A DNA stretch of 63,920 bases, the filler included, from Pelomyxa schiedti (Eukaryota; Protista; Evosea), in NCBI GenBank assembly GCA_020536535.1. It is 7 parts of 7 records of this genome, joined end to end, with 100 filler letters (N's around TTAATTAATTAA, not from the genome) between each part and the next. Parts side by side here need not be neighbours in the genome. Positions count along the whole stretch, not along the records: positions 1 to 20,556 come from JAHLWZ010001087.1; 6 more parts are not named here. One strand, written 5' to 3'. A program made the translations under genes and the position numbers. Positions within the stretch are counted from its first letter, which is position 1. Every line of letters begins with the position of its first letter. Below are positions 1-63,920 of the stretch, one piece after another. The notes below the pieces were generated by a model, which was not told the origin of the DNA, ran no database searches, and worked only from the letters and a program-made list of their open reading frames with translations.

Positions 1-254
1 ACGTAGTCCGAGGAGAGCTCGGTGGGGACCGAGAAATTGAAGGCGGAGGGTCTGGCATCGAAGGTGGGGGCACGGATGAAGCACGGACCAGGGTGTAGGG
101 GGAAGCTAAGATGGGGCTGTTATTGTTGTTGTTGTTGTGGTGTCCGCCGCTCGTCCGCAACGCGGCAGTGGATGAAGCCACATGCTGGGCCGGCACAGCG
201 GAAATGTTGGATGAGTGAGATGGAGCTCTTGCATAGGAAAAAAAGGGATTCACA

Positions 255-3200
255 CAACTATTTTCCTTGCATAGCAAGGCGATTACACGGAGTGCCTCTC
301 GAACAAAGGTCAAATCTTGGTCAGAGATAGAGTGGATCAAAAGATCGAGCAGGGGTTGGTCCACGTACTGCATGCATAGCACTTCGAACATGAGTATGCT
401 TTCAATTTTATGAATCAGATTCATAAAATTGCACACCATCACTAAGAATCGTTCCGAATGCTGCTAGAACAGAACGACAAAGCATAATGTCTGAGCGCTT
501 AATTAAAATGGATACACCTAGTTTCAAAAATCCCATTTGAACCACCTTCTGAGAAACGGGACCTGTACAAAAGAATAAAAAAAAGGACTACTTGTGACTT
601 CTCACCATTGTGAAGACATATGCCTGCAATTGCACGAAAGGCGGCAGTTTGAATTCTCAAGTTCCCTTTTGAAAATAATGGCTTGACGATTTCCAAGAGG
701 TGGCTTGCGGCAGTCATGTCACACAAAAATCTTTCTGTGCATACAATTAAAAAAAAATTACACGAGCAATACGAGAACAAACTTTCATGGAACTTCGCCA
801 GCAAATAGATATTAACTAAAACAATTTCGGATATATCTTCCCGAGGAACGCATGATGACAGAAGAAAAATGCACTGCTTGAATTCGTCGAGATTATCAAA
901 CACTACAATCAAGTGTGAGTTCAGGGGGATATGAGTTCACAGTTTCTGTGGGTGATACCCATTTTTGAGGCCTTCAGTGCAGTACTCATGGAGTTCAAAA
1001 CAGGCAACACTGGTTTCCCTGTGTTTAAAGCCTGTGAAAGGTCGTGAAGAAGTTGGAGACTTGCAGAGAGTGGCAGCCCTTGTGCGGCAACTGCTGTCCC
1101 CCTGTTTTTTTTGGGAGCCATGCCACCCGGAACTTGATCTAAATTGGGTCGTTTCGTTCCAGCCAGTGGCACCTGGAAATTTTGGTACCGTCTACATAGT
1201 AGGTAAAGCGCTGCATACATCGACAGGATTTGGTGCACCATATACTCTATATAGGAAGCCTTCAGGAAGCTCTGGGCTCTTTGGCTCTTCAGGCTCTGGA
1301 ATGACAAATTCTACATGCTCTGTCACTTTCTTGGATTTTTGTGAACGTTTCTTGCCAGATGCAGAACTGGTTGGAGACACCGTCTGTGGAGATGCCTACC
1401 AGCAATTAAACACTAAAAAACCTCTATGGATGCATACAGCACTTTCTTTTGAGACGGAATCCATAACAGTTCTTCTCAAATTTGAAAGAAATGGGTATTT
1501 AAGTAATGGGTGGGCTTCTGTTTGCAATCTGTCACACAGTTGCAGGTAAATCGTTATGTCTTGCATTAGATTTGGATAAGTGCTCTTCTGGATTAAGTCC
1601 AGTGCAGAAGCTTTGTCCTCTTCAATTATGGGTCGTATTTCAATGAGCCTCCCAGAAACCTCTTTCAAGTTGGCCTCCAAGAATTGGAACTGTGTCTCGT
1701 AACTGTAGCAGGTTGATGAAAATATGCAAGTGGAAGGATCACACTTGAGCAATGTTGTACCCCAGTATATTTTACACGCAGCTTTTATTTCAGATGGATC
1801 ATTGACAAAATCCACAGTGTAGACTTGGGTTTTTCCCTTTTTTGAAAGTAAATTCACCTGTTTTTTTGGAGGAGGAATACCTTTGCTGTTCTGTTCAGTC
1901 TTCCCAAAGTTTGAATGACATTGCTTCCATTCAAAGGTTTGTCAATGTACAGTGCACTTAACTATTCACAAACGGGAGTGAGATACTAGAAGTTTCAGTA
2001 CGAGACATACCCTTGGTTCATCAAATCCTGTTTGCAGTTTGTCTGCAACAATTATCATGCGCACATTGGATTGCGGACGTTTCAAAACAGATACAATACC
2101 ACTTGACGCATTGGCGAACCTTCAAACACCTTGGATCACAAAGGTAATTCTGAAAAAGGAGAAATTACCTGGAAAACTCTTTATTGACCTCATAGTCAGT
2201 CTCTGAAAGCTTTTTGTCACCAATGGAAAATGGAGAGAAAGCGCCAATCACTCCAAATCTCTACAATCCATGAGCTACTTCTCACTATGACATCAATTCA
2301 ATAAAAAAAGAAGGGAAAAACCTGTGCACAGGGGAGGGCCTCAATCTGGGCTCGTAGGGAATTCAAGTATGCTATCACTAGCTTCCGTGAACGAACAACA
2401 ATCATACCAAGTCCTTGGAAGCTGGGATTGTCAACAACAGCCATGGTCTTGAGGAAGTGGGATAGGATTATTTTTGTCTTGGCTTCTACTATCTGTACGG
2501 CCAATTAATTAGCGTTAAAGCAGTAAGGAGGAAACTCACATTCGTGGACGAATGCTCAGCACTAGTCTTATCCTTGTGCAAAGTAATCGATTCGAAATTG
2601 GTCAAAAATTCCAAGATGACACCATCACTGGGATGTCGCTTAGCTCTTTTCAAAGAAAATGTTAAAGGAAAAGTACTGTAGTGCATCTGCAACAGAGTAT
2701 GTGTGAAACGGTCCAAGGAGTGAAGTTCCCTTGACCCTTCTGCCAAACATCTCCAAACTTTTAGCACTCGGAGTGGATGTAAAAGAGAAATAGGTGATGA
2801 AATTGGATTGTCGAGCTTCACCCGTGAGGGAACCTTGGCACACTGGTGAACAGCTTGACAGGAGAACGGGGGTATTGTCTTACCATGGAGCCTATCCGTG
2901 AGGTTTGCTCCGTGGGATCTGTGAGCTTCATCTGAGATGATTGCTATAGTGTCTGGTGAATATGGCTTGTGAAGCTTTCTCAACTCCTTTTCAAGAACAG
3001 AGAATTTTTGCATTGTGGAGATGATAATCTTGGGATTGCTGATTTCAACTTGTGGTATCTTCAATATTTCTAACAGCTCTTTGGTATCTTGAGGTCGATC
3101 AAAGAAGCATATTGAATTTTTTCTCAGAAAGCTGGTCACCAAGAAAATGTCATGGACACATATGATACTCAATGAATAGTAAAAATGGTACTTACTTGAC

Positions 3201-4091
3201 AACTGTATCACCAAGTTGGGAGTCGAGATTCACACGATCATTGACAATAAGAATGATTGAAAAACGCCGGCAATTATGAATCTTCACGTAGAGTTCAATT
3301 AAAGCATGGAGTAGAGATTTCTCACTTTCAGTTTGAACAAAAGTGTTGCCAGAGCAGCAATAGTCAAGCTTTTACCACTTCCAGGGGAATGTTGGATAAG
3401 ATAGTTTTTACGCAACCCTACAGCAGTCCCAACCAGATCCACTAGTAATCACAATGAGAGGAAACTCAGTACAGAGTGTTGAGTCGTGCATACAAAGTAA
3501 TTTCTGTAGACATTCTATCTGATGTCCTCTTGGTGTAACCTCAGCCAACTTCCAAACTTGATCAATTGATGCGGTAATTCCAGCCACTTGCTCTTTTTTT
3601 TTTTTTGGTTTGCTATAAGTTGGCCACTCAATCACAAAAGGAAGAGCAACATCAGCGCCGCCAGTTATATAAAACATGAAAATGACTAACAATGCGAACA
3701 TCAACGCGTGAGAGTGTCAATTTGTTTCATTGAGAATGTATGTCAATCACAATGAAACTCCACCAAATTTGTAACCAAAAAAAAAACCTGCAGATGGGCA
3801 TGAGCTCAGTGCGTTGATTGACACCGTCATCTCCATCGGCGCCGAGACCAATTGGTCCTTACTAGCCCCAGCTCCCCTCTCCACCTCCTCCACGCTACTC
3901 GCCATGCTCGTGCTCGTGCTCGTGCTGCTACTACTAGTAGTAGTGGTGCTACAAGTTGTCGTGGCGGGCGACGGTGACGACGACGGTGGGTCACTGACGC
4001 ACTCGTAGTACTCGTCGCTGGCGCAGTCGTCTTCCACGTAGTCGGCGTCGTCGATGCTGATGCTAGGTGCTGCAGACAGCTGCAGGCCCAG

Positions 4092-4122
<31 letters not shown>

Positions 4123-4235
4123 ACAATCTCGCTGGGCACGAGCACGGGCGACGCCGCCGTTGGGGCTAGATCCCCCGACCCGCCGGTTGCACTCGCAGCG
4201 GCCCCGCCACCGGCACCACTTGCCGCGTCCGTCAT
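255..4235 (-). CDS. Multi-exon Type I restriction enzyme R-subunit (HsdR)-like SF2 motor, nuclease-less, with C-terminal HEAT/ARM-like region
   Basis: Spliced translation gives HsdR motifs in order: PRGHQ, NYLIQHSPGSGKS (~3368-3410), ILIVNDRVNLDSQL, IIISTMQKF, IISDEAHRSHG (~2921), YFSFTSTP..LEMFG, PFHTYS, GMIVVRSR, IIVADKLQTGFDEP, LYIDKPL..VIQTLGRLNR, VDFVN. Exons are joined by GT-AG introns. ATG at 4235; 3' end approximate. Confidence 0.85.
4093..4122. repeat. (GCC)n microsatellite encoding poly-Gly
   Basis: Run of gccgccgcc, in frame in exon 1 of the HsdR-like gene. Confidence 0.9.
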
Positions 4236-4548
4236 TTTTCTCCTTGGTATTGCTTGTGATTTGAGCTCTGGAAAATGAGGTAAACAAGGAAGAAAGGCGG
4301 ATAACAACTTTCTTCTTTCTCGGCCCAGAACCACAGGAATTCCTGTTGTGAAGAGGGAGGAGCTGGGAGCCTCAGGTTCCGTTGAACACTGAATGTGAGT
4401 GGCAGAAGGGCCGCTCGTGGTATGTTTCTGAAAGAAGTACAAAGCTGGAGCTGAACTGTCCAAAAGGAATCACAAAAAGAAAAATTGGATGAGCAAAATG
4501 CTGTGTGGGGTGGTAATACAATCAAGCAAGCATCATCACCAGGGGCCA

Positions 4549-5999
4549 TGCAAGAGCCGGCAGGTGGTGCGGTAGTCCCGTCCTTTGTTGCCTCAAATGC
4601 ATTGTCTGATCCACTTTTGGCCTTTCTGATGTGCACACCCCCCCATTGTGGTTCAGTGAGCAAAGCAAAGGTGATGCCAGTGGTGCTGATACGTCACGTT
4701 TTGGAGCACTTCATAGATTCATATGATGTGGTTCTCAGGGTTCGCTGGTTCTAAGGCAAAGTCGGCATCACAGAGGGCAAGGAAGAACAGGGTCACTATT
4801 GTCAGGTTCAGGGTCAGTCCAGATACACCGAGTGCTGGGGGGCTGGAGGTTTTCGATATTCCACCACAAAATGGAGACTGCTGGTTTTTCCACCCAAGTC
4901 ACTACCTGATGGAGAAACCAGTTCCTGGGGAGTAGGGGCTTTTCTCATACACACTGGGAAACACTGTTACCTTTGGCGCTCCAGTAAATTTCCTGGAGAA
5001 ATCAAAGCAGCTGAAGCTTGCCATGCGTGGAAAAACCTGGGTTTGCACTGGGACGGTTCCCTGTGAAGTTCAAGCAACCACTGTGCATCAGCCGGCTATG
5101 TGGATTGTGGTATTTGGCCAGGGGCACCCCTTCTGTGCTGGTTTGCATTTGTGCATACAATAAAATCTCACTCATTCAATACAGAGCGAACTGACTGCAA
5201 AGTAGTCATGGCCCCGCTGCTGGAACTTGCACAGTGCATCATTGAGCAGGATATGAGCACTGCAGTCATAATCAGTACAATGACCTACCAACCTGATCCA
5301 CGCTTCTCCTCAATGAGAATTGACTTTGTTGATCTCCTGCAGACTTTCACAGGTCAGGCGGTAACGATCAGCAAGCCCAGTGCCTGGATTCAAATACATG
5401 GTGATAGTGAGACTGCTGAAAGGGCTTTACTGAGAATGCAACCCAATGGAGGATGGAAAGTTGTTCTACTCGCACGAAGGAGCAGAGCAGTGTACATTGT
5501 TACCTCGTCATTGGGTACACGCACCATCGAGACCGTAGAGTCAAGTGAGGCGAGGTTCATTGCACCAGTTTGTGGGTTCCCTTTCTGGTTTCTTGTCTCC
5601 AAGTTCAGGGATCATATGTACTACTGGCTGCAGAACGAGTACCAATTGTGGGACTGCAGGGTGAGTATAAAAGAGCAAAGGGCAAAGGTGGAAAGTGAAA
5701 AAGCATACATCGGAGGCACCGAGAGTCACCAACAAGGAGCATCAGATATAAATCAACAGAGAGATGACGACAAGGAGAGTGAGGTGAAAAAGGTGAAGCT
5801 TGAGGTAATAAAGATAAAGATTGAGGACAACAAGGAGGAACATGAGGGAAGAATAAAACGTGAGGATGACATGATCATGCAGATTGAGGACACTGGAGTG
5901 AAAAGTGAGGATGACGATGACAATGTATTTTTTGTTGTTCTATTAGAGGGCGAATCAACCATTCTCCCGAACGTTAAGTCCGAGGAATTTAAACTGTGA
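4549..5999 (+). pseudogene. Disrupted hypothetical gene with acidic C-terminus
   Basis: Successive ORF pieces (4485-4754, 4723-4935, 5100-5999) are broken by stops and frame changes; no recognisable domain. Confidence 0.4.
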
Positions 6000-6689
6000 C
6001 TTCCTTTCCTCACTTTTGAAGGCGTGAACGGTGGCCACTTGTGCACTTGGAATTCCGGCCCAAAGGGGGTTCAGAAGCAAATTCCTGAAGAACCGCACAA
6101 GCCTCATCGAAGTGCTCTTTACTGTTCAATAATTGTACTGAAGATTTTGAAAGAGTCCATTCCAGATGTGGCCTCATGAAGCAGCACACCGCATGGCAGA
6201 GCAGCCATGGCAGGCTCCATTACCATCGTGGTACTCGTAATATACCTCACATCACATCTCCTCACACCCCCTTATCATCAATGATGGTAGCCACCAATTC
6301 GGGAGGGATCCTGACTGTAGGCAGCCAAGTGTAGTAGGGACCCTCGCTGGTGGCTGGGCGAGATGTCCCTCCCACTGACACGTTGCAGCGCACACGTTGA
6401 TCACGTGGTAACGAGGTTTCCTGCTTTACAACGGGAAGCTGTGTAAAGCAACGTTGTTTTCATTGCTCAATTGTGTACAAAGAACACTTTGGGCACAAAA
6501 GAGCGTTTCTTCGTCGTCAAAGAGACCCAAGGGGGGATTGTGATATAATCCTTTGCTTCTCTTGCACGACCATATGGACAACGCTGTTGGCTCCGTGGGC
6601 GCAGTACCGAGGCACTCACGATAAGAGGAGTGCAAATTTGCTTCCACGAAGATGACGTTCCCAAGGAGTGGAGCGAAGCTCTTCATTGT

Positions 6690-6785
6690 GTAAAATCTTC
6701 TTCTGCTTCAGAAGTCATCAACAAGAAGTTTTGCCCTTGTATTTGTCTTCCATGACCGGCAAAATAGAAGATTACCGCTTTCTGT
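6690..6785 (-). pseudogene. Caspase-family (C14) peptidase exon fragment
   Basis: After a cag acceptor the sequence reads KAVIFYFAGHGRQIQGQNFLLMT, the catalytic-His motif. It stops soon after, and no DACR/Cys motif was found. Confidence 0.6.
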
Positions 6786-6919
6786 AATCAGAGTTTCAAT
6801 TACTTTATACAATAATAAGAGCGAAACAACTGTAGTTGAGTTCTGGCCCAGTTATGGCCATTGCTTCTAATCCCTGTGTGTGAGAATGAAAATCTTAACA
6901 AGTGTGTGCATACTGCTTT

Positions 6920-8085
6920 TATTTCGCAAGGTCAGTTTCTTCTTCAAGGAGACGAATCCGGTCCAGTTGCGCCGGTGACATTGACGTTGTGGCACTACTA
7001 GAACTTGGTGATTGATCAGGAACTTGGAGTTCTTTGATGGCTTCTGTGCCACTCCAAGAGGGATGCTCATCTGTTACTTCATTTGCACTGGGTCTACCAT
7101 GTCAAGGATTGCTTCACCCCCAATGAACTCACTTTCAAACACTTGTTGGAACCTCTCCTCGATTCCGATCTTTGATAACCACAATACAAGGTCTGAAGAG
7201 TTTAAATGCCGTAGATCATCCTGAGAATGAATTAATACTGGTTGTTGAATCGGTAAGGCACATTACCAAAGTAGAGATCGTTGAAGCTGCTTTCATTGCA
7301 GGTTCACTTGTAGTTGGTTTGTTTACTTTTCCTGAATTTGTTGTAGTCACTGCGGCTTCAGGGGGAACTTCCTTTGCCATAGGCTGCTTTGAAATCAGTT
7401 TGCCAGATTCGTATATTGCCTGATAAATCTTCCCTGGACCTTCAATCAAAGTCTGGTGCCATGCCTTGCCCATTTTTCCATCCACCATCATATGAACCAC
7501 CCCTGTACTGCGTGACAAGACCCCTTCCTTCCAGGTCATTAGCTTTCCATTAACCGTCATAAACATCACCATTGGGGCACTTCAGTACTCCTCGTCCCTC
7601 CCTGTTGTAGTCTTTCCACTCACCAGTGTACAGTTGACCATTGGAAAACTGCATTGCTCCTGTGCCATGTCTCTTCTTATTACCACTAGCATCATACATA
7701 AGCTGGCCACGGTACACTACTCCATCAGGAAAATTGCACTCAGCATCCAGGCCCCTCTTTACCGGGATAGAGGGAGGCGGCCTATTCTCAACCTGCGTTT
7801 TTGACTTCAGATTTCCATTTTTATAGGTCACTCTAAATTTCTTCCCTGTTGTGACATCGACCATTGCGCCGTCCCCATCTAGAACAGGGAAATGGCTGTT
7901 GTATTTCGCCTGTATCACAGGGTGGGTTTTGCCAATTTTTTTGGGGGGAAATAACTGCCAAAATGGGAGAACTGTCACGGTGTTTTCCCCAGCACCACAA
8001 AGTCAAAGTGGCTCCAATTGCTGGCAAGTGGCTCCACTTTGAGTAAATTCCCACGTGAACTGACTGGTTTGTCTTCCCGTCCATC
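6920..8085 (-). pseudogene. MORN-repeat + SAM-domain protein pseudogene
   Basis: MORN repeats (RHGTGAMQFSNGQLYTGEWKDYNREGRG) with an in-frame TAA (YDG*WK at 7550) and frameshifts. SAM-like exon LVLWLSKIGIEERFQQVFESEFIGGEAILDM..MK*QMSIPLG also has an in-frame stop. Confidence 0.75.
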
Positions 8086-8146
8086 ACTCTTATTGTCGGA
8101 ACAAAAACCAAAAGCAGCAACGAAAGGATTTTTTATTCAGCCATTT

Positions 8147-11100
8147 TCACGATGTTTTGTAAAAATAGGCACTCACTTCCGAGCGTCCTGGCGGCTCTGA
8201 GGGGTTGACATTCCCAACTTCAAAAATGAGGCACAGGCCATTTACATTGATGTCAGGATCCGTCCCCACCCGGGTTTGTGAACCTTGTTTATTCAAGGGT
8301 TTTCCACTCCCATACTTTGGTGTCAGGCACTGGAGATCCCCAGTCCCTTCTGCAGTCTGATCAACCCGTAACTGGAAAATAGGCCCTCTTGTCTGCAGTA
8401 CATACGGATCCTTGTTCATCACCTTCTGGAATATCAACCAGAGTTGTGGTTCTGCCGGTGTTGCGTGGTGATTGAATTTGCGCAACACTGTTTCAACATC
8501 AGAGGCTCTGAACGTTTTGCGGTCCTTGGCTTCGACGATCAGGCAACTGCCAGCTTTCATGTCAATTTGAGATTGATCGTCTGTTCTCACCAACTCAACC
8601 ACGTTTACACCGGGAATCGCTTTCAATGATGGCGGGAATATATCATCAGTTGGTGACAGGAAAGGTATCTTCATGTCTTGCATGCTTTTGGGTATTATTG
8701 ACCTTTTTTTGGCTAGTCGCTCAAACTTGTCAGAGCAACGACTCCCGTAGAGGTGGTAAACCAAAGCTGTGAGAAATGGAAGAACCTTTTGGCCCTGCAG
8801 TCCACCACAATGCGAGGCTGCCGCTATAGCCACTCCGGCGTACTGCTCCAGTATCGAGCCATCGCTCTTTGTGCTCCTCTCAGTCTGGGTTTTTACATGT
8901 ATCTGAATTTGAGCATGCAATTCAGGATTCAACCAAGCCTGGCAAAGAGGAATTCCTTCCCTGTTTTCATCCAAGAAGCTGAACTGACATTTGTAATTCG
9001 CACAGAGTGACAGGAACAGAAGCGGTTCGCATTCAATTGTGGGGAAGAATGAGTATGGGTGTGGATATATGTTTCCACACAACTTAGTGGCAGTCAAAGG
9101 AAAGTCCTTGTGTGACTCTTCAACAACGATGCCATCCTTACGCCAGAAGCGCAATTCAAGACCACCACTCTCTTCTTCGGCAGCATCCCTCCTTTGAAGA
9201 TACAGGTATGCAAAGTGTTTGGAGATAACCTCTGAGGCACATTTGATCCCAGAGAAATACATCAGCACCTGTCCAGAACGACCAACTTGGGTTTTGAAAA
9301 TGGAGTTCTTCTTCTGAAGCACTGTCGCTTGCATCACTGCCATGAGGTCATCCATAACCTCCAGTGGTGATAATACGCTTTGAGGGTGTGTAGGCACGGA
9401 ACCCAGAAGTGTCACTTCCAAATGACGCATCATGGCAAGGACAAAGAACCCTCTGCAAGTGACACAGCACTTGCTGACGAAATCAGAAAGTGTAGGGTGA
9501 ATTTCATTGCACTTTGCCAGAATTTGATCATATTTTGGCACCCTTGAAGCTTTCAATGAAATTACTGTTGGAGGCGAAGGTCTTGGGAACAAATGGCACC
9601 ATAGATAAGGGGTGGACTCAATTCGTGACGAGTCTGTGTTGAGCATATTTACCGCTCTGGAGTTTGTGCCAGACAAAATAACAGTGAGACCCAAAGAGCG
9701 GCACAGGTTTCTCATAAACTCAAGTTCTTCCTTCTTATTTTGTCCTGGCATCTCGTCTACAAAAATAACAGGTTTTCTTTGCAACCAGGACCACTTTCCC
9801 AAAAAGTTACTGTTGGTCATTGGACCTGTGATTTGGTGGTTAATCTTTCCCAAAAGGCTATATGGGAGTCTCTGTGCGTATTGGTCCTCTGTTGTATTAC
9901 TGCTGTTTATATCTGATGAGTTGAAATGTGGGGTGTTTCTGATCCTGCGTTTCTGGGTATTTGGGTTCCACTGTTCTCCAAAGCACCAATCAAAGAAAGC
10001 TGTGGTCCACAACAGTGTCTGTTCAGAAAACAAGATATGGCAATGTGGTGACTTATTGATCTGCTTAAGATGCCCAGAGTCTCGGAGAACGGACTCCCTG
10101 AATGCACTTGATAGATGTGAAAAGCACTTGTATATATCCTGGTCCTCACCGGTATAAACAAGGTATCTGCTCAGAGTCAGCAAGACCTCCAGCACCAGGA
10201 GGAAAATGAGAGAAGACAGGAAAACAAACATGACATCTTCTTTCAATGAGAAGGCCAGCTGCGTCTTGCCCAAACGGGGCTTTTTGAACAGAGTTGATTG
10301 TCTTTTCTAACTCAACCAGAATTTTGCAGGAGCCTGCAACCATCCCTGTGCCAGTCATGTAATAGTGCCTAAGTTCATCCATAGCCGCCCTGCTGACGGC
10401 ACCGAGATTATCTGCAAAAATGGATGATCAAATTTGCTACTCTCAACTTCAGGAAACATACGTTTTACAACAATATTTGTGTGAACCTTTGCCTCCATGG
10501 CTTTAGCCTTTGCTTCAGCAACTGCCCTGGCCTCATCTGCTTTAGCCTTTGCCTCCATGGCTTCTTTAGTCTTTGCTTCAGCAACCTCCATGGCTTCTTT
10601 AGCCTTTGCTTCAGCTGCTGCTTTTGAGTCACTCCATTTTTTACGTATGTTTAGGTGCCGTTTTACCAAACATGTAGAGGCCTAAATAGTGTCAGTATGG
10701 AGACTGAAGGGCAGAAGTACCTTATTGTAGAGTTCATCAGAAATGTCACCTTCTTCGCCATCAAGAAACCACTTAAAAACCTGCGTGCATTCAAAAGTGG
10801 AGAGGCCCACACTGGTTGTATAAGGAGGAACCAAGTGGGTTGCATCAAGTGGAACAGGAAAATCCCCATCCAAACACCTCAGCACCTTTTCCTCTGTCAT
10901 TCGCTCCAATGGTGGGGTGCCCCTCCTCACATTTTCCACTAAGGTTATTGATTGAACACTTCGTGCAGTATTTTGTGTTGTGCTGCTACTTTGACAGTTT
11001 TGGATCGGCTGGCTTTGATTGGCAGGTTTTAATGTTGATCTTTTTTCTGATTTTTTTGTTCCTTTGGAGGCTTTGGCTTCTCCTGTATTCGCACTTAGAT

Positions 11101-12073
11101 GCCGGCTTGAAGGTTCAGGGCGATTTGCTTCAGGTTTAACCCCCACTTGGAAATGGCACTTGGTTGGTTGTGTCTTAGAAGTGGGTAGTGACTTTTTGGA
11201 GAACCTGTCCGATATTCCCATTGCCCTTCCAGTGTTAAGTGCGTTTTCATGATTTTGGGTTAGAGCACGTGTTGGTTTTGGCTTTTTCGTGGATAGCGGA
11301 GCCACAGGCGATTGTTTGTGGCATGTTGGCACCTTGGTGGAGGTTGTCGCACTTTGTTTGGTCGGACTTGGAACGATGGGAGGTGTTTGTTGCAGTTCGG
11401 GTTCTGTGACCTCCCTCTCACCAGTCTCGGTGGCTTTATTTACATGTGCACTTATGGGTTCTGAGCTCCCTGAAGACCACGATTTGGGAATGACGCCCTT
11501 GTGGTGACCATTCAGATTGTTCTGGTTCCCTGTTTGATTATGGTCCACGTTCCCGCTGGCCGGATTGTGGTTGCCTCTGTTGTAAGGCGTATTATTATGG
11601 GAAGTGGCTGTTTTCGTCGCTTTTGCAGGGGCCGCCATCCCGGGCGTCCGGTCTGCGGCAGTCGAATTGCCAGTAAGGGGGGGTGACACCGGGTCGGTCT
11701 TCATTTCCTTATCCTCATCCTCGTCTTCTTCTTCTTCTTTTTCTTCTTCTTCTTCGCGGGCAGTAGACGTAACAGCGGCACACTGATGCTGCGCCGGGCG
11801 AGTTGGCGCCGGGCTTTTCCTCGTCGTTGGTGTCAACGGGGTAATTGGGTTTTTTGTGGTGTTGCTGGTTGCAGTTGTTATATCGCTATGTACTGTCGAT
11901 TTGCTAGGAGAAGCGGCACTCGTGGACGTAGAGGACTTTGGGGGTGCTTGGGCAGCGGTCCTGCGCCTTTTTGGAACGTCGGTGGGGGTCGTAATTATGG
12001 GCACAGCTGCAGGTTTTATCTTGCGTTGAATGGACTGCGGGGGGTGCCGCTTGTGCGGCACCGTAGCGTACAT
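8147..12073 (-). pseudogene. Crinkler (CRN)-like P-loop NTPase + PD-(D/E)xK nuclease gene with low-complexity N-terminus, disrupted
   Basis: Motifs GKTQLAFSL, IFVDE, FMRNLCRSLGLTVILSGTNS and C-terminal QIDMK..LIVEAKD. ORF 10682-12073 is in frame with 10355-10669 across a TAG. A frameshift near 10382 and a deletion of the first half of Walker A near 10275 disrupt it. Confidence 0.7.
10490..10622 (-). repeat. AEAKAKEAM coiled-coil coding repeats
   Basis: Imperfect repeats of ttagcctttgcttcagc / gcctccatggc. Confidence 0.8.
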
Positions 12074-12420
12074 ATTTGAAAGTATGCGTAATTTCGTGCA
12101 AAACAGCAGAAATCATTGGGGGAGACAACAACTTGTCTCAGGCCAGGAGCTCAACAGTCGAGTACCCACTTCCCTTGGCGCCTCGATAATCCCCAGTCCG
12201 AGCTGGATGTTCATGTGTGTGAATGAGAGGGAAAAGGAATGACCGTCTACAGATCCTAGTTCTATTTGCTGAGAACTCACGAGTTTTCAGGAAGAAACAA
12301 AAAAAAGGTCTATTTTTAGCGGTAAAGGAACTCTTTGTAGTGGCTGTGTCACAGCACAGGGGGGGCAAAAAAAGAGAACACAAAATGGTGTTTGGTGTGG
12401 ATGTTATTTTTACATGCAAA

Positions 12421-14280
12421 TTAAAGTCCACCCTCACAATGTTGTGTTGAGCAAAGTTGTGGTGGGATTTGAACTGGTTGCTGTGAGGAAGATATTATTG
12501 CGGTTTTTCTTGTGTGGGTTGTATTTGTATTCTCCTGGAACCTTGTTGCGCTGCAGCTGATGATGGTTGCTTGTGGGAAGTGGGTGATGATGATGGAGAG
12601 TGGGAGTTGGAATGTGACCTCACACCGGGATGCGGACTTGGTTGTCCTGTGCAGTTTACACAAGGCAACACCATCCAGTGACATCGCCAATGCCGAGAGA
12701 GCCGCCGTCTGCAATTGGAGTAAGTCAGGTTCCCCGGGAAGTATCTTTCTCTTGGGATTTGTATTAGAACTTTCTTCTCTGAGAAGGAGTTGTTGTACTT
12801 ACTCTTTTTTTACAGCGTACGTAAGCACATTCCTCTCCAAAACTGTTCCGATTGCAAGCACTGAAGTGAAAGGTTTTGCCGGCGGTGCAGTTCCGTGAGA
12901 AGCTGCAGCCTTTCAGTGGGTGGTATGGCACTATCTGCACGGACAGAACTGGGAGACTGTACAGGAGATACGCTTGTGCGAGGGATGAATTGGAGTGGTT
13001 TGCTCCAGTAATTGTCTATCTAGCTGCCTTCTCCAGCTCTATTTGATTAAATATCTGTGCAGCTCCCAACAGTGATGGAGACTGGAAGACAACTGGGAAA
13101 TGCAGTTGTAAATGAAGCCTATCATTGGCGAGTTAGCTTAAGCGTTAATTAAACTTGCTCAGTTCCTTCAATCAGGTAGAGACATAAAAAGTAAAAATAG
13201 TACTTGCAGGCAAGAAACAGTAAGATGAGATTATTATTTGGAAGGAATATTCATATGTGATTGGCAAAACTGGTACCATGACCCAGGTAGAACAGATGGT
13301 GCCTCTCACCCTCCAGGGATGATTTGAGGGCCTATTGGTTTGTCTGCATCAGCACCAGTCTCAGTATTGGTATCGGTATCAGTCTCGTTGGCGGTATCAG
13401 TATCAGTCGGCTCCATGATATCCACCTCCTCATATGTGTTGTCTGAATCTGCGGAGATTGTGTGAGAATGGGCTTTAAGCTGGGCACTTGTACATGTAAC
13501 ATTGGCTGAACCTGCTTGAGGGAGGCTTGTTGTCTGTGTGGGGCTGGTGGAATTAAGAGTAGACATTGCCGTGTGCTTGTTTCTTTTCCTGTCCATCTTC
13601 CTCTCACCGCGACTGGGACTCTGCTGCCTTTGTGGTTAGGTTTTGTGCTGTTTTTGTGGCGGGGCCTTTGTTGCGCCTGCCATTGTGGTCGCGCCTATTG
13701 GTCCACTTGTAAGTGGTACTGTTGGTACAGGCTTCCCTCTTTAGCGCTATCTGTGGCTTTGAGTCTAGAACCCACTCCGATTTCAGCAATTTTTGCTTGA
13801 ACTCCTGAGCACTGAGCTGATCAGGGTGGATATCGAAAACCAGTGCTTGCTTGCTTGAGGAAAACTGTTGCAGCTTGTCCTGCACAGCCGTTAAAGGGCA
13901 GGTCCGTGTTATCCAAGAAAAAAGCGATTGGAGCTCCGACTGCGTGTAAGTTTAGAGCTGAAGTATTTTCCAGCTTGACCCAGGTCCACAAGAATTGAAG
14001 CAGACAGCATTCCAAGCGTGAGGTTGCGTTGCATAAATTCAACAATCAACACTTTGAACTGTGGATTTTCATGCAAGTACAACAGTGCAACTGGCCATGC
14101 ATCACGTGTTGCAGAAAGCACCGTCTGCAAATCAGGCACGGTAACCAATGAAGAAAACCAGGAGAGAACTTCGTGGAGGGCAAACACATGCAAAGACAAG
14201 AGCAGAACCCTGCAGTTTTGAGAGGGAGATGGCATCAAATGTGTAGTGCTTCCAGCTGTATTGCTTGGCCAGAAAGACAA
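12421..14280 (-). pseudogene. Fragmented hypothetical gene
   Basis: Chain of short minus-strand ORFs with protein-like composition, interrupted by stops; no family recognised. Confidence 0.3.
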
Positions 14281-14329
14281 CTGAGAGGAACTTTTCCGTA
14301 AGTTAGCTGGTGAATATTTCCAATCAGAG

Positions 14330-14860
14330 TACCATTGTGATTCCAGGTATAGTGGACCGGACGCACTGAACGAGGCTCACAGGTACATATCTCAGACCAA
14401 TATTTCCAGTAAGAATGTTGGAGCAAAATAATACACTCATGAGGAAGATTGCCAAATACTCCCCCTTGGTCTTAAGTGGGCATCACGGCACATGAAAATT
14501 TCTGGAAGCACCAAAAATAATTCACCCAATGTCAATCACATTGATAGGAAAAAATTGTATTATTATGTTATGTGTGGCAAAGGTACCTCGTTCCGCGGCC
14601 CCTCGCCACATTATGTCAAAAAAAAAAAAAAAGAAAGGAATAAAACCTCATGACAATGGAAGAGCCAATAGAGGTGAATAACATGTGAACAAGACTGACC
14701 GAGGTAGGGAAATGGAACCCACTGAGCTGAAACAGTCCCTTGTTGGTGAGAGTGACCGCTACGTTGAGAACAAACCACAACACCAGCCACGTCCCAGCGT
14801 ACTGTCATATCTCCAGGCCAACGAACGTGGACTCAACCATCATTATGGGTCGGCCTCCCG
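14330..14860 (-). pseudogene. Triose-phosphate/nucleotide-sugar transporter (TPT family) 5' fragment
   Basis: Two exons: WLVLWFVLNVAVTLTNKGLF..FHFPTSVSLVHMLF and LFCSNILTGNIGLRYVPVSLVQCVRSTIP. Two in-frame TGA stops; truncated. Confidence 0.75.
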
Positions 14861-14946
14861 CTCCCCCTCCCGTCGTCCCTCCCCCTAAAAATAACATCGT
14901 CGCTGCTCGCCTCCGTGTCTAGTCATGTAACAGGGGTTTGCAAACC

Positions 14947-15812
14947 TGCATAAACTGGCTGTAGAATGCAAAGTAGCCTCCGGGCTTGAGGTGCCTCATC
15001 AGTGCACCGATTCTAGAGCAATTATTACATCGTCACAAATTACAGATGGGGTGATGTAGAACCTCTATTATATCTTCCCCTTTAGCTCCAGCTTTCTTCA
15101 ACTGTGATATGCGCTCAGCTGTCATATGCTGTGACGTGTTATCGTCATTCAGTGATCTATTATCAGCTCCGCCAGAGGCTCCACACGCTCCCTCTCGTGA
15201 CTGGTCGCAGTCCATCCCGGTGTCTATCTTTCTCGGCACGTAAGGCTCCAGAATTGAAGTTGAACCCCCACCACCACCGCAATCATCGGCCTCATTCATC
15301 GCGCTTGCAGCATTAGATTTCCGAGGTGGCTCCCGAGCAATCGCGCTGCCAGTGGCAACATTGCCTCTCGATCCTGGACTTTCTGACACTAATTGTGCTG
15401 CTGCTGCTGTTGTTGTTGTTGTTTTTGGTCCTGCTGTTGCTGGCGTTGTTGCTTGTTGTGTTGCTATTTTTGAATCCGCCGTTTCGGTTCCGTGGCTTTG
15501 GGGGCAACTCCTCGCTCTTTTTCCCAAGGCGCGCCTGGCCACGAGTTTGGTGCCAACCGGGCATCCCTCAATTGCGGCCAGCCTCACGCGCTCCTTCCTC
15601 ACCTTCACCACCACGTCGGGCACCAACTTTGGCACGATCGAGAAGCACCTCTTGTGGTCGTCCTCGGAGCCCACGTGCAAAACGACGGCCTCGCCGACCC
15701 TGAAAACACCGTCGCCGCTCGGCACCGAAACCACGGCTACAGAATCGTCGTCACCCGTCGCCGCGCTGCTTGTGCTCGTGCTAGTCGTCGTGCTCGCCAC
15801 TGCCGATGACAT
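14947..15812 (-). pseudogene. TRM6: tRNA m1A58 methyltransferase non-catalytic subunit (TRM6/GCD10), internally deleted
   Basis: ADNRSLNDDNTSQHMTAERISQLKKAGAKGEDIIE matches Gcd10. It is followed directly by a C-terminal-type exon (LMRHLKPGGYFAFYSQFMQ), and the central core is missing. Confidence 0.7.
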
Positions 15813-15928
15813 GCTGAGGTTAACCGAAAGCCGGAACCGCTGAAAAGAGTTTTGGGTGATGGATCCCAGTTTGTTGTAGTCATAACTATACATGTAGGAA
15901 CAGGAGGGAAGAAGGCGCATTTGTTGTT

Positions 15929-18315
15929 CTAATACAATTGTCCAACCAGGTCGGGATGATTGTCCAGCACCCAACGGAGGAACGAGTAAACTCTCGTCGA
16001 GGTTCCACGGCTGAACTCAATGATTTCGTCCTCAGTTACATCAGGGAACTTCCGCATCGTGTGCTGTGCAATGATAGGAGAACTTACGACAAATGGAAGA
16101 AGCTTCTCCTTGATGATCGAGGCTGTGATCCCTGGAAACACTTGAAGAAGCATCTTCCACGTGAAGAAGTCATCATAACCAACTGGGTCACTGCTCAGTA
16201 CCTTTGTAATTAAATGAGTAAAAATAAAGAGAAATAATTAGTTACCTCATCCAACGTTACGTGAAATTTGTTTATGAGCCACTCAGCACAACTCTCTTGT
16301 CCCCTGTGGATAAGTTTGGACAAAACGCTCTTGATTTGCTCACGATCAAATTGTAAGTGTGATGTCATCCATTTGAGCACCTTGGGGGGATAGAATGAAT
16401 TTTCAAGAAGGCACTTGCCAATAGAGTCATTTGTGAGCTCTCCACACAGGGAAATAATACGATTGAGCTGTGAAATGGTGGATAGAGGAATGACCCTCAG
16501 AATTTTGATGAGAAGTTTGGATTTCTTCGGCTCAGAGATGCGGAACTTCTCAACAATAAGGAGCGCGAGCTTTGGCTTGGCAGATTTGATAAGGTTCTTC
16601 GCAGCTTCCACAAGGAAAATCTCCCCCACCTGAATTGATGGACGACTCAGAAGCCACACAACACCTTCTTCCCCTTTCGTAGAGAAACGGCTCATTCCTT
16701 TGCAAATGGCCACAAGAATCCACCCAATATCCTCAGGGGTTGCTGGTCCCAAGATGTTGAATGTCGAGTCCAACCATGACGCAGTGAAGGTGTTGCTGTG
16801 GGTCAGTGAAGTCATGAAGTATTCCAATATGTCTTTCGTTGAAAGCTCCATTGTTGATAACAGCGACTTCGCCAGCAAGCTGTCTCCTTTCCTGCATGCA
16901 GAAAGAAACGTGACTGGTTCTGGTGTGGAAACAGAGAGCTGTTCGAGTATTGCTCCAAAATCACTCAAATTGTGCTCGGGGAGTAAGGAGATTACCCACA
17001 TCCGAACATCCTCCCTCGGGATTCCAGGAACTACTGAACCTGGAGAAGGCCAGGCAAAGGAGAGGCGCTCCTTGATGTATTTACACAGCTCAAGGGAGTT
17101 TGCAGACCTCCCCTGAAGGCAACTCGCGAACAATTCCCATACAGGGTCATCGATATCGGTGTTGTTCTCCAGAGGGAATAAATCCAAGCACCATCTAATA
17201 ACCTCCAAGTTATCACTCCGGCGTGCATTTCTGAGGATTACAGATAAAGGAAGCCAGTGGTCAGAATACCTTTTGAACCTTGTTGCCAAATCAAATTTGT
17301 TGACCAGCCACTTGGCCAAATCCAGGTGCCCCATTCCAATAGCATCGAGAAATGGACTTACAATCTCCCAAGGATCCCTGATTTTGAACCTGTGAATTAT
17401 CCACCTTGCCACATCCCCATACCCCCTTTCACACACAGTCCTCAGTACGCAAGTATCCCTCACGTGCTCAGATAGCTCCACATCACCCGATTTCCAACCA
17501 ACGAGCCCTAGCCCTCGGCCGAATCCTGTGAATTTGGTCCGAACCACTTCCCCCTCATCACATCCACATTCACATTTGCAATCACGATCGTGACCTTCAT
17601 CACCATCACCATCATCATCAACAAAAAGACTCCTCACCAAGGCCAAATGACCCCCACTGCACAATCCCACAATCACATGCACAAAATCCTTCTCCTCTCT
17701 CCTCCTCATCCTCCTAGCCCTCAGCCCAACAACCCACTCCGCGTCGCCTTTATCGTTGACGTCATCGTCCTCCTCGTCATCTTCATCGTCGTCAATCTCA
17801 TACTCGTCGTATTCTACGCCGGCGGTGGAGGAGGAGACAATTTCGCCGAAGTCGTCATCGTCGTCCGTTGTTGTTGGCGGCGGCGGCGGCAGCTTCCCGT
17901 CAGCGCATCGGTGGTGGTGGTGGTGGCGGCGGATGAGCCAGCGCAGGCACGAGGTGGCGCCGGCCTCGGCGGCGGCGCGGACGGCGTGGTAGTGCAGCCG
18001 CAGGGGCGTCAGCACCAGGGAGCACACGCGCGGGACGAGGGGGAACACGCCCTCGCCGACGGCGCACAGCGTCAGGGCTTCACGGCGGTTGAAGGCGGCG
18101 AGGTGCGGGGGGAGGTGCCCCCGGGGCCGGCGCGGAAGGAGGAGCCAGGGAAGGACCCAGTCCCACACAACCTGTGACATCTCGAGGACCCGCGAGTACT
18201 TGCTCGCAATGCCAGGCAGCGGTTTCGCCCTAGGTGCAGCGTAGGTCTTGGTTACTGCGGAGTCATCGGGGTTTGTTGGACAACAGCCAAGCGGATCGGC
18301 ACAGCCAAACGACAT
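15929..18315 (-). CDS. Lineage-expanded ankyrin-like helical-repeat protein
   Basis: 709-aa ORF with SQVVWDWV..FPLV, GLCSGGHL and AIGMGHLDLAKWLV. A short intron near 16203-16247 leads to the TWKMLLQVFPG exon. Paralogous to genes at 22513 and 34046. Confidence 0.75.
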
Positions 18316-18369
18316 CAAAAAACTTGAGGGAGCTCCCAATTAATTGCTGGTTTTTTTCTTTAGGGGAAG

Positions 18370-19365
18370 GTGGTACAACGGCCACTCGCATTCGTTTTCA
18401 AGTGGGGTTCAAGGCCACGGCGCACCCATCACCCCAAAACACAAGCACTACCAGCGGATGGGAGTGGCGACATCAACAGTGCCAACGGCGAAGGCGAAGG
18501 CGCCGTTGCGAAATTTCAGAGGCTGCAGACGGAAGCGGCATCGAGGGTGGCTGGTCTAGTTCAATCAATTTCGAGTGAAGTGCGTTAATTGCATTTACTG
18601 CTCGTTAGTTTGGTTTTGGCTTTGGTTTGATTACATTAGATAAATGCCCCAATTCTGGAAAATGTGGAAATAACTGAAAGGCAGCTTGGCCATGGTGGGT
18701 TTGCAGGGGTATGTGGAAAATTGCCCTGTTTGAAAAGCAATGGCCTTAGACATGCCTCAGGTTTTTCTGGGTCACTGGATCCCATTTCGAAATGTTATAC
18801 TGATTCCTTGCAAATTCTTTTCTGAAGCGAACGCAGAAGACTTCAAGAATGAAGTTAAAGTTATTTCTACTTTGAAGGAGGAATTGCATAAAAGTAAGGG
18901 ACTGAAGGACTCACTACTTGACAATATTACCCAATTTTTTGGTATGACTGAACACTAAACGTGTTAAATTCAAATTCTTAAAATAGGCATTTGCGCAAGA
19001 GACAGCAGTTTGGTTCTGGTAATGGAGAACATACAAACAACCCTTCCTTCATGTATTGCCTCTCCAGATGCAAAATTGGATTACATTGACATCTTAACTG
19101 TGTGAGAACACGCCACGATAATTTTTACACAAAATAGCAAATTGCTGCGGGGATGGATTACATCTGTTCAAAGCACGTTATACACAGGTTTTTCACTCAT
19201 TCATTTTGATCACAAGGCAACCACAAAGATAGAGATTTGTGCAGTAAAAATATACTTGTTCACTACGGTCCCGATTGTAAAAAAACATACAAGGTGGGTT
19301 CCAGTGTCCCCTATTACCATGGCATAACCTGCAACAGATAAGTGATATCAGAATATCCTTCTCAT
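18370..19365 (+). pseudogene. TKL/tyrosine-kinase-like protein kinase, truncated
   Basis: Exons read QLGHGGFAGV, FKNEVKVI, LVLVME, QIAAGMDYI..VIHRDLCSKNILV, then ISDIRIS in place of DFG. No later subdomains seen. Confidence 0.7.
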
Positions 19366-20099
19366 ATTTTTCCTTCCGTTGTGGTCCTTAACCCTCCTAA
19401 CACTTCGGACTCTCAATTCTTTATGATGAATACTTTCCACCTTGGGGAACTGGAGAGGAGGGGAGAGCGGATGTATCCCAACCCGTAAGACCACTTCCGT
19501 ACCAAAACAAAGTCAATCCATCCTATACACCATTTGAATGCTTACAAAATATCAATGCCATAACGCTCAGCTATGATGTTTGGAGGTATGCTCCCTTTCT
19601 CATTATGGAAGTCCACAACCACTGACACACTCAGCACAGATTGAATCTGATTATTCCATCATATTGCCAACAAACAGAACGCATGTCCTGTTACACGCTG
19701 CTCGAACCTATCCCAGCAAACTAACTAAACTAAATTCGAATGCAATTGTTGCCTGGCTACTAGTAGTACCAAGTAGATGGGGCACCAAAAGAATCTTTGT
19801 ACTTGCGTAGATCTGCTGCGGAGATTGGGTCGCCGTTCCATGTCACCGACCAACTGTTTCGTGTCGAAACGAAATTACACGAAGGAGAATGAAAACAGTC
19901 GTATGAACACTTGAGCGAGGAAGGACGCGAAAAAAAAATGAGAAGTCAACCAAAACCAAAAAAAAAAGCCAGGAACACTGACCTTGAGCTGTGCCTCCCT
20001 ACGGTTAGAGCCCGACCCAGATCTTTCGTTTGACGTACGTTGAGCGTTGTTGTTGTTGGTTGGGCCGTTGCACCAAGCAAACAAGAAAGCAAATACAAC

Positions 20100-20395
20100 A
20101 TGGGATTCCAAGAGAAGGTGGCCAGTGCCATCGCGATTGTGGTCATTCCATTCGCGTTCTATTATGCCCTCCAGGCGCGCGACTTCATCGCCGCCCACCG
20201 CACGGTTATGGGAAAGCCAGAGGAGGTTCAGTCCGCCTTCGCGTTCTTGTTGGACTTTGCCCCCGCCGTTGGCTTCGCGGTCTTCATCGTCGCCGTGCGC
20301 GTCATCGTCGGCAAGTTGATGCTGCGCAGACTCGCTGAAAAATTAGTCGTGAAACAGCCTGACTGGGATGAATCCCAATTGTCTCAACGCAGGGT
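20100..20395 (+). CDS. Probable LAG1/TLC ceramide synthase, first exon (contig end)
   Basis: Two hydrophobic segments with DF..A..FA.F....R, followed by L..K...W...RR. This resembles the Lag1 N-terminus; the diagnostic motif is off-contig. Confidence 0.4.
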
Positions 20396-20405
20396 TTGTA
20401 CAGTT

Positions 20406-20478
<73 letters not shown>
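20406..20478. repeat. Poly-T tract (intronic)
   Basis: About 70 T residues following a GT donor. Confidence 0.9.
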
Positions 20479-20480
<2 letters not shown>

Positions 20481-20556
20481 GTTTTTTAACAAGTGGAGGA
20501 TTGGGGTTAATGCCAAATTCTTCTCTCTTTTTTTTTTTTTTTTTTAATGATTCGTT

Positions 20557-20656
20557 NNNNNNNNNNNNNNNNNNNNNNNNNNNNNNNNNNNNNNNNNNNN
20601 TTAATTAATTAANNNNNNNNNNNNNNNNNNNNNNNNNNNNNNNNNNNNNNNNNNNN
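20557..20656. other. Artificial contig linker (N-TTAATTAATTAA-N)
   Basis: The same 100-bp linker recurs at 41128-41227, 45442-45541, 52972-53071, 58280-58379 and 61609-61708. Confidence 0.97.
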
Positions 20657-21085
20657 ACTGCACTGACTGTGTTGGGATTTGTGGGGAGGTTGCTGTGACA
20701 GCGGCGAAGTGTAAGTTCACTGCTGGTGCCTGGACCTACACACCAACATGCAGGCTTTAAAAAAAAGTGAGTGTTAATGTGGTGAACTCACTCATAGTTT
20801 ATTTAAATACTGGCTGAATAAGCTCAGCCTCGTTGCTGAACTTCAACCTCCAGCTAAACTAACCTGTCGAGCTGGTATTGTGATCTTCTTGTTGCCAAAC
20901 TGCTCTTGACAACCTCACATCCGTCATCCCATAACGGAGACTCATCCGTGTTTGTTGCCATCCCGCCCGGCAACAGTGCCTAAGTCCCCACGTGACTCCG
21001 CATTCGAGTCTGCGTTGCCCCCCTGTCCTGTGGCGCATCGTCGTCATCCGGTTAGGCTACAGCGAACTGAACGCGTTTGCGGTGA

Positions 21086-21516
21086 ATGATGGGTGATGGT
21101 GGTTGCGTCCCACCAGTTGCAACTGTGACTGGCTCGTCGTCGTGTTGTTGCCAACCACAACACGTGTCGATCGTGGCCGGCTTCGTGTGGGACTGCGTGG
21201 TGGCGCCGGGGTGGCCCGACGCCGCGTGCCCGCCGACGAATGCAGCGCGGAGACCGTCGCGTACCACCACGCAAAAAAGGCGCCAGCAATTGTTATGGGA
21301 TTGATGCATCATCGGGGGTGGAGGAGGGTGATGGTGAAGGAAGCCATGTGGACTGTGCAGGGGCTGTGTAGCAGTGGCCACGTTGATCTACTCAGGAGGA
21401 TTCCAGCATTGTGGGATGGGGGACGTGTTCTGGAGTGGGATGAGTCTTGTGTGGTGGAGATGGTGCCAATATTTCATGGGGATGAACACCACCCATGGAG
21501 CCTGATTTCAAAATAG
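21086..21516 (+). pseudogene. Truncated copy of the ankyrin-like family gene
   Basis: FVWDCVVAPGW and RRVMVKEAMWTVQGLCSSGHV..PALWDG match 22513-23220 but lie in two frames. Confidence 0.7.
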
Positions 21517-22512
21517 GTGGGTGTGAATACATTCTCTGACCTCTTCCAGTATCTTGACTACAACAGTCCCGCCAATACTTCTGTAAAGTGCAAGGCCTGC
21601 AATAACCACCAAAATGCTGAACATGGGCAAGAGGGGTGGAGCAGTGGGGTTGATAAACTCCATTGACATAACACTTCCAGAGGTAAGAGTTTTTCTCCAA
21701 ATGCAGTCCTTTTGGTTGGTGATTATGTACCATTCTGGGCCACACTCATCACCAGGAAAGGGTTAGAATTTGGTTGGGTTGAAAATGATTGGTTCATCTG
21801 AACTATTTCCAACCCATTTTTTTTGTCCCATTTTTGGTAAAAATCTGGTAAAAAAAGGTAACCACCCAAAAGTGTGTGACCAAAGGGAGCCACTTTTGGG
21901 TGGAGGGTCTGCAATGTGTCACAAGGTGGGAAAGATACTATACACTTCATTCCTGCAATGCTGTGAGCTGTAATCCTCACACAGAGACGCACAGAACTGT
22001 ATGCACAGTTTTGTTCAAGGCCCACATTTTACTGGCAAACTCAGACAATTTGGGTGCTTTCACCCTCAGGAAGCGCTTTCTGTTACAAGCATTTGACAAG
22101 TTAGGGCACCCCAATTCGATGCCACTGCGAGGGCCACGGTCCAAAACCCACTTCCGAGCTCGGCATTGGTTGTGATGAAGTGGCACTTGGGGAGAATGGT
22201 GCAAATTTCCTTTTTTGTTTCCTTTCCTTGATTATAACTCCTGGAGAGTGCCGATGTCTGCCCCGAAATGCTGTGAGCTGTAATCCTCACACAGAGACGC
22301 ACAGTGCACTGGGGTTCATTTACTTTGGGTTTGTTGTTTGTTTGTTTGAGTTTATGTGTTTTTCAATGTTATTCTGAGCTTAGAGCGTCAAGTGCAAAAG
22401 CAAAAGTGGTTTGCATCAAAGACTTTGGCTGTGGATTCACTGAATCGCACATCGCACTATGTAATTGGCAGCCTCAACACCCACCAACTTTTGTGTTTTT
22501 TCATGTAAAATA

Positions 22513-25015
22513 ATGTTGGACAACAACAGTGATGGTGGGAGAACCACCACACCAATGGGTGAATTGCAGCCTTTGCCACTGTCGTCTCGTTGCCAACACA
22601 CCTTGACTGTGTCTCGCGTGGTATGGGACAGTGTAGTTGCCCCAGGGTGGCTCGACACTCCCACCACACCAACCACCAAAGCCCGGGGCGGCCTCCGCAG
22701 GGTCCCAGAGGCCGCAGGGGGCCCCGCCCTCGCCCTCGCGACCCTGCGCGTCGGGGAGGCCCTGTTCCCCCTCGTGGGGCTGTGCTGCCGCCGCGACGCC
22801 GCCGCCGCGTCGCGCCGCGTGGGCCTGGGGCTGCCCCACCACGCCCTCGTGGCCAGGGCCGCCCTCGCCCCGGCCCCGGCGTGCCTCGCGTGGATTGTGG
22901 GGCACTACTGCGGGGCAGAGGTGGATGGGATGAGAGCCGATAAGAATGGGAGGGGCTGGGGCAGGAGGAGGAGGGTGATGGTGAAGGAGGTGGCGTGGAC
23001 TGTGTGGGGCCTGTGTTGCAGTGGCCGCGTTGGTTTGCTCAGGGAGATGTTTGGTGGTGGTGAACGTGGTGAATGTGATAATGATGGGTCTGATGGCAAA
23101 AGCAAGAATGCCGGAGCTGCGGCAACTGGTGGTGCGTTTCCGGCATTGTGGGATGGCAGACACATTCCAGAGTGGGACGAGATTTGCGCTGGTGACAGGT
23201 GCTTTTTAATGCTAAAGTAAGTACAAATACAATTGTACAATGAGAGAATGCGAGGTTTCTCTTGGTATGATTTAGAAAAACTAAAATAACCTTGGAATTA
23301 TTTATATATAAATAAGGTTTCTCTTGCTATTTATAGTTACAATATAAAAGTGTACATGAATTAATTCATGCTCTGTGTAGGCCTGTATGTAAGATACTGG
23401 AGGAGGTGAGAGAGTACATTCACACCCACGAATCTCTCATCAAACAAGCTTGTATGACTGGCAACCTTGATGCTGTGAAGTGGCTGCTGGCGGATTCTGT
23501 TTTTGCTGTGCCACAGGAAGAGGCTCCGTGGGTGGTGTTCATCCCAATGAGGATGGCGGCACTGGAGGGCCACATGGAAGTTGTCAAGTGGCTCTTTGAT
23601 CATTTTGAGTTGGCAACAAGGGTTCCACCAATACTTCTGTCAAACGCAGCACAATACTACTGTGCTGGCGGTGCAGACCCAGGGGGCATCAAATGGTGGA
23701 TTGAGAGGTCCTTTGTTCTGCCTCACTGTGACCTGCTTTCCATTGTGTTGAAGAACAACCACGCCTCAGTGAAGATGTGCCAATGGCTCAAGGAACAATG
23801 GGAAGGCACCACAGAGGTGCATGCTTTCACTTTGCAGATGATCAAGAAGCCTGAAGTCCTCAAGTGGGCACTCACCACGTTGGCTGTTTCACCTGACAGT
23901 GATTCTTTGAGTGAGATGTGCTCAAGTCATGGTGTCGACTTTGCAGAGTGGCTAACATCAGAAAGGCATTTCACTCCAACCACTTCCACATTCATTTTAG
24001 CATGTTGCACTGCCAGGAAAGATGTGTCCACCACTCAACTTTTGCGATGGCTTTCAGTGAGGGTTACCCTGACACCACAAGATACCATTCGTTCATTGAT
24101 ATATGCACTTCGGCGCAGCAACATCACAATTGCAGATTGGTTGGAGAGCACTTTCCACGTCATGGAGTCTCTCAACTCAAAAGCAGGCACATACTTGGTG
24201 AAAATATGCAACAGGAAATTCAACTACAATAGCCAATCTGATGGGCTGAAGTGGTTTGTTTCTCACCTGTCCAACCCTGAGAAGGTGAGTGCTTCTGCAG
24301 TCAGAACTGCCATTTCGAAAACGGGCATGCAATACCGTGTTGAAGAGGTGGAGTGCCTCCTGAGCTCATTCCCACATTGCATACCAAACAACCGGGCTCC
24401 CAACTTGAACTATCTTTTGGAGGGATTATTGGTTGTGTTCATGAATGCAACACTTTCCAAGTTGCAGTGGTTTGTCTCCTTCCTTGAACCCTCACTGTTG
24501 ACAACAGAGTTGGCAGCAAGAAGCCTTGCACACCGAAAATTCCATCCACACTCCACCAAAGTTGTCAAGTGGGTGGCAAATAAGTTCCACCTCAGGCCTG
24601 AACACATCAAGGCCAACAATAACCACCTCCTTTTCAAAATGCTGGACCTGACAAAAAGCAGTGGAGCTGAGTGGCTGATCAGCTCCTTTGACATAACTTT
24701 GCCAGAGGTAAGACGCATTTTCAGATGGACCACTTATGTTCCTTACAGGTCGTGGCGATGTTTGATTATTGGTGGCGGTCTGAAGCCACCTTCTTTGATA
24801 CCAGTTTGGCAACGTGGAGGATGCTGCTGAACAAGTTCCCAGGCATTGATTCCAGTGTGATTCGCCAACACATGATGCCCATAGTTTCTAACTCACCATT
24901 CACGGGCACATTCACGATCAACGCATTTGGCATCACCATTGATGAAGTGAGGCAGTATCGTTCTGGGCAACACTCACCAAATGAAGGAGTATTAATTTGG
25001 TTGGGATTGTCTTGA
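22513..25015 (+). CDS. Ankyrin-like helical-repeat protein (module copy 1); apparent frameshift or unrecognised intron near 24740
   Basis: SRVVWDSVV..ALFPLV, ACMTGNLDAVKWL, ALEGHMEVVKWL and the TWRMLLNKFPG tail. Confidence 0.7.
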
Positions 25016-25143
25016 CAATCAGGACTAACATGGCCCCTGCATAGTGTCACCAACTGTTTATGTTGAATAAGGAGAGTTTTTTTCACCCAAGCTCTTGTTC
25101 AGCCATCAACACCAGTTCAAGGAAAGTGTGATCACAACTATCC

Positions 25144-26421
25144 ATGAAAACGGAGGCATCAACACAGTTGAGCGGGGTGAGTCCTCACGCACTGAGGGAA
25201 ATTCTTTCTTTACTGCCTCCGATGGATCTGTACAGATGCCGAAGAGTTTGCAAGGAAAGTTCCCTCCCCTCACCTCACCACCAAAAAAATAAATAAAATG
25301 GCGGTCATTGGGTGTTAGAGTTGCGTGCGATTACGCGCTGACCTCAACACAACAAATGTCACTGGTGCAGGGTTTCCAATTGCTTGCCGACGAAATTCTG
25401 AGCCGGCAAAACTACTGTGCCAGTTTCAAGCTGGTGATTGATAGTTATGTGAACTCTGCGAGGCTCCTCAGGCAATTTGAAGTGGGTAAGGACTTTGTTA
25501 TTCAAGATTGCTCGACGCATCAATGTGGTCACCAGTTTAGATTTATACTCCTTGGTTTGTACTGTAAATTTTACAACGAAAATCTTTATATTAAACTGGC
25601 ACCAAAAGGAGATCCTAAAGTGGGGAAAAAGGAGTTCATTCAACGCTTTGCACGCCAGTCTTTTGACCCCACTCTAATCCCTGAATACGTATGCCGATCT
25701 GTTTGGTGCAACAGGGAGGTAATTGTGCTTTGTGTGTGTTTAATGTAGTTATTATTTTATTTTTGAATTATTCATCAGTGCGTACGACTCCAAGGTTGAC
25801 ACCTTTATTCCCCTTTTTCACTAATGCCTGACCTCCGACAGTTCGGAATGAGTGCCAAACTAAGTACGACCCTCACCAACGCAAGGTTTATCGAGCTTCA
25901 GTGGTAATGATTTGCTTTGACCTTACTGGTATAATCTGCGGTTCTTTACGGTTTTTTACCACGTTTCCCAAAAAACAACAGAGAGAAGTTCTTTTGACAA
26001 TCTGATACACTGGTTTGACGATGTACTTCTCTTCACTGACACAACTGTTCCAATCCCAAAAAGCAACCCATCAACTAACTAAAAAAAAGGTTGAGGTTGT
26101 TCTTGTTGGAATGAAGGCAGACCTGCCCAGCCGTGCAGCCACAAACAGAGAGGTTTGTACCAACTCAATGACAGCATTTTTGGAATAACAAAGAGAGACT
26201 TAACCAACCAACACTCACCCTTTTCTCACAGATTGCTGATCTGTGCACTGAAATGAGGGCACACATAGATGACGAGATATTTTACTTTGAAACAAGCAGC
26301 CTCACAGGCCACAACGTGGACCTGGTGTTCAAGGTTGCCACATGCCTTGCATTGCAGGTTGCAACCACACAACATCAAATGATGCGACACACAACCCTAA
26401 ATCATCACCACAACCCAAGAA
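25144..26421 (+). CDS. F-box + divergent Ras/Rab-superfamily GTPase with CaaX (module copy 1)
   Basis: F-box ALREILSLLPPMDLYRCRRVCK; G1 GDPKVGKK; VMICFDLT; G4 LVGMKAD; G5 YFETSS; ends DCLVC*. No DxxGQ found. Confidence 0.7.
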
Positions 26422-26533
26422 AGGACTGTCTTGTGTGCTGATAGCACACCATAAAATGGTAACAGCCAATTCCTTTTGTAAAATTGGAAATCTTTATTTT
26501 TACAGTTATACATAATGTATTTTGAAAGGTGTG

Positions 26534-27820
26534 TCACATCAAATGGCAGCCACCACCTGTTGGTTGGCGATCTCCTGGGCCCAGTCTTCCTGTGGGCCTC
26601 CTTATTGCGTATGGTTTTGGGTCATTCCCAGCACCTTCCAGTGCCAACTGGCTGAGTCCTGTGAGGAGCTCTGGAATGTTCTTCATTGTTTTGGCAGACA
26701 CCTCAATGAACCCATCACAGTTGCTGGATTTGGCAAACTCAAGCCCCTGTGAATATGTGACCGACCTGGCTGCAGTGTGGTTCATGTCTGACTTGTTTCC
26801 ACAAAGAAGCAACTGTTTTGGGTGTAAGTAGACGGAGGATGTATTGTCACGGCGAACCTTGCTCGCACGTTCGCGGACGCGAATTTCAGTAAGGAATCTT
26901 GTCAATGCAGTGAGAGATGTGCTGTCCGTCACATCATACACTAGCAAAATGGCAGCGGCATGCCGGTAGTACATTGGCAACTGTTATTCATGAACTTGTT
27001 AGTAAACAGAACAACACTGGTGTGAAAGGAGAATACACCAGCGAGCGGAATCTTTCTTGTCCTCCTGTGTCTGTAAGCATAATTACTAACGCGGAACTTA
27101 TATTTTATATACAATAACAAAATTTAATTGGATAAAATTAAAATACCCCATAATTCTAACTTGACAGTCCCACCAGCGAGAGGAGCAACTGTAACCACAA
27201 ACCTTGCACCAACTGTGGTTTCATGCTCATCTATAAACTTTTTGCCAGTGAGCATCTCCACAATGCATGTCTTCCCGGAAGCACTGTCACCAGCCACACA
27301 CACCTTGATCCCCCTGTGTGCATCCCAACAATCAACATTCAGCGATTGGTCTCGTTCTGTAACCCACTTGACGCAACACCTGTGCTGCATTCGAAGTTCC
27401 TTCAGTTTTCTTTTCATTGTTTGGTTTTTATACATTAGTGTTGGCAAGGTTTAAAATTTAATACTTTAAAGAGAGTTACACACAACACAACACAACACAA
27501 CACAACACAACACAACACAACACAACACAACACAACACAACACAACACAACACAACACAACACAACACAACACAACACAACACAACACAACACAACACAA
27601 CACACGTACAGTACATTGAAGCGAAAGAGTGGAGCAATTTGTTGACCCTGTCGAGGGCTGACAACGTTTGCAAGTTATCTACGTTACGAACGAGGCTCTC
27701 TGCAACTCCAGAGTCAATCACAAGGCCACTCCCATAACCATCATTACGACGCACAACCGCCGCGGTGGTGCATGATGTGCACACTGGTTCGGCGACACTG
27801 CCACGATGTGCTGAAATCAT
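26534..27820 (-). CDS. F-box-like + Rab5/Rab22-like GTPase (module copy 1)
   Basis: N-terminal VAESLVRNVDNLQTLSALDRVNKLLHSFA; GDSASGKT, TTVGARF, LELWDTGGQERFRSL, LPMYYRHA, GNKSD, EVSAKT; ends CHLM*. Confidence 0.85.
27481..27604. repeat. (CACAA)n microsatellite in an intron
   Basis: About 24 perfect pentamer units. Confidence 0.95.
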
Positions 27821-27940
27821 CACACATCAGAATACGGGAAAGGGAGGGGACCAAGCAAGCACATTATATGCAGAACCCAAGTGGGAATCCTTCCATCCCA
27901 CTAAAAACTAATTTAGTGTTATTTCCTCTGCTGGATTTGC

Positions 27941-30591
27941 TTATTCGGTGTCCATTCTCTCAGTACCAGATGTTGTACGAATGATGCCACCAGTTTTGTT
28001 GGTTGTGGTTGTTGTGGTGTTTTGATGTTGTTTGTTTCCTTCTTTTTCCTTCTTCTTTCCCTTTTCCTTTTCCTCTTCCTTGTCCTCACACCCTTCCTCT
28101 TCCTCGTCCTCATCGTCGTCATCCTCACAGTTGTCATCATCGCCATCGCCGTCGTCCTCGTCATCCTCGTTAGGGTGTTTGACAGTGGAGACCTCATCAG
28201 GGGCATATTTGTCAAGCAACTGGGTTGCCATTGAATATATGGTTGTGTTTCTATGTAGCTGCAGGTCAGACACAGTATCAGAGAGTCTTGAATTACTGGC
28301 CCAAAGCTTGTTTGGCGTTTCTGTGCCTGTTGCAAGAAGTTTTTGAAGTGCCTGCCAGTTGTGGTTAAGGCATTAGACCTTAAAGGATACACTTACTGTA
28401 AGAATGAGGATAATGAGCTTGCTCTGGGTATAATTAACACTGTACCGCTCCAGGAGAGCCCGTAATGGTTCAATTACACCCATAGAAATCATGTACCTGC
28501 ACCATCAAAATGTGAGTATTGTGACATTCATGCCAGTGTCTTTATTTAGGACTTATTATTTTGAAGTCACACATACCGAAGGACTCCACAGTCGTTTGTT
28601 TCAATGCAATTGCAGATAACCCAGCACGCTTCTCGGTGAATCTCCAAATCACCTGATGACAAGCACGTCACAACGTGCGGAACAACCCCACTTTGGCAAA
28701 TTGCTGCCACTTGTTCCCTGTGTTTTGTGTTTTCCAATTCTTGAGCTTCGGTTTTCATTGCAGCAGTTTGGAAAATACTTACTTTGTGCCACCGGCAATG
28801 TTGGAGAGCTATTTTGGAGGTAAGTACAGAAAGTGTGGGTGTTTGTGCTGATACACACCAACCAGATTGACTCCTTCTTAAGGATCTTCTTGACTCCAAG
28901 CAAGCTGTATGAACACAAAATGAACACAAGAAATGGATTTTTGTAGTATTTTCTGTACAGGTGCATACAATGGAGTAACAGCCTGAAAAATCCCGGCATC
29001 GATCAGGCTCTAGTGAAGAAGATCAGAAAAGAAGTCCTTGCGCTATTTACTAGTACTTTTATTTACCTGAGTTTCTTCAGCACTGCAAAGTGATGTCGTT
29101 TGTCGTTAGTGAAAAAGGGATTAATGCATTCATAAAAACCTTCCCGTGGCAACATTTCCCAATGCTCGCACGGCCGGCAAACACACTTGCACATTATTCA
29201 GCTGGTTGGTAACACGAATTAAAGGTGCACCAAACACCTTGTAATTGTTGTACCGAAAGAAGTCTGACAAGAGAAGGAATAATTGTCCCAGTAGATATTA
29301 TCATTTTGACACAGGGTGGAGAGTCAGTTAAATAAGACAATGTCCTGAAATTGGTGAGTGCTGAAACTTTGTGTTATCTTATTTATATACCAGGCAACAT
29401 CACTCATAACATCAACGTCGCTGCACTGGAGGAGGCCCACAAGAGTGGCTATCAGGGAAACCGATGACTCACCGGCACCTAGGAATGTATTTCACATATT
29501 TAGGAAGAATAGAAATGGAGTGAGCGCACTCACTTGGTTGGAAATATGAAATATCTGGGGATGGCTTTCCTCGGCAACCATTGGAAAGGGCCCACGTCTG
29601 GAAGAAAGTCAAAGGAGGTGGGGTGATGGTTTGCATACTGCATTCCTCAGGAACGCAATGTGATTTGGAAATCTGACCATTGCGCTGAGTAATGCGGGGA
29701 AAAATCCAAGTCGAAGTACATAATCTCTGTGCGCAACACCATCTCCACTGATGTTTCCCAGGGCCCATGCTGCCTGTGCGTTGTGTGCGTTGTGTGTTGT
29801 GCGTGTAATGTGCGTGTGAATGAGAATTGTTGTGTGCATCAACCCTATCCATCCCGTGTGAGTGTGAGAGGGGATACCTGTTCACAGACTTCCGCATCCG
29901 GACTTGAGGAGAGAAGGGCAATGACGGGTGGCCCAATTCCGCATTTGATCACTTCCGCCGTCTGTTTTCTGCTGCCACTGCAAACTTTAAGTTTAACAAA
30001 TTAACACAGCACTGGTTAATTTTGAATGACATCTGGACTTGGGAGCACATACTGTTTGTCAATGCCCAAAGTGCTTCACACTGAAATTTCGGGTCATCTG
30101 CCTGAAAGAAATATATCAGTTCCAATTTAGTCACGATGGCCTCACACTCACCAGAGATAAAAACTGAATGAGACGCGGAACAACCCCAGCCTTGATGACT
30201 TCATCAATCGGTGGGCCTGCAAAAAAAGAATACTAAGCTTTCGAATAGCAATCAATAACAATAACAATGGTAATACAAAAAAGCAAACGCAACCCTGCAC
30301 ACCACAACCAAGACACACACGCACGCACGCACCTTCCAAGCTGAGCAGCATTCTCAGCTGTACAGTTCCGGTGAACGCGACGGTGCGATCGTTGGAGCGT
30401 GTTGATGCAACTGCCTCGGCAACGCTCGTCGCTGGTGGAACTGTCCCCGCCGCGACCGTGGTTGTTGACGGATCAGTAGTTCCAGATTTCGTCGTTGCGC
30501 TTGGATCTCCTTGTTGTTGCGGCGGTGGTGCTTGTCGTTGCCTCTGTTGTTTCCGCTGTGTCGCATTTCCGCAGGTATCCTCCTCGTCCAT
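27941..30591 (-). CDS. Importin-alpha-like ARM protein lacking the IBB domain, acidic tail (module copy 1)
   Basis: LRMLLSLE/PPIDEVIKAGVVPRLIQFL, FQCEALWALTN, QAAWALGNISGD..HRDYVL, WALSNGCRGKP, REACWVICN. Confidence 0.85.
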
Positions 30592-30847
30592 TCCCGCCAA
30601 AAGATTTTTTTTTTTTTTTGCGTTTGTACCGAAAACGAACGGATATTAAATCTAGCATCTGTTAAGGTTTCCGAAAGAAACCGAAGTTGGGATACCCCAA
30701 ATCTCGGCAATTGTACAGTACAGTGCTCTTTCAAGGGAATGTTCGGGGTACCTGACAGAACAACTCAGCTGGGTGAACGGAACTCAAAAAAATGTCGCCT
30801 CATCACTCCTCCAACCGACGCCTTTCTTTTTCTTTGCTTTTTGAACT

Positions 30848-33800
30848 ATGACACTACTGAGCGCTGCCGTAGTTGTGGTTTGCTATTGTGGGTTGTTGTG
30901 GTGCAGTAGTTGTAATGCCGCCGCTGGCGGCGGAGAAAATTGTGGGAACAGTGTTGTTGTTGGGTCACTGCCGTTTGTCGAGGTGGCCAACTTGACTGAT
31001 TCTTATTATGGTATTATTACATTGTCATCTAGTTAATGGCTAGTCCATACGAAATACAAATAGCTGTTTTGGTTGTTTTGGGAGACTTTGTTTTACTGAC
31101 TCGGTTACCGAAATTTTAATAATGGCCATTAAAAAGCACGGTTTTACAGTTATGTTGGACCTATGAATGGGACTCAGAGAGTTGTTGCTTCACTGTGCAA
31201 TGATGCAACGCAGTTCGACACTGGGCTCAACTTGTACACATCTTGTGTTTCCAATTCACCTGATAACGAGATCGCATGGAATAATGACTTCTGTGGCAAG
31301 CGGTCCTCTCTTTCTTGGTATGGGAGATTACGGTAATGTTATTTATTTCTGTTCTTACTTCCAAGAAGGACAACATCTCCTGGGGTGACTTACTACTTCA
31401 AAGTCTGGATAAGGACAGAGACATCAGCAGAGTTCTATCAGTATCAGCTGAACTTTCAGCAGAGTATGACACCTCACTTTTAAAACCTCTTATTATTTGC
31501 TTTGATCTGGGGAAAAAAGGCACTGTGAGCACCCATGAAATTTGCCAAGATGCTATGCCCATCGCGAGAATTCCCTTTTCCGACGTGGGTGTGACTTCGT
31601 ATTGCGCTGACTCCTGGGATTCCTGTGACATACAAAATTGGGGGTCTGGAGGTTAGCGAGTTCCCTTTTCCCACTCTCTTACCTACTACAATCTTTTCTC
31701 CAACAGGTAAATGGTACTCTGTTGTGGGCACAGGAGGAGTTTTACAGGTTCAGACATGCACTGACAATTCCACTTTGAATAATCTGGATACTGTAATTGA
31801 AGTGTATGAATCCTGCAGTTCCTATTGCATTGCTGAGGTATGCCACAGGTTAAACACTTTTTTTCACCTCTCCAACAAAGAACGACGACAGCTGCCTCCC
31901 ACAGGCTGAGTTGGTTTGGGCCACCACAAAAGGAGTTGTATATTACATCAAAGTGACAACATCAGATCTGAACTCCGGCTATTTTGCACTCTCTATGAAT
32001 CATGGTGAGATTATTTTTCTCCCATTTCTTTAAAGTCCTGAGATCACTGAAAAGTTGTGTGTGAATCAAACAATAACTGCGGAGTTGCCAAGGCGATATC
32101 TAGATTGCCCTATGAAGCCCAGTCTTCCACAGTCAATGTCCCAGACACTTACCTCAGTTGCCAAAATGAAAACCGGCAAAGTTTTGTACCCTTTTTACCT
32201 CCCACTGTGGAATTGAACTAACTTCAAAATAACCAGCACTCTGGTGGACAGTGCAAGGAACTGGGCAACCACTATTCGCCACAACATGTCTTGGAGATGC
32301 AAATTATGTTAGATTTCCCATTACCATCCTTATTTTTACTGTTGAAGTTTTAGTATATCGAAACTATTATTGACGTATATACCGGTTGCTCCGGGGGTGT
32401 TGCAGACACTTGCCTTGTGTATAACTATGACTATTGCTATTACGCTGCATATGTATGTGTTGCTTCAGTTTAAAAGACACTCAATGTGGGGGAAAAAAAG
32501 GTCCAGTGGGAGAGCGTGAAGGGAGAAACATACTACATTGCTGTGCATGGATGGATTGATGAATCTGATGGTGTTGACATCCACCTGTTGGTCGATCTCG
32601 GTACTTGCGTAATGTTGAATGTATTCTAACTTAATCTGTGGGATTCCCCTGTTTAGTGTCTAATTCTGACAACGATGCGTGCTATGATGCCATGCTGGTT
32701 CCCAGCTTTCCGTGGAACGTGACACAGAAGATAAGTGCCTCAGATCAAATTTCGCAAGGTGGATGCACAGACCCGTTGCAGCGGATAGGTAAATCCTGGA
32801 AATGAACTCTTTGGTTTCACTTCTTTTTTTATCACTCACAGGGAGATGGTATTACTTCACATCAGATGCACCGGTTCAAGTCTCTGTTGATTCATGCAAC
32901 TCTGGAACATCTGAAAGCACAACGATTGAGGTTTATGCTGATACTTACAATCCGTGCTACATGAGCCTGTGTGAAACTTACAGGTATTTTTTCTCTGTTC
33001 TTTTTCCCTTTTTGGAACACTTCTTCAACAGTGACACAAATTACTGTTCCGGCAAAGGACAAGTTGCGTGGATGGCACTGGCGGGTATACCTTACTTCAT
33101 TTTCGTCACCCCGACCAAGAAGCTTTCTCTGGGATCCATGACAGCCAGTCTGGATTTTGAAACATGTATTTATTTCTCATCCTTCTCACCCAAAAAAGAC
33201 CGCACAATGAAACCACAAAAAAACCACAACGAAACGAAAAAAACACTTACTGAACAAATAGTTGACAACAGTCAATGCGTGAGTGCATACCAAGTTCCGG
33301 CTGGTCTTTCATCATGGTCAATGAGAAGCTATACAACTTACTCTTCCGCTTCCTTCAGCTCCTGCACACAGCAGTATTCTCCAGGTACAAATAATGCTAT
33401 CAATAATAAAACCATTCTTCCTCCGATATAAAAACCGGGTGTATAATCAAAAAAACCAATGCAAAATAAACAACCGCAAAATCGTCAAAGCACTATTTTA
33501 ATTTCCCCAATTTTATTCCCTCACTCGATCACAGCACTGTGGTACGCAATACAAGGAACCGGAGGCACAATATCAGCATCCACATGCACCTCCCAGACCG
33601 TGTTTGACACCATTCTATCAGTGTTCTCGTCATGCAACGGAACAGTGGAATCATGCGTGGCATACAATGACAATGGGAAGTACTGTGGAGGAACATCACT
33701 TGTTACATGGACAAGCTACAAAGGCACTGAATACTTCCTGCAAGTTGCCGGAATGAATGGAGCGAAAGGGATGTTTGAAGTCACCCTTTCGGTAAGAATT

Positions 33801-33870
33801 TACTATTAATTGTATTATATTATTCCCCCACCAACCACTTTCTACCTTACTTACATTTAAAAAGATGTAA
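30848..33870 (+). CDS. Secreted protein with about 5 tandem Cys-containing beta-domains (PPC-like)
   Basis: Signal peptide, then repeated WY...GTG...ASTC...FDT.L.V..SC...C..ND...C...V.W....G..Y.I.V units across many exons. Confidence 0.7.
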
Positions 33871-34045
33871 CAGGTGGAAGAGGATGAAACAAATTCTAAC
33901 CCCTAAATTATTTGTGAAGTTCCAATGTAGTACTGGTCTGTGTCAGAAAGACAAACCAACCACAGAAAATTGATAGTGATGAAAAAAGATCAGCACACCC
34001 AAAAACCCAACCGTAACCGTTCAACAAATCGAATCCTCTGTGCCC

Positions 34046-36451
34046 ATGTCGTCATCATCCCACAACAAGAATGAGGAGGCGCGTCGGATCCTTGTAATCT
34101 CACGCACAGTGTGGCCCATCGTGGCCGCCGCAGCGGGGGCAGGGGGGCGGCGGGGAGCCAAGCGCGGCCAGTGCGTGTGGGCCATGGGGGTCGCCGAGGC
34201 CCTGTTCCCCCTCGTGGCCCTCGCCTGCTCCCTCGTGCTGCGCACCCCGCTGCGGGCGCAGGGGCCCCACGGGAGGCGCGCACCGAGCGGCCCGGGGGGC
34301 CCGGGGCGGGGGTACCTGGCACTCGAGTGGGCCGCGATGGTGGCCGGGGGCCAGCGGATGAGGTGCCTGGGGTGGATACTGGGGCGCAAGGCCACACGGA
34401 ACAACGAGAGGGAGTGCCTTGTGGTGCTGTGGGGGCTGTGTGCCGCTGGAAACCTGTCACTGGCGAATGACCTGGTCACTAGTAGTAGCGGCGGTGGTTC
34501 CTGTGGTGGTATGGGAGCTTCTGGGAGTGGATGGAGGGGGACTGGGTTGGTGTGGGGGAGGTATGGAGGCACCAGTGGTGAGGGTACACCTGGATTCCTG
34601 GAGGATGAAGTGAGGTCTGCTCAGCCAAAGTTCCTTAATGAGGTGGAACCCTGTGAGTTTACAAGGTTCACAAGGGAAACCCTGGCTCACTGTGGGGAGG
34701 AGTCCCTTGGGCACTATGAGGTCACTGACTTCAGGGATGCTGAGGATAGGTCACTGCTGTCAGAGGTTTGTGCCAGAGGCCACCTTGACACGGCAAAGTG
34801 GCTGGTTTCCACGTTCCACATGAGGGAGCCATGGGAATTTGCCATTCCTTTCTGCTGTGCACTTGCTGGTGGCCATCTGGAAGTTTCAAAGTGGCTGACA
34901 ACATGTTTCGATGTCAAAATGTTGACACATAACTTCTTGTCAACTCACCTCTTTCCAATTGATGTCTATGCTGGAAGGAGTGGGAGCTTGCCACTTGTCA
35001 AATGGTTTCTTGAAGAATTTGAGGACTTACCCACACACAAAACCAACCCAGCAGAACTGCTTGCCGGATTCATGTCCAACAGACAGCAGCAACCCAGTGA
35101 ACTGATGAAAGGGATTGAGTGGCTTCAAAGCCACTTTGACCTTGGACCTCAAGTCCTTCAAATTGCTGCAAGCGGTGCAAACATGAACCAGATGCCTGCA
35201 AAGTGGCTGGTGGAGAACTACATCACCTGCAGTGGTGTGAAAAAAAGTTGTGCACCTCTGTTCTGTTCTTCTTTCTCTGTGTTCACAGACCTTGACTCAA
35301 TGAAGTGGATATTCGAGTTAGCAGGGCTCGCAGAAGTGGTCAACCCACGGCACCTGAAAGAAGTGTGTGAAAACAGAAAGGACAATGTTGAAGTTGTGAA
35401 GTTCATTGCACAAAAGGTAACAACCAGCAGCCTCGAATTTTCTTCACTTCAAAGGTGCCTTGTGGCAGCCCTGGCTTGTAACAATACTCAAATTGCAACC
35501 TGGCTTGATGATACCTTCAGCTTGATTGAAAAATTGAATTCTTACCCTACTGTTGTGCGGGCAGCATTTGTCTCTCTGTTTGAAACAGTTGCTGCACACC
35601 CAAACAGGTTTTGCCTGGATGGTGCCAAGTGGCTTCTTCAGCATGTTAACACGCAGTACATCCAGGAAAGTGATGTGGCAAACATACTTGAGGTTTCTCA
35701 GGACATCAGAGTTGTATTGCTGATAGTCAGGCACTTATTTCCCTCCAGTGAAGGGGTGACCAGATGTCATTTCACACAAGCATGCTGGAAGGCATACACC
35801 CTTCTTCCCGCTGACCTCTCTTCTGCAAAGGAGCTTGTTGCACTTGCACACTTCACAAAAGAGCAGATTTCACACTGTGTTTCCTTCCAGTGGATGAGCA
35901 AAGTCTCATCCAAGGTTTTGAAGTGGATGATCAAGGAGTTTCAGCTGGATGCAGAGCTAGTCAAATCAAACAACAACTTCTTGCTGAATCAGCTGATTGA
36001 AAAAAGTAAAACCAGCATTTCTGAGTGGACGATACACACTTTTCACATCACTTTGGAGGAGGTGTGCAGGGCAGGGGTGGGGAAAAAACCAAACTAACAT
36101 ACATTAACATAGTTCATAAAAATGAGAAATGGACCAAAGAGAACATTCTCACGGTGTGCTGTGAAGCTGGCCACATGGAAGATGCTTCTGAGGGTGTTCC
36201 AACAAGGAATCACCCCCGCCATTGTCCTGGATTGCTTCATGGATTTTGTTCTTGTCACGCCAGCTCACATCGAATTCACCATCAGGAGTGTCCCAGGATT
36301 AACATCGTTTGATGTGATACAGTGCTGTGGCATGTATCCATCGCCGTGTGCCCTGCCTGCCCCAATAAGAATGTGGTTGCACAGCAATTGGCCCTCACCC
36401 TCCAAATCATCCACCCCAATAACAACACCCCCCAACTGTTCTCTCCTGTAG
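34046..36451 (+). CDS. Ankyrin-like helical-repeat protein (module copy 2)
   Basis: 685-aa ORF with SRTVW..ALFPLV, CARGHLDTAKWL and ALAGGHLEVSKWL, plus the LATWKMLLRVF exon. Confidence 0.75.
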
Positions 36452-36717
36452 AAATGGTTTGGTTTTTCAGCAACAGTAGAAAGACTCGTGAGGCACACAC
36501 GTGTGGTGTGGGAATGTTACCCTTGTTGCCCATCAGGGGAACAAGGTTAAGTTTTTTAACTCCTTTGTTATGTTGGTGGCTGGTGTAGTTCTAGGCTGAG
36601 TCACACTCTGAGTATGTTTCCAAGAGATCCAAATCAGAAGACCTTCCGCGAACTAATCAACGGTCCATTCTCACAGATTATTCCCCCCCTGAAGGGTCTG
36701 CGTCCCTGCGGACCGTC

Positions 36718-37745
36718 ATGTCGTGCCGGAGATCGCCTAGTTCTCTGTGGCCACAGTGTGGCATCATTTTTCGTGTTGCTTGATGTATTGTAATGATGGT
36801 GGGAGTATTAATGCAGGATGTTGTTTATGGAAGCGTTTTTACTTACACGCCTTCAAGTGTCGTTAATGGTAGAGCATTGGCTGAAATTCTTGTGTTGTTG
36901 CCACCGAAGGACCTGTACAGATGCCGAAGAGTTTGCAAGGAAAGTAGTAGTCCGTCCTTTTTAATTTGGCAAACAAACAACACTTGCGCTCTCGCACACA
37001 GGGCTTCCAACTATTGCCCGGCCAAGTTACTGGTCCAATTTCAAGCTCTTGAAAGAGAGTTTCGTGAATTGCACAAAACTCCTCTCCTTGGTTAGTATGT
37101 TGCCGGAGGAGGTATTGACAGTTATGGTAATACCTTGACCCAGGGGACCATCGAGCTGGAAAGAAGGAACTGATGCAATGTTTTGTGCGACATTATTTTA
37201 ACAACACTGAAAACCCTGTTTTCGTTCGGCAATTCGTGCGGTGCAACGGCAAGGTTATTTCCTTCTTTCTTTTTTTTTTTTCCCTTTTTGTCGTTAACTT
37301 TTGACATACCAACAGATCATACAACTTCAAGGTTGGCCTATTATTTTATTTTTTGGCATCACCTCAATTTTTGTGTGCCTCTGGCAGTTTGGAAGGCGTC
37401 TCAACAACTAACTTCTAAAAGGAGGAAACACTAATTGTTCTTGCTGGGATGAAATCAGACTTGCCCGGTCGAGCAGCTACAGTCAAAGAAGTTTGTGTCA
37501 CCAATCAATCACTGGGTATTCATACATACAAACCTCCTTTCAATTCCTCCGTTTTTTTTTTCTTTTTTCAGATTGCGTTTCTGTGCACTGAAATGCGGGA
37601 ACATATTTGTTTCCTGCATGAAATAGTGTATGTTGAAGCAAGCAGCCTCACAGGCTACAACGTGGACCTGGTGTTCAAGGTTGCCACACACATCGCAATG
37701 CAACCCATTATCACAGTACTACCAGAGGTTGTAATAATCTTATGA
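36718..37745 (+). pseudogene. F-box + GTPase remnant (module copy 2)
   Basis: ALAEILVLLPPKDLYRCRRVCK and MKSDLP..VEASSLTGYNVDLVFKVAT match 25144-26421. It has a frameshifting deletion near 37017, no P-loop and no CaaX. Confidence 0.65.
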
Positions 37746-37783
37746 GAACATCAGTAATTACATGTGACATCATGTCAGTATCA

Positions 37784-39116
37784 TCACATCAACAGACAGT
37801 GGTCCTTTTTGTGGAGTGGTGTTGGTTGTGACAGTGGTGAATTCGTGGCGCAGCAAATGCCGCGAATAGCATCCTCGAGAGCAAGAACACCAAGGGCAGT
37901 GAGCAGCTCGGGAATGTTCATCATTGTTTTGGCTGAGACCTGGATGAATCCCTCAAAGTTGTGCTCCTTGGCAAATTTCAGCCCTTGTNNNNNNNNNNNN
38001 NNNNNNNNNNNNNNNNNNNNNNNNNNNNNNNNNNNNNNNNNNNNNNNNNNNNNNNNNNNNNNNNNNNNNNNNNNNNNNNNNNNNNNNNAGCATCCTCGAG
38101 AGCAAGAACACCAAGGGCAGTGAGCAGCTCGGGAATGTTCATCATTGTTTTGGCTGAGACCTGGATGAATCCCTCAAAGTTGTGCTCCTTGGCAAATTTC
38201 AGCCCTTGTTTGTACCAAGTTGTATTGGTGTTTCCAAGTTGTAGTAGGTCTGCCTTGGTGCCACAGAGAACCAGCTTTTTATTGTAGGGATCAGTTTATT
38301 TAAACATATTTAAAAAACCAACCTTGGGAACCCAGGGGATTTTGTGCCGGAAACCAGAGATGAAACTGGACAGTGGATCAAATGGGTTTGGGTTTGTAAC
38401 GTCATACACCAGTAACATGATAATAGCACCCCGGTAAGTGGTTATTGGCCAAACTCCTAATCCTTTGTCTCCACTGAGGTCTGCCATTTAATATTAGTTT
38501 TTTCTATTATTTTTCGAATAATAATAGATTGAGTGGGGACAAACATATCGTATCATACCCCAAAGTTCCAGTTTGACTCTGGCACCCTGGACATTCACGG
38601 TGGCAATGGAGACCCTTGCACCGACTGTGTGCACATAGTGCTCCACAAAAGGATGCCCAGCAAGAGCTTCAACAATGCAAGTCTTTCCTGACCCAATGTC
38701 ACCCATGACACTCACTTTGATTCCATGCTGTGCGCAGTCCCTGTATTTGGGTACCAGTTGGTCCAACTCGCCGCGCGGTGACGTCACCCATGCAACTCCC
38801 GCAAACCGCCGCGCGTGGATCATTTTCAGCTTTCTGGTTTGACAGAGTTTTTGAACGTCGTCAAAAGCGAAATAACATCTCCGCGGCCAAACAAGCACCA
38901 CAAAGCAAAACAGACAGCACACCGCACACCGCCGTTGTGACCTTACATTGCAGCGAACGAGTGGAACAGCTTGTTGACGCGGTCGAGTGCGGCCAACGTG
39001 AGCACATCGTCCACGTGGCCGATAATGCGCTCAGCAATGCACGCATCAACGACACCACCACGTTGCACGGAGTTGTTGCCAACACCAGTCCGGCTACAGC
39101 TGTTGCCAACATTCAT
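37784..39116 (-). CDS. F-box-like + Rab5-like GTPase with altered G3/G4 (module copy 2)
   Basis: IAERIIGHVDDVLTLAALDRVNKLFHSFA; GDIGSGKT; HTVGARV; LELW then DLSGD; LCGTKAD; QVSAKT; ends CLLM*. Spans a scaffold gap at 37989-38088. Confidence 0.75.
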
Positions 39117-39149
39117 TTCTCACAGTGATCACTCCCAAAATATTCGAAA

Positions 39150-41127
39150 ATGCAAAAGAAACGAATCGTCGGCTGGACGGACGAGGAGGAGGCATCAGAT
39201 GCCACACAACCACAACCACGACAACAACAGCAGCAAAGCGACGGAGGTTGGGATGGTTGTTACGTCGTAACAACGGCGAGATCTACAGCTGGATCTGGCG
39301 ACCAACCCAGCAGGGTTACGTCGGCGATGGCTGCACTCGAACTCGAACCAACGACGACCGTGGAGAGCGCAGCGTGGGCGACCTACTCCAACGACCGCAA
39401 CGTAGCGTTCACTGGAATGGTGCACCTCAGAATGCTGCTCTGCTCGGAGGGTACGCCATAATGCTGTTCTCGTACGAGACGCGCTTGCTCACTCGCTCTT
39501 GCATTTTATTCTGTAATATTGATTGATTATCTTCTTACTTACAGTATAAGGTATAATTATGTGAGGTGTCCTTATTACCTTTTTTTTGGCAGAACCGCCC
39601 ATTGCCGAAGTCATTGAGACTGGCGTTTTGCCGCGCCTCATTCAGTTTTTATCTCTGGTGTGTATAATTGTATGCATCACTTCTCCTTGATTTTTTTTGT
39701 TGTTGTTGTCACACTGACCATGATGGAACTGTGAATCTTCTTGAAGTCAGATGATACGAATTTTCAATGCGAAGCGCTTTGGGCATTAACAAACAGTCTG
39801 TTCTTTTGTTCTCCCCAAGTTTCAGCTTATTAAATTGGGAAATCAAGTTTGCAGTGGCAGCAACACCAAACAGACAGAGGAAGTGATTATATGCGGAATT
39901 TTGCCACAATTACTCGACCTGCTTTCCTCAAGTCCTGACGTGGATGTCTGTGAACAGGTACTTCCTCTCACACACAACACCAACAGTCCGGAACAAGGGT
40001 AACCAACACGAACACACACAGGCAACATGGGCACTGAGCAACATCTGTGGGGATTGTGCTGTGCACAGGGATTATGTCCTTCACCTGGGATTTTTCCCAG
40101 CGTTGTTCAAGGCGATGGCCAGATTCCAAAATCAAAGGACATTCTTGAGGAAAGCGGTATTTGCAAAAAAACTCCATCATCCTTCATCTCATCTCGCTTC
40201 AGGCATGGGCAATTTCCAATGGTTGTCGGGGAAGACCAACACCAGATATTTCACATTTCAAACCAAGTGAGTGCTCTCCCATCCAATCAATCATCATAAA
40301 ATAAAATATGGTGGTTTCCCAGGTGATGCCGGTGAATCAATTTCTCCTCTGGCCATGCTTGCAGCGCTCCTCCAATGTGGTGATATGTATATTTTAAGTG
40401 AGGCTTCCTGGTATGCTTCCTACACGCCAAAATCGCATCAAAACTCCTCCGTTCTTGNNNNNNNNNNNNNNNNNNNNNNNNNNNNNNNNNNNNNNNNNNN
40501 NNNNNNNNNNNNNNNNNNNNNNNNNNNNNNNNNNNNNNNNNNNNNNNNNNNNNNNNNTCAATTTCTCCTCTGGCCATGCTTGCAGCGCTCCTCCAATGTG
40601 GTGATATGTATATTTTAAGTGAGGCTTCCTGGTATGCTTCCTACACGCCAAAATCGCATCAAAACTCCTCCGTTCTTGCTCTGCGGCGCCAACCCCACTA
40701 CTCTGTGCCAGGGCCTTGTCTTATTTGACTGACTCTCCATCCTGTATCAAATTGATCATATCCACTGGGGCAATTATTCCTTCACTCATCCGACTTCTTT
40801 CAGTACGACAAACAAATATACAACAATAGTTATTGACCAACCAGGTCGGTGATATGAACATTCAAGTTCCAGCTCTGCGAGCATTGGGAAATGTTGCCAC
40901 TGCAAGGTTTTTTTCCATTAATGAATTAATATTAAACTTTTATCACAAACACCCCCGATCCGCATCTTTTCTTTTTCCAATTGCACTCAACACCACAACA
41001 CAATTACTCCGATCAGTGCCGGAGAAGCTCAGGAAAGTGAACACCCAGATTCAACTTATTTTCTCACAAACAAACAGAGCGTAATCGACGCCGGTATTTT
41101 TGAAGCTCTGATCCCGTTGTATGAACA
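39150..41127 (+). CDS. Importin-alpha-like ARM protein lacking IBB (module copy 2, 3' partial)
   Basis: LRMLLCSE/PPIAEVIETGVLPRLIQFL, FQCEALWALTN, QATWALSNICGD, WAISNGCRGRP, PALRALGNVAT. Confidence 0.8.
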
Positions 41128-41227
41128 NNNNNNNNNNNNNNNNNNNNNNNNNNNNNNNNNNNNNNNNNNNNTTAATTAATTAANNNNNNNNNNNNNNNNN
41201 NNNNNNNNNNNNNNNNNNNNNNNNNNN

Positions 41228-43174
41228 AGCAAGGAGTTTGGGCTTACAGGGCAATGACAGGCGCCACAGAAATCACCAAAAATCAAGGCAAAGTCAGTGA
41301 AAGGCAAATCCCTGAATCAGTAGAAGTCATTTGAGGATACTAGGTCCAGTGTAAACGAAATTGGGACTATCAGGAGAGTCACCAGCAACAATAATACCAG
41401 TGAGTAGACAGGAGTACGAAATTGGAACATACCCCACAAGGAAAGAACAATCATTGCCAACCATTCAGCGCTAAGAGAAAATGGAGATTCCTGGGACACT
41501 TAGCCACATAGACAGTGTATTCAGCATCAGAAATGATGCTACGAAATTGTAGAAGGCATACATCCCAGAGGCTATGTAAATTTCTTTGTTGGCAAAGCAA
41601 GAGATACAATGGAGGATTGCAAAAGGAAAGAAGCTCCATACTTGAGGAATGAAATCAGAATACAATGGAGTGAAGGCATACACAACTGGCGAAATGGAAG
41701 CAAATACAACGGACACTACCAAGCAATAACGGGATCATTGTGGCTCCACAAAGTCTCATACTAACTTCGAAAAAAAAAAAATGCACCAACTGAACTCACG
41801 TGTTCATTTGTCAACAGCCTCATCTCTGTGCTGGATGACAAGGAGTTTGAACCCCCCAATTGGGCCTGTAGAACCCCAAAGGCCTTCTGGTGGGACAAAC
41901 TCTNNNNNNNNNNNNNNNNNNNNNNNNNNNNNNNNNNNNNNNNNNNNNNNNNNNNNNNNNNNNNNNNNNNNNNNNNNNNNNNNNNNNNNNNNNNNNNNNN
42001 NNNTTGATTGAAGCCCAATGGACACAGCAGAGGCAAGCATCAGCATCATGCAACAATCTGAGGACCGACACAGTGCAAGTCTGCACAGTAGCATAGTGTC
42101 TAGACAACAATTAACAAGGCGATTCAAAGGAAACCTTACCTCACACACCACCAAGTCCAAATTGAGATCCCTGCCAAGCAAAGGCACGAATTTGAATCAA
42201 TCTAAAGGAGTCAGCTTCTCAATAGAAATTCGTGGGACATACCTGGAACTCTGCAGCTGTATTCCAACAACTGAAATGAAACTAACATGCAGGCAGCGCA
42301 TCTACTTCGTGGATGATTACTTTGGAAATCTGGGAGGTGCACTTACCTTCAAGCAACGCAATGGCAGTGAAGGCTCCAACCTGACAGGAAAGCATGCAAC
42401 AAAATGCACTGGAAATCACAGATGAGGCACTGCAGTAATTCTCTGAGAGGGGTCAGAAGTGAGCTGGAAAGAAGCTAAGATACCTGTGCATGCCAGGCAA
42501 AGAAACAACACCTTGCACTATGAGGGAAAAGAATTGAACCAAGACCCTGCATCAAAATATATCACCAGCAACAATCATGCTCAGCGTGGCTGATAGCTAT
42601 TTACCCACACCTACAACACATTAACGAAGATTAAGCAAGGAGTTTGGGCTTACAGGGCAATGACAGGCGCCACAGAAATCACCAAAAATCAAGGCAAAGT
42701 CAGCAAAAGGCAAATCCCTGAATCAGTAGAAGTCATTTGAGGATACTAGGTCCATTGTAAACGAAATTGGGACTATCAGGAGAGTCACCAGCAACAATAA
42801 TATCAGTGAGTAGACAGGAGTACGAAATTGGAACATACCCCACAAAGGAAAGAACAATCATTGCCAACCATTCAGTGCTAAGAGAAAATGGAGATTCCTG
42901 GGACACTCAGCCACATAGACAGTGTATTCAGCATCAGAAATGATGCTACGAAATTGTAGAAGGCATACATCCCAGAGGCTATGTAAATTTCTTTGTTGGC
43001 AAAGCAAGAGATACAATGAAAGATTACAAAAGGAAAGAAGCTCCATACTTGAGGAATGAAATCAGAATACAATGGAGTGAAGGCATACGCAACTGGCGAA
43101 ATGGAAGCAAATACAACGGACATTACCTAGCAGAAACGGGATCATTGCGGCTCCACAGTCTCATACTAACTTCG

Positions 43175-43239
<65 letters not shown>

Positions 43240-43241
43240 CA
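41228..43241. repeat. Direct duplication (41228-41789 and 42634-43241) within a stop-containing multi-pass membrane-protein pseudogene on the minus strand
   Basis: Near-identical copies offset by about 1406 bp with scattered substitutions; hydrophobic exons contain in-frame stops. Confidence 0.8.
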
Positions 43242-44790
43242 GTGACAACGCACATACATCTGCGACATCGACGCGGTCTCGGCACCATCGACCCGATGTC
43301 CGGCAACATGCCGGCACCACAGTAAACTCTCCCACAAGATTCACCCGACAACTCCGGCCTCACCGCACCATCCGCGGACCGACGCCGACGTATCTACGTG
43401 CATTTTTACACTCTATTACCACCACCACCGACGCCGAATGTCCGGCACCACCCGAAACGTTCCGCATACCATACCGCGGCAACCTCATGATTTATCGACC
43501 TCTACTGACCATTACCGTCACCCGACATCCGTCAAAAACACATTCTGCGGCCTACGCCACACTAATTGCAGACCGACGGCAACGCCTCCGTGAATTTTAC
43601 TCTTTTATCGACGAACTCTTACACTAACGCTGGGTGATTGTCATCACGCTCAACAGGAGGGGGAACGTGTGTACTTCCACAAAGTACACGAACTTGGCCT
43701 TGCTCGCGAGGCTCTGAAGTCCTGGCGCACTTTAGCGGGATGATTGGAGAGACTGAGGACTGAGCCGAATCTGGACTATTACCAGAATGAGACAGCGAAG
43801 GTAATGATCAGCGCACAGCGCAGCTGGGCGCACAAATACAGCAACAAGAACGTGGCAGGCGGTTTTGATTACATGCACACTTGTCCGAGAATCCATTTGA
43901 ACATCGCAGCCTTTTAACCCAATCGCACAACCGCTCTGCGAGATTTTACACACTCCCTTTTTACCCCCTTACAACAACGACCAAACAAACAAGAGAACCT
44001 CTTTATTCTCTTCACTCTCACTCGTTTTCTTCCTCTGTGGGACTTATTCTCGAGCCCACAGAAGCTAACAAATTGGTGGAGGATGCGTCACGTTCTCCGT
44101 GGCTCGTATCCAAACACTACGCAACATCGAAACTCGTAACTCACTCGTAACTCGTAACTCGAACTGAACCGATTACACCCGATCTCCGATGCTTCGATTT
44201 TACTCGTGGACCTTACGTAAACCTACGAGGACACTACGGCACACTAACGACACCGTACTTCGTTCGGCAGACATTAACCCGATTGCCGGATACTACCCGC
44301 GGCACTAATTCACATCACTAACCCTTATCTTAACGATCACCACGATGATTCGATGTTTTCGAGACTCTCACAAAGACTCTTATCGACCTCCAAATCGTTT
44401 CCTTTCTCATCTGTCAACGCACAGTTTGGCCCTGGACCAAGAACTACCCACAGAATACAACTCAGCCCCAAGTCAGGCCTGATCATGCTCCAAGACTCAG
44501 AGAGCTGTCACCACGCCACATACAGAGATGATAACTACTATGTTCCTACTACGCACTGTACCTGTACGTGGAATGCTCACGATCACGATCCATTACTACC
44601 GACACGACCTGCTTCACTGGCAACGAGTACGACAACACCGTCTGCGTTGAACAACCCGTTCTTTCTCGACATCGACCCAACACCAAGCATCAATCAGATT
44701 TCCTTCAAGGAAGAATGAAAAAATTCGATTCTATTTGCTTGATTTATGAAAGATCTTCAATCTCTTACTTCGCGGTACTGAGACGAGCAT
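43242..44790 (+). mobile_element. Probable truncated LTR-retrotransposon 5' region (LTR end, PBS, degenerate gag-like region)
   Basis: ...GCTAACA-aat-TGGTGGAGGATGCG at 44064-44087 fits an LTR 3' CA followed by a tRNA-Ala-like primer-binding site. The stretch is intronless and A/C- and CpG-rich. No pol seen. Confidence 0.45.
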
Positions 44791-44791
44791 A

Positions 44792-45368
44792 GTGGAGTCA
44801 GGAGAGACATGCAGAAATGCTGGAAAGCAGCCGCAAACCAGCGGAAGTCATACGGCAATGCACGGGCATGCAAATCCCACAGCAAAGATAAATACAGCAA
44901 GCTGGCATCATGGATGGCCAAGCCCTCAAGGAACCAGAACTGGCAAGCCTGGAATCTGCACTGAGATTAGGATCAGTGATTCCACAACCAGAACCAACCT
45001 TACAGCACAACGGCCAGCGCTTCTGGAGAGTCTAATTGCAATCCAGGAAGTAAAGGCTCACATTCTAAGAGGTATCAGCAGCAACCTGGGCTCAACAGCG
45101 GCATGATTGGAACTGAGAGGCTGCATGAGCAAGCCTGAAGGTGAAACCGCTGTGATTCTGCAGCAAGAGCAGAACAAGACTGAGGCAGCACAATATTACA
45201 AATCGCATCAGCATCCTCTGGAATGGTATCAGGGTGCAGAAGAGCGTGGATGTGATGAAAGAAGTGCTTACCAGCGAGTCTGAGCTGAGCAGAGAGCACC
45301 AACAGAGCCGGTTTGAGAACAGGCCAAGAGAAGGAGAAAATATGAACCCCTGAGCTCAGATAACTCAT
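44792..45368 (-). CDS. Hypothetical helical protein fragment
   Basis: 97-aa ORF plus downstream coding-like sequence, cut by the putative element and the contig end. Confidence 0.3.
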
Positions 45369-45864
45369 GAATTGTCACAAACCTGCGTAGCCATTAGCTA
45401 TTTAACAATTAAAACTTGAATTATACTTGAAACTGTATTGTNNNNNNNNNNNNNNNNNNNNNNNNNNNNNNNNNNNNNNNNNNNNTTAATTAATTAANNN
45501 NNNNNNNNNNNNNNNNNNNNNNNNNNNNNNNNNNNNNNNNNGCTTCCTGAGCAGGAGGAATGCTTCCATTGATGCTGTTAACCACCTCACTCACTCCCCT
45601 GATTCCCCACTGCTTCAGTTGACAAATGGAACAGCCCAACCAACAGCAGTGGCAGACCTCATTGCGCTTGTTGTTGAGTCGTGCCTCTCAATCCTCGGTG
45701 TGTGTTCTTCTCTGTTCACAAGAAGCCTTGATCACTGACCCAACCACAGAGAGGAACCGTATTCCCTTCACAGTGATTGTGAAACTGATGTTGTGCTGCT
45801 GCACCTGCGTTTGACCAAAAAAAAAGTACTGATTCTAAACAAAAGGGGTATGTTTCGGCATTTT

Positions 45865-47676
45865 TTATCTGGCACGGCCAGCAAAGGACATGAAACTGGC
45901 GAACCAGTGAAGTGACGACTCTGTCATGCGCAGGGGAACAAGCACGAGGCTGATCGGGAATGGGATGCGGAACCCAAGCTTGTACTGGAACAGGATTCCA
46001 AAGAACGCCATGACCCACGCAATGGCCTCCCCGATTTTGCTGTCATCCTCGCGCGGTGGCTGGAACATGTTCGTGGCGTTGTATGCGGCGCTGGCAGTTG
46101 GTATTGGGATGATCGGTGTGGCAAAAGTGGGCATGTCTGTGCCTGCTGTTGATGCGGTCGATTTTGTCTCGGGTTTGGTTGCTGGCGCTGCCGGCTTTGG
46201 ATCGAGGTACTTGAGCAATGCCCGCGAGAATATTCGGGAGCCGTTGATGGCACTTTGGACCACACTCTGTGCAATTGGGTTATTCTAAAGCCGGGATTTA
46301 CAAAATAAATACCTGGTAGAACTGCAGAGTCCACGCAATAGAGATGCCGATAAACTTGCACAGATATGCAACAACCAACTTGACCCAGCCTTGGTAGTCA
46401 GCAGGAACATACTTGTTAATAACGGGTGCTACGTGCGATCCAACACTTCTGTTTAGGAAGTCTCCCAAACTGTTGCCAAGAGCAACAGTCTTGGCAAACT
46501 TGAACTGGACGACGACTACAGCAGCAATAAAACCTTGGTACATTCCTTGCATAGCAGTGTTGAACTTAATTGGGTCAACATTCCTTAGCGCCAGTGTTGT
46601 CTTCCTTATCAGTAGCTGCCCAGCGGGTATCTCATCTACATCAGGAATACCATTACCATCGTCGTCCTTCTTGTCATCTGCGTCACTTGCTTTCTTTACC
46701 TTCTGGGCTGCCTCGTAAAGATCAATTACACAGGCCCAGAGTTTGGTGCCGGCACCGCTTTGCTTGAATGCCTCAACCACAGCAAGTGTAGCAGCAAAGT
46801 GCCCACCAAACAAGCAGACGCACAAACCGAAAATCATCTGATCTACATGGGGTGGGAGGCGCTTGTAGATGCTAACGAGTCTTCCGTAGAAAGATGTAAC
46901 AAACGGTAGTACGACAGCGAGGATAGTAGCGGCCTGTAAGAAAATTTTCTCCGCAATCTGAGCATACTTAGCCAAAGATGGTGGAAGCCTTTGGAAACAA
47001 GTTAATGCTTTGAACAACATTGTAGATACACAAATTTACTATTAGATAAGAGATGATACTTTTCGGCAGCGGCACGGAACAGCCTTGCACCTCGTTCCTC
47101 AGCTGTTAGTACTCGGGGAACAATTTTCCGCTGTCTCAGCTCCGACTCGGGTGTAGCCAGTGGTTCGGGAGTCGCGGTAGTCTCGCTTAGTGTAGGTGCC
47201 GGTGTTGCTGGGGCGGGTTCGGGAGCTGAAGTCCAATTTCCCAGGGCGCTACCAACTTCGCGGATTGCCGAAGAAGCAATGGAAGAAGCCATCGATGAAG
47301 TCAAGCTGCTTCGTGGCTTGGATTCTTCGACGGAGGAGTCCGTTTGTGTAAGCTCCGGACCAACTGAATTGAAGCCCGGAGTTGGCTCTGGATAAAGGCC
47401 CGAGGTTGCTTGGAGAACTGGCGTGAACGTAGGAGGCGTGGAGAAAATGGGAGGTACGCTCGCCAACATAGCCGCCGGCGGGATACTCGCCAACATATTA
47501 GCCGGCGGTATACTAGCCAGCATTTCAGCGGGCACTTTCGGGGGAATACTAGCCAACATAGCCGCGGGTACGCTGGCGAGCATGTCGACTTGCGGTGGTT
47601 GTGCGAACCCAGACGTCAACACACTAGGCGGTACACTGGACAACATATCCGCACTCGGGATCTTGTCGTCGGCCAT
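45865..47676 (-). CDS. Multi-pass membrane protein of unknown function with N-terminal MLAS(I/V)PP repeats
   Basis: Three long exons (47002-47676, 46298-47020, 45865-46263 frames), with CLFGGHFAATLAVVEAF, DDKKDDDGNGIPDVDEI and hydrophobic helices. Confidence 0.7.
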
Positions 47677-48006
47677 TGTCGCAAATCCGGTGCTGTGGTG
47701 TTGCTTGTGGGTTTTTGTTTATTGATTACAGTAAGTTTCGGTAAAACAACGTTTTAAAAATTCCCGGTAGTTTATCAGAACAAGATTTTTTTGGTGACTC
47801 TGACAAACTGGTGCCTCAGTTGCCAATAATAGACCACCAACACAACGAGGACCAAGTTGAGTTGGTCGATGACGATGCTGTGTGGTAATGACTGTGTTTG
47901 TTTATTGCTTTTGTTTTTTTTTTCGTGTTTGTTTGAGTAGTTGTTAGAAGTTGAGTTGAAGTCAACAACGCAAGGAAGAGACAGGTAAGTAGTGGCGAGA
48001 AGGGAA

Positions 48007-50234
48007 CTAGCAGCGGCCTTTGCGGGATTTCTTTGGCGAAGGTGCTTCGGCTTCTGAGCTACTGCTACTGCTACTGCTGCTACTACTACTACTTTTATGT
48101 TTGCTTTTGCTCTTGTTGGTCTTGCTGGTTTTGGACTTGGTGCTGGGACTCTTGGATTTACTCTTGGTTTTGGTTTTGCTCTTGCTCTTGTTGTGAGCGT
48201 CGCTATCGCTGCTGGAATCGTCGCTGGAACTGTCGCTGTCGCTGGAGGAGCTCTTTTTGCTTTTCTTTGTGGTTTTGCGGCTGCTGGAGGTCTTTTTGGT
48301 GTCCGACTTTGGCTTCTTGGTTTTGCTGGTTCTTGACTTATCTTTCTTGTCATCTTCTGAGGAAGACTCGGGCTCCCTTGCTTTGGAACGTTTCCGCGAG
48401 AGTGACCTTGTCTTTTCTTCTGCTATGTCTTCCTTGGCTGGAGACTTGGTACTTGTTGTGGTGGTTGTGGTTGTAGTTTCGGCGGAAGGCTTTTCTGTGG
48501 GTGCATCACTTTCGGATTTTGATTCCTCCTCTGGGGAACCTGACATTGCTAAATGATGGCGGTTGCTGCGAGGTGCTCCACCAAATATTTCAGTGGCATC
48601 GCCATAATATCTGTTGACTTTGGGGCTCTTAGGGAAAAATCAGTTATAGTCGTAAAGAGAGCTATTCAACTTTGTAGGGAGTCAGGTCATATTTCGGGTG
48701 GCAGGGGTAGAATTTATAGAGCTTCAAGTTGTCACGCATCAACTGTTGCTCGGCGGCGGTGTAGTACTTGTTCAGTAGAGCCATGACGTTGTTAAAGTTT
48801 TCTTGCACCGTTTCTCTTGCCCGCTTAAACTCACCTACTAGACGTTCTTTCAGTGGAGCTCTTGCCTCCTCTAAGCACAGATTACGTTTCAAGGACATGG
48901 AGTAGAGAAAAGCTACCAGGGAGTTCATACTCATCTAACTGTGTTTGTACCCAATTGTTTGGTGTGTCGCCAAGTTCTGTTTCGTGTTACACTTAAAAAC
49001 CAAAAATAGGACCGACCTTTAGAGAAAGAGAGCTTCTCCTTTAGCGCCTTTCCGTTCCACTCAAAGTCAAATTCAACTTGTGTGACCTCAGGTTTTCCTT
49101 CTTTTTCAATGCGCTGGGGAATGAGATGATCTAAAATTTTGGTTAAACAAAAGAAACCAGTGTTGTTGTGGTACATGGATTTATATATTCAAAGGAATGG
49201 ATCTCCTCTTCTTCCATGCGAGATTGTTTGGAAGACCGGAAGTTCCATGCAAGTGTATAAAGTGGTGGTTTAAAACCCCGTGTAACATCCACTGACACTG
49301 ATCTATGGAAAGTGGGAGAAAAAACACCTTGCACTGGAAAACATACGAAGGAAGGAACGGTAACCAATCCAAGTTGGCAGTGGACATGTGTTGTGGTTCT
49401 CCTCCAAATGGCATGAGGGCCCTCTTCTGCCCTTCTAATGTTTGGACACTGTCCCTAGAAATCATACTAGTAAAAGTGAGAGACAAAAACTTACAAGAAC
49501 ACATTACGGGAGCGGTGCAACAGGGCAAGCATAAGTAAAGATAACAGGAACTGGGACAATCTTTTCCAAAATGTAAATTGCTGAAGTTGGGTAAGCAGAT
49601 CAATGGTGGTGCCCAGGAATTACGTTCGGAGCTCATCCACATATAAACGGGAAAAGGAACATCGGAGAGACAACCACGGGAAAATTGCTCTACAAGGTCC
49701 GGGAAAGTGAAAGCGTCAGCTTTCATCTTAAAAATTGTCACAATAACAGAATGACCAGAAACCCACCTGTTTAATGGAAGCCAATTCAACGCCAACAAAC
49801 TCGAGTTGCTTCCAATTCTGGTCAACAGGTCAGATATGCTGGGGAAAAAGAAGAACTCACGAATGACTTCACAATAGTCTGACATAGCATACGCCGTCTT
49901 TTCAAGTTCCTCGGGCTGTTCTTGTTAGCCTGTTTCTTTGTTTTTCCTTTTCCTTTTGCCTTGCCCTTTCCCCCCTTGGCGCCGCCCTCAGTGGGACTTG
50001 CTGAGTCCTCAGTAGCGGCTACAGCCGCCTTTTCCCCAGCAGGCGCTTCAGCTGGTGCTGGCTCTTTTGGCATCGGCTCATCTGCGGGAAACAGTGCCAA
50101 AATTGTGTGAGTACCCCAACGACGTCTCCAAAGCAACCAAACCAACAACAAACAAGGAGGACATTGGTACCATGAGATCTGGCTTTGTCGTCGCCGGCAA
50201 CGGGGACTTTGGCGTCTACCGTGTCACCGGACAT
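48007..50234 (-). CDS. HEAT INTOLERANT 4 (HIT4)-like nuclear protein with Ser/Lys-rich tail
   Basis: Exons PVIFTYACPVAP, DSVQT, FDFEW, EYELP, NLKLYKFYP and SPKVNRYYGDATEIF resemble the plant HIT4 C-terminal motif (FYKFYP...INRYYGKA). Confidence 0.7.
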
Positions 50235-50399
50235 AATTACAATGGAAATATGTTTTTGTGATTGATTTTGATGTGCAACTGTAGCCTTTGGCGTTAGTTC
50301 CCGGTTGAAGTGAAGTTCCTCCCCAACAACACCAACAAAAAAAAATGAAAAAACGAGGGAGGGAGAATCCTCGCTTGTCTTTTTCTTATCTTTTAATTT

Positions 50400-52537
50400 C
50401 TACAGAATTCCAAAAAACAAGATGAAAAGTAAAAACGAAAGCAATAGGGAAAAGTGGAGGTGGTTTTTGTGACTGGGAGAACCTGATGATGAAGGGTGGG
50501 AATAATCAGTTGGTGCCCAGGGCTGCAGAGGTTCTCCCCCGCCACTGCCAAGTGTTCCGTTCGAGGCTGTGACTACACTGTAGAGGTTGTAGTCCCAGTT
50601 ATCCACAACATACAGGCTCTGCCATATCAGAAGCACATCGGCCTGCCATGGGGAATTATCACTGTTGCCGTGGAACGCAAAGCCGGTGGATTCCTGGAAT
50701 TCCTCCTCGTAATCACCCTCCGGCTGAAGCTCCGTTTCTATTGCAAGGGCATCCCACGCAGAGTCATCAACTAAATACAAGCCGTAGTTCTGCAGTGTCC
50801 AGGCCAGTGCAAGCCCCATTGCGGTATATAGTGGCATGGAATATATATCAACAGACTGCGGAATTGCTAGAAGTGAGCCGGGCCTCACACTGGGGTTTGT
50901 GCCTCCATAGGCCAGGTCGCCTTCATCAAAGTAGCCATCACAGCCGGTAGCAGGCCAACGGTAACAGGTTGACCTGTCGGATCCAACCCGGTAGTAATTT
51001 AGCTTGGCAAACAGGTTCGACTTGAGTGCATGTCTTACGGACCATATAACACCTTCATCATCTGGAATAAACTCGCCAAGTCTCACGGTCCCTCCAATAG
51101 CACTTAGCCCACTTCCGCCATGTGCTCCTGTGATACCTTCCCCTATTTATCTGTTAGGAAGTGCTCAATTGTACGAACAATACCGGTTATGGAAACATCG
51201 GCAAATGTATACCCAGTTGTAACGGGTTCTTCCTCACTGCAGTGTGCAATAGGCTGCGTTTGCTTGATTGTATCATTGTCAGGCATAAGAAGAGCAGTTC
51301 CGTAGTTATTCATGCAATCCGGCACTATAAATGTGGCAGGGAAGGGCGCAGTAAGTAAGACAGTTTCAGGGGTATTTGGTGCACAGCGAGAGTACCCACT
51401 CCACCCGGCGGAGCAATAGAGAAACTCTGTCATTGGATTGGAGGAATCGAGGAGGATTACATCCGGATCGGCTTCAATATACCTTAGTTCCATAAGTTAT
51501 GAGGGGAAACAAAATTTTATACGTTGTTGAAGCCACATCCAAATTGGCAGGAACATAGGTTGCGTCTTCTCCAATGGGTAAATTCCATATAGATCCGCTG
51601 GTAAATGGCCAGAGGTGCAAATCCCGCCATGTCGGGAAGTCACCAATCTTGAAAGTAAAGGAGGTACTTGGGGCATCTTCCAGAAGCCAATCATCAAGGT
51701 ACACAGTGGCACCACCGGCAGAGCCTACTGCTCTAGGGATTATATAACTCACACTTTCAGTTGCGATCCAGATTGTAGCACCAAGTTGTACCCACTGGGT
51801 TGTTTCATATTGAAAAGCTTGTAAGCCAAGGTTCCAATCTAGTACAGTCCCACCGGAATCATACCCTACAGCACTAATGCCGACATTACCTTCAGAGGGT
51901 TAAACAAAGGCAAAATAACGTTCCACATACCAGAACCAGAAACAAAAACCCAGGCAGAAAGGGAAAGAAGCTGCCCTACAGTCACATTAATCTTCGTAGT
52001 GGAAGAAAAAGCCCAGTTTGTGGCTCCAGAAGGAATTGTAAGGTTTGCCGCCTTCACCAAGAAATATTCTATTAGGACATGCAGAAAATTCACTCATTTA
52101 TCATTTCCAATACCACACAATTTAGTGTTACTACATCCTCATTTCATCGTATAAATAGCTAATAACAGCGCAATGCAATAACAACCAACATGCAAATAGC
52201 ACTAGTAATATAATTATTCTTCTCATTTATCGTCGACAGCTATCTATCAACCAACGGTGATAAGTAATTATGGGGCTTACGTTATTCCCGGAATGGCACG
52301 ATGGGCGCGTGGCCACGTGGGCCGACCCGCTGCCAACGTTGGTCCACACCGACGACGACCATCCCACAAGTGTGGAGTCGCTGTCTTCGTACCCGCTGTT
52401 AACGATCGCGTATTCGTCGCCAACGTCGGTGTGGCCTTGGGTACTAATTGGTGTCAACAGTGCTTGTTGTAGCCACTGACAACGTACCACAAACTGAAAG
52501 CCAACACCAACACAACAGCCACAAGGAAACCGGGCAT
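50400..52537 (-). CDS. Secreted/GPI-anchored protein with a CBM4/9-like N-domain and a bacterial-type uncharacterised domain
   Basis: Signal peptide MPGFLVAVVLVLAFS; IVNSGYED..GW; RDLHLWPFTSGSIWNLPIG..YVPA; GAHGGSGLSAIGGTVRLGE; LAWTLQNYGLYLVDD; Ser spacer and hydrophobic C-terminus. Confidence 0.7.
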
Positions 52538-52622
52538 GGGTGTGGCAAACGGTACACAAAACGAAAAGAAAAAAAATCGCGCCAATGGGCCAGAAATAAC
52601 GATGAAAAAAGTGATAGCTCAT

Positions 52623-52693
52623 TGCACACGCCGAGAATCGAACTCGGGTCTCCCGCGTGGCAGGCGAGAATTATACCCCTAAACCACGTGTGC
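52623..52693 (-). tRNA. tRNA-Gly(GCC)
   Basis: GCACACG/CGTGTGC acceptor stem, anticodon arm CTCGC-CTGCCAC-GCGGG, T-loop GTTCGA, 71 nt, no intron. Confidence 0.95.
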
Positions 52694-53071
52694 TTTCATA
52701 GATAAAATTTAGCCACACACATAAAAAGCTAACTGGGTGAAAACACAGGCTCTTGGGCGTTGTAGCCATTTTTTTCTCAATAGTGGTGTTGGATTTTGGG
52801 TGCCGGTGCCATTTTACTGTAGGTGTGGTGGACCCACCCAAAAGGGAGCGAGCAACGCGAGCACATCAGCAACACCCACTCCCTCTATGAAGTGGAGGAG
52901 GGCCAGGCAGCACTGAGGACAGCATTGTACACCCATGGGTGGGAGGGGTGTGGTGGGAGGTGTGTGCCAAANNNNNNNNNNNNNNNNNNNNNNNNNNNNN
53001 NNNNNNNNNNNNNNNTTAATTAATTAANNNNNNNNNNNNNNNNNNNNNNNNNNNNNNNNNNNNNNNNNNNN

Positions 53072-56000
53072 CCTAGAGTGCAAAGAGATCTGCTACGCCT
53101 CAGGCGCAAACACCTCGCAATGCTTCGTCCTGCCCCCCATCCCCTTGTTGTGTTTTGATTTCGTTTTAGTTAGTCAAAGTTGTGTGCTACAACAAAATTG
53201 GAGAATGTATGTATCAAGAGAGTCATCCATCATAATCTTCAGGGTATTCCATCCTAGGGGAAAAGTTAGGAACAAGTGTGAAAGGATTGCAGTGTTACCT
53301 TTTTGGCATCAATCCCGAAACAGGAGGATGTATTCTCAATGCCGCCAATGAATTCCTCCTGGTAGGTAGTAGGTACAATGATGGTGCGGAAGTCACTACT
53401 GATGAAACTCGAGTGTTTGTTTTATTAATTAGTAGGACTATTTGATTGTGTGAGTACCTTTTCTTGAATGAATTCATAACAGCCACGAGTATGAATAAAG
53501 TAATCCAGCTCCCACATCTGGTCCACTCTTCATAATATTGGCTCCAAAAGGTACCTTTTTAACCCTGGGCAGTTCTGCATACAGAAGTGAGTGACCCTGG
53601 CGCCACATTTCCCTAGAGTGCAAAGAGATCTGCTACGCCTCAGGCGCAAACACCTCGCAATGCTTCGTCCTGCCCCCCATCCCCTTGTTGTGTTTTGATT
53701 TCGTTTTAGTTAGTCAAAGTTGTGTGCTACAACAAAATTGGAGAATGTATGTATCAAGAGAGTCATCCATCATAATCTTCAGGGTATTCCATCCTAGGGG
53801 AAAAGTTAGGAACAAGTGTGAAAGGATTGCAGTGTTACCTTTTTGGCATCAATCCCGAAACAGGAGGATGTATTCTCAATGCCGCCAATGAATTCCTCCT
53901 GGTAGGTAGTAGGTACAATGATGGTGCGGAAGTCACTACTGATGAAACTCGAGTGTTTGTTTTATTAATTAGTAGGACTATTTGATTGTGTGAGTACCTT
54001 TTCTTGAATGAATTCATAACAGCCACGAGTATGAATAAAGTAATCCAGCTCCCACATCTGGTCCACTCTTCATAATATTGGCTCCAAAAGGTACCTTTTT
54101 AACCCTGGGCAGTTCTGCATACAGAAGTGAGTGACCCTGGCGCCACATTTCCCTAGAGTGCAAAGAGATCTGCTACGCCTCAGGCGCAAACACCTCGCAA
54201 TGCTTCGTCCTGCCCCCCATCCCCTTGTTGTGTTTTGATTTCGTTTTAGTTAGTCAAAGTTGTGTGCTACAACAAAATTGGAGAATGTATGTATCAAGAG
54301 AGTCATCCATCATAATCTTCAGGGTATTCCATCCTAGGGGAAAAGTTAGGAACAAGTGTGAAAGGATTGCAGTGTTACCTTTTTGGCATCAATCCCGAAA
54401 CAGGAGGATGTATTCTCAATGCCGCCAATGAATTCCTCCTGGTAGGTAGTAGGTACAATGATGGTGCGGAAGTCACTACTGATGAAACTCGAGTGTTTGT
54501 TTTATTAATTAGTAGGACTATTTGATTGTGTGAGTACCTTTTCTTGAATGAATTCATAACAGCCACGAGTATGAATAAAGTAATCCAGCTCCCACATCTG
54601 GTCCACTCTTCATAATATTGGCTCCAAAAGGTACCTTTTTAACCCTGGGCAGTTCTGCATACAGAAGTGAGTGACCCTGGCGCCACATTTCCCTAGAGTG
54701 CAAAGAGATCTGCTACGCCTCAGGCGCAAACACCTCGCAATGCTTCGTCCTGCCCCCCATCCCCTTGTTGTGTTTTGATTTCGTTTTAGTTAGTCAAAGT
54801 TGTGTGCTACAACAAAATTGGAGAATGTATGTATCAAGAGAGTCATCCATCATAATCTTCAGGGTATTCCATCCTAGGGGAAAAGTTAGGAACAAGTGTG
54901 AAAGGATTGCAGTGTTACCTTTTTGGCATCAATCCCGAAACAGGAGGATGTATTCTCAATGCCGCCAATGAATTCCTCCTGGTAGGTAGTAGGTACAATG
55001 ATGGTGCGGAAGTCACTACTGATGAAACTCGAGTGTTTGTTTTATTAATTAGTAGGACTATTTGATTGTGTGAGTACCTTTTCTTGAATGAATTCATAAC
55101 AGCCACGAGTATGAATAAAGTAATCCAGCTCCCACATCTGGTCCACTCTTCATAATATTGGCTCCAAAAGGTACCTTTTTAACCCTGGGCAGTTCTGCAT
55201 ACAGAAGTGAGTGACCCTGGCGCCACATTTCCCTAGAGTGCAAAGAGATCTGCTACGCCTCAGGCGCAAACACCTCGCAATGCTTCGTCCTGCCCCCCAT
55301 CCCCTTGTTGTGTTTTGATTTCGTTTTAGTTAGTCAAAGTTGTGTGCTACAACAAAATTGGAGAATGTATGTATCAAGAGAGTCATCCATCATAATCTTC
55401 AGGGTATTCCATCCTAGGGGAAAAGTTAGGAACAAGTGTGAAAGGATTGCAGTGTTACCTTTTTGGCATCAATCCCGAAACAGGAGGATGTATTCTCAAT
55501 GCCGCCAATGAATTCCTCCTGGTAGGTAGTAGGTACAATGATGGTGCGGAAGTCACTACTGATGAAACTCGAGTGTTTGTTTTATTAATTAGTAGGACTA
55601 TTTGATTGTGTGAGTACCTTTTCTTGAATGAATTCATAACAGCCACGAGTATGAATAAAGTAATCCAGCTCCCACATCTGGTCCACTCTTCATAATATTG
55701 GCTCCAAAAGGTACCTTTTTAACCCTGGGCAGTTCTGCATACAGAAGTGAGTGACCCTGGCGCCACATTTCCCTAGAGTGCAAAGAGATCTGCTACGCCT
55801 CAGGCGCAAACACCTCGCAATGCTTCGTCCTGCCCCCCATCCCCTTGTTGTGTTTTGATTTCGTTTTAGTTAGTCAAAGTTGTGTGCTACAACAAAATTG
55901 GAGAATGTATGTATCAAGAGAGTCATCCATCATAATCTTCAGGGTATTCCATCCTAGGGGAAAAGTTAGGAACAAGTGTGAAAGGATTGCAGTGTTACCT

Positions 56001-58279
56001 TTTTGGCATCAATCCCGAAACAGGAGGATGTATTCTCAATGCCGCCAATGAATTCCTCCTGGTAGGTAGTAGGTACAATGATGGTGCGGAAGTCACTACT
56101 GATGAAACTCGAGTGTTTGTTTTATTAATTAGTAGGACTATTTGATTGTGTGAGTACCTTTTCTTGAATGAATTCATAACAGCCACGAGTATGAATAAAG
56201 TAATCCAGCTCCCACATCTGGTCCACTCTTCATAATATTGGCTCCAAAAGGTACCTTTTTAACCCTGGGCAGTTCTGCATACAGAAGTGAGTGACCCTGG
56301 CGCCACATTTCCCTAGAGTGCAAAGAGATCTGCTACGCCTCAGGCGCAAACACCTCGCAATGCTTCGTCCTGCCCCCCATCCCCTTGTTGTGTTTTGATT
56401 TCGTTTTAGTTAGTCAAAGTTGTGTGCTACAACAAAATTGGAGAATGTATGTATCAAGAGAGTCATCCATCATAATCTTCAGGGTATTCCATCCTAGGGG
56501 AAAAGTTAGGAACAAGTGTGAAAGGATTGCAGTGTTACCTTTTTGGCATCAATCCCGAAACAGGAGGATGTATTCTCAATGCCGCCAATGAATTCCTCCT
56601 GGTAGGTAGTAGGTACAATGATGGTGCGGAAGTCACTACTGATGAAACTCGAGTGTTTGTTTTATTAATTAGTAGGACTATTTGATTGTGTGAGTACCTT
56701 TTCTTGAATGAATTCATAACAGCCACGAGTATGAATAAAGTAATCCAGCTCCCACATCTGGTCCACTCTTCATAATATTGGCTCCAAAAGGTACCTTTTT
56801 AACCCTGGGCAGTTCTGCATACAGAAGTGAGTGACCCTGGCGCCACATTTCCCTAGAGTGCAAAGAGATCTGCTACGCCTCAGGCGCAAACACCTCGCAA
56901 TGCTTCGTCCTGCCCCCCATCCCCTTGTTGTGTTTTGATTTCGTTTTAGTTAGTCAAAGTTGTGTGCTACAACAAAATTGGAGAATGTATGTATCAAGAG
57001 AGTCATCCATCATAATCTTCAGGGTATTCCATCCTAGGGGAAAAGTTAGGAACAAGTGTGAAAGGATTGCAGTGTTACCTTTTTGGCATCAATCCCGAAA
57101 CAGGAGGATGTATTCTCAATGCCGCCAATGAATTCCTCCTGGTAGGTAGTAGGTACAATGATGGTGCGGAAGTCACTACTGATGAAACTCGAGTGTTTGT
57201 TTTATTAATTAGTAGGACTATTTGATTGTGTGAGTACCTTTTCTTGAATGAATTCATAACAGCCACGAGTATGAATAAAGTAATCCAGCTCCCACATCTG
57301 GTCCACTCTTCATAATATTGGCTCCAAAAGGTACCTTTTTAACCCTGGGCAGTTCTGCATACAGAAGTGAGTGACCCTGGCGCCACATTTCCCTAGAGTG
57401 CAAAGAGATCTGCTACGCCTCAGGCGCAAACACCTCGCAATGCTTCGTCCTGCCCCCCATCCCCTTGTTGTGTTTTGATTTCGTTTTAGTTAGTCAAAGT
57501 TGTGTGCTACAACAAAATTGGAGAATGTATGTATCAAGAGAGTCATCCATCATAATCTTCAGGGTATTCCATCCTAGGGGAAAAGTTAGGAACAAGTGTG
57601 AAAGGATTGCAGTGTTACCTTTTTGGCATCAATCCCGAAACAGGAGGATGTATTCTCAATGCCGCCAATGAATTCCTCCTGGTAGGTAGTAGGTACAATG
57701 ATGGTGCGGAAGTCACTACTGATGAAACTCGAGTGTTTGTTTTATTAATTAGTAGGACTATTTGATTGTGTGAGTACCTTTTCTTGAATGAATTCATAAC
57801 AGCCACGAGTATGAATAAAGTAATCCAGCTCCCACATCTGGTCCACTCTTCATAATATTGGCTCCAAAAGGTACCTTTTTAACCCTGGGCAGTTCTGCAT
57901 ACAGAAGTGAGTGACCCTGGCGCCACATTTCCCTAGAGTGCAAAGAGATCTGCTACGCCTCAGGCGCAAACACCTCGCAATGCTTCGTCCTGCCCCCCAT
58001 CCCCTTGTTGTGTTTTGATTTCGTTTTAGTTAGTCAAAGTTGTGTGCTACAACAAAATTGGAGAATGTATGTATCAAGAGAGTCATCCATCATAATCTTC
58101 AGGGTATTCCATCCTAGGGGAAAAGTTAGGAACAAGTGTGAAAGGATTGCAGTGTTACCTTTTTGGCATCAATCCCGAAACAGGAGGATGTATTCTCAAT
58201 GCCGCCAATGAATTCCTCCTGGTAGGTAGTAGGTACAATGATGGTGCGGAAGTCACTACTGATGAAACTCGAGTGTTTG
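53072..58279. repeat. Perfect tandem array of a 540-bp unit (~9.6 copies) filling the whole contig
   Basis: Sequence lines and ORFs recur every 540 bp with no visible differences. Confidence 0.98.
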
Positions 58280-58386
58280 NNNNNNNNNNNNNNNNNNNNN
58301 NNNNNNNNNNNNNNNNNNNNNNNTTAATTAATTAANNNNNNNNNNNNNNNNNNNNNNNNNNNNNNNNNNNNNNNNNNNNTTTTCAG

Positions 58387-58824
58387 GTATTGCACCTTTG
58401 GTCTTGTCTTTGGCGCTTTTGCTACTGCTTTTGACCCCCGGGGCTGGGGTGTATTTGGCCCCATTGCTATCGCCTGCATTGCAATGCTCAATATTCTTGC
58501 CGGAGTTGCAACCGGCGGTGTAGCTATGAATCCCTTTAGGGCTCTTGCTCCGGCAATCTGGGAAGTGTGTAAACCATCACCTAAAAGCGGTTTATTCTGA
58601 CACCAATCACAGGGAGACCTCTCCAACGCGTGGGTGTGGACAATTGGTGGCTTCTTAGGTGCCTCCCTAGGTGCTGTGACCTACGAGTACTCCTTCATGC
58701 GGTACTTCTTTCTAACAAAGTCATTTGATCTATTAACACTGATTGCAGGAGAGAGCACCCTGCGTGTCCCAAGGTACCTTCAACAGCTGGCTCCAATCAC
58801 CTCAAACATGAACACACCTCATGA
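58387..58824 (+). CDS. Aquaporin (MIP family), 3' part
   Basis: CTFGLVFGAFATAFDPRG..GPIAIA..TGGVAMNPFRALAPAIW / WVWTIGGFLGASLGAVTYEY across three exons. Confidence 0.9.
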
Positions 58825-59099
58825 TACACAATTATTCAAAGGACACCCAAGGCTGTTCACCTCTTCATCTACCAAGTTCTCTTTTTTTATGATTCCCAGA
58901 AACATTCTTTGTTGGTTGACCAACAAAATGGGGTGTGTTTAAGAAAGTGATGTGCGGCTGCTTGATGGTTTGAGTGACGGTGACTATTCCGGATGTTCTG
59001 ATCAAGTTCTGATCAAACATACTTGTTGGTACCGGCAACAAATATTCATCTCCTCTACACTAACACCAAAATACCACATTGTTACTGTATCACCTCCAA

Positions 59100-60960
59100 C
59101 TGTAAAGTCACATACAACCAGAACATAAATCCTCTAAAACCATTGTGAGATTTTCTTGTGGTGAGATTTCCTCATCAGAAGATGATTCTTCAGAAGAGGG
59201 AGCATAATAAGAGGTTCCAGTGGTGGTGGTGGTTGTCCAGGTGGGTCCCAGCAGCTCCAAATTTGGCTGTGGCCACAACATCTCCATTTCTTGTAGTGTG
59301 GGTCTCTTTGCAAAGATTGGATTAGAAAGGAGAGGATATTGTTGTAGGGGTACTCACATCAGAATGATTACCGTCCAAGCCTTGACCCAACAAAGCTTCC
59401 TAGAAAGTTGTTAGTAGAACATAAAATAGCTAGCAGGACACTTACCAAGGCAATTGAAGGCCTGCACCGAGTATTACTTCATTTCTGCTGTTCACTTTGT
59501 TTCCACAAGCAACCATTCAAAGTCCCCTTGGTAGGTCATCTGCCTCTGCACCAACCAGCTGTCCTGGGAAGTGCATTGGTGGTGGGATACTTGCCCAATT
59601 CTCTTCCCCGTCAACCCCACAACCAACGATCTTACTCTGTATGACATCGTCCATTGCCACATCCAGGGAGGGGAGTGCCTCAGGAGCGACGTTACACTGT
59701 TGTTCCTCTGCATGAATGAGTGAATTGGTGCAGGGACAGGGCTTGTGTTGACACTAAGGCTGACATTATTGTTGGCAACAGGGGTGCTCTGTGGTTGCTC
59801 TGGTGCATCAGGTATTGCCTTCTCAATATCAAACTTGCCAGCTCGATTCAATCTTATGGCTAACTCAAGGATAAGGGAGGTTGGTGTTGGGGTGTGAATG
59901 GACTTCTTTGCTGCCTTTGACCGCTGCTGGAGATACCTAGAGTCCCAGACTTCTGAAGTGTACTTTGTCAAAAGCTGGAAACTGGTATTTATGTGCATTC
60001 ACAAACTTGGCCAACTCATCCATCAGGACTACTGCTCTCGAGTTCTGTTCCCAACCATCAGCGATTGGCTTTGCCTCCTCAACTCTGATCACCAACTGCC
60101 TCCAAGTTTCAGGTTTGAGTCCCCCAAGGTCTTGCCTCTCATCAAGTGCCGTGATCATTGCACACAAGCCGCGGTCCACAATCAATGGCATCAGGGGGTC
60201 CAGTGGTTTGGTGTTGTGGTGCTTCTGCAGAAGTAACGCAGGAGAAATGGGCAAGTGCACGTTGGAGCGAAGCGTTCGCGACGGTGTAGTGAGGGGGTCT
60301 GCTGTGCTCGCGCTCTTGCCAAACGGTGTATGCAGACTTGTTCTAGTTGTCCTTCTTGTCGACGTCGTGCTCGAGAGGACTTTGGCTTTGGCGTATTTGG
60401 TTCTCTCACGCCGTGACTGTGCTTGGCATTGTTGCCCTCATTGTTCTTGGTGTTGCTGGTCGTGGTATCAACATGTCCATGCATATTGTCGTTGTTGTTG
60501 TGTGGCTGATTTTTGTTTTGTTGTGCCAAGTTTGTGTGCTGGTGTGCTTTTTGGTGGTACTTCGGTTTTGGCATTTCAGTTTTTGATTTTGTTCACCTAA
60601 CATCAATCGATTTTGGTGACACACTGTGCTGAGGGTTTGGGTAGTGACCACAACACCATGAGTTGTGCTGGGTGTCGATGGTTGTTGTTTTACTTCTGTG
60701 GGAAGGGAGTAAGAAGTGCAAATCCAAAAACAAGAGTTTATTGTTGCACAAGTAACTGCACTGCTGTTGTTCTTGCCAGACAAAGGCAATTGAATCAGTT
60801 TTCAGTGCCATTAGAATCTCCCTCAGTCCCAACAGATTTAAGTCTGACTTTGCTTCCAGCCGCTCCGGCTCCAACGCTGAGCTTCGCCTCGCGTCCCCGA
60901 CGCCTGCGGCGTATCACCTTGGCCACAGGGGCCCCTCACACACCACACACGCTCATCATG
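59100..60960 (-). pseudogene. Fragmented hypothetical gene
   Basis: Overlapping minus-strand ORFs in shifting frames (60191-60574, 59937-60260, 59492-59998); no family recognised. Confidence 0.3.
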
Positions 60961-61708
60961 GGAGCAAAAAACTCATAAGAACTGGGCAGAAATTTTTTAT
61001 CATTTTGGTGCCAATAAAGGCCAAGAGTAATTGAGACACTGATGGAATGCCAAAGATGTGGTCTTACATCACTTCAATGCAGTGTAGATTGAAACCTTTA
61101 GTTGGGAGTTCGCAACCCGAGAATTTCTGATCGTAGTTAAGCAAACTCCCCACATTTTTTTGGTGTTGTGTACTTGTGGGATAATCTGCTGCTTTTGGGG
61201 TGGCCGCCTGACCCTTGCAGCATATTGATTCTACACTTGCTGAGGCGTACTCCCTTGTTCTTGTTGCGTGTTTGAAGCGTAGACAGAGACTCAGTTGGGA
61301 AAATCAACTGCAGCGAAGCCCTTCATCAATTGCACCGGCTGGGACAACACCACGTTCTAGCCAAAGGATTCGCCCTTCGCCTTTATACCTTATTCATAAA
61401 AACACGGGAAAGGTCTTAGTGCGTTTCCTGCCACTTAAATTTGATGGCGCTTATGTATTCCCTTCCTGTACCTGCTGCTACCACACATATTTGGGACTGC
61501 CCAAGTGTGCACACTTTTTATCGGGTTTATTAGTTTTCTCAGTCCAGAGACGAGGAACTGAGACGGAAAAAAAAGGCGTTTTCTACAAGACCATCGGCCA
61601 CGGGGTGCNNNNNNNNNNNNNNNNNNNNNNNNNNNNNNNNNNNNNNNNNNNNTTAATTAATTAANNNNNNNNNNNNNNNNNNNNNNNNNNNNNNNNNNNN
61701 NNNNNNNN

Positions 61709-63920
61709 AGGACAAGGACAAGGGCACGGAGGACGACGACGAGGACGAGGATAATGAGGGAGAGGAAGCACATGACAACGAAAAAGATGACGACGATGAT
61801 GATGAAGAGGGTGAGGAAGAAGAGGAAGCCGACGAGGGAGAGGACGGTGGTGACAATGTGGATGAGGATGAAAATGAGGACGATGAAGACGATGATAATG
61901 AGCCTGGTGATGATGATGATGATGAGGAGGAGGAGGAGAAAGAAGATAGTGATAATGAGAATGAGGAAAAGCCACTGACAGCCAGCACAGCGGGTGAATA
62001 TAAGTTCGCTAGTAGTAGTGACACTGCATCGAGTGCAAGTGGGTCTGTGCAACCAATTGAGACTATTAAAGAGGTGTACGTGGAGGGCGTTTTGCAGGAA
62101 AACACTGGAAAGGAATATACCTTCAAGGACTTGGGTCTTTGCCCAGGTTAACCATTGCAATCGCTCGCTATTAAATGACATTACTATAGAGCTATGCCTT
62201 GCATGCACGAAAATGGGTTGGGTTCACCCTACAGAAATTCAACGCGAGACAATCCCCCTTGCCCTCAGGGGAAAGGATATTATCGGATTGGCAGAGACTG
62301 GTTCCGGAAAAACTGCTGCATATGCACGTAAGCTTTTTGCATCTTTGCAAAGTGTTTCTAAATTGCTTGTGCTTAGTTCCGACACTCCACGCTCTCTTGG
62401 ACAAACCAATTGTCATCTTCGCCTTGATTCTTCTTCCTACCCGAGAGCTTGCGTATCAAGTCACTGATCAATATGAAAAACTAGGCCAAGGCATTGGCGT
62501 TAGGGTATGTGCCCTTGTTGGTGGTCTTGCACCGGCTATACAAGCCGCTGCTATTGCAAAGCGCCCGCATATTATTATTGCAACACCTGGGCGTTTGAAT
62601 CAACACCTGAGTGAAACCCGAGGTTTCTCATTAGAAACGGTCAAATTCCTAGTATTTGATGAAGCAGACAAACTACTTGGTAAGATCCCGAAGTTAGTCA
62701 TTCCACTTACAATCTTGTGAAGGAACTGACTGGGAAAATCAAGTGGATACAGCTCTACTTCAAGTACCTAAAACGAGGCAAACGCTCATGTTCTCTGCTA
62801 CAATGACGGCTAAGGTTTCCAAGTTGAAGAGGACATCTCTGAGTGACCCAGTTCAGGTCTGATACCCTATGTAGGTTTTGCGGCAATCTTACATAGGAAA
62901 TTTCTTCTAGATATCCATTGGAAGCAAATATGCCACTGCTAAGACACTTCACCAGTTCTACATTTTTGTGCCGTTTAAGCACCGCAACTGCTATGTGGCA
63001 TATCTCCTTATGGTACCATTGGTTGGGCATCAAGTACTTGTGTTTTGTGAGAGGGTTATTGACGTCCTGCGCCTGACTTTAATGCTAAGAAATTTGGGTA
63101 TTGTAGCAATCCCATTGCATGGTCAGGTACTTTTTTCTCCTTTGATAATGCCCTCTGACATTTTAATAGATGTCACAAGCACATCGTCTGGCAGCACTGA
63201 ATAAAATCAAAAACAAAGAGCGAGAGGTACTTGTTGCGACTGAAATTGCCGCTCGCGGTCTCGATCTCCCCGATATAAATTACGTCATAAATTACGATGT
63301 ACAACATTGCTTCTTGCATATTTCCTCCTAACAAAAATAAAGGTTCCGGAACTTCCAAAGAGTTATATCCACAGGTACTGTTTTTTCTAGAGTATTTCTC
63401 TATCTAATTACAATGCACAGAGTTGGGCGAACAGCCAGAGCCGGTGCTACCGGTAGCGCTATTACATTAGTGACTCAATACAGTGTTGAGAGATTCCAGA
63501 GAATCGAGCACGTAATGGAACAAAAACTTCCCGAATACCCACTTGACCACAGCGTGGTTTTACTTCTACTGGATAGAGCAAACCACGCCGAGACAGTTGC
63601 CAACACCCAATTGAAGGTTTGTTTTAATTCATTCCCGGCATTCAATAACTGATTCACCCGAAATAATAATAACAAGGTTCTGAACGAACGAGAATCCTTT
63701 GGGCAAGAATCCTGGAACGATGTCAACAACCTAGTCCACGAAGACGCCAATACAGCCCCGGAAGGTGACCTGCTGAGTGTGATTGGAGTATCACGAAGCA
63801 AGAGCAGCGGGGGTGATTCAGGAGTTGTTGGCTTGGGTGGGATGGTGGGCGAGGGTGATATCAACCCGCTGGGCGACGGCGACTACAGGCTACCAAAGAG
63901 CGTCCGCGACGGCGTCGTCA
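61709..63920 (+). CDS. DDX47: DEAD-box RNA helicase DDX47/RRP3 (partial at both ends) with long acidic N-terminus
   Basis: [90 protein letters not shown]. Confidence 0.92.

What the first reader, a model, noticed from the sequence alone, without database searches (positions are those of the whole stretch)
255..4235. Domesticated, nuclease-less Type I restriction motor (HsdR) in an intron-rich eukaryote
Seen in sequence: the HsdR translocase motifs occur in order, split by many spliceosomal introns, with no stops in the motor exons I joined. Established: HsdR normally has an N-terminal PD-(D/E)xK nuclease and works with HsdM/HsdS. Here the motor starts at PRxHQ after a low-complexity Gly/Ser/acidic leader, and the C-terminus becomes a basic linker plus HEAT/ARM-like helices. 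No hsdM or hsdS is on this part of the contig. Inference: a horizontally acquired bacterial defence translocase has been repurposed as a eukaryotic dsDNA motor or sensor. The introns argue against bacterial contamination.
Basis: partly seen in the sequence, partly recalled or inferred. Interest (0 to 1): 0.85.

Follow-up and report, generated by a model that had tools for sequence, protein, structure and literature searches.

The report
Nuclease-less HsdR motor gene of amoebae
This is a real, intron-rich gene of the anaerobic amoeba Pelomyxa schiedti that encodes the ATP motor of a bacterial Type I restriction enzyme without its DNA-cutting domain or methylase partners. It belongs to an old family found across Amoebozoa that I could not find described in the literature.

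Summary
On the minus strand (ATG at 4235, model stop at 411) lies an 18-exon gene with 17 GT-AG introns. It matches NCBI protein KAH3733020.1 of Pelomyxa schiedti, which is named only "DEAD/DEAH box helicase".

- **Motor identity.** Its motor is HsdR-type by Pfam, NCBIfam, PADLOC, a profile comparison with bacterial HsdR (E 3.6e-98) and a confident structure model whose best solved matches are all EcoR124I HsdR.
- **What is missing.** The PD-(D/E)xK nuclease and the last ~200 residues of bacterial HsdR have no counterpart. No hsdM, hsdS or HSDR_N match was found in the 52 Mb assembly.
- **Age and range.** This is not a Pelomyxa oddity. About 30 nuclease-less relatives form one clade covering Archamoebae, Dictyostelia, Tubulinea and Discosea. 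Three intron positions in the motor are shared between Pelomyxa and Balamuthia, Cavenderia or Tieghemostelium, so the gene was probably already an intron-bearing gene before Evosea and Discosea diverged.
- **Added domains.** Family members carry eukaryotic protein-interaction modules such as ARM, SURP and SAM.
- **Open points.** Function is untested. I infer a nuclear, ATP-driven dsDNA translocase targeted by protein partners. RNA reads could not be obtained. ARM-like helices in Pelomyxa itself are only weakly supported.

The parts
411..4235 (-). Whole coding region of the NCBI model KAH3733020.1 (P0001, 948 aa): 18 exons and 17 GT-AG introns.
   Evidence: Exact mapping of P0001 onto the window. 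Identity of P0001 and its 20556-base contig.
3788..4235 (-). Exon 1: a low-complexity leader of 149 residues, rich in Ser, Ala, Gly, Thr and Asp, with a run of ten Gly. It has no nuclease domain.
   Evidence: No Pfam family except chance low-complexity hits.
2484..3539 (-). First motor lobe (PF18766 SWI2_SNF2 / ResIII, residues 168-417), spread over exons 2-8. It holds the Q motif, motif I (GSGKS), Ia, II (DEAH) and III.
1810..2197 (-). Second motor lobe (PF22679 T1R_D3-like, residues 493-574), with motif V (VADKLQTGFDEP) and motif VI (QTLGRLNR).
1378..1809 (-). Helical region after the motor (residues 575-690). It is still homologous to the start of the bacterial HsdR helical domain.
   Evidence: hhalign coverage up to bacterial column 809 of 1017. 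BLASTP with Mastigella up to residue 686. Helices in the structure model.
1327..1359 (-). Basic stretch SGKKRSQKSKK within a Ser/Pro-rich linker. It is a candidate nuclear localisation signal (inference).
   Evidence: sequence only.
411..1034 (-). C-terminal all-helical tail (residues 790-948). It may be an ARM/HEAT-like solenoid.
   Evidence: Eight predicted helices but pLDDT 49. Atlas feature neighbours are ARM/HEAT/TRIP12/KAP clusters at 0.89-0.90, which is a lead only. Weak match to the Mastigella tail. One intron position in this region falls at the same alignment column and phase as a Balamuthia intron, in a weakly aligned stretch.
2..367 (-). Possible further 3' exon missed by the NCBI model. 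A phase-0 donor GT at 434 and an acceptor AG before 367 would remove a 67-nt intron. The frame then stays open to the contig edge.
   Evidence: The start of this exon reads like one more ARM-type repeat, similar in pattern to the Mastigella tail (inference). No Pfam hit and no RNA evidence.

Best explanation
The locus is a genuine nuclear gene of the archamoeba Pelomyxa schiedti. It encodes an SF2 ATPase descended from HsdR, the motor subunit of bacterial Type I restriction enzymes.

Only the central part of HsdR remains: the two RecA-like lobes and the start of the helical domain. The N-terminal PD-(D/E)xK nuclease is gone, and so is the C-terminal quarter, which by analogy with EcoR124I holds HsdR on the methylase.

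In their place are a disordered leader, a basic linker and a helical tail. In orthologues the added parts are ARM, SURP or SAM modules.

The gene most likely entered an early amoebozoan from a bacterium, gained introns, and has since been inherited vertically with all ATPase motifs under constraint.

Inferred mechanism: it binds and hydrolyses ATP and translocates along double-stranded DNA without cutting it. It would be brought to its substrate by protein partners of the tail modules rather than by HsdM/HsdS, probably in the nucleus.

Shown here: identity, architecture, losses, distribution, intron sharing and motif conservation. Inferred: direction of transfer, nuclear location, dsDNA as substrate, and recruitment through the tail.
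For: **HsdR identity**
- PF18766 at 87 bits, ResIII, and PF22679 T1R_D3-like.
- TIGR00348 at 136.5 bits.
- All top PADLOC models are REase_I.
- The only PDB sequence hits are EcoR124I HsdR.
- The structure model of residues 150-690 has pLDDT 86.5 and pTM 0.82. Its 12 listed best Foldseek hits are EcoR124I HsdR at E 7.5e-17 to 5.5e-14, against about 1e-11 for RadD, eIF4A and LlaBIII.
- The profile comparison with bacterial HsdR gives probability 100 and E 3.6e-98.

**Losses**
- The aligned region covers bacterial columns 273-809 of 1017 only.
- No eukaryotic member carries PF04313, while nearly every listed bacterial hit does; the few without it look like truncated fragments.
- Entamoeba proteins begin about 35 residues before the motor.
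- The closest named bacterial relative sits in an hsdM-hsdS-x-hsdR operon. The Pelomyxa assembly gives no N6_Mtase, Methylase_S or HSDR_N match.

**A eukaryotic gene**
- 17 GT-AG introns.
- Eukaryotic neighbours here and at orthologous loci.

**Old and vertically inherited**
- 30 eukaryotic rows form one clade (SH-aLRT 100) with an Archamoebae subclade (99).
- Members occur in Archamoebae, Dictyostelia, Tubulinea and Discosea.
- Intron positions of identical phase are shared with Balamuthia, Cavenderia and Tieghemostelium.

**Constraint**
- Motifs I, Ia, II, III, V and VI are invariant or nearly so in 24 sequences.
Against: - No transcript evidence for the Pelomyxa gene was obtained.
- No biochemical data exist for any member.
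- The tree has no outgroup, so the direction of transfer rests on distribution and operon context, not on rooting.
- The bacterial set holds only the nearest hits. All are about 30-35% identical, so no donor lineage can be named.
- The SURP module in two clades is typical of splicing factors and could point to RNA or RNP substrates.
- The ARM-like nature of the Pelomyxa tail is not established.
- Absence of hsdM/hsdS was tested exon by exon in an assembly about 82% BUSCO-complete (PMC8887013), so it is not proof of absence.
Confidence: 0.7

Rival explanations
1. The motor works on RNA or ribonucleoprotein complexes, for example at the spliceosome, and not on dsDNA. The family would have been retargeted after acquisition.
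For: A SURP module lies 240-280 residues after the motor in the long dictyostelid paralogue and in two metagenomic members of another clade. NCBI names the protein a DEAD/DEAH box helicase. Foldseek also lists many DEAD-box RNA helicases at about 1e-10.
Against: The best sequence, profile and structure matches are all to HsdR, whose characterised members translocate on dsDNA (established knowledge). P0001 itself does not reach PF00270 and has no SURP. SURP modules bind proteins, not RNA, so they say little about the substrate.
Confidence: 0.2
2. The family is vertically inherited from the first eukaryotes or their archaeal ancestor, and was lost everywhere except Amoebozoa.
For: The tree is unrooted. 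The long stem and shared introns show great age. Some metagenomic members have no known taxon.
Against: Every named eukaryotic member in the searches is an amoebozoan, apart from one suspect locust contig, although the database includes EukProt. The nearest relatives are complete bacterial HsdR proteins in hsdMSR operons. This reading requires many independent losses.
Confidence: 0.06
3. It is a recent transfer into Pelomyxa, for example from its prokaryotic endosymbionts, or bacterial contamination of the single-cell assembly.
For: Pelomyxa lives with bacterial and archaeal symbionts (PMC10579272). The assembly comes from amplified single cells (PMC8887013).
Against: There are 17 spliceosomal introns and eukaryotic neighbours. 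The nearest relative is Mastigella at 42% identity, against about 32% for bacteria. The gene sits in the Archamoebae subclade and shares intron positions with other amoebae.
Confidence: 0.01
4. It is an ordinary eukaryotic SF2 enzyme, either a Snf2 remodeller or a DEAD/DEAH helicase, that only resembles HsdR.
For: The NCBI name. Weak SNF2-rel_dom hits in two relatives.
Against: P0001 hits neither PF00176 nor PF00270 at E <= 0.1. It does hit PF18766, PF22679 and TIGR00348. The profile match to bacterial HsdR has E 3.6e-98. HsdR leads the structure search by about five orders of magnitude.
Confidence: 0.02
5. It is a decaying relic with no ATPase function.
For: Long end branch for Pelomyxa (0.82) in the tree. 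No expression data here.
Against: The reading frame is intact across 18 exons. All ATPase motifs are conserved across the family. Orthologues are present in transcriptomes of Mastigella, Thecamoeba, Echinamoeba and Pyxidicula.
Confidence: 0.02

Closest known systems
Bacterial Type I restriction subunit HsdR (TIGR00348-type), e.g. Alicyclobacillus acidoterrestris HsdR (P0038)
   Same: It is 32% identical over residues 151-630 (E 4e-59). The Q motif, motifs I-VI and domain order are the same. The profile match has E 3.6e-98.
   Different: The bacterial protein has an N-terminal PD-(D/E)xK nuclease (PF04313) and about 200 further C-terminal residues. It has a ~30-residue insert after motif II and lies in an hsdM-hsdS-x-hsdR operon. 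The amoebal protein has none of these, and has introns and eukaryotic tails.
EcoR124I HsdR (PDB 2w00, 4bec, 6h2j)
   Same: It is the best solved-structure match by sequence (E 8e-8) and by fold (E 7.5e-17, TM 0.57 by query).
   Different: Only 17-20% identical. EcoR124I has an endonuclease domain and a C-terminal domain that the amoebal protein lacks.
Type ISP enzymes (LlaBIII) and SauUSI
   Same: Related dsDNA-translocating SF2 motors of restriction systems. Foldseek E about 1e-11 to 1e-10.
   Different: They are single-chain enzymes that also carry nuclease, and in Type ISP methylase, domains. Their matches are much weaker than those of HsdR.
Eukaryotic Snf2/Swi2 chromatin remodellers
   Same: They are nuclease-free SF2 dsDNA translocases that are targeted by accessory protein-interaction domains. 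This is the working analogy for the mechanism.
   Different: No membership: P0001 does not match PF00176. Chd1 appears only at about 1e-10 with 10-11% identity.
Amoebozoan orthologues already in databases
   Same: Same nuclease-less motor and one clade. Examples are Balamuthia KAL6056802.1 'Type I restriction endonuclease subunit R', the Entamoeba protein named 'Type III restriction enzyme, res subunit', and Cavenderia 'helicase domain-containing protein'.
   Different: The tails differ. Balamuthia has significant ARM repeats, and Pfam finds no domain in the Entamoeba or short-dictyostelid tails examined. The long dictyostelid paralogue has SURP and Echinamoeba has an N-terminal SAM. I found no paper describing the family.

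Membership tests
HsdR, Type I restriction R subunit (TIGR00348) | T1R-type SF2 motor: first lobe PF18766/ResIII and second lobe PF22679, with motifs Q and I-VI | tested here: met
HsdR, Type I restriction R subunit (TIGR00348) | N-terminal PD-(D/E)xK nuclease domain (PF04313 HSDR_N) | tested here: not met
   No hit in P0001 or in any eukaryotic member. hhalign starts at bacterial column 273. No HSDR_N match anywhere in the assembly.
HsdR, Type I restriction R subunit (TIGR00348) | Whole-protein score above the curated cut-off of the family model | tested here: not met
   136.5 bits against a cut-off of 284.55.
HsdR, Type I restriction R subunit (TIGR00348) | C-terminal region that docks the R subunit on the methylase | tested here: not met
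   The profile alignment ends at bacterial column 809 of 1017. The tail has no similarity to bacterial HsdR.
HsdR, Type I restriction R subunit (TIGR00348) | Partner genes hsdM and hsdS in the genome | tested here: not met
   No PF02384 or PF01420 match in the 52.4 Mb assembly. Caveat: the search works exon by exon and the assembly is incomplete.
HsdR, Type I restriction R subunit (TIGR00348) | ATP-dependent dsDNA translocation and DNA cleavage | not testable with these tools
   Needs purified protein.
DEAD/DEAH-box helicases (the NCBI product name) | PF00270 DEAD domain plus PF00271 Helicase_C as the best-fitting models | tested here: not met
   P0001 has no PF00270 or PF00271 hit at E <= 0.1. 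Relatives hit PF00270 far more weakly than PF18766.
Snf2/Swi2 remodellers | PF00176 SNF2-related domain | tested here: not met
   No hit for P0001. Two relatives have sub-threshold hits only.
Armadillo/HEAT repeat proteins (tail only) | Recognisable ARM or HEAT repeats forming an alpha-solenoid | tested here: inconclusive
   Pelomyxa has no Pfam hit, and its low-confidence all-helical model has pLDDT 49. Atlas leads score 0.89-0.90. Mastigella has weak hits: ARM_PUB 0.0075 and ELMO_ARM 0.017. Balamuthia is significant: Arm 1.2e-6 and ARM_ARMC5 4.2e-9.

The most novel reading that the evidence does not exclude
Early amoebozoans captured a bacterial restriction motor, discarded its nuclease and methylase interface, and turned it into a eukaryotic dsDNA-tracking machine. 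The motor would be steered by ARM, SURP or SAM adaptors. It would serve either as a surveillance device against foreign DNA from giant viruses or ingested and symbiotic bacteria, or as a new class of chromatin motor unrelated to Snf2.
Probability: 0.15. Interest if true: 0.85.

Novelty: new variant of a known kind. Interest (0 to 1): 0.62.

Why it matters
Type I restriction enzymes are regarded as purely prokaryotic. This work shows that their motor has lived on for a very long time in a whole eukaryotic supergroup. It is stripped of both its cutting domain and its methylase-docking end, and refitted with eukaryotic adaptor domains.

That adds an old, clade-wide case to the growing list of bacterial defence proteins domesticated by eukaryotes. 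It also offers a natural minimal HsdR translocase for mechanistic work.

The family has members in organisms where genetic tools exist (dictyostelids, Entamoeba) and in pathogens (Entamoeba, Balamuthia). Its function can therefore be tested directly.

Tried and rejected
- **PDB search with one exon.** It gave only chance hits.
- **Library-wide phmmer with one 82-residue exon.** It found four proteins, of which three were true (the Pelomyxa model and two dictyostelid relatives) and one was an unrelated retroelement repeat protein, P0002.
- **First tree run.** The run with the mixture model on full-length rows was killed. The reported tree uses LG+G4 in quick mode on motor-trimmed rows.
- **Viral route.** 80 IMG/VR loci all matched at only 29-34% identity, no closer than the bacterial HsdR proteins, so there is no sign of a giant-virus intermediate.
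- **Tail similarity.** BLASTP of the Pelomyxa tail against the Balamuthia ARM region found nothing. The single-sequence fold of the tail was too poor for a fold search.
- **Dictyostelium discoideum orthologue.** A search from the D. purpureum protein returned only five dictyostelid proteins and none from D. discoideum. Low-complexity words probably crowded the candidate list, so this says little.
- **Literature.** Six searches found no description of the family.
- **Joined exons.** Exons were searched by reference. The full-length protein used throughout is database entry P0001, returned by a search. The possible extra 3' exon was searched alone by reference and could not be tested joined to the rest.
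Full report
**What is in the window**

The contig (places 1-20556) is scaffold C1087 of a 52,367,397-base, 5337-scaffold assembly. These figures match the published single-cell genome of the anaerobic archamoeba Pelomyxa schiedti: 52.4 Mb, 5337 scaffolds and 7.43 introns per gene, of which 98.4% are GT-AG (PMC8887013).

Stop-free stretches in three frames carry the motor motifs in order. Single exons, given by reference, hit NCBIfam TIGR00348 (HsdR) collinearly at model positions 271-294, 328-388, 592-617 and 617-643. They also hit PF18766 and ResIII.

**Gene model**

A library-wide phmmer search with one exon (window 2894-3139, minus strand) returned a 948-residue database protein, P0001, at 98% identity. 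This is NCBI KAH3733020.1, 'DEAD/DEAH box helicase [Pelomyxa schiedti]', from a contig of 20556 bases, which is this one.

Mapping P0001 back onto the window reproduces it exactly with 18 exons:

| Exons | Window coordinates (minus strand) |
|---|---|
| 1-6 | 4235-3788, 3592-3494, 3441-3326, 3281-3196, 3131-2884, 2833-2677 |
| 7-12 | 2627-2540, 2492-2322, 2260-2169, 2119-2011, 1961-1881, 1836-1745 |
| 13-18 | 1702-1438, 1395-1219, 1172-959, 902-783, 734-606, 562-411 |

All 17 introns are GT-AG. Sixteen are 42-64 nt long and the first is 195 nt.

The full-length protein used from here on is the database entry.

The model may stop too early. A phase-0 donor at 434 and an acceptor before 367 would remove a 67-nt intron. 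The frame then runs open to the contig edge.

**What the protein is**

- **Pfam.** P0001 matches PF18766 (residues 174-417, 87 bits), ResIII, and PF22679 'Type I restriction enzyme subunit R domain 3' (493-574).
- **NCBIfam.** TIGR00348 scores 136.5 bits, below its cut-off of 284.55.
- **PADLOC.** The six best models are all 'REase_I'.
- **PDB sequences.** The only hits are EcoR124I HsdR chains.
- **Structure.** A model of residues 150-690, built with a 24-sequence alignment, is confident (pLDDT 86.5, pTM 0.82). Its 12 listed best solved matches are EcoR124I HsdR chains (E 7.5e-17 to 5.5e-14). RadD, eIF4A and the Type ISP enzyme LlaBIII follow at about 1e-11.
- **Profile comparison.** Eukaryotic relatives against 18 bacterial HsdR proteins give probability 100 and E 3.6e-98.

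So the motor is HsdR-type and not an ordinary eukaryotic SF2 family. P0001 does not reach PF00270, PF00271 or PF00176.

**What has been lost**

The profile alignment covers bacterial columns 273-809 of 1017.

The first ~270 bacterial residues have no counterpart. They hold the nuclease with its invariant Asp138, Glu152 and Lys154. The last ~200 residues have none either.

Nearly every listed bacterial hit carries PF04313; the few that lack it are shorter and look like fragments. No eukaryotic relative carries it. Entamoeba proteins begin only about 35 residues before the motor.

A ~30-residue bacterial insert after motif II is also absent.

The nearest named bacterial relative, from Alicyclobacillus acidoterrestris, lies in an hsdM-hsdS-x-hsdR operon. 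The Pelomyxa assembly gives no match to N6_Mtase, Methylase_S or HSDR_N. It holds a single locus of this motor and no paralogue. The controls for those searches rang in most reference prokaryotes. The search works exon by exon on an incomplete genome, so absence is likely but not proven.

**What has been added**

In Pelomyxa there is a 149-residue leader rich in Ser, Ala, Gly, Thr and Asp. There is also a Ser/Pro-rich linker with the basic stretch SGKKRSQKSKK, and an all-helical tail.

The tail model is unreliable (pLDDT 49, eight helices) and Pfam finds nothing significant in it. Language-model neighbours are ARM, HEAT, TRIP12 and KAP clusters at 0.89-0.90, which is only a lead.

Evidence from relatives:
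- The Mastigella tail has weak ARM hits.
- The Balamuthia orthologue has significant ones: Arm 1.2e-6 and ARM_ARMC5 4.2e-9.
- The long dictyostelid paralogue and two metagenomic members of another clade carry a SURP module 240-280 residues after the motor.
- Echinamoeba and one metagenomic relative carry an N-terminal SAM domain.

**Distribution and age**

Two database searches found about 30 nuclease-less relatives. They score well above the best bacterial HsdR: at least 516 bits against at most 410 with the profile.

| Group | Named members |
|---|---|
| Archamoebae | Pelomyxa, Mastigella, three Entamoeba species |
| Dictyostelia | Acytostelium, Cavenderia, Tieghemostelium, Polysphondylium, D. 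purpureum, Synstelium |
| Tubulinea | Echinamoeba, Pyxidicula |
| Discosea | Thecamoeba, Balamuthia |

Dictyostelids have two paralogues. Unnamed metagenomic members sit among eukaryotic genes.

A maximum-likelihood tree (66 rows, 615 columns, LG+G4, quick search) puts all 30 in one clade (SH-aLRT 100). An Archamoebae subclade (99) contains Pelomyxa, and the clade is separated from the bacterial rows by a long branch. One row that I had labelled eukaryotic, P0131, fell among the bacteria and is probably a bacterial fragment. The tree has no outgroup.

Intron positions are shared:
- After LFKLK, phase 0: Pelomyxa, Cavenderia and Balamuthia.
- After motif II (RLHG|), phase 1: Pelomyxa, Balamuthia and the long Tieghemostelium paralogue, where it is the only intron.
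- After QTGFDEPR, phase 0: Pelomyxa and Cavenderia.
- One position in the tail, phase 1: Pelomyxa and Balamuthia. The alignment there is weak.

Roughly 12 Pelomyxa and 6 Balamuthia introns lie in about 1600 motor positions. Chance would therefore give about 0.04 exact matches between those two species (my estimate). The gene was thus probably already an intron-bearing eukaryotic gene before Evosea and Discosea diverged.

A scan of viral contigs found only matches at 29-34% identity, no closer than the bacterial HsdR proteins.

**How it probably works**

Motifs I, Ia, II, III, V and VI are invariant or nearly so in 24 sequences, so ATP hydrolysis is under constraint. Characterised HsdR motors track dsDNA without unwinding it (established knowledge).

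I therefore infer an ATP-driven dsDNA translocase that cannot cut. It would be delivered to its substrate by partners of the ARM, SURP or SAM modules instead of by HsdM/HsdS, probably in the nucleus given the basic stretch.

My odds: identity and architecture about 0.95, ancient bacterial origin about 0.8, and the dsDNA-translocase mechanism about 0.45. The main rival is an RNA or RNP substrate, suggested by SURP (about 0.2).

**Comparison with what is known**

Databases already give hints. Balamuthia's copy is named 'Type I restriction endonuclease subunit R' and an Entamoeba copy 'Type III restriction enzyme, res subunit'. Six literature searches found no paper that describes this family.

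It fails HsdR membership on the nuclease, the score cut-off, the C-terminal region and the partner genes. It clearly shares the HsdR motor. I rate it a new variant of a known kind.

Noticed in passing
window 2-434, minus strand: The NCBI gene model probably ends too early. An alternative GT donor at 434 and an acceptor before 367 would remove a 67-nt intron and keep the frame open to the contig edge. This would add at least 122 residues, and the first ~40 look like one more ARM-type repeat. The true C-terminus may lie beyond the scaffold.
   Followed up: partly
window 8150-10273, minus strand: This is an intron-less 708-residue ORF in an intron-rich genome, with no Pfam or PDB match. It belongs to a family of at least ten intact intron-less copies at 36-87% identity on other scaffolds. 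By eye it has a Walker-B-like VIFVDEMP and a D...EAK motif near the C-terminus. Its language-model neighbours are uncharacterised oomycete and fungal proteins and Crinkler-type effector families, which is a lead only.
   Followed up: partly
Schistocerca gregaria XP_049848085.1 (P0026), unplaced 218,639-base contig of GCA_023897955.2: This is the only animal-labelled member of the family. It sits among tightly packed small genes (RRM, E1 ThiF, Arf, PARP) and groups with the testate amoeba Pyxidicula in the tree. The contig looks like a protist contaminant of the locust assembly and not an insect gene.
   Followed up: partly
P0009, P0013, P0015 (dictyostelids); P0025, P0027 (metagenomic): A SURP module lies at nearly the same distance (240-280 residues) after the motor in two distant clades of the family. 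Either SURP is an old feature that was lost in Archamoebae, or it was gained twice at the same place.
   Followed up: no
window 3593-3787, minus strand: Intron 1 of the model is 195 nt, against 42-64 nt for the other sixteen. Its acceptor follows a run of A and not a pyrimidine tract. I found no other in-phase acceptor, so the model stands, but this junction most needs RNA support.
   Followed up: partly
window 10685-12073 (minus), 15036-15974 (minus), 16213-18339 (minus): These are further long intron-less ORFs. One is a 463-residue Thr/Ser/Pro-rich low-complexity protein. One is a Gcd10p-like exon (PF04189, 1.1e-7). One is a 709-residue protein with weak ankyrin hits and runs of His, Asp and Pro.
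   Followed up: no
L003 and L005 (metagenome contigs, one from a Hadza gut sample): Intron-less members of the Archamoebae subclade lie among eukaryotic genes (TBP, synaptobrevin, legumain, DHHC). They are probably uncultured gut archamoebae related to Entamoeba.
   Followed up: no
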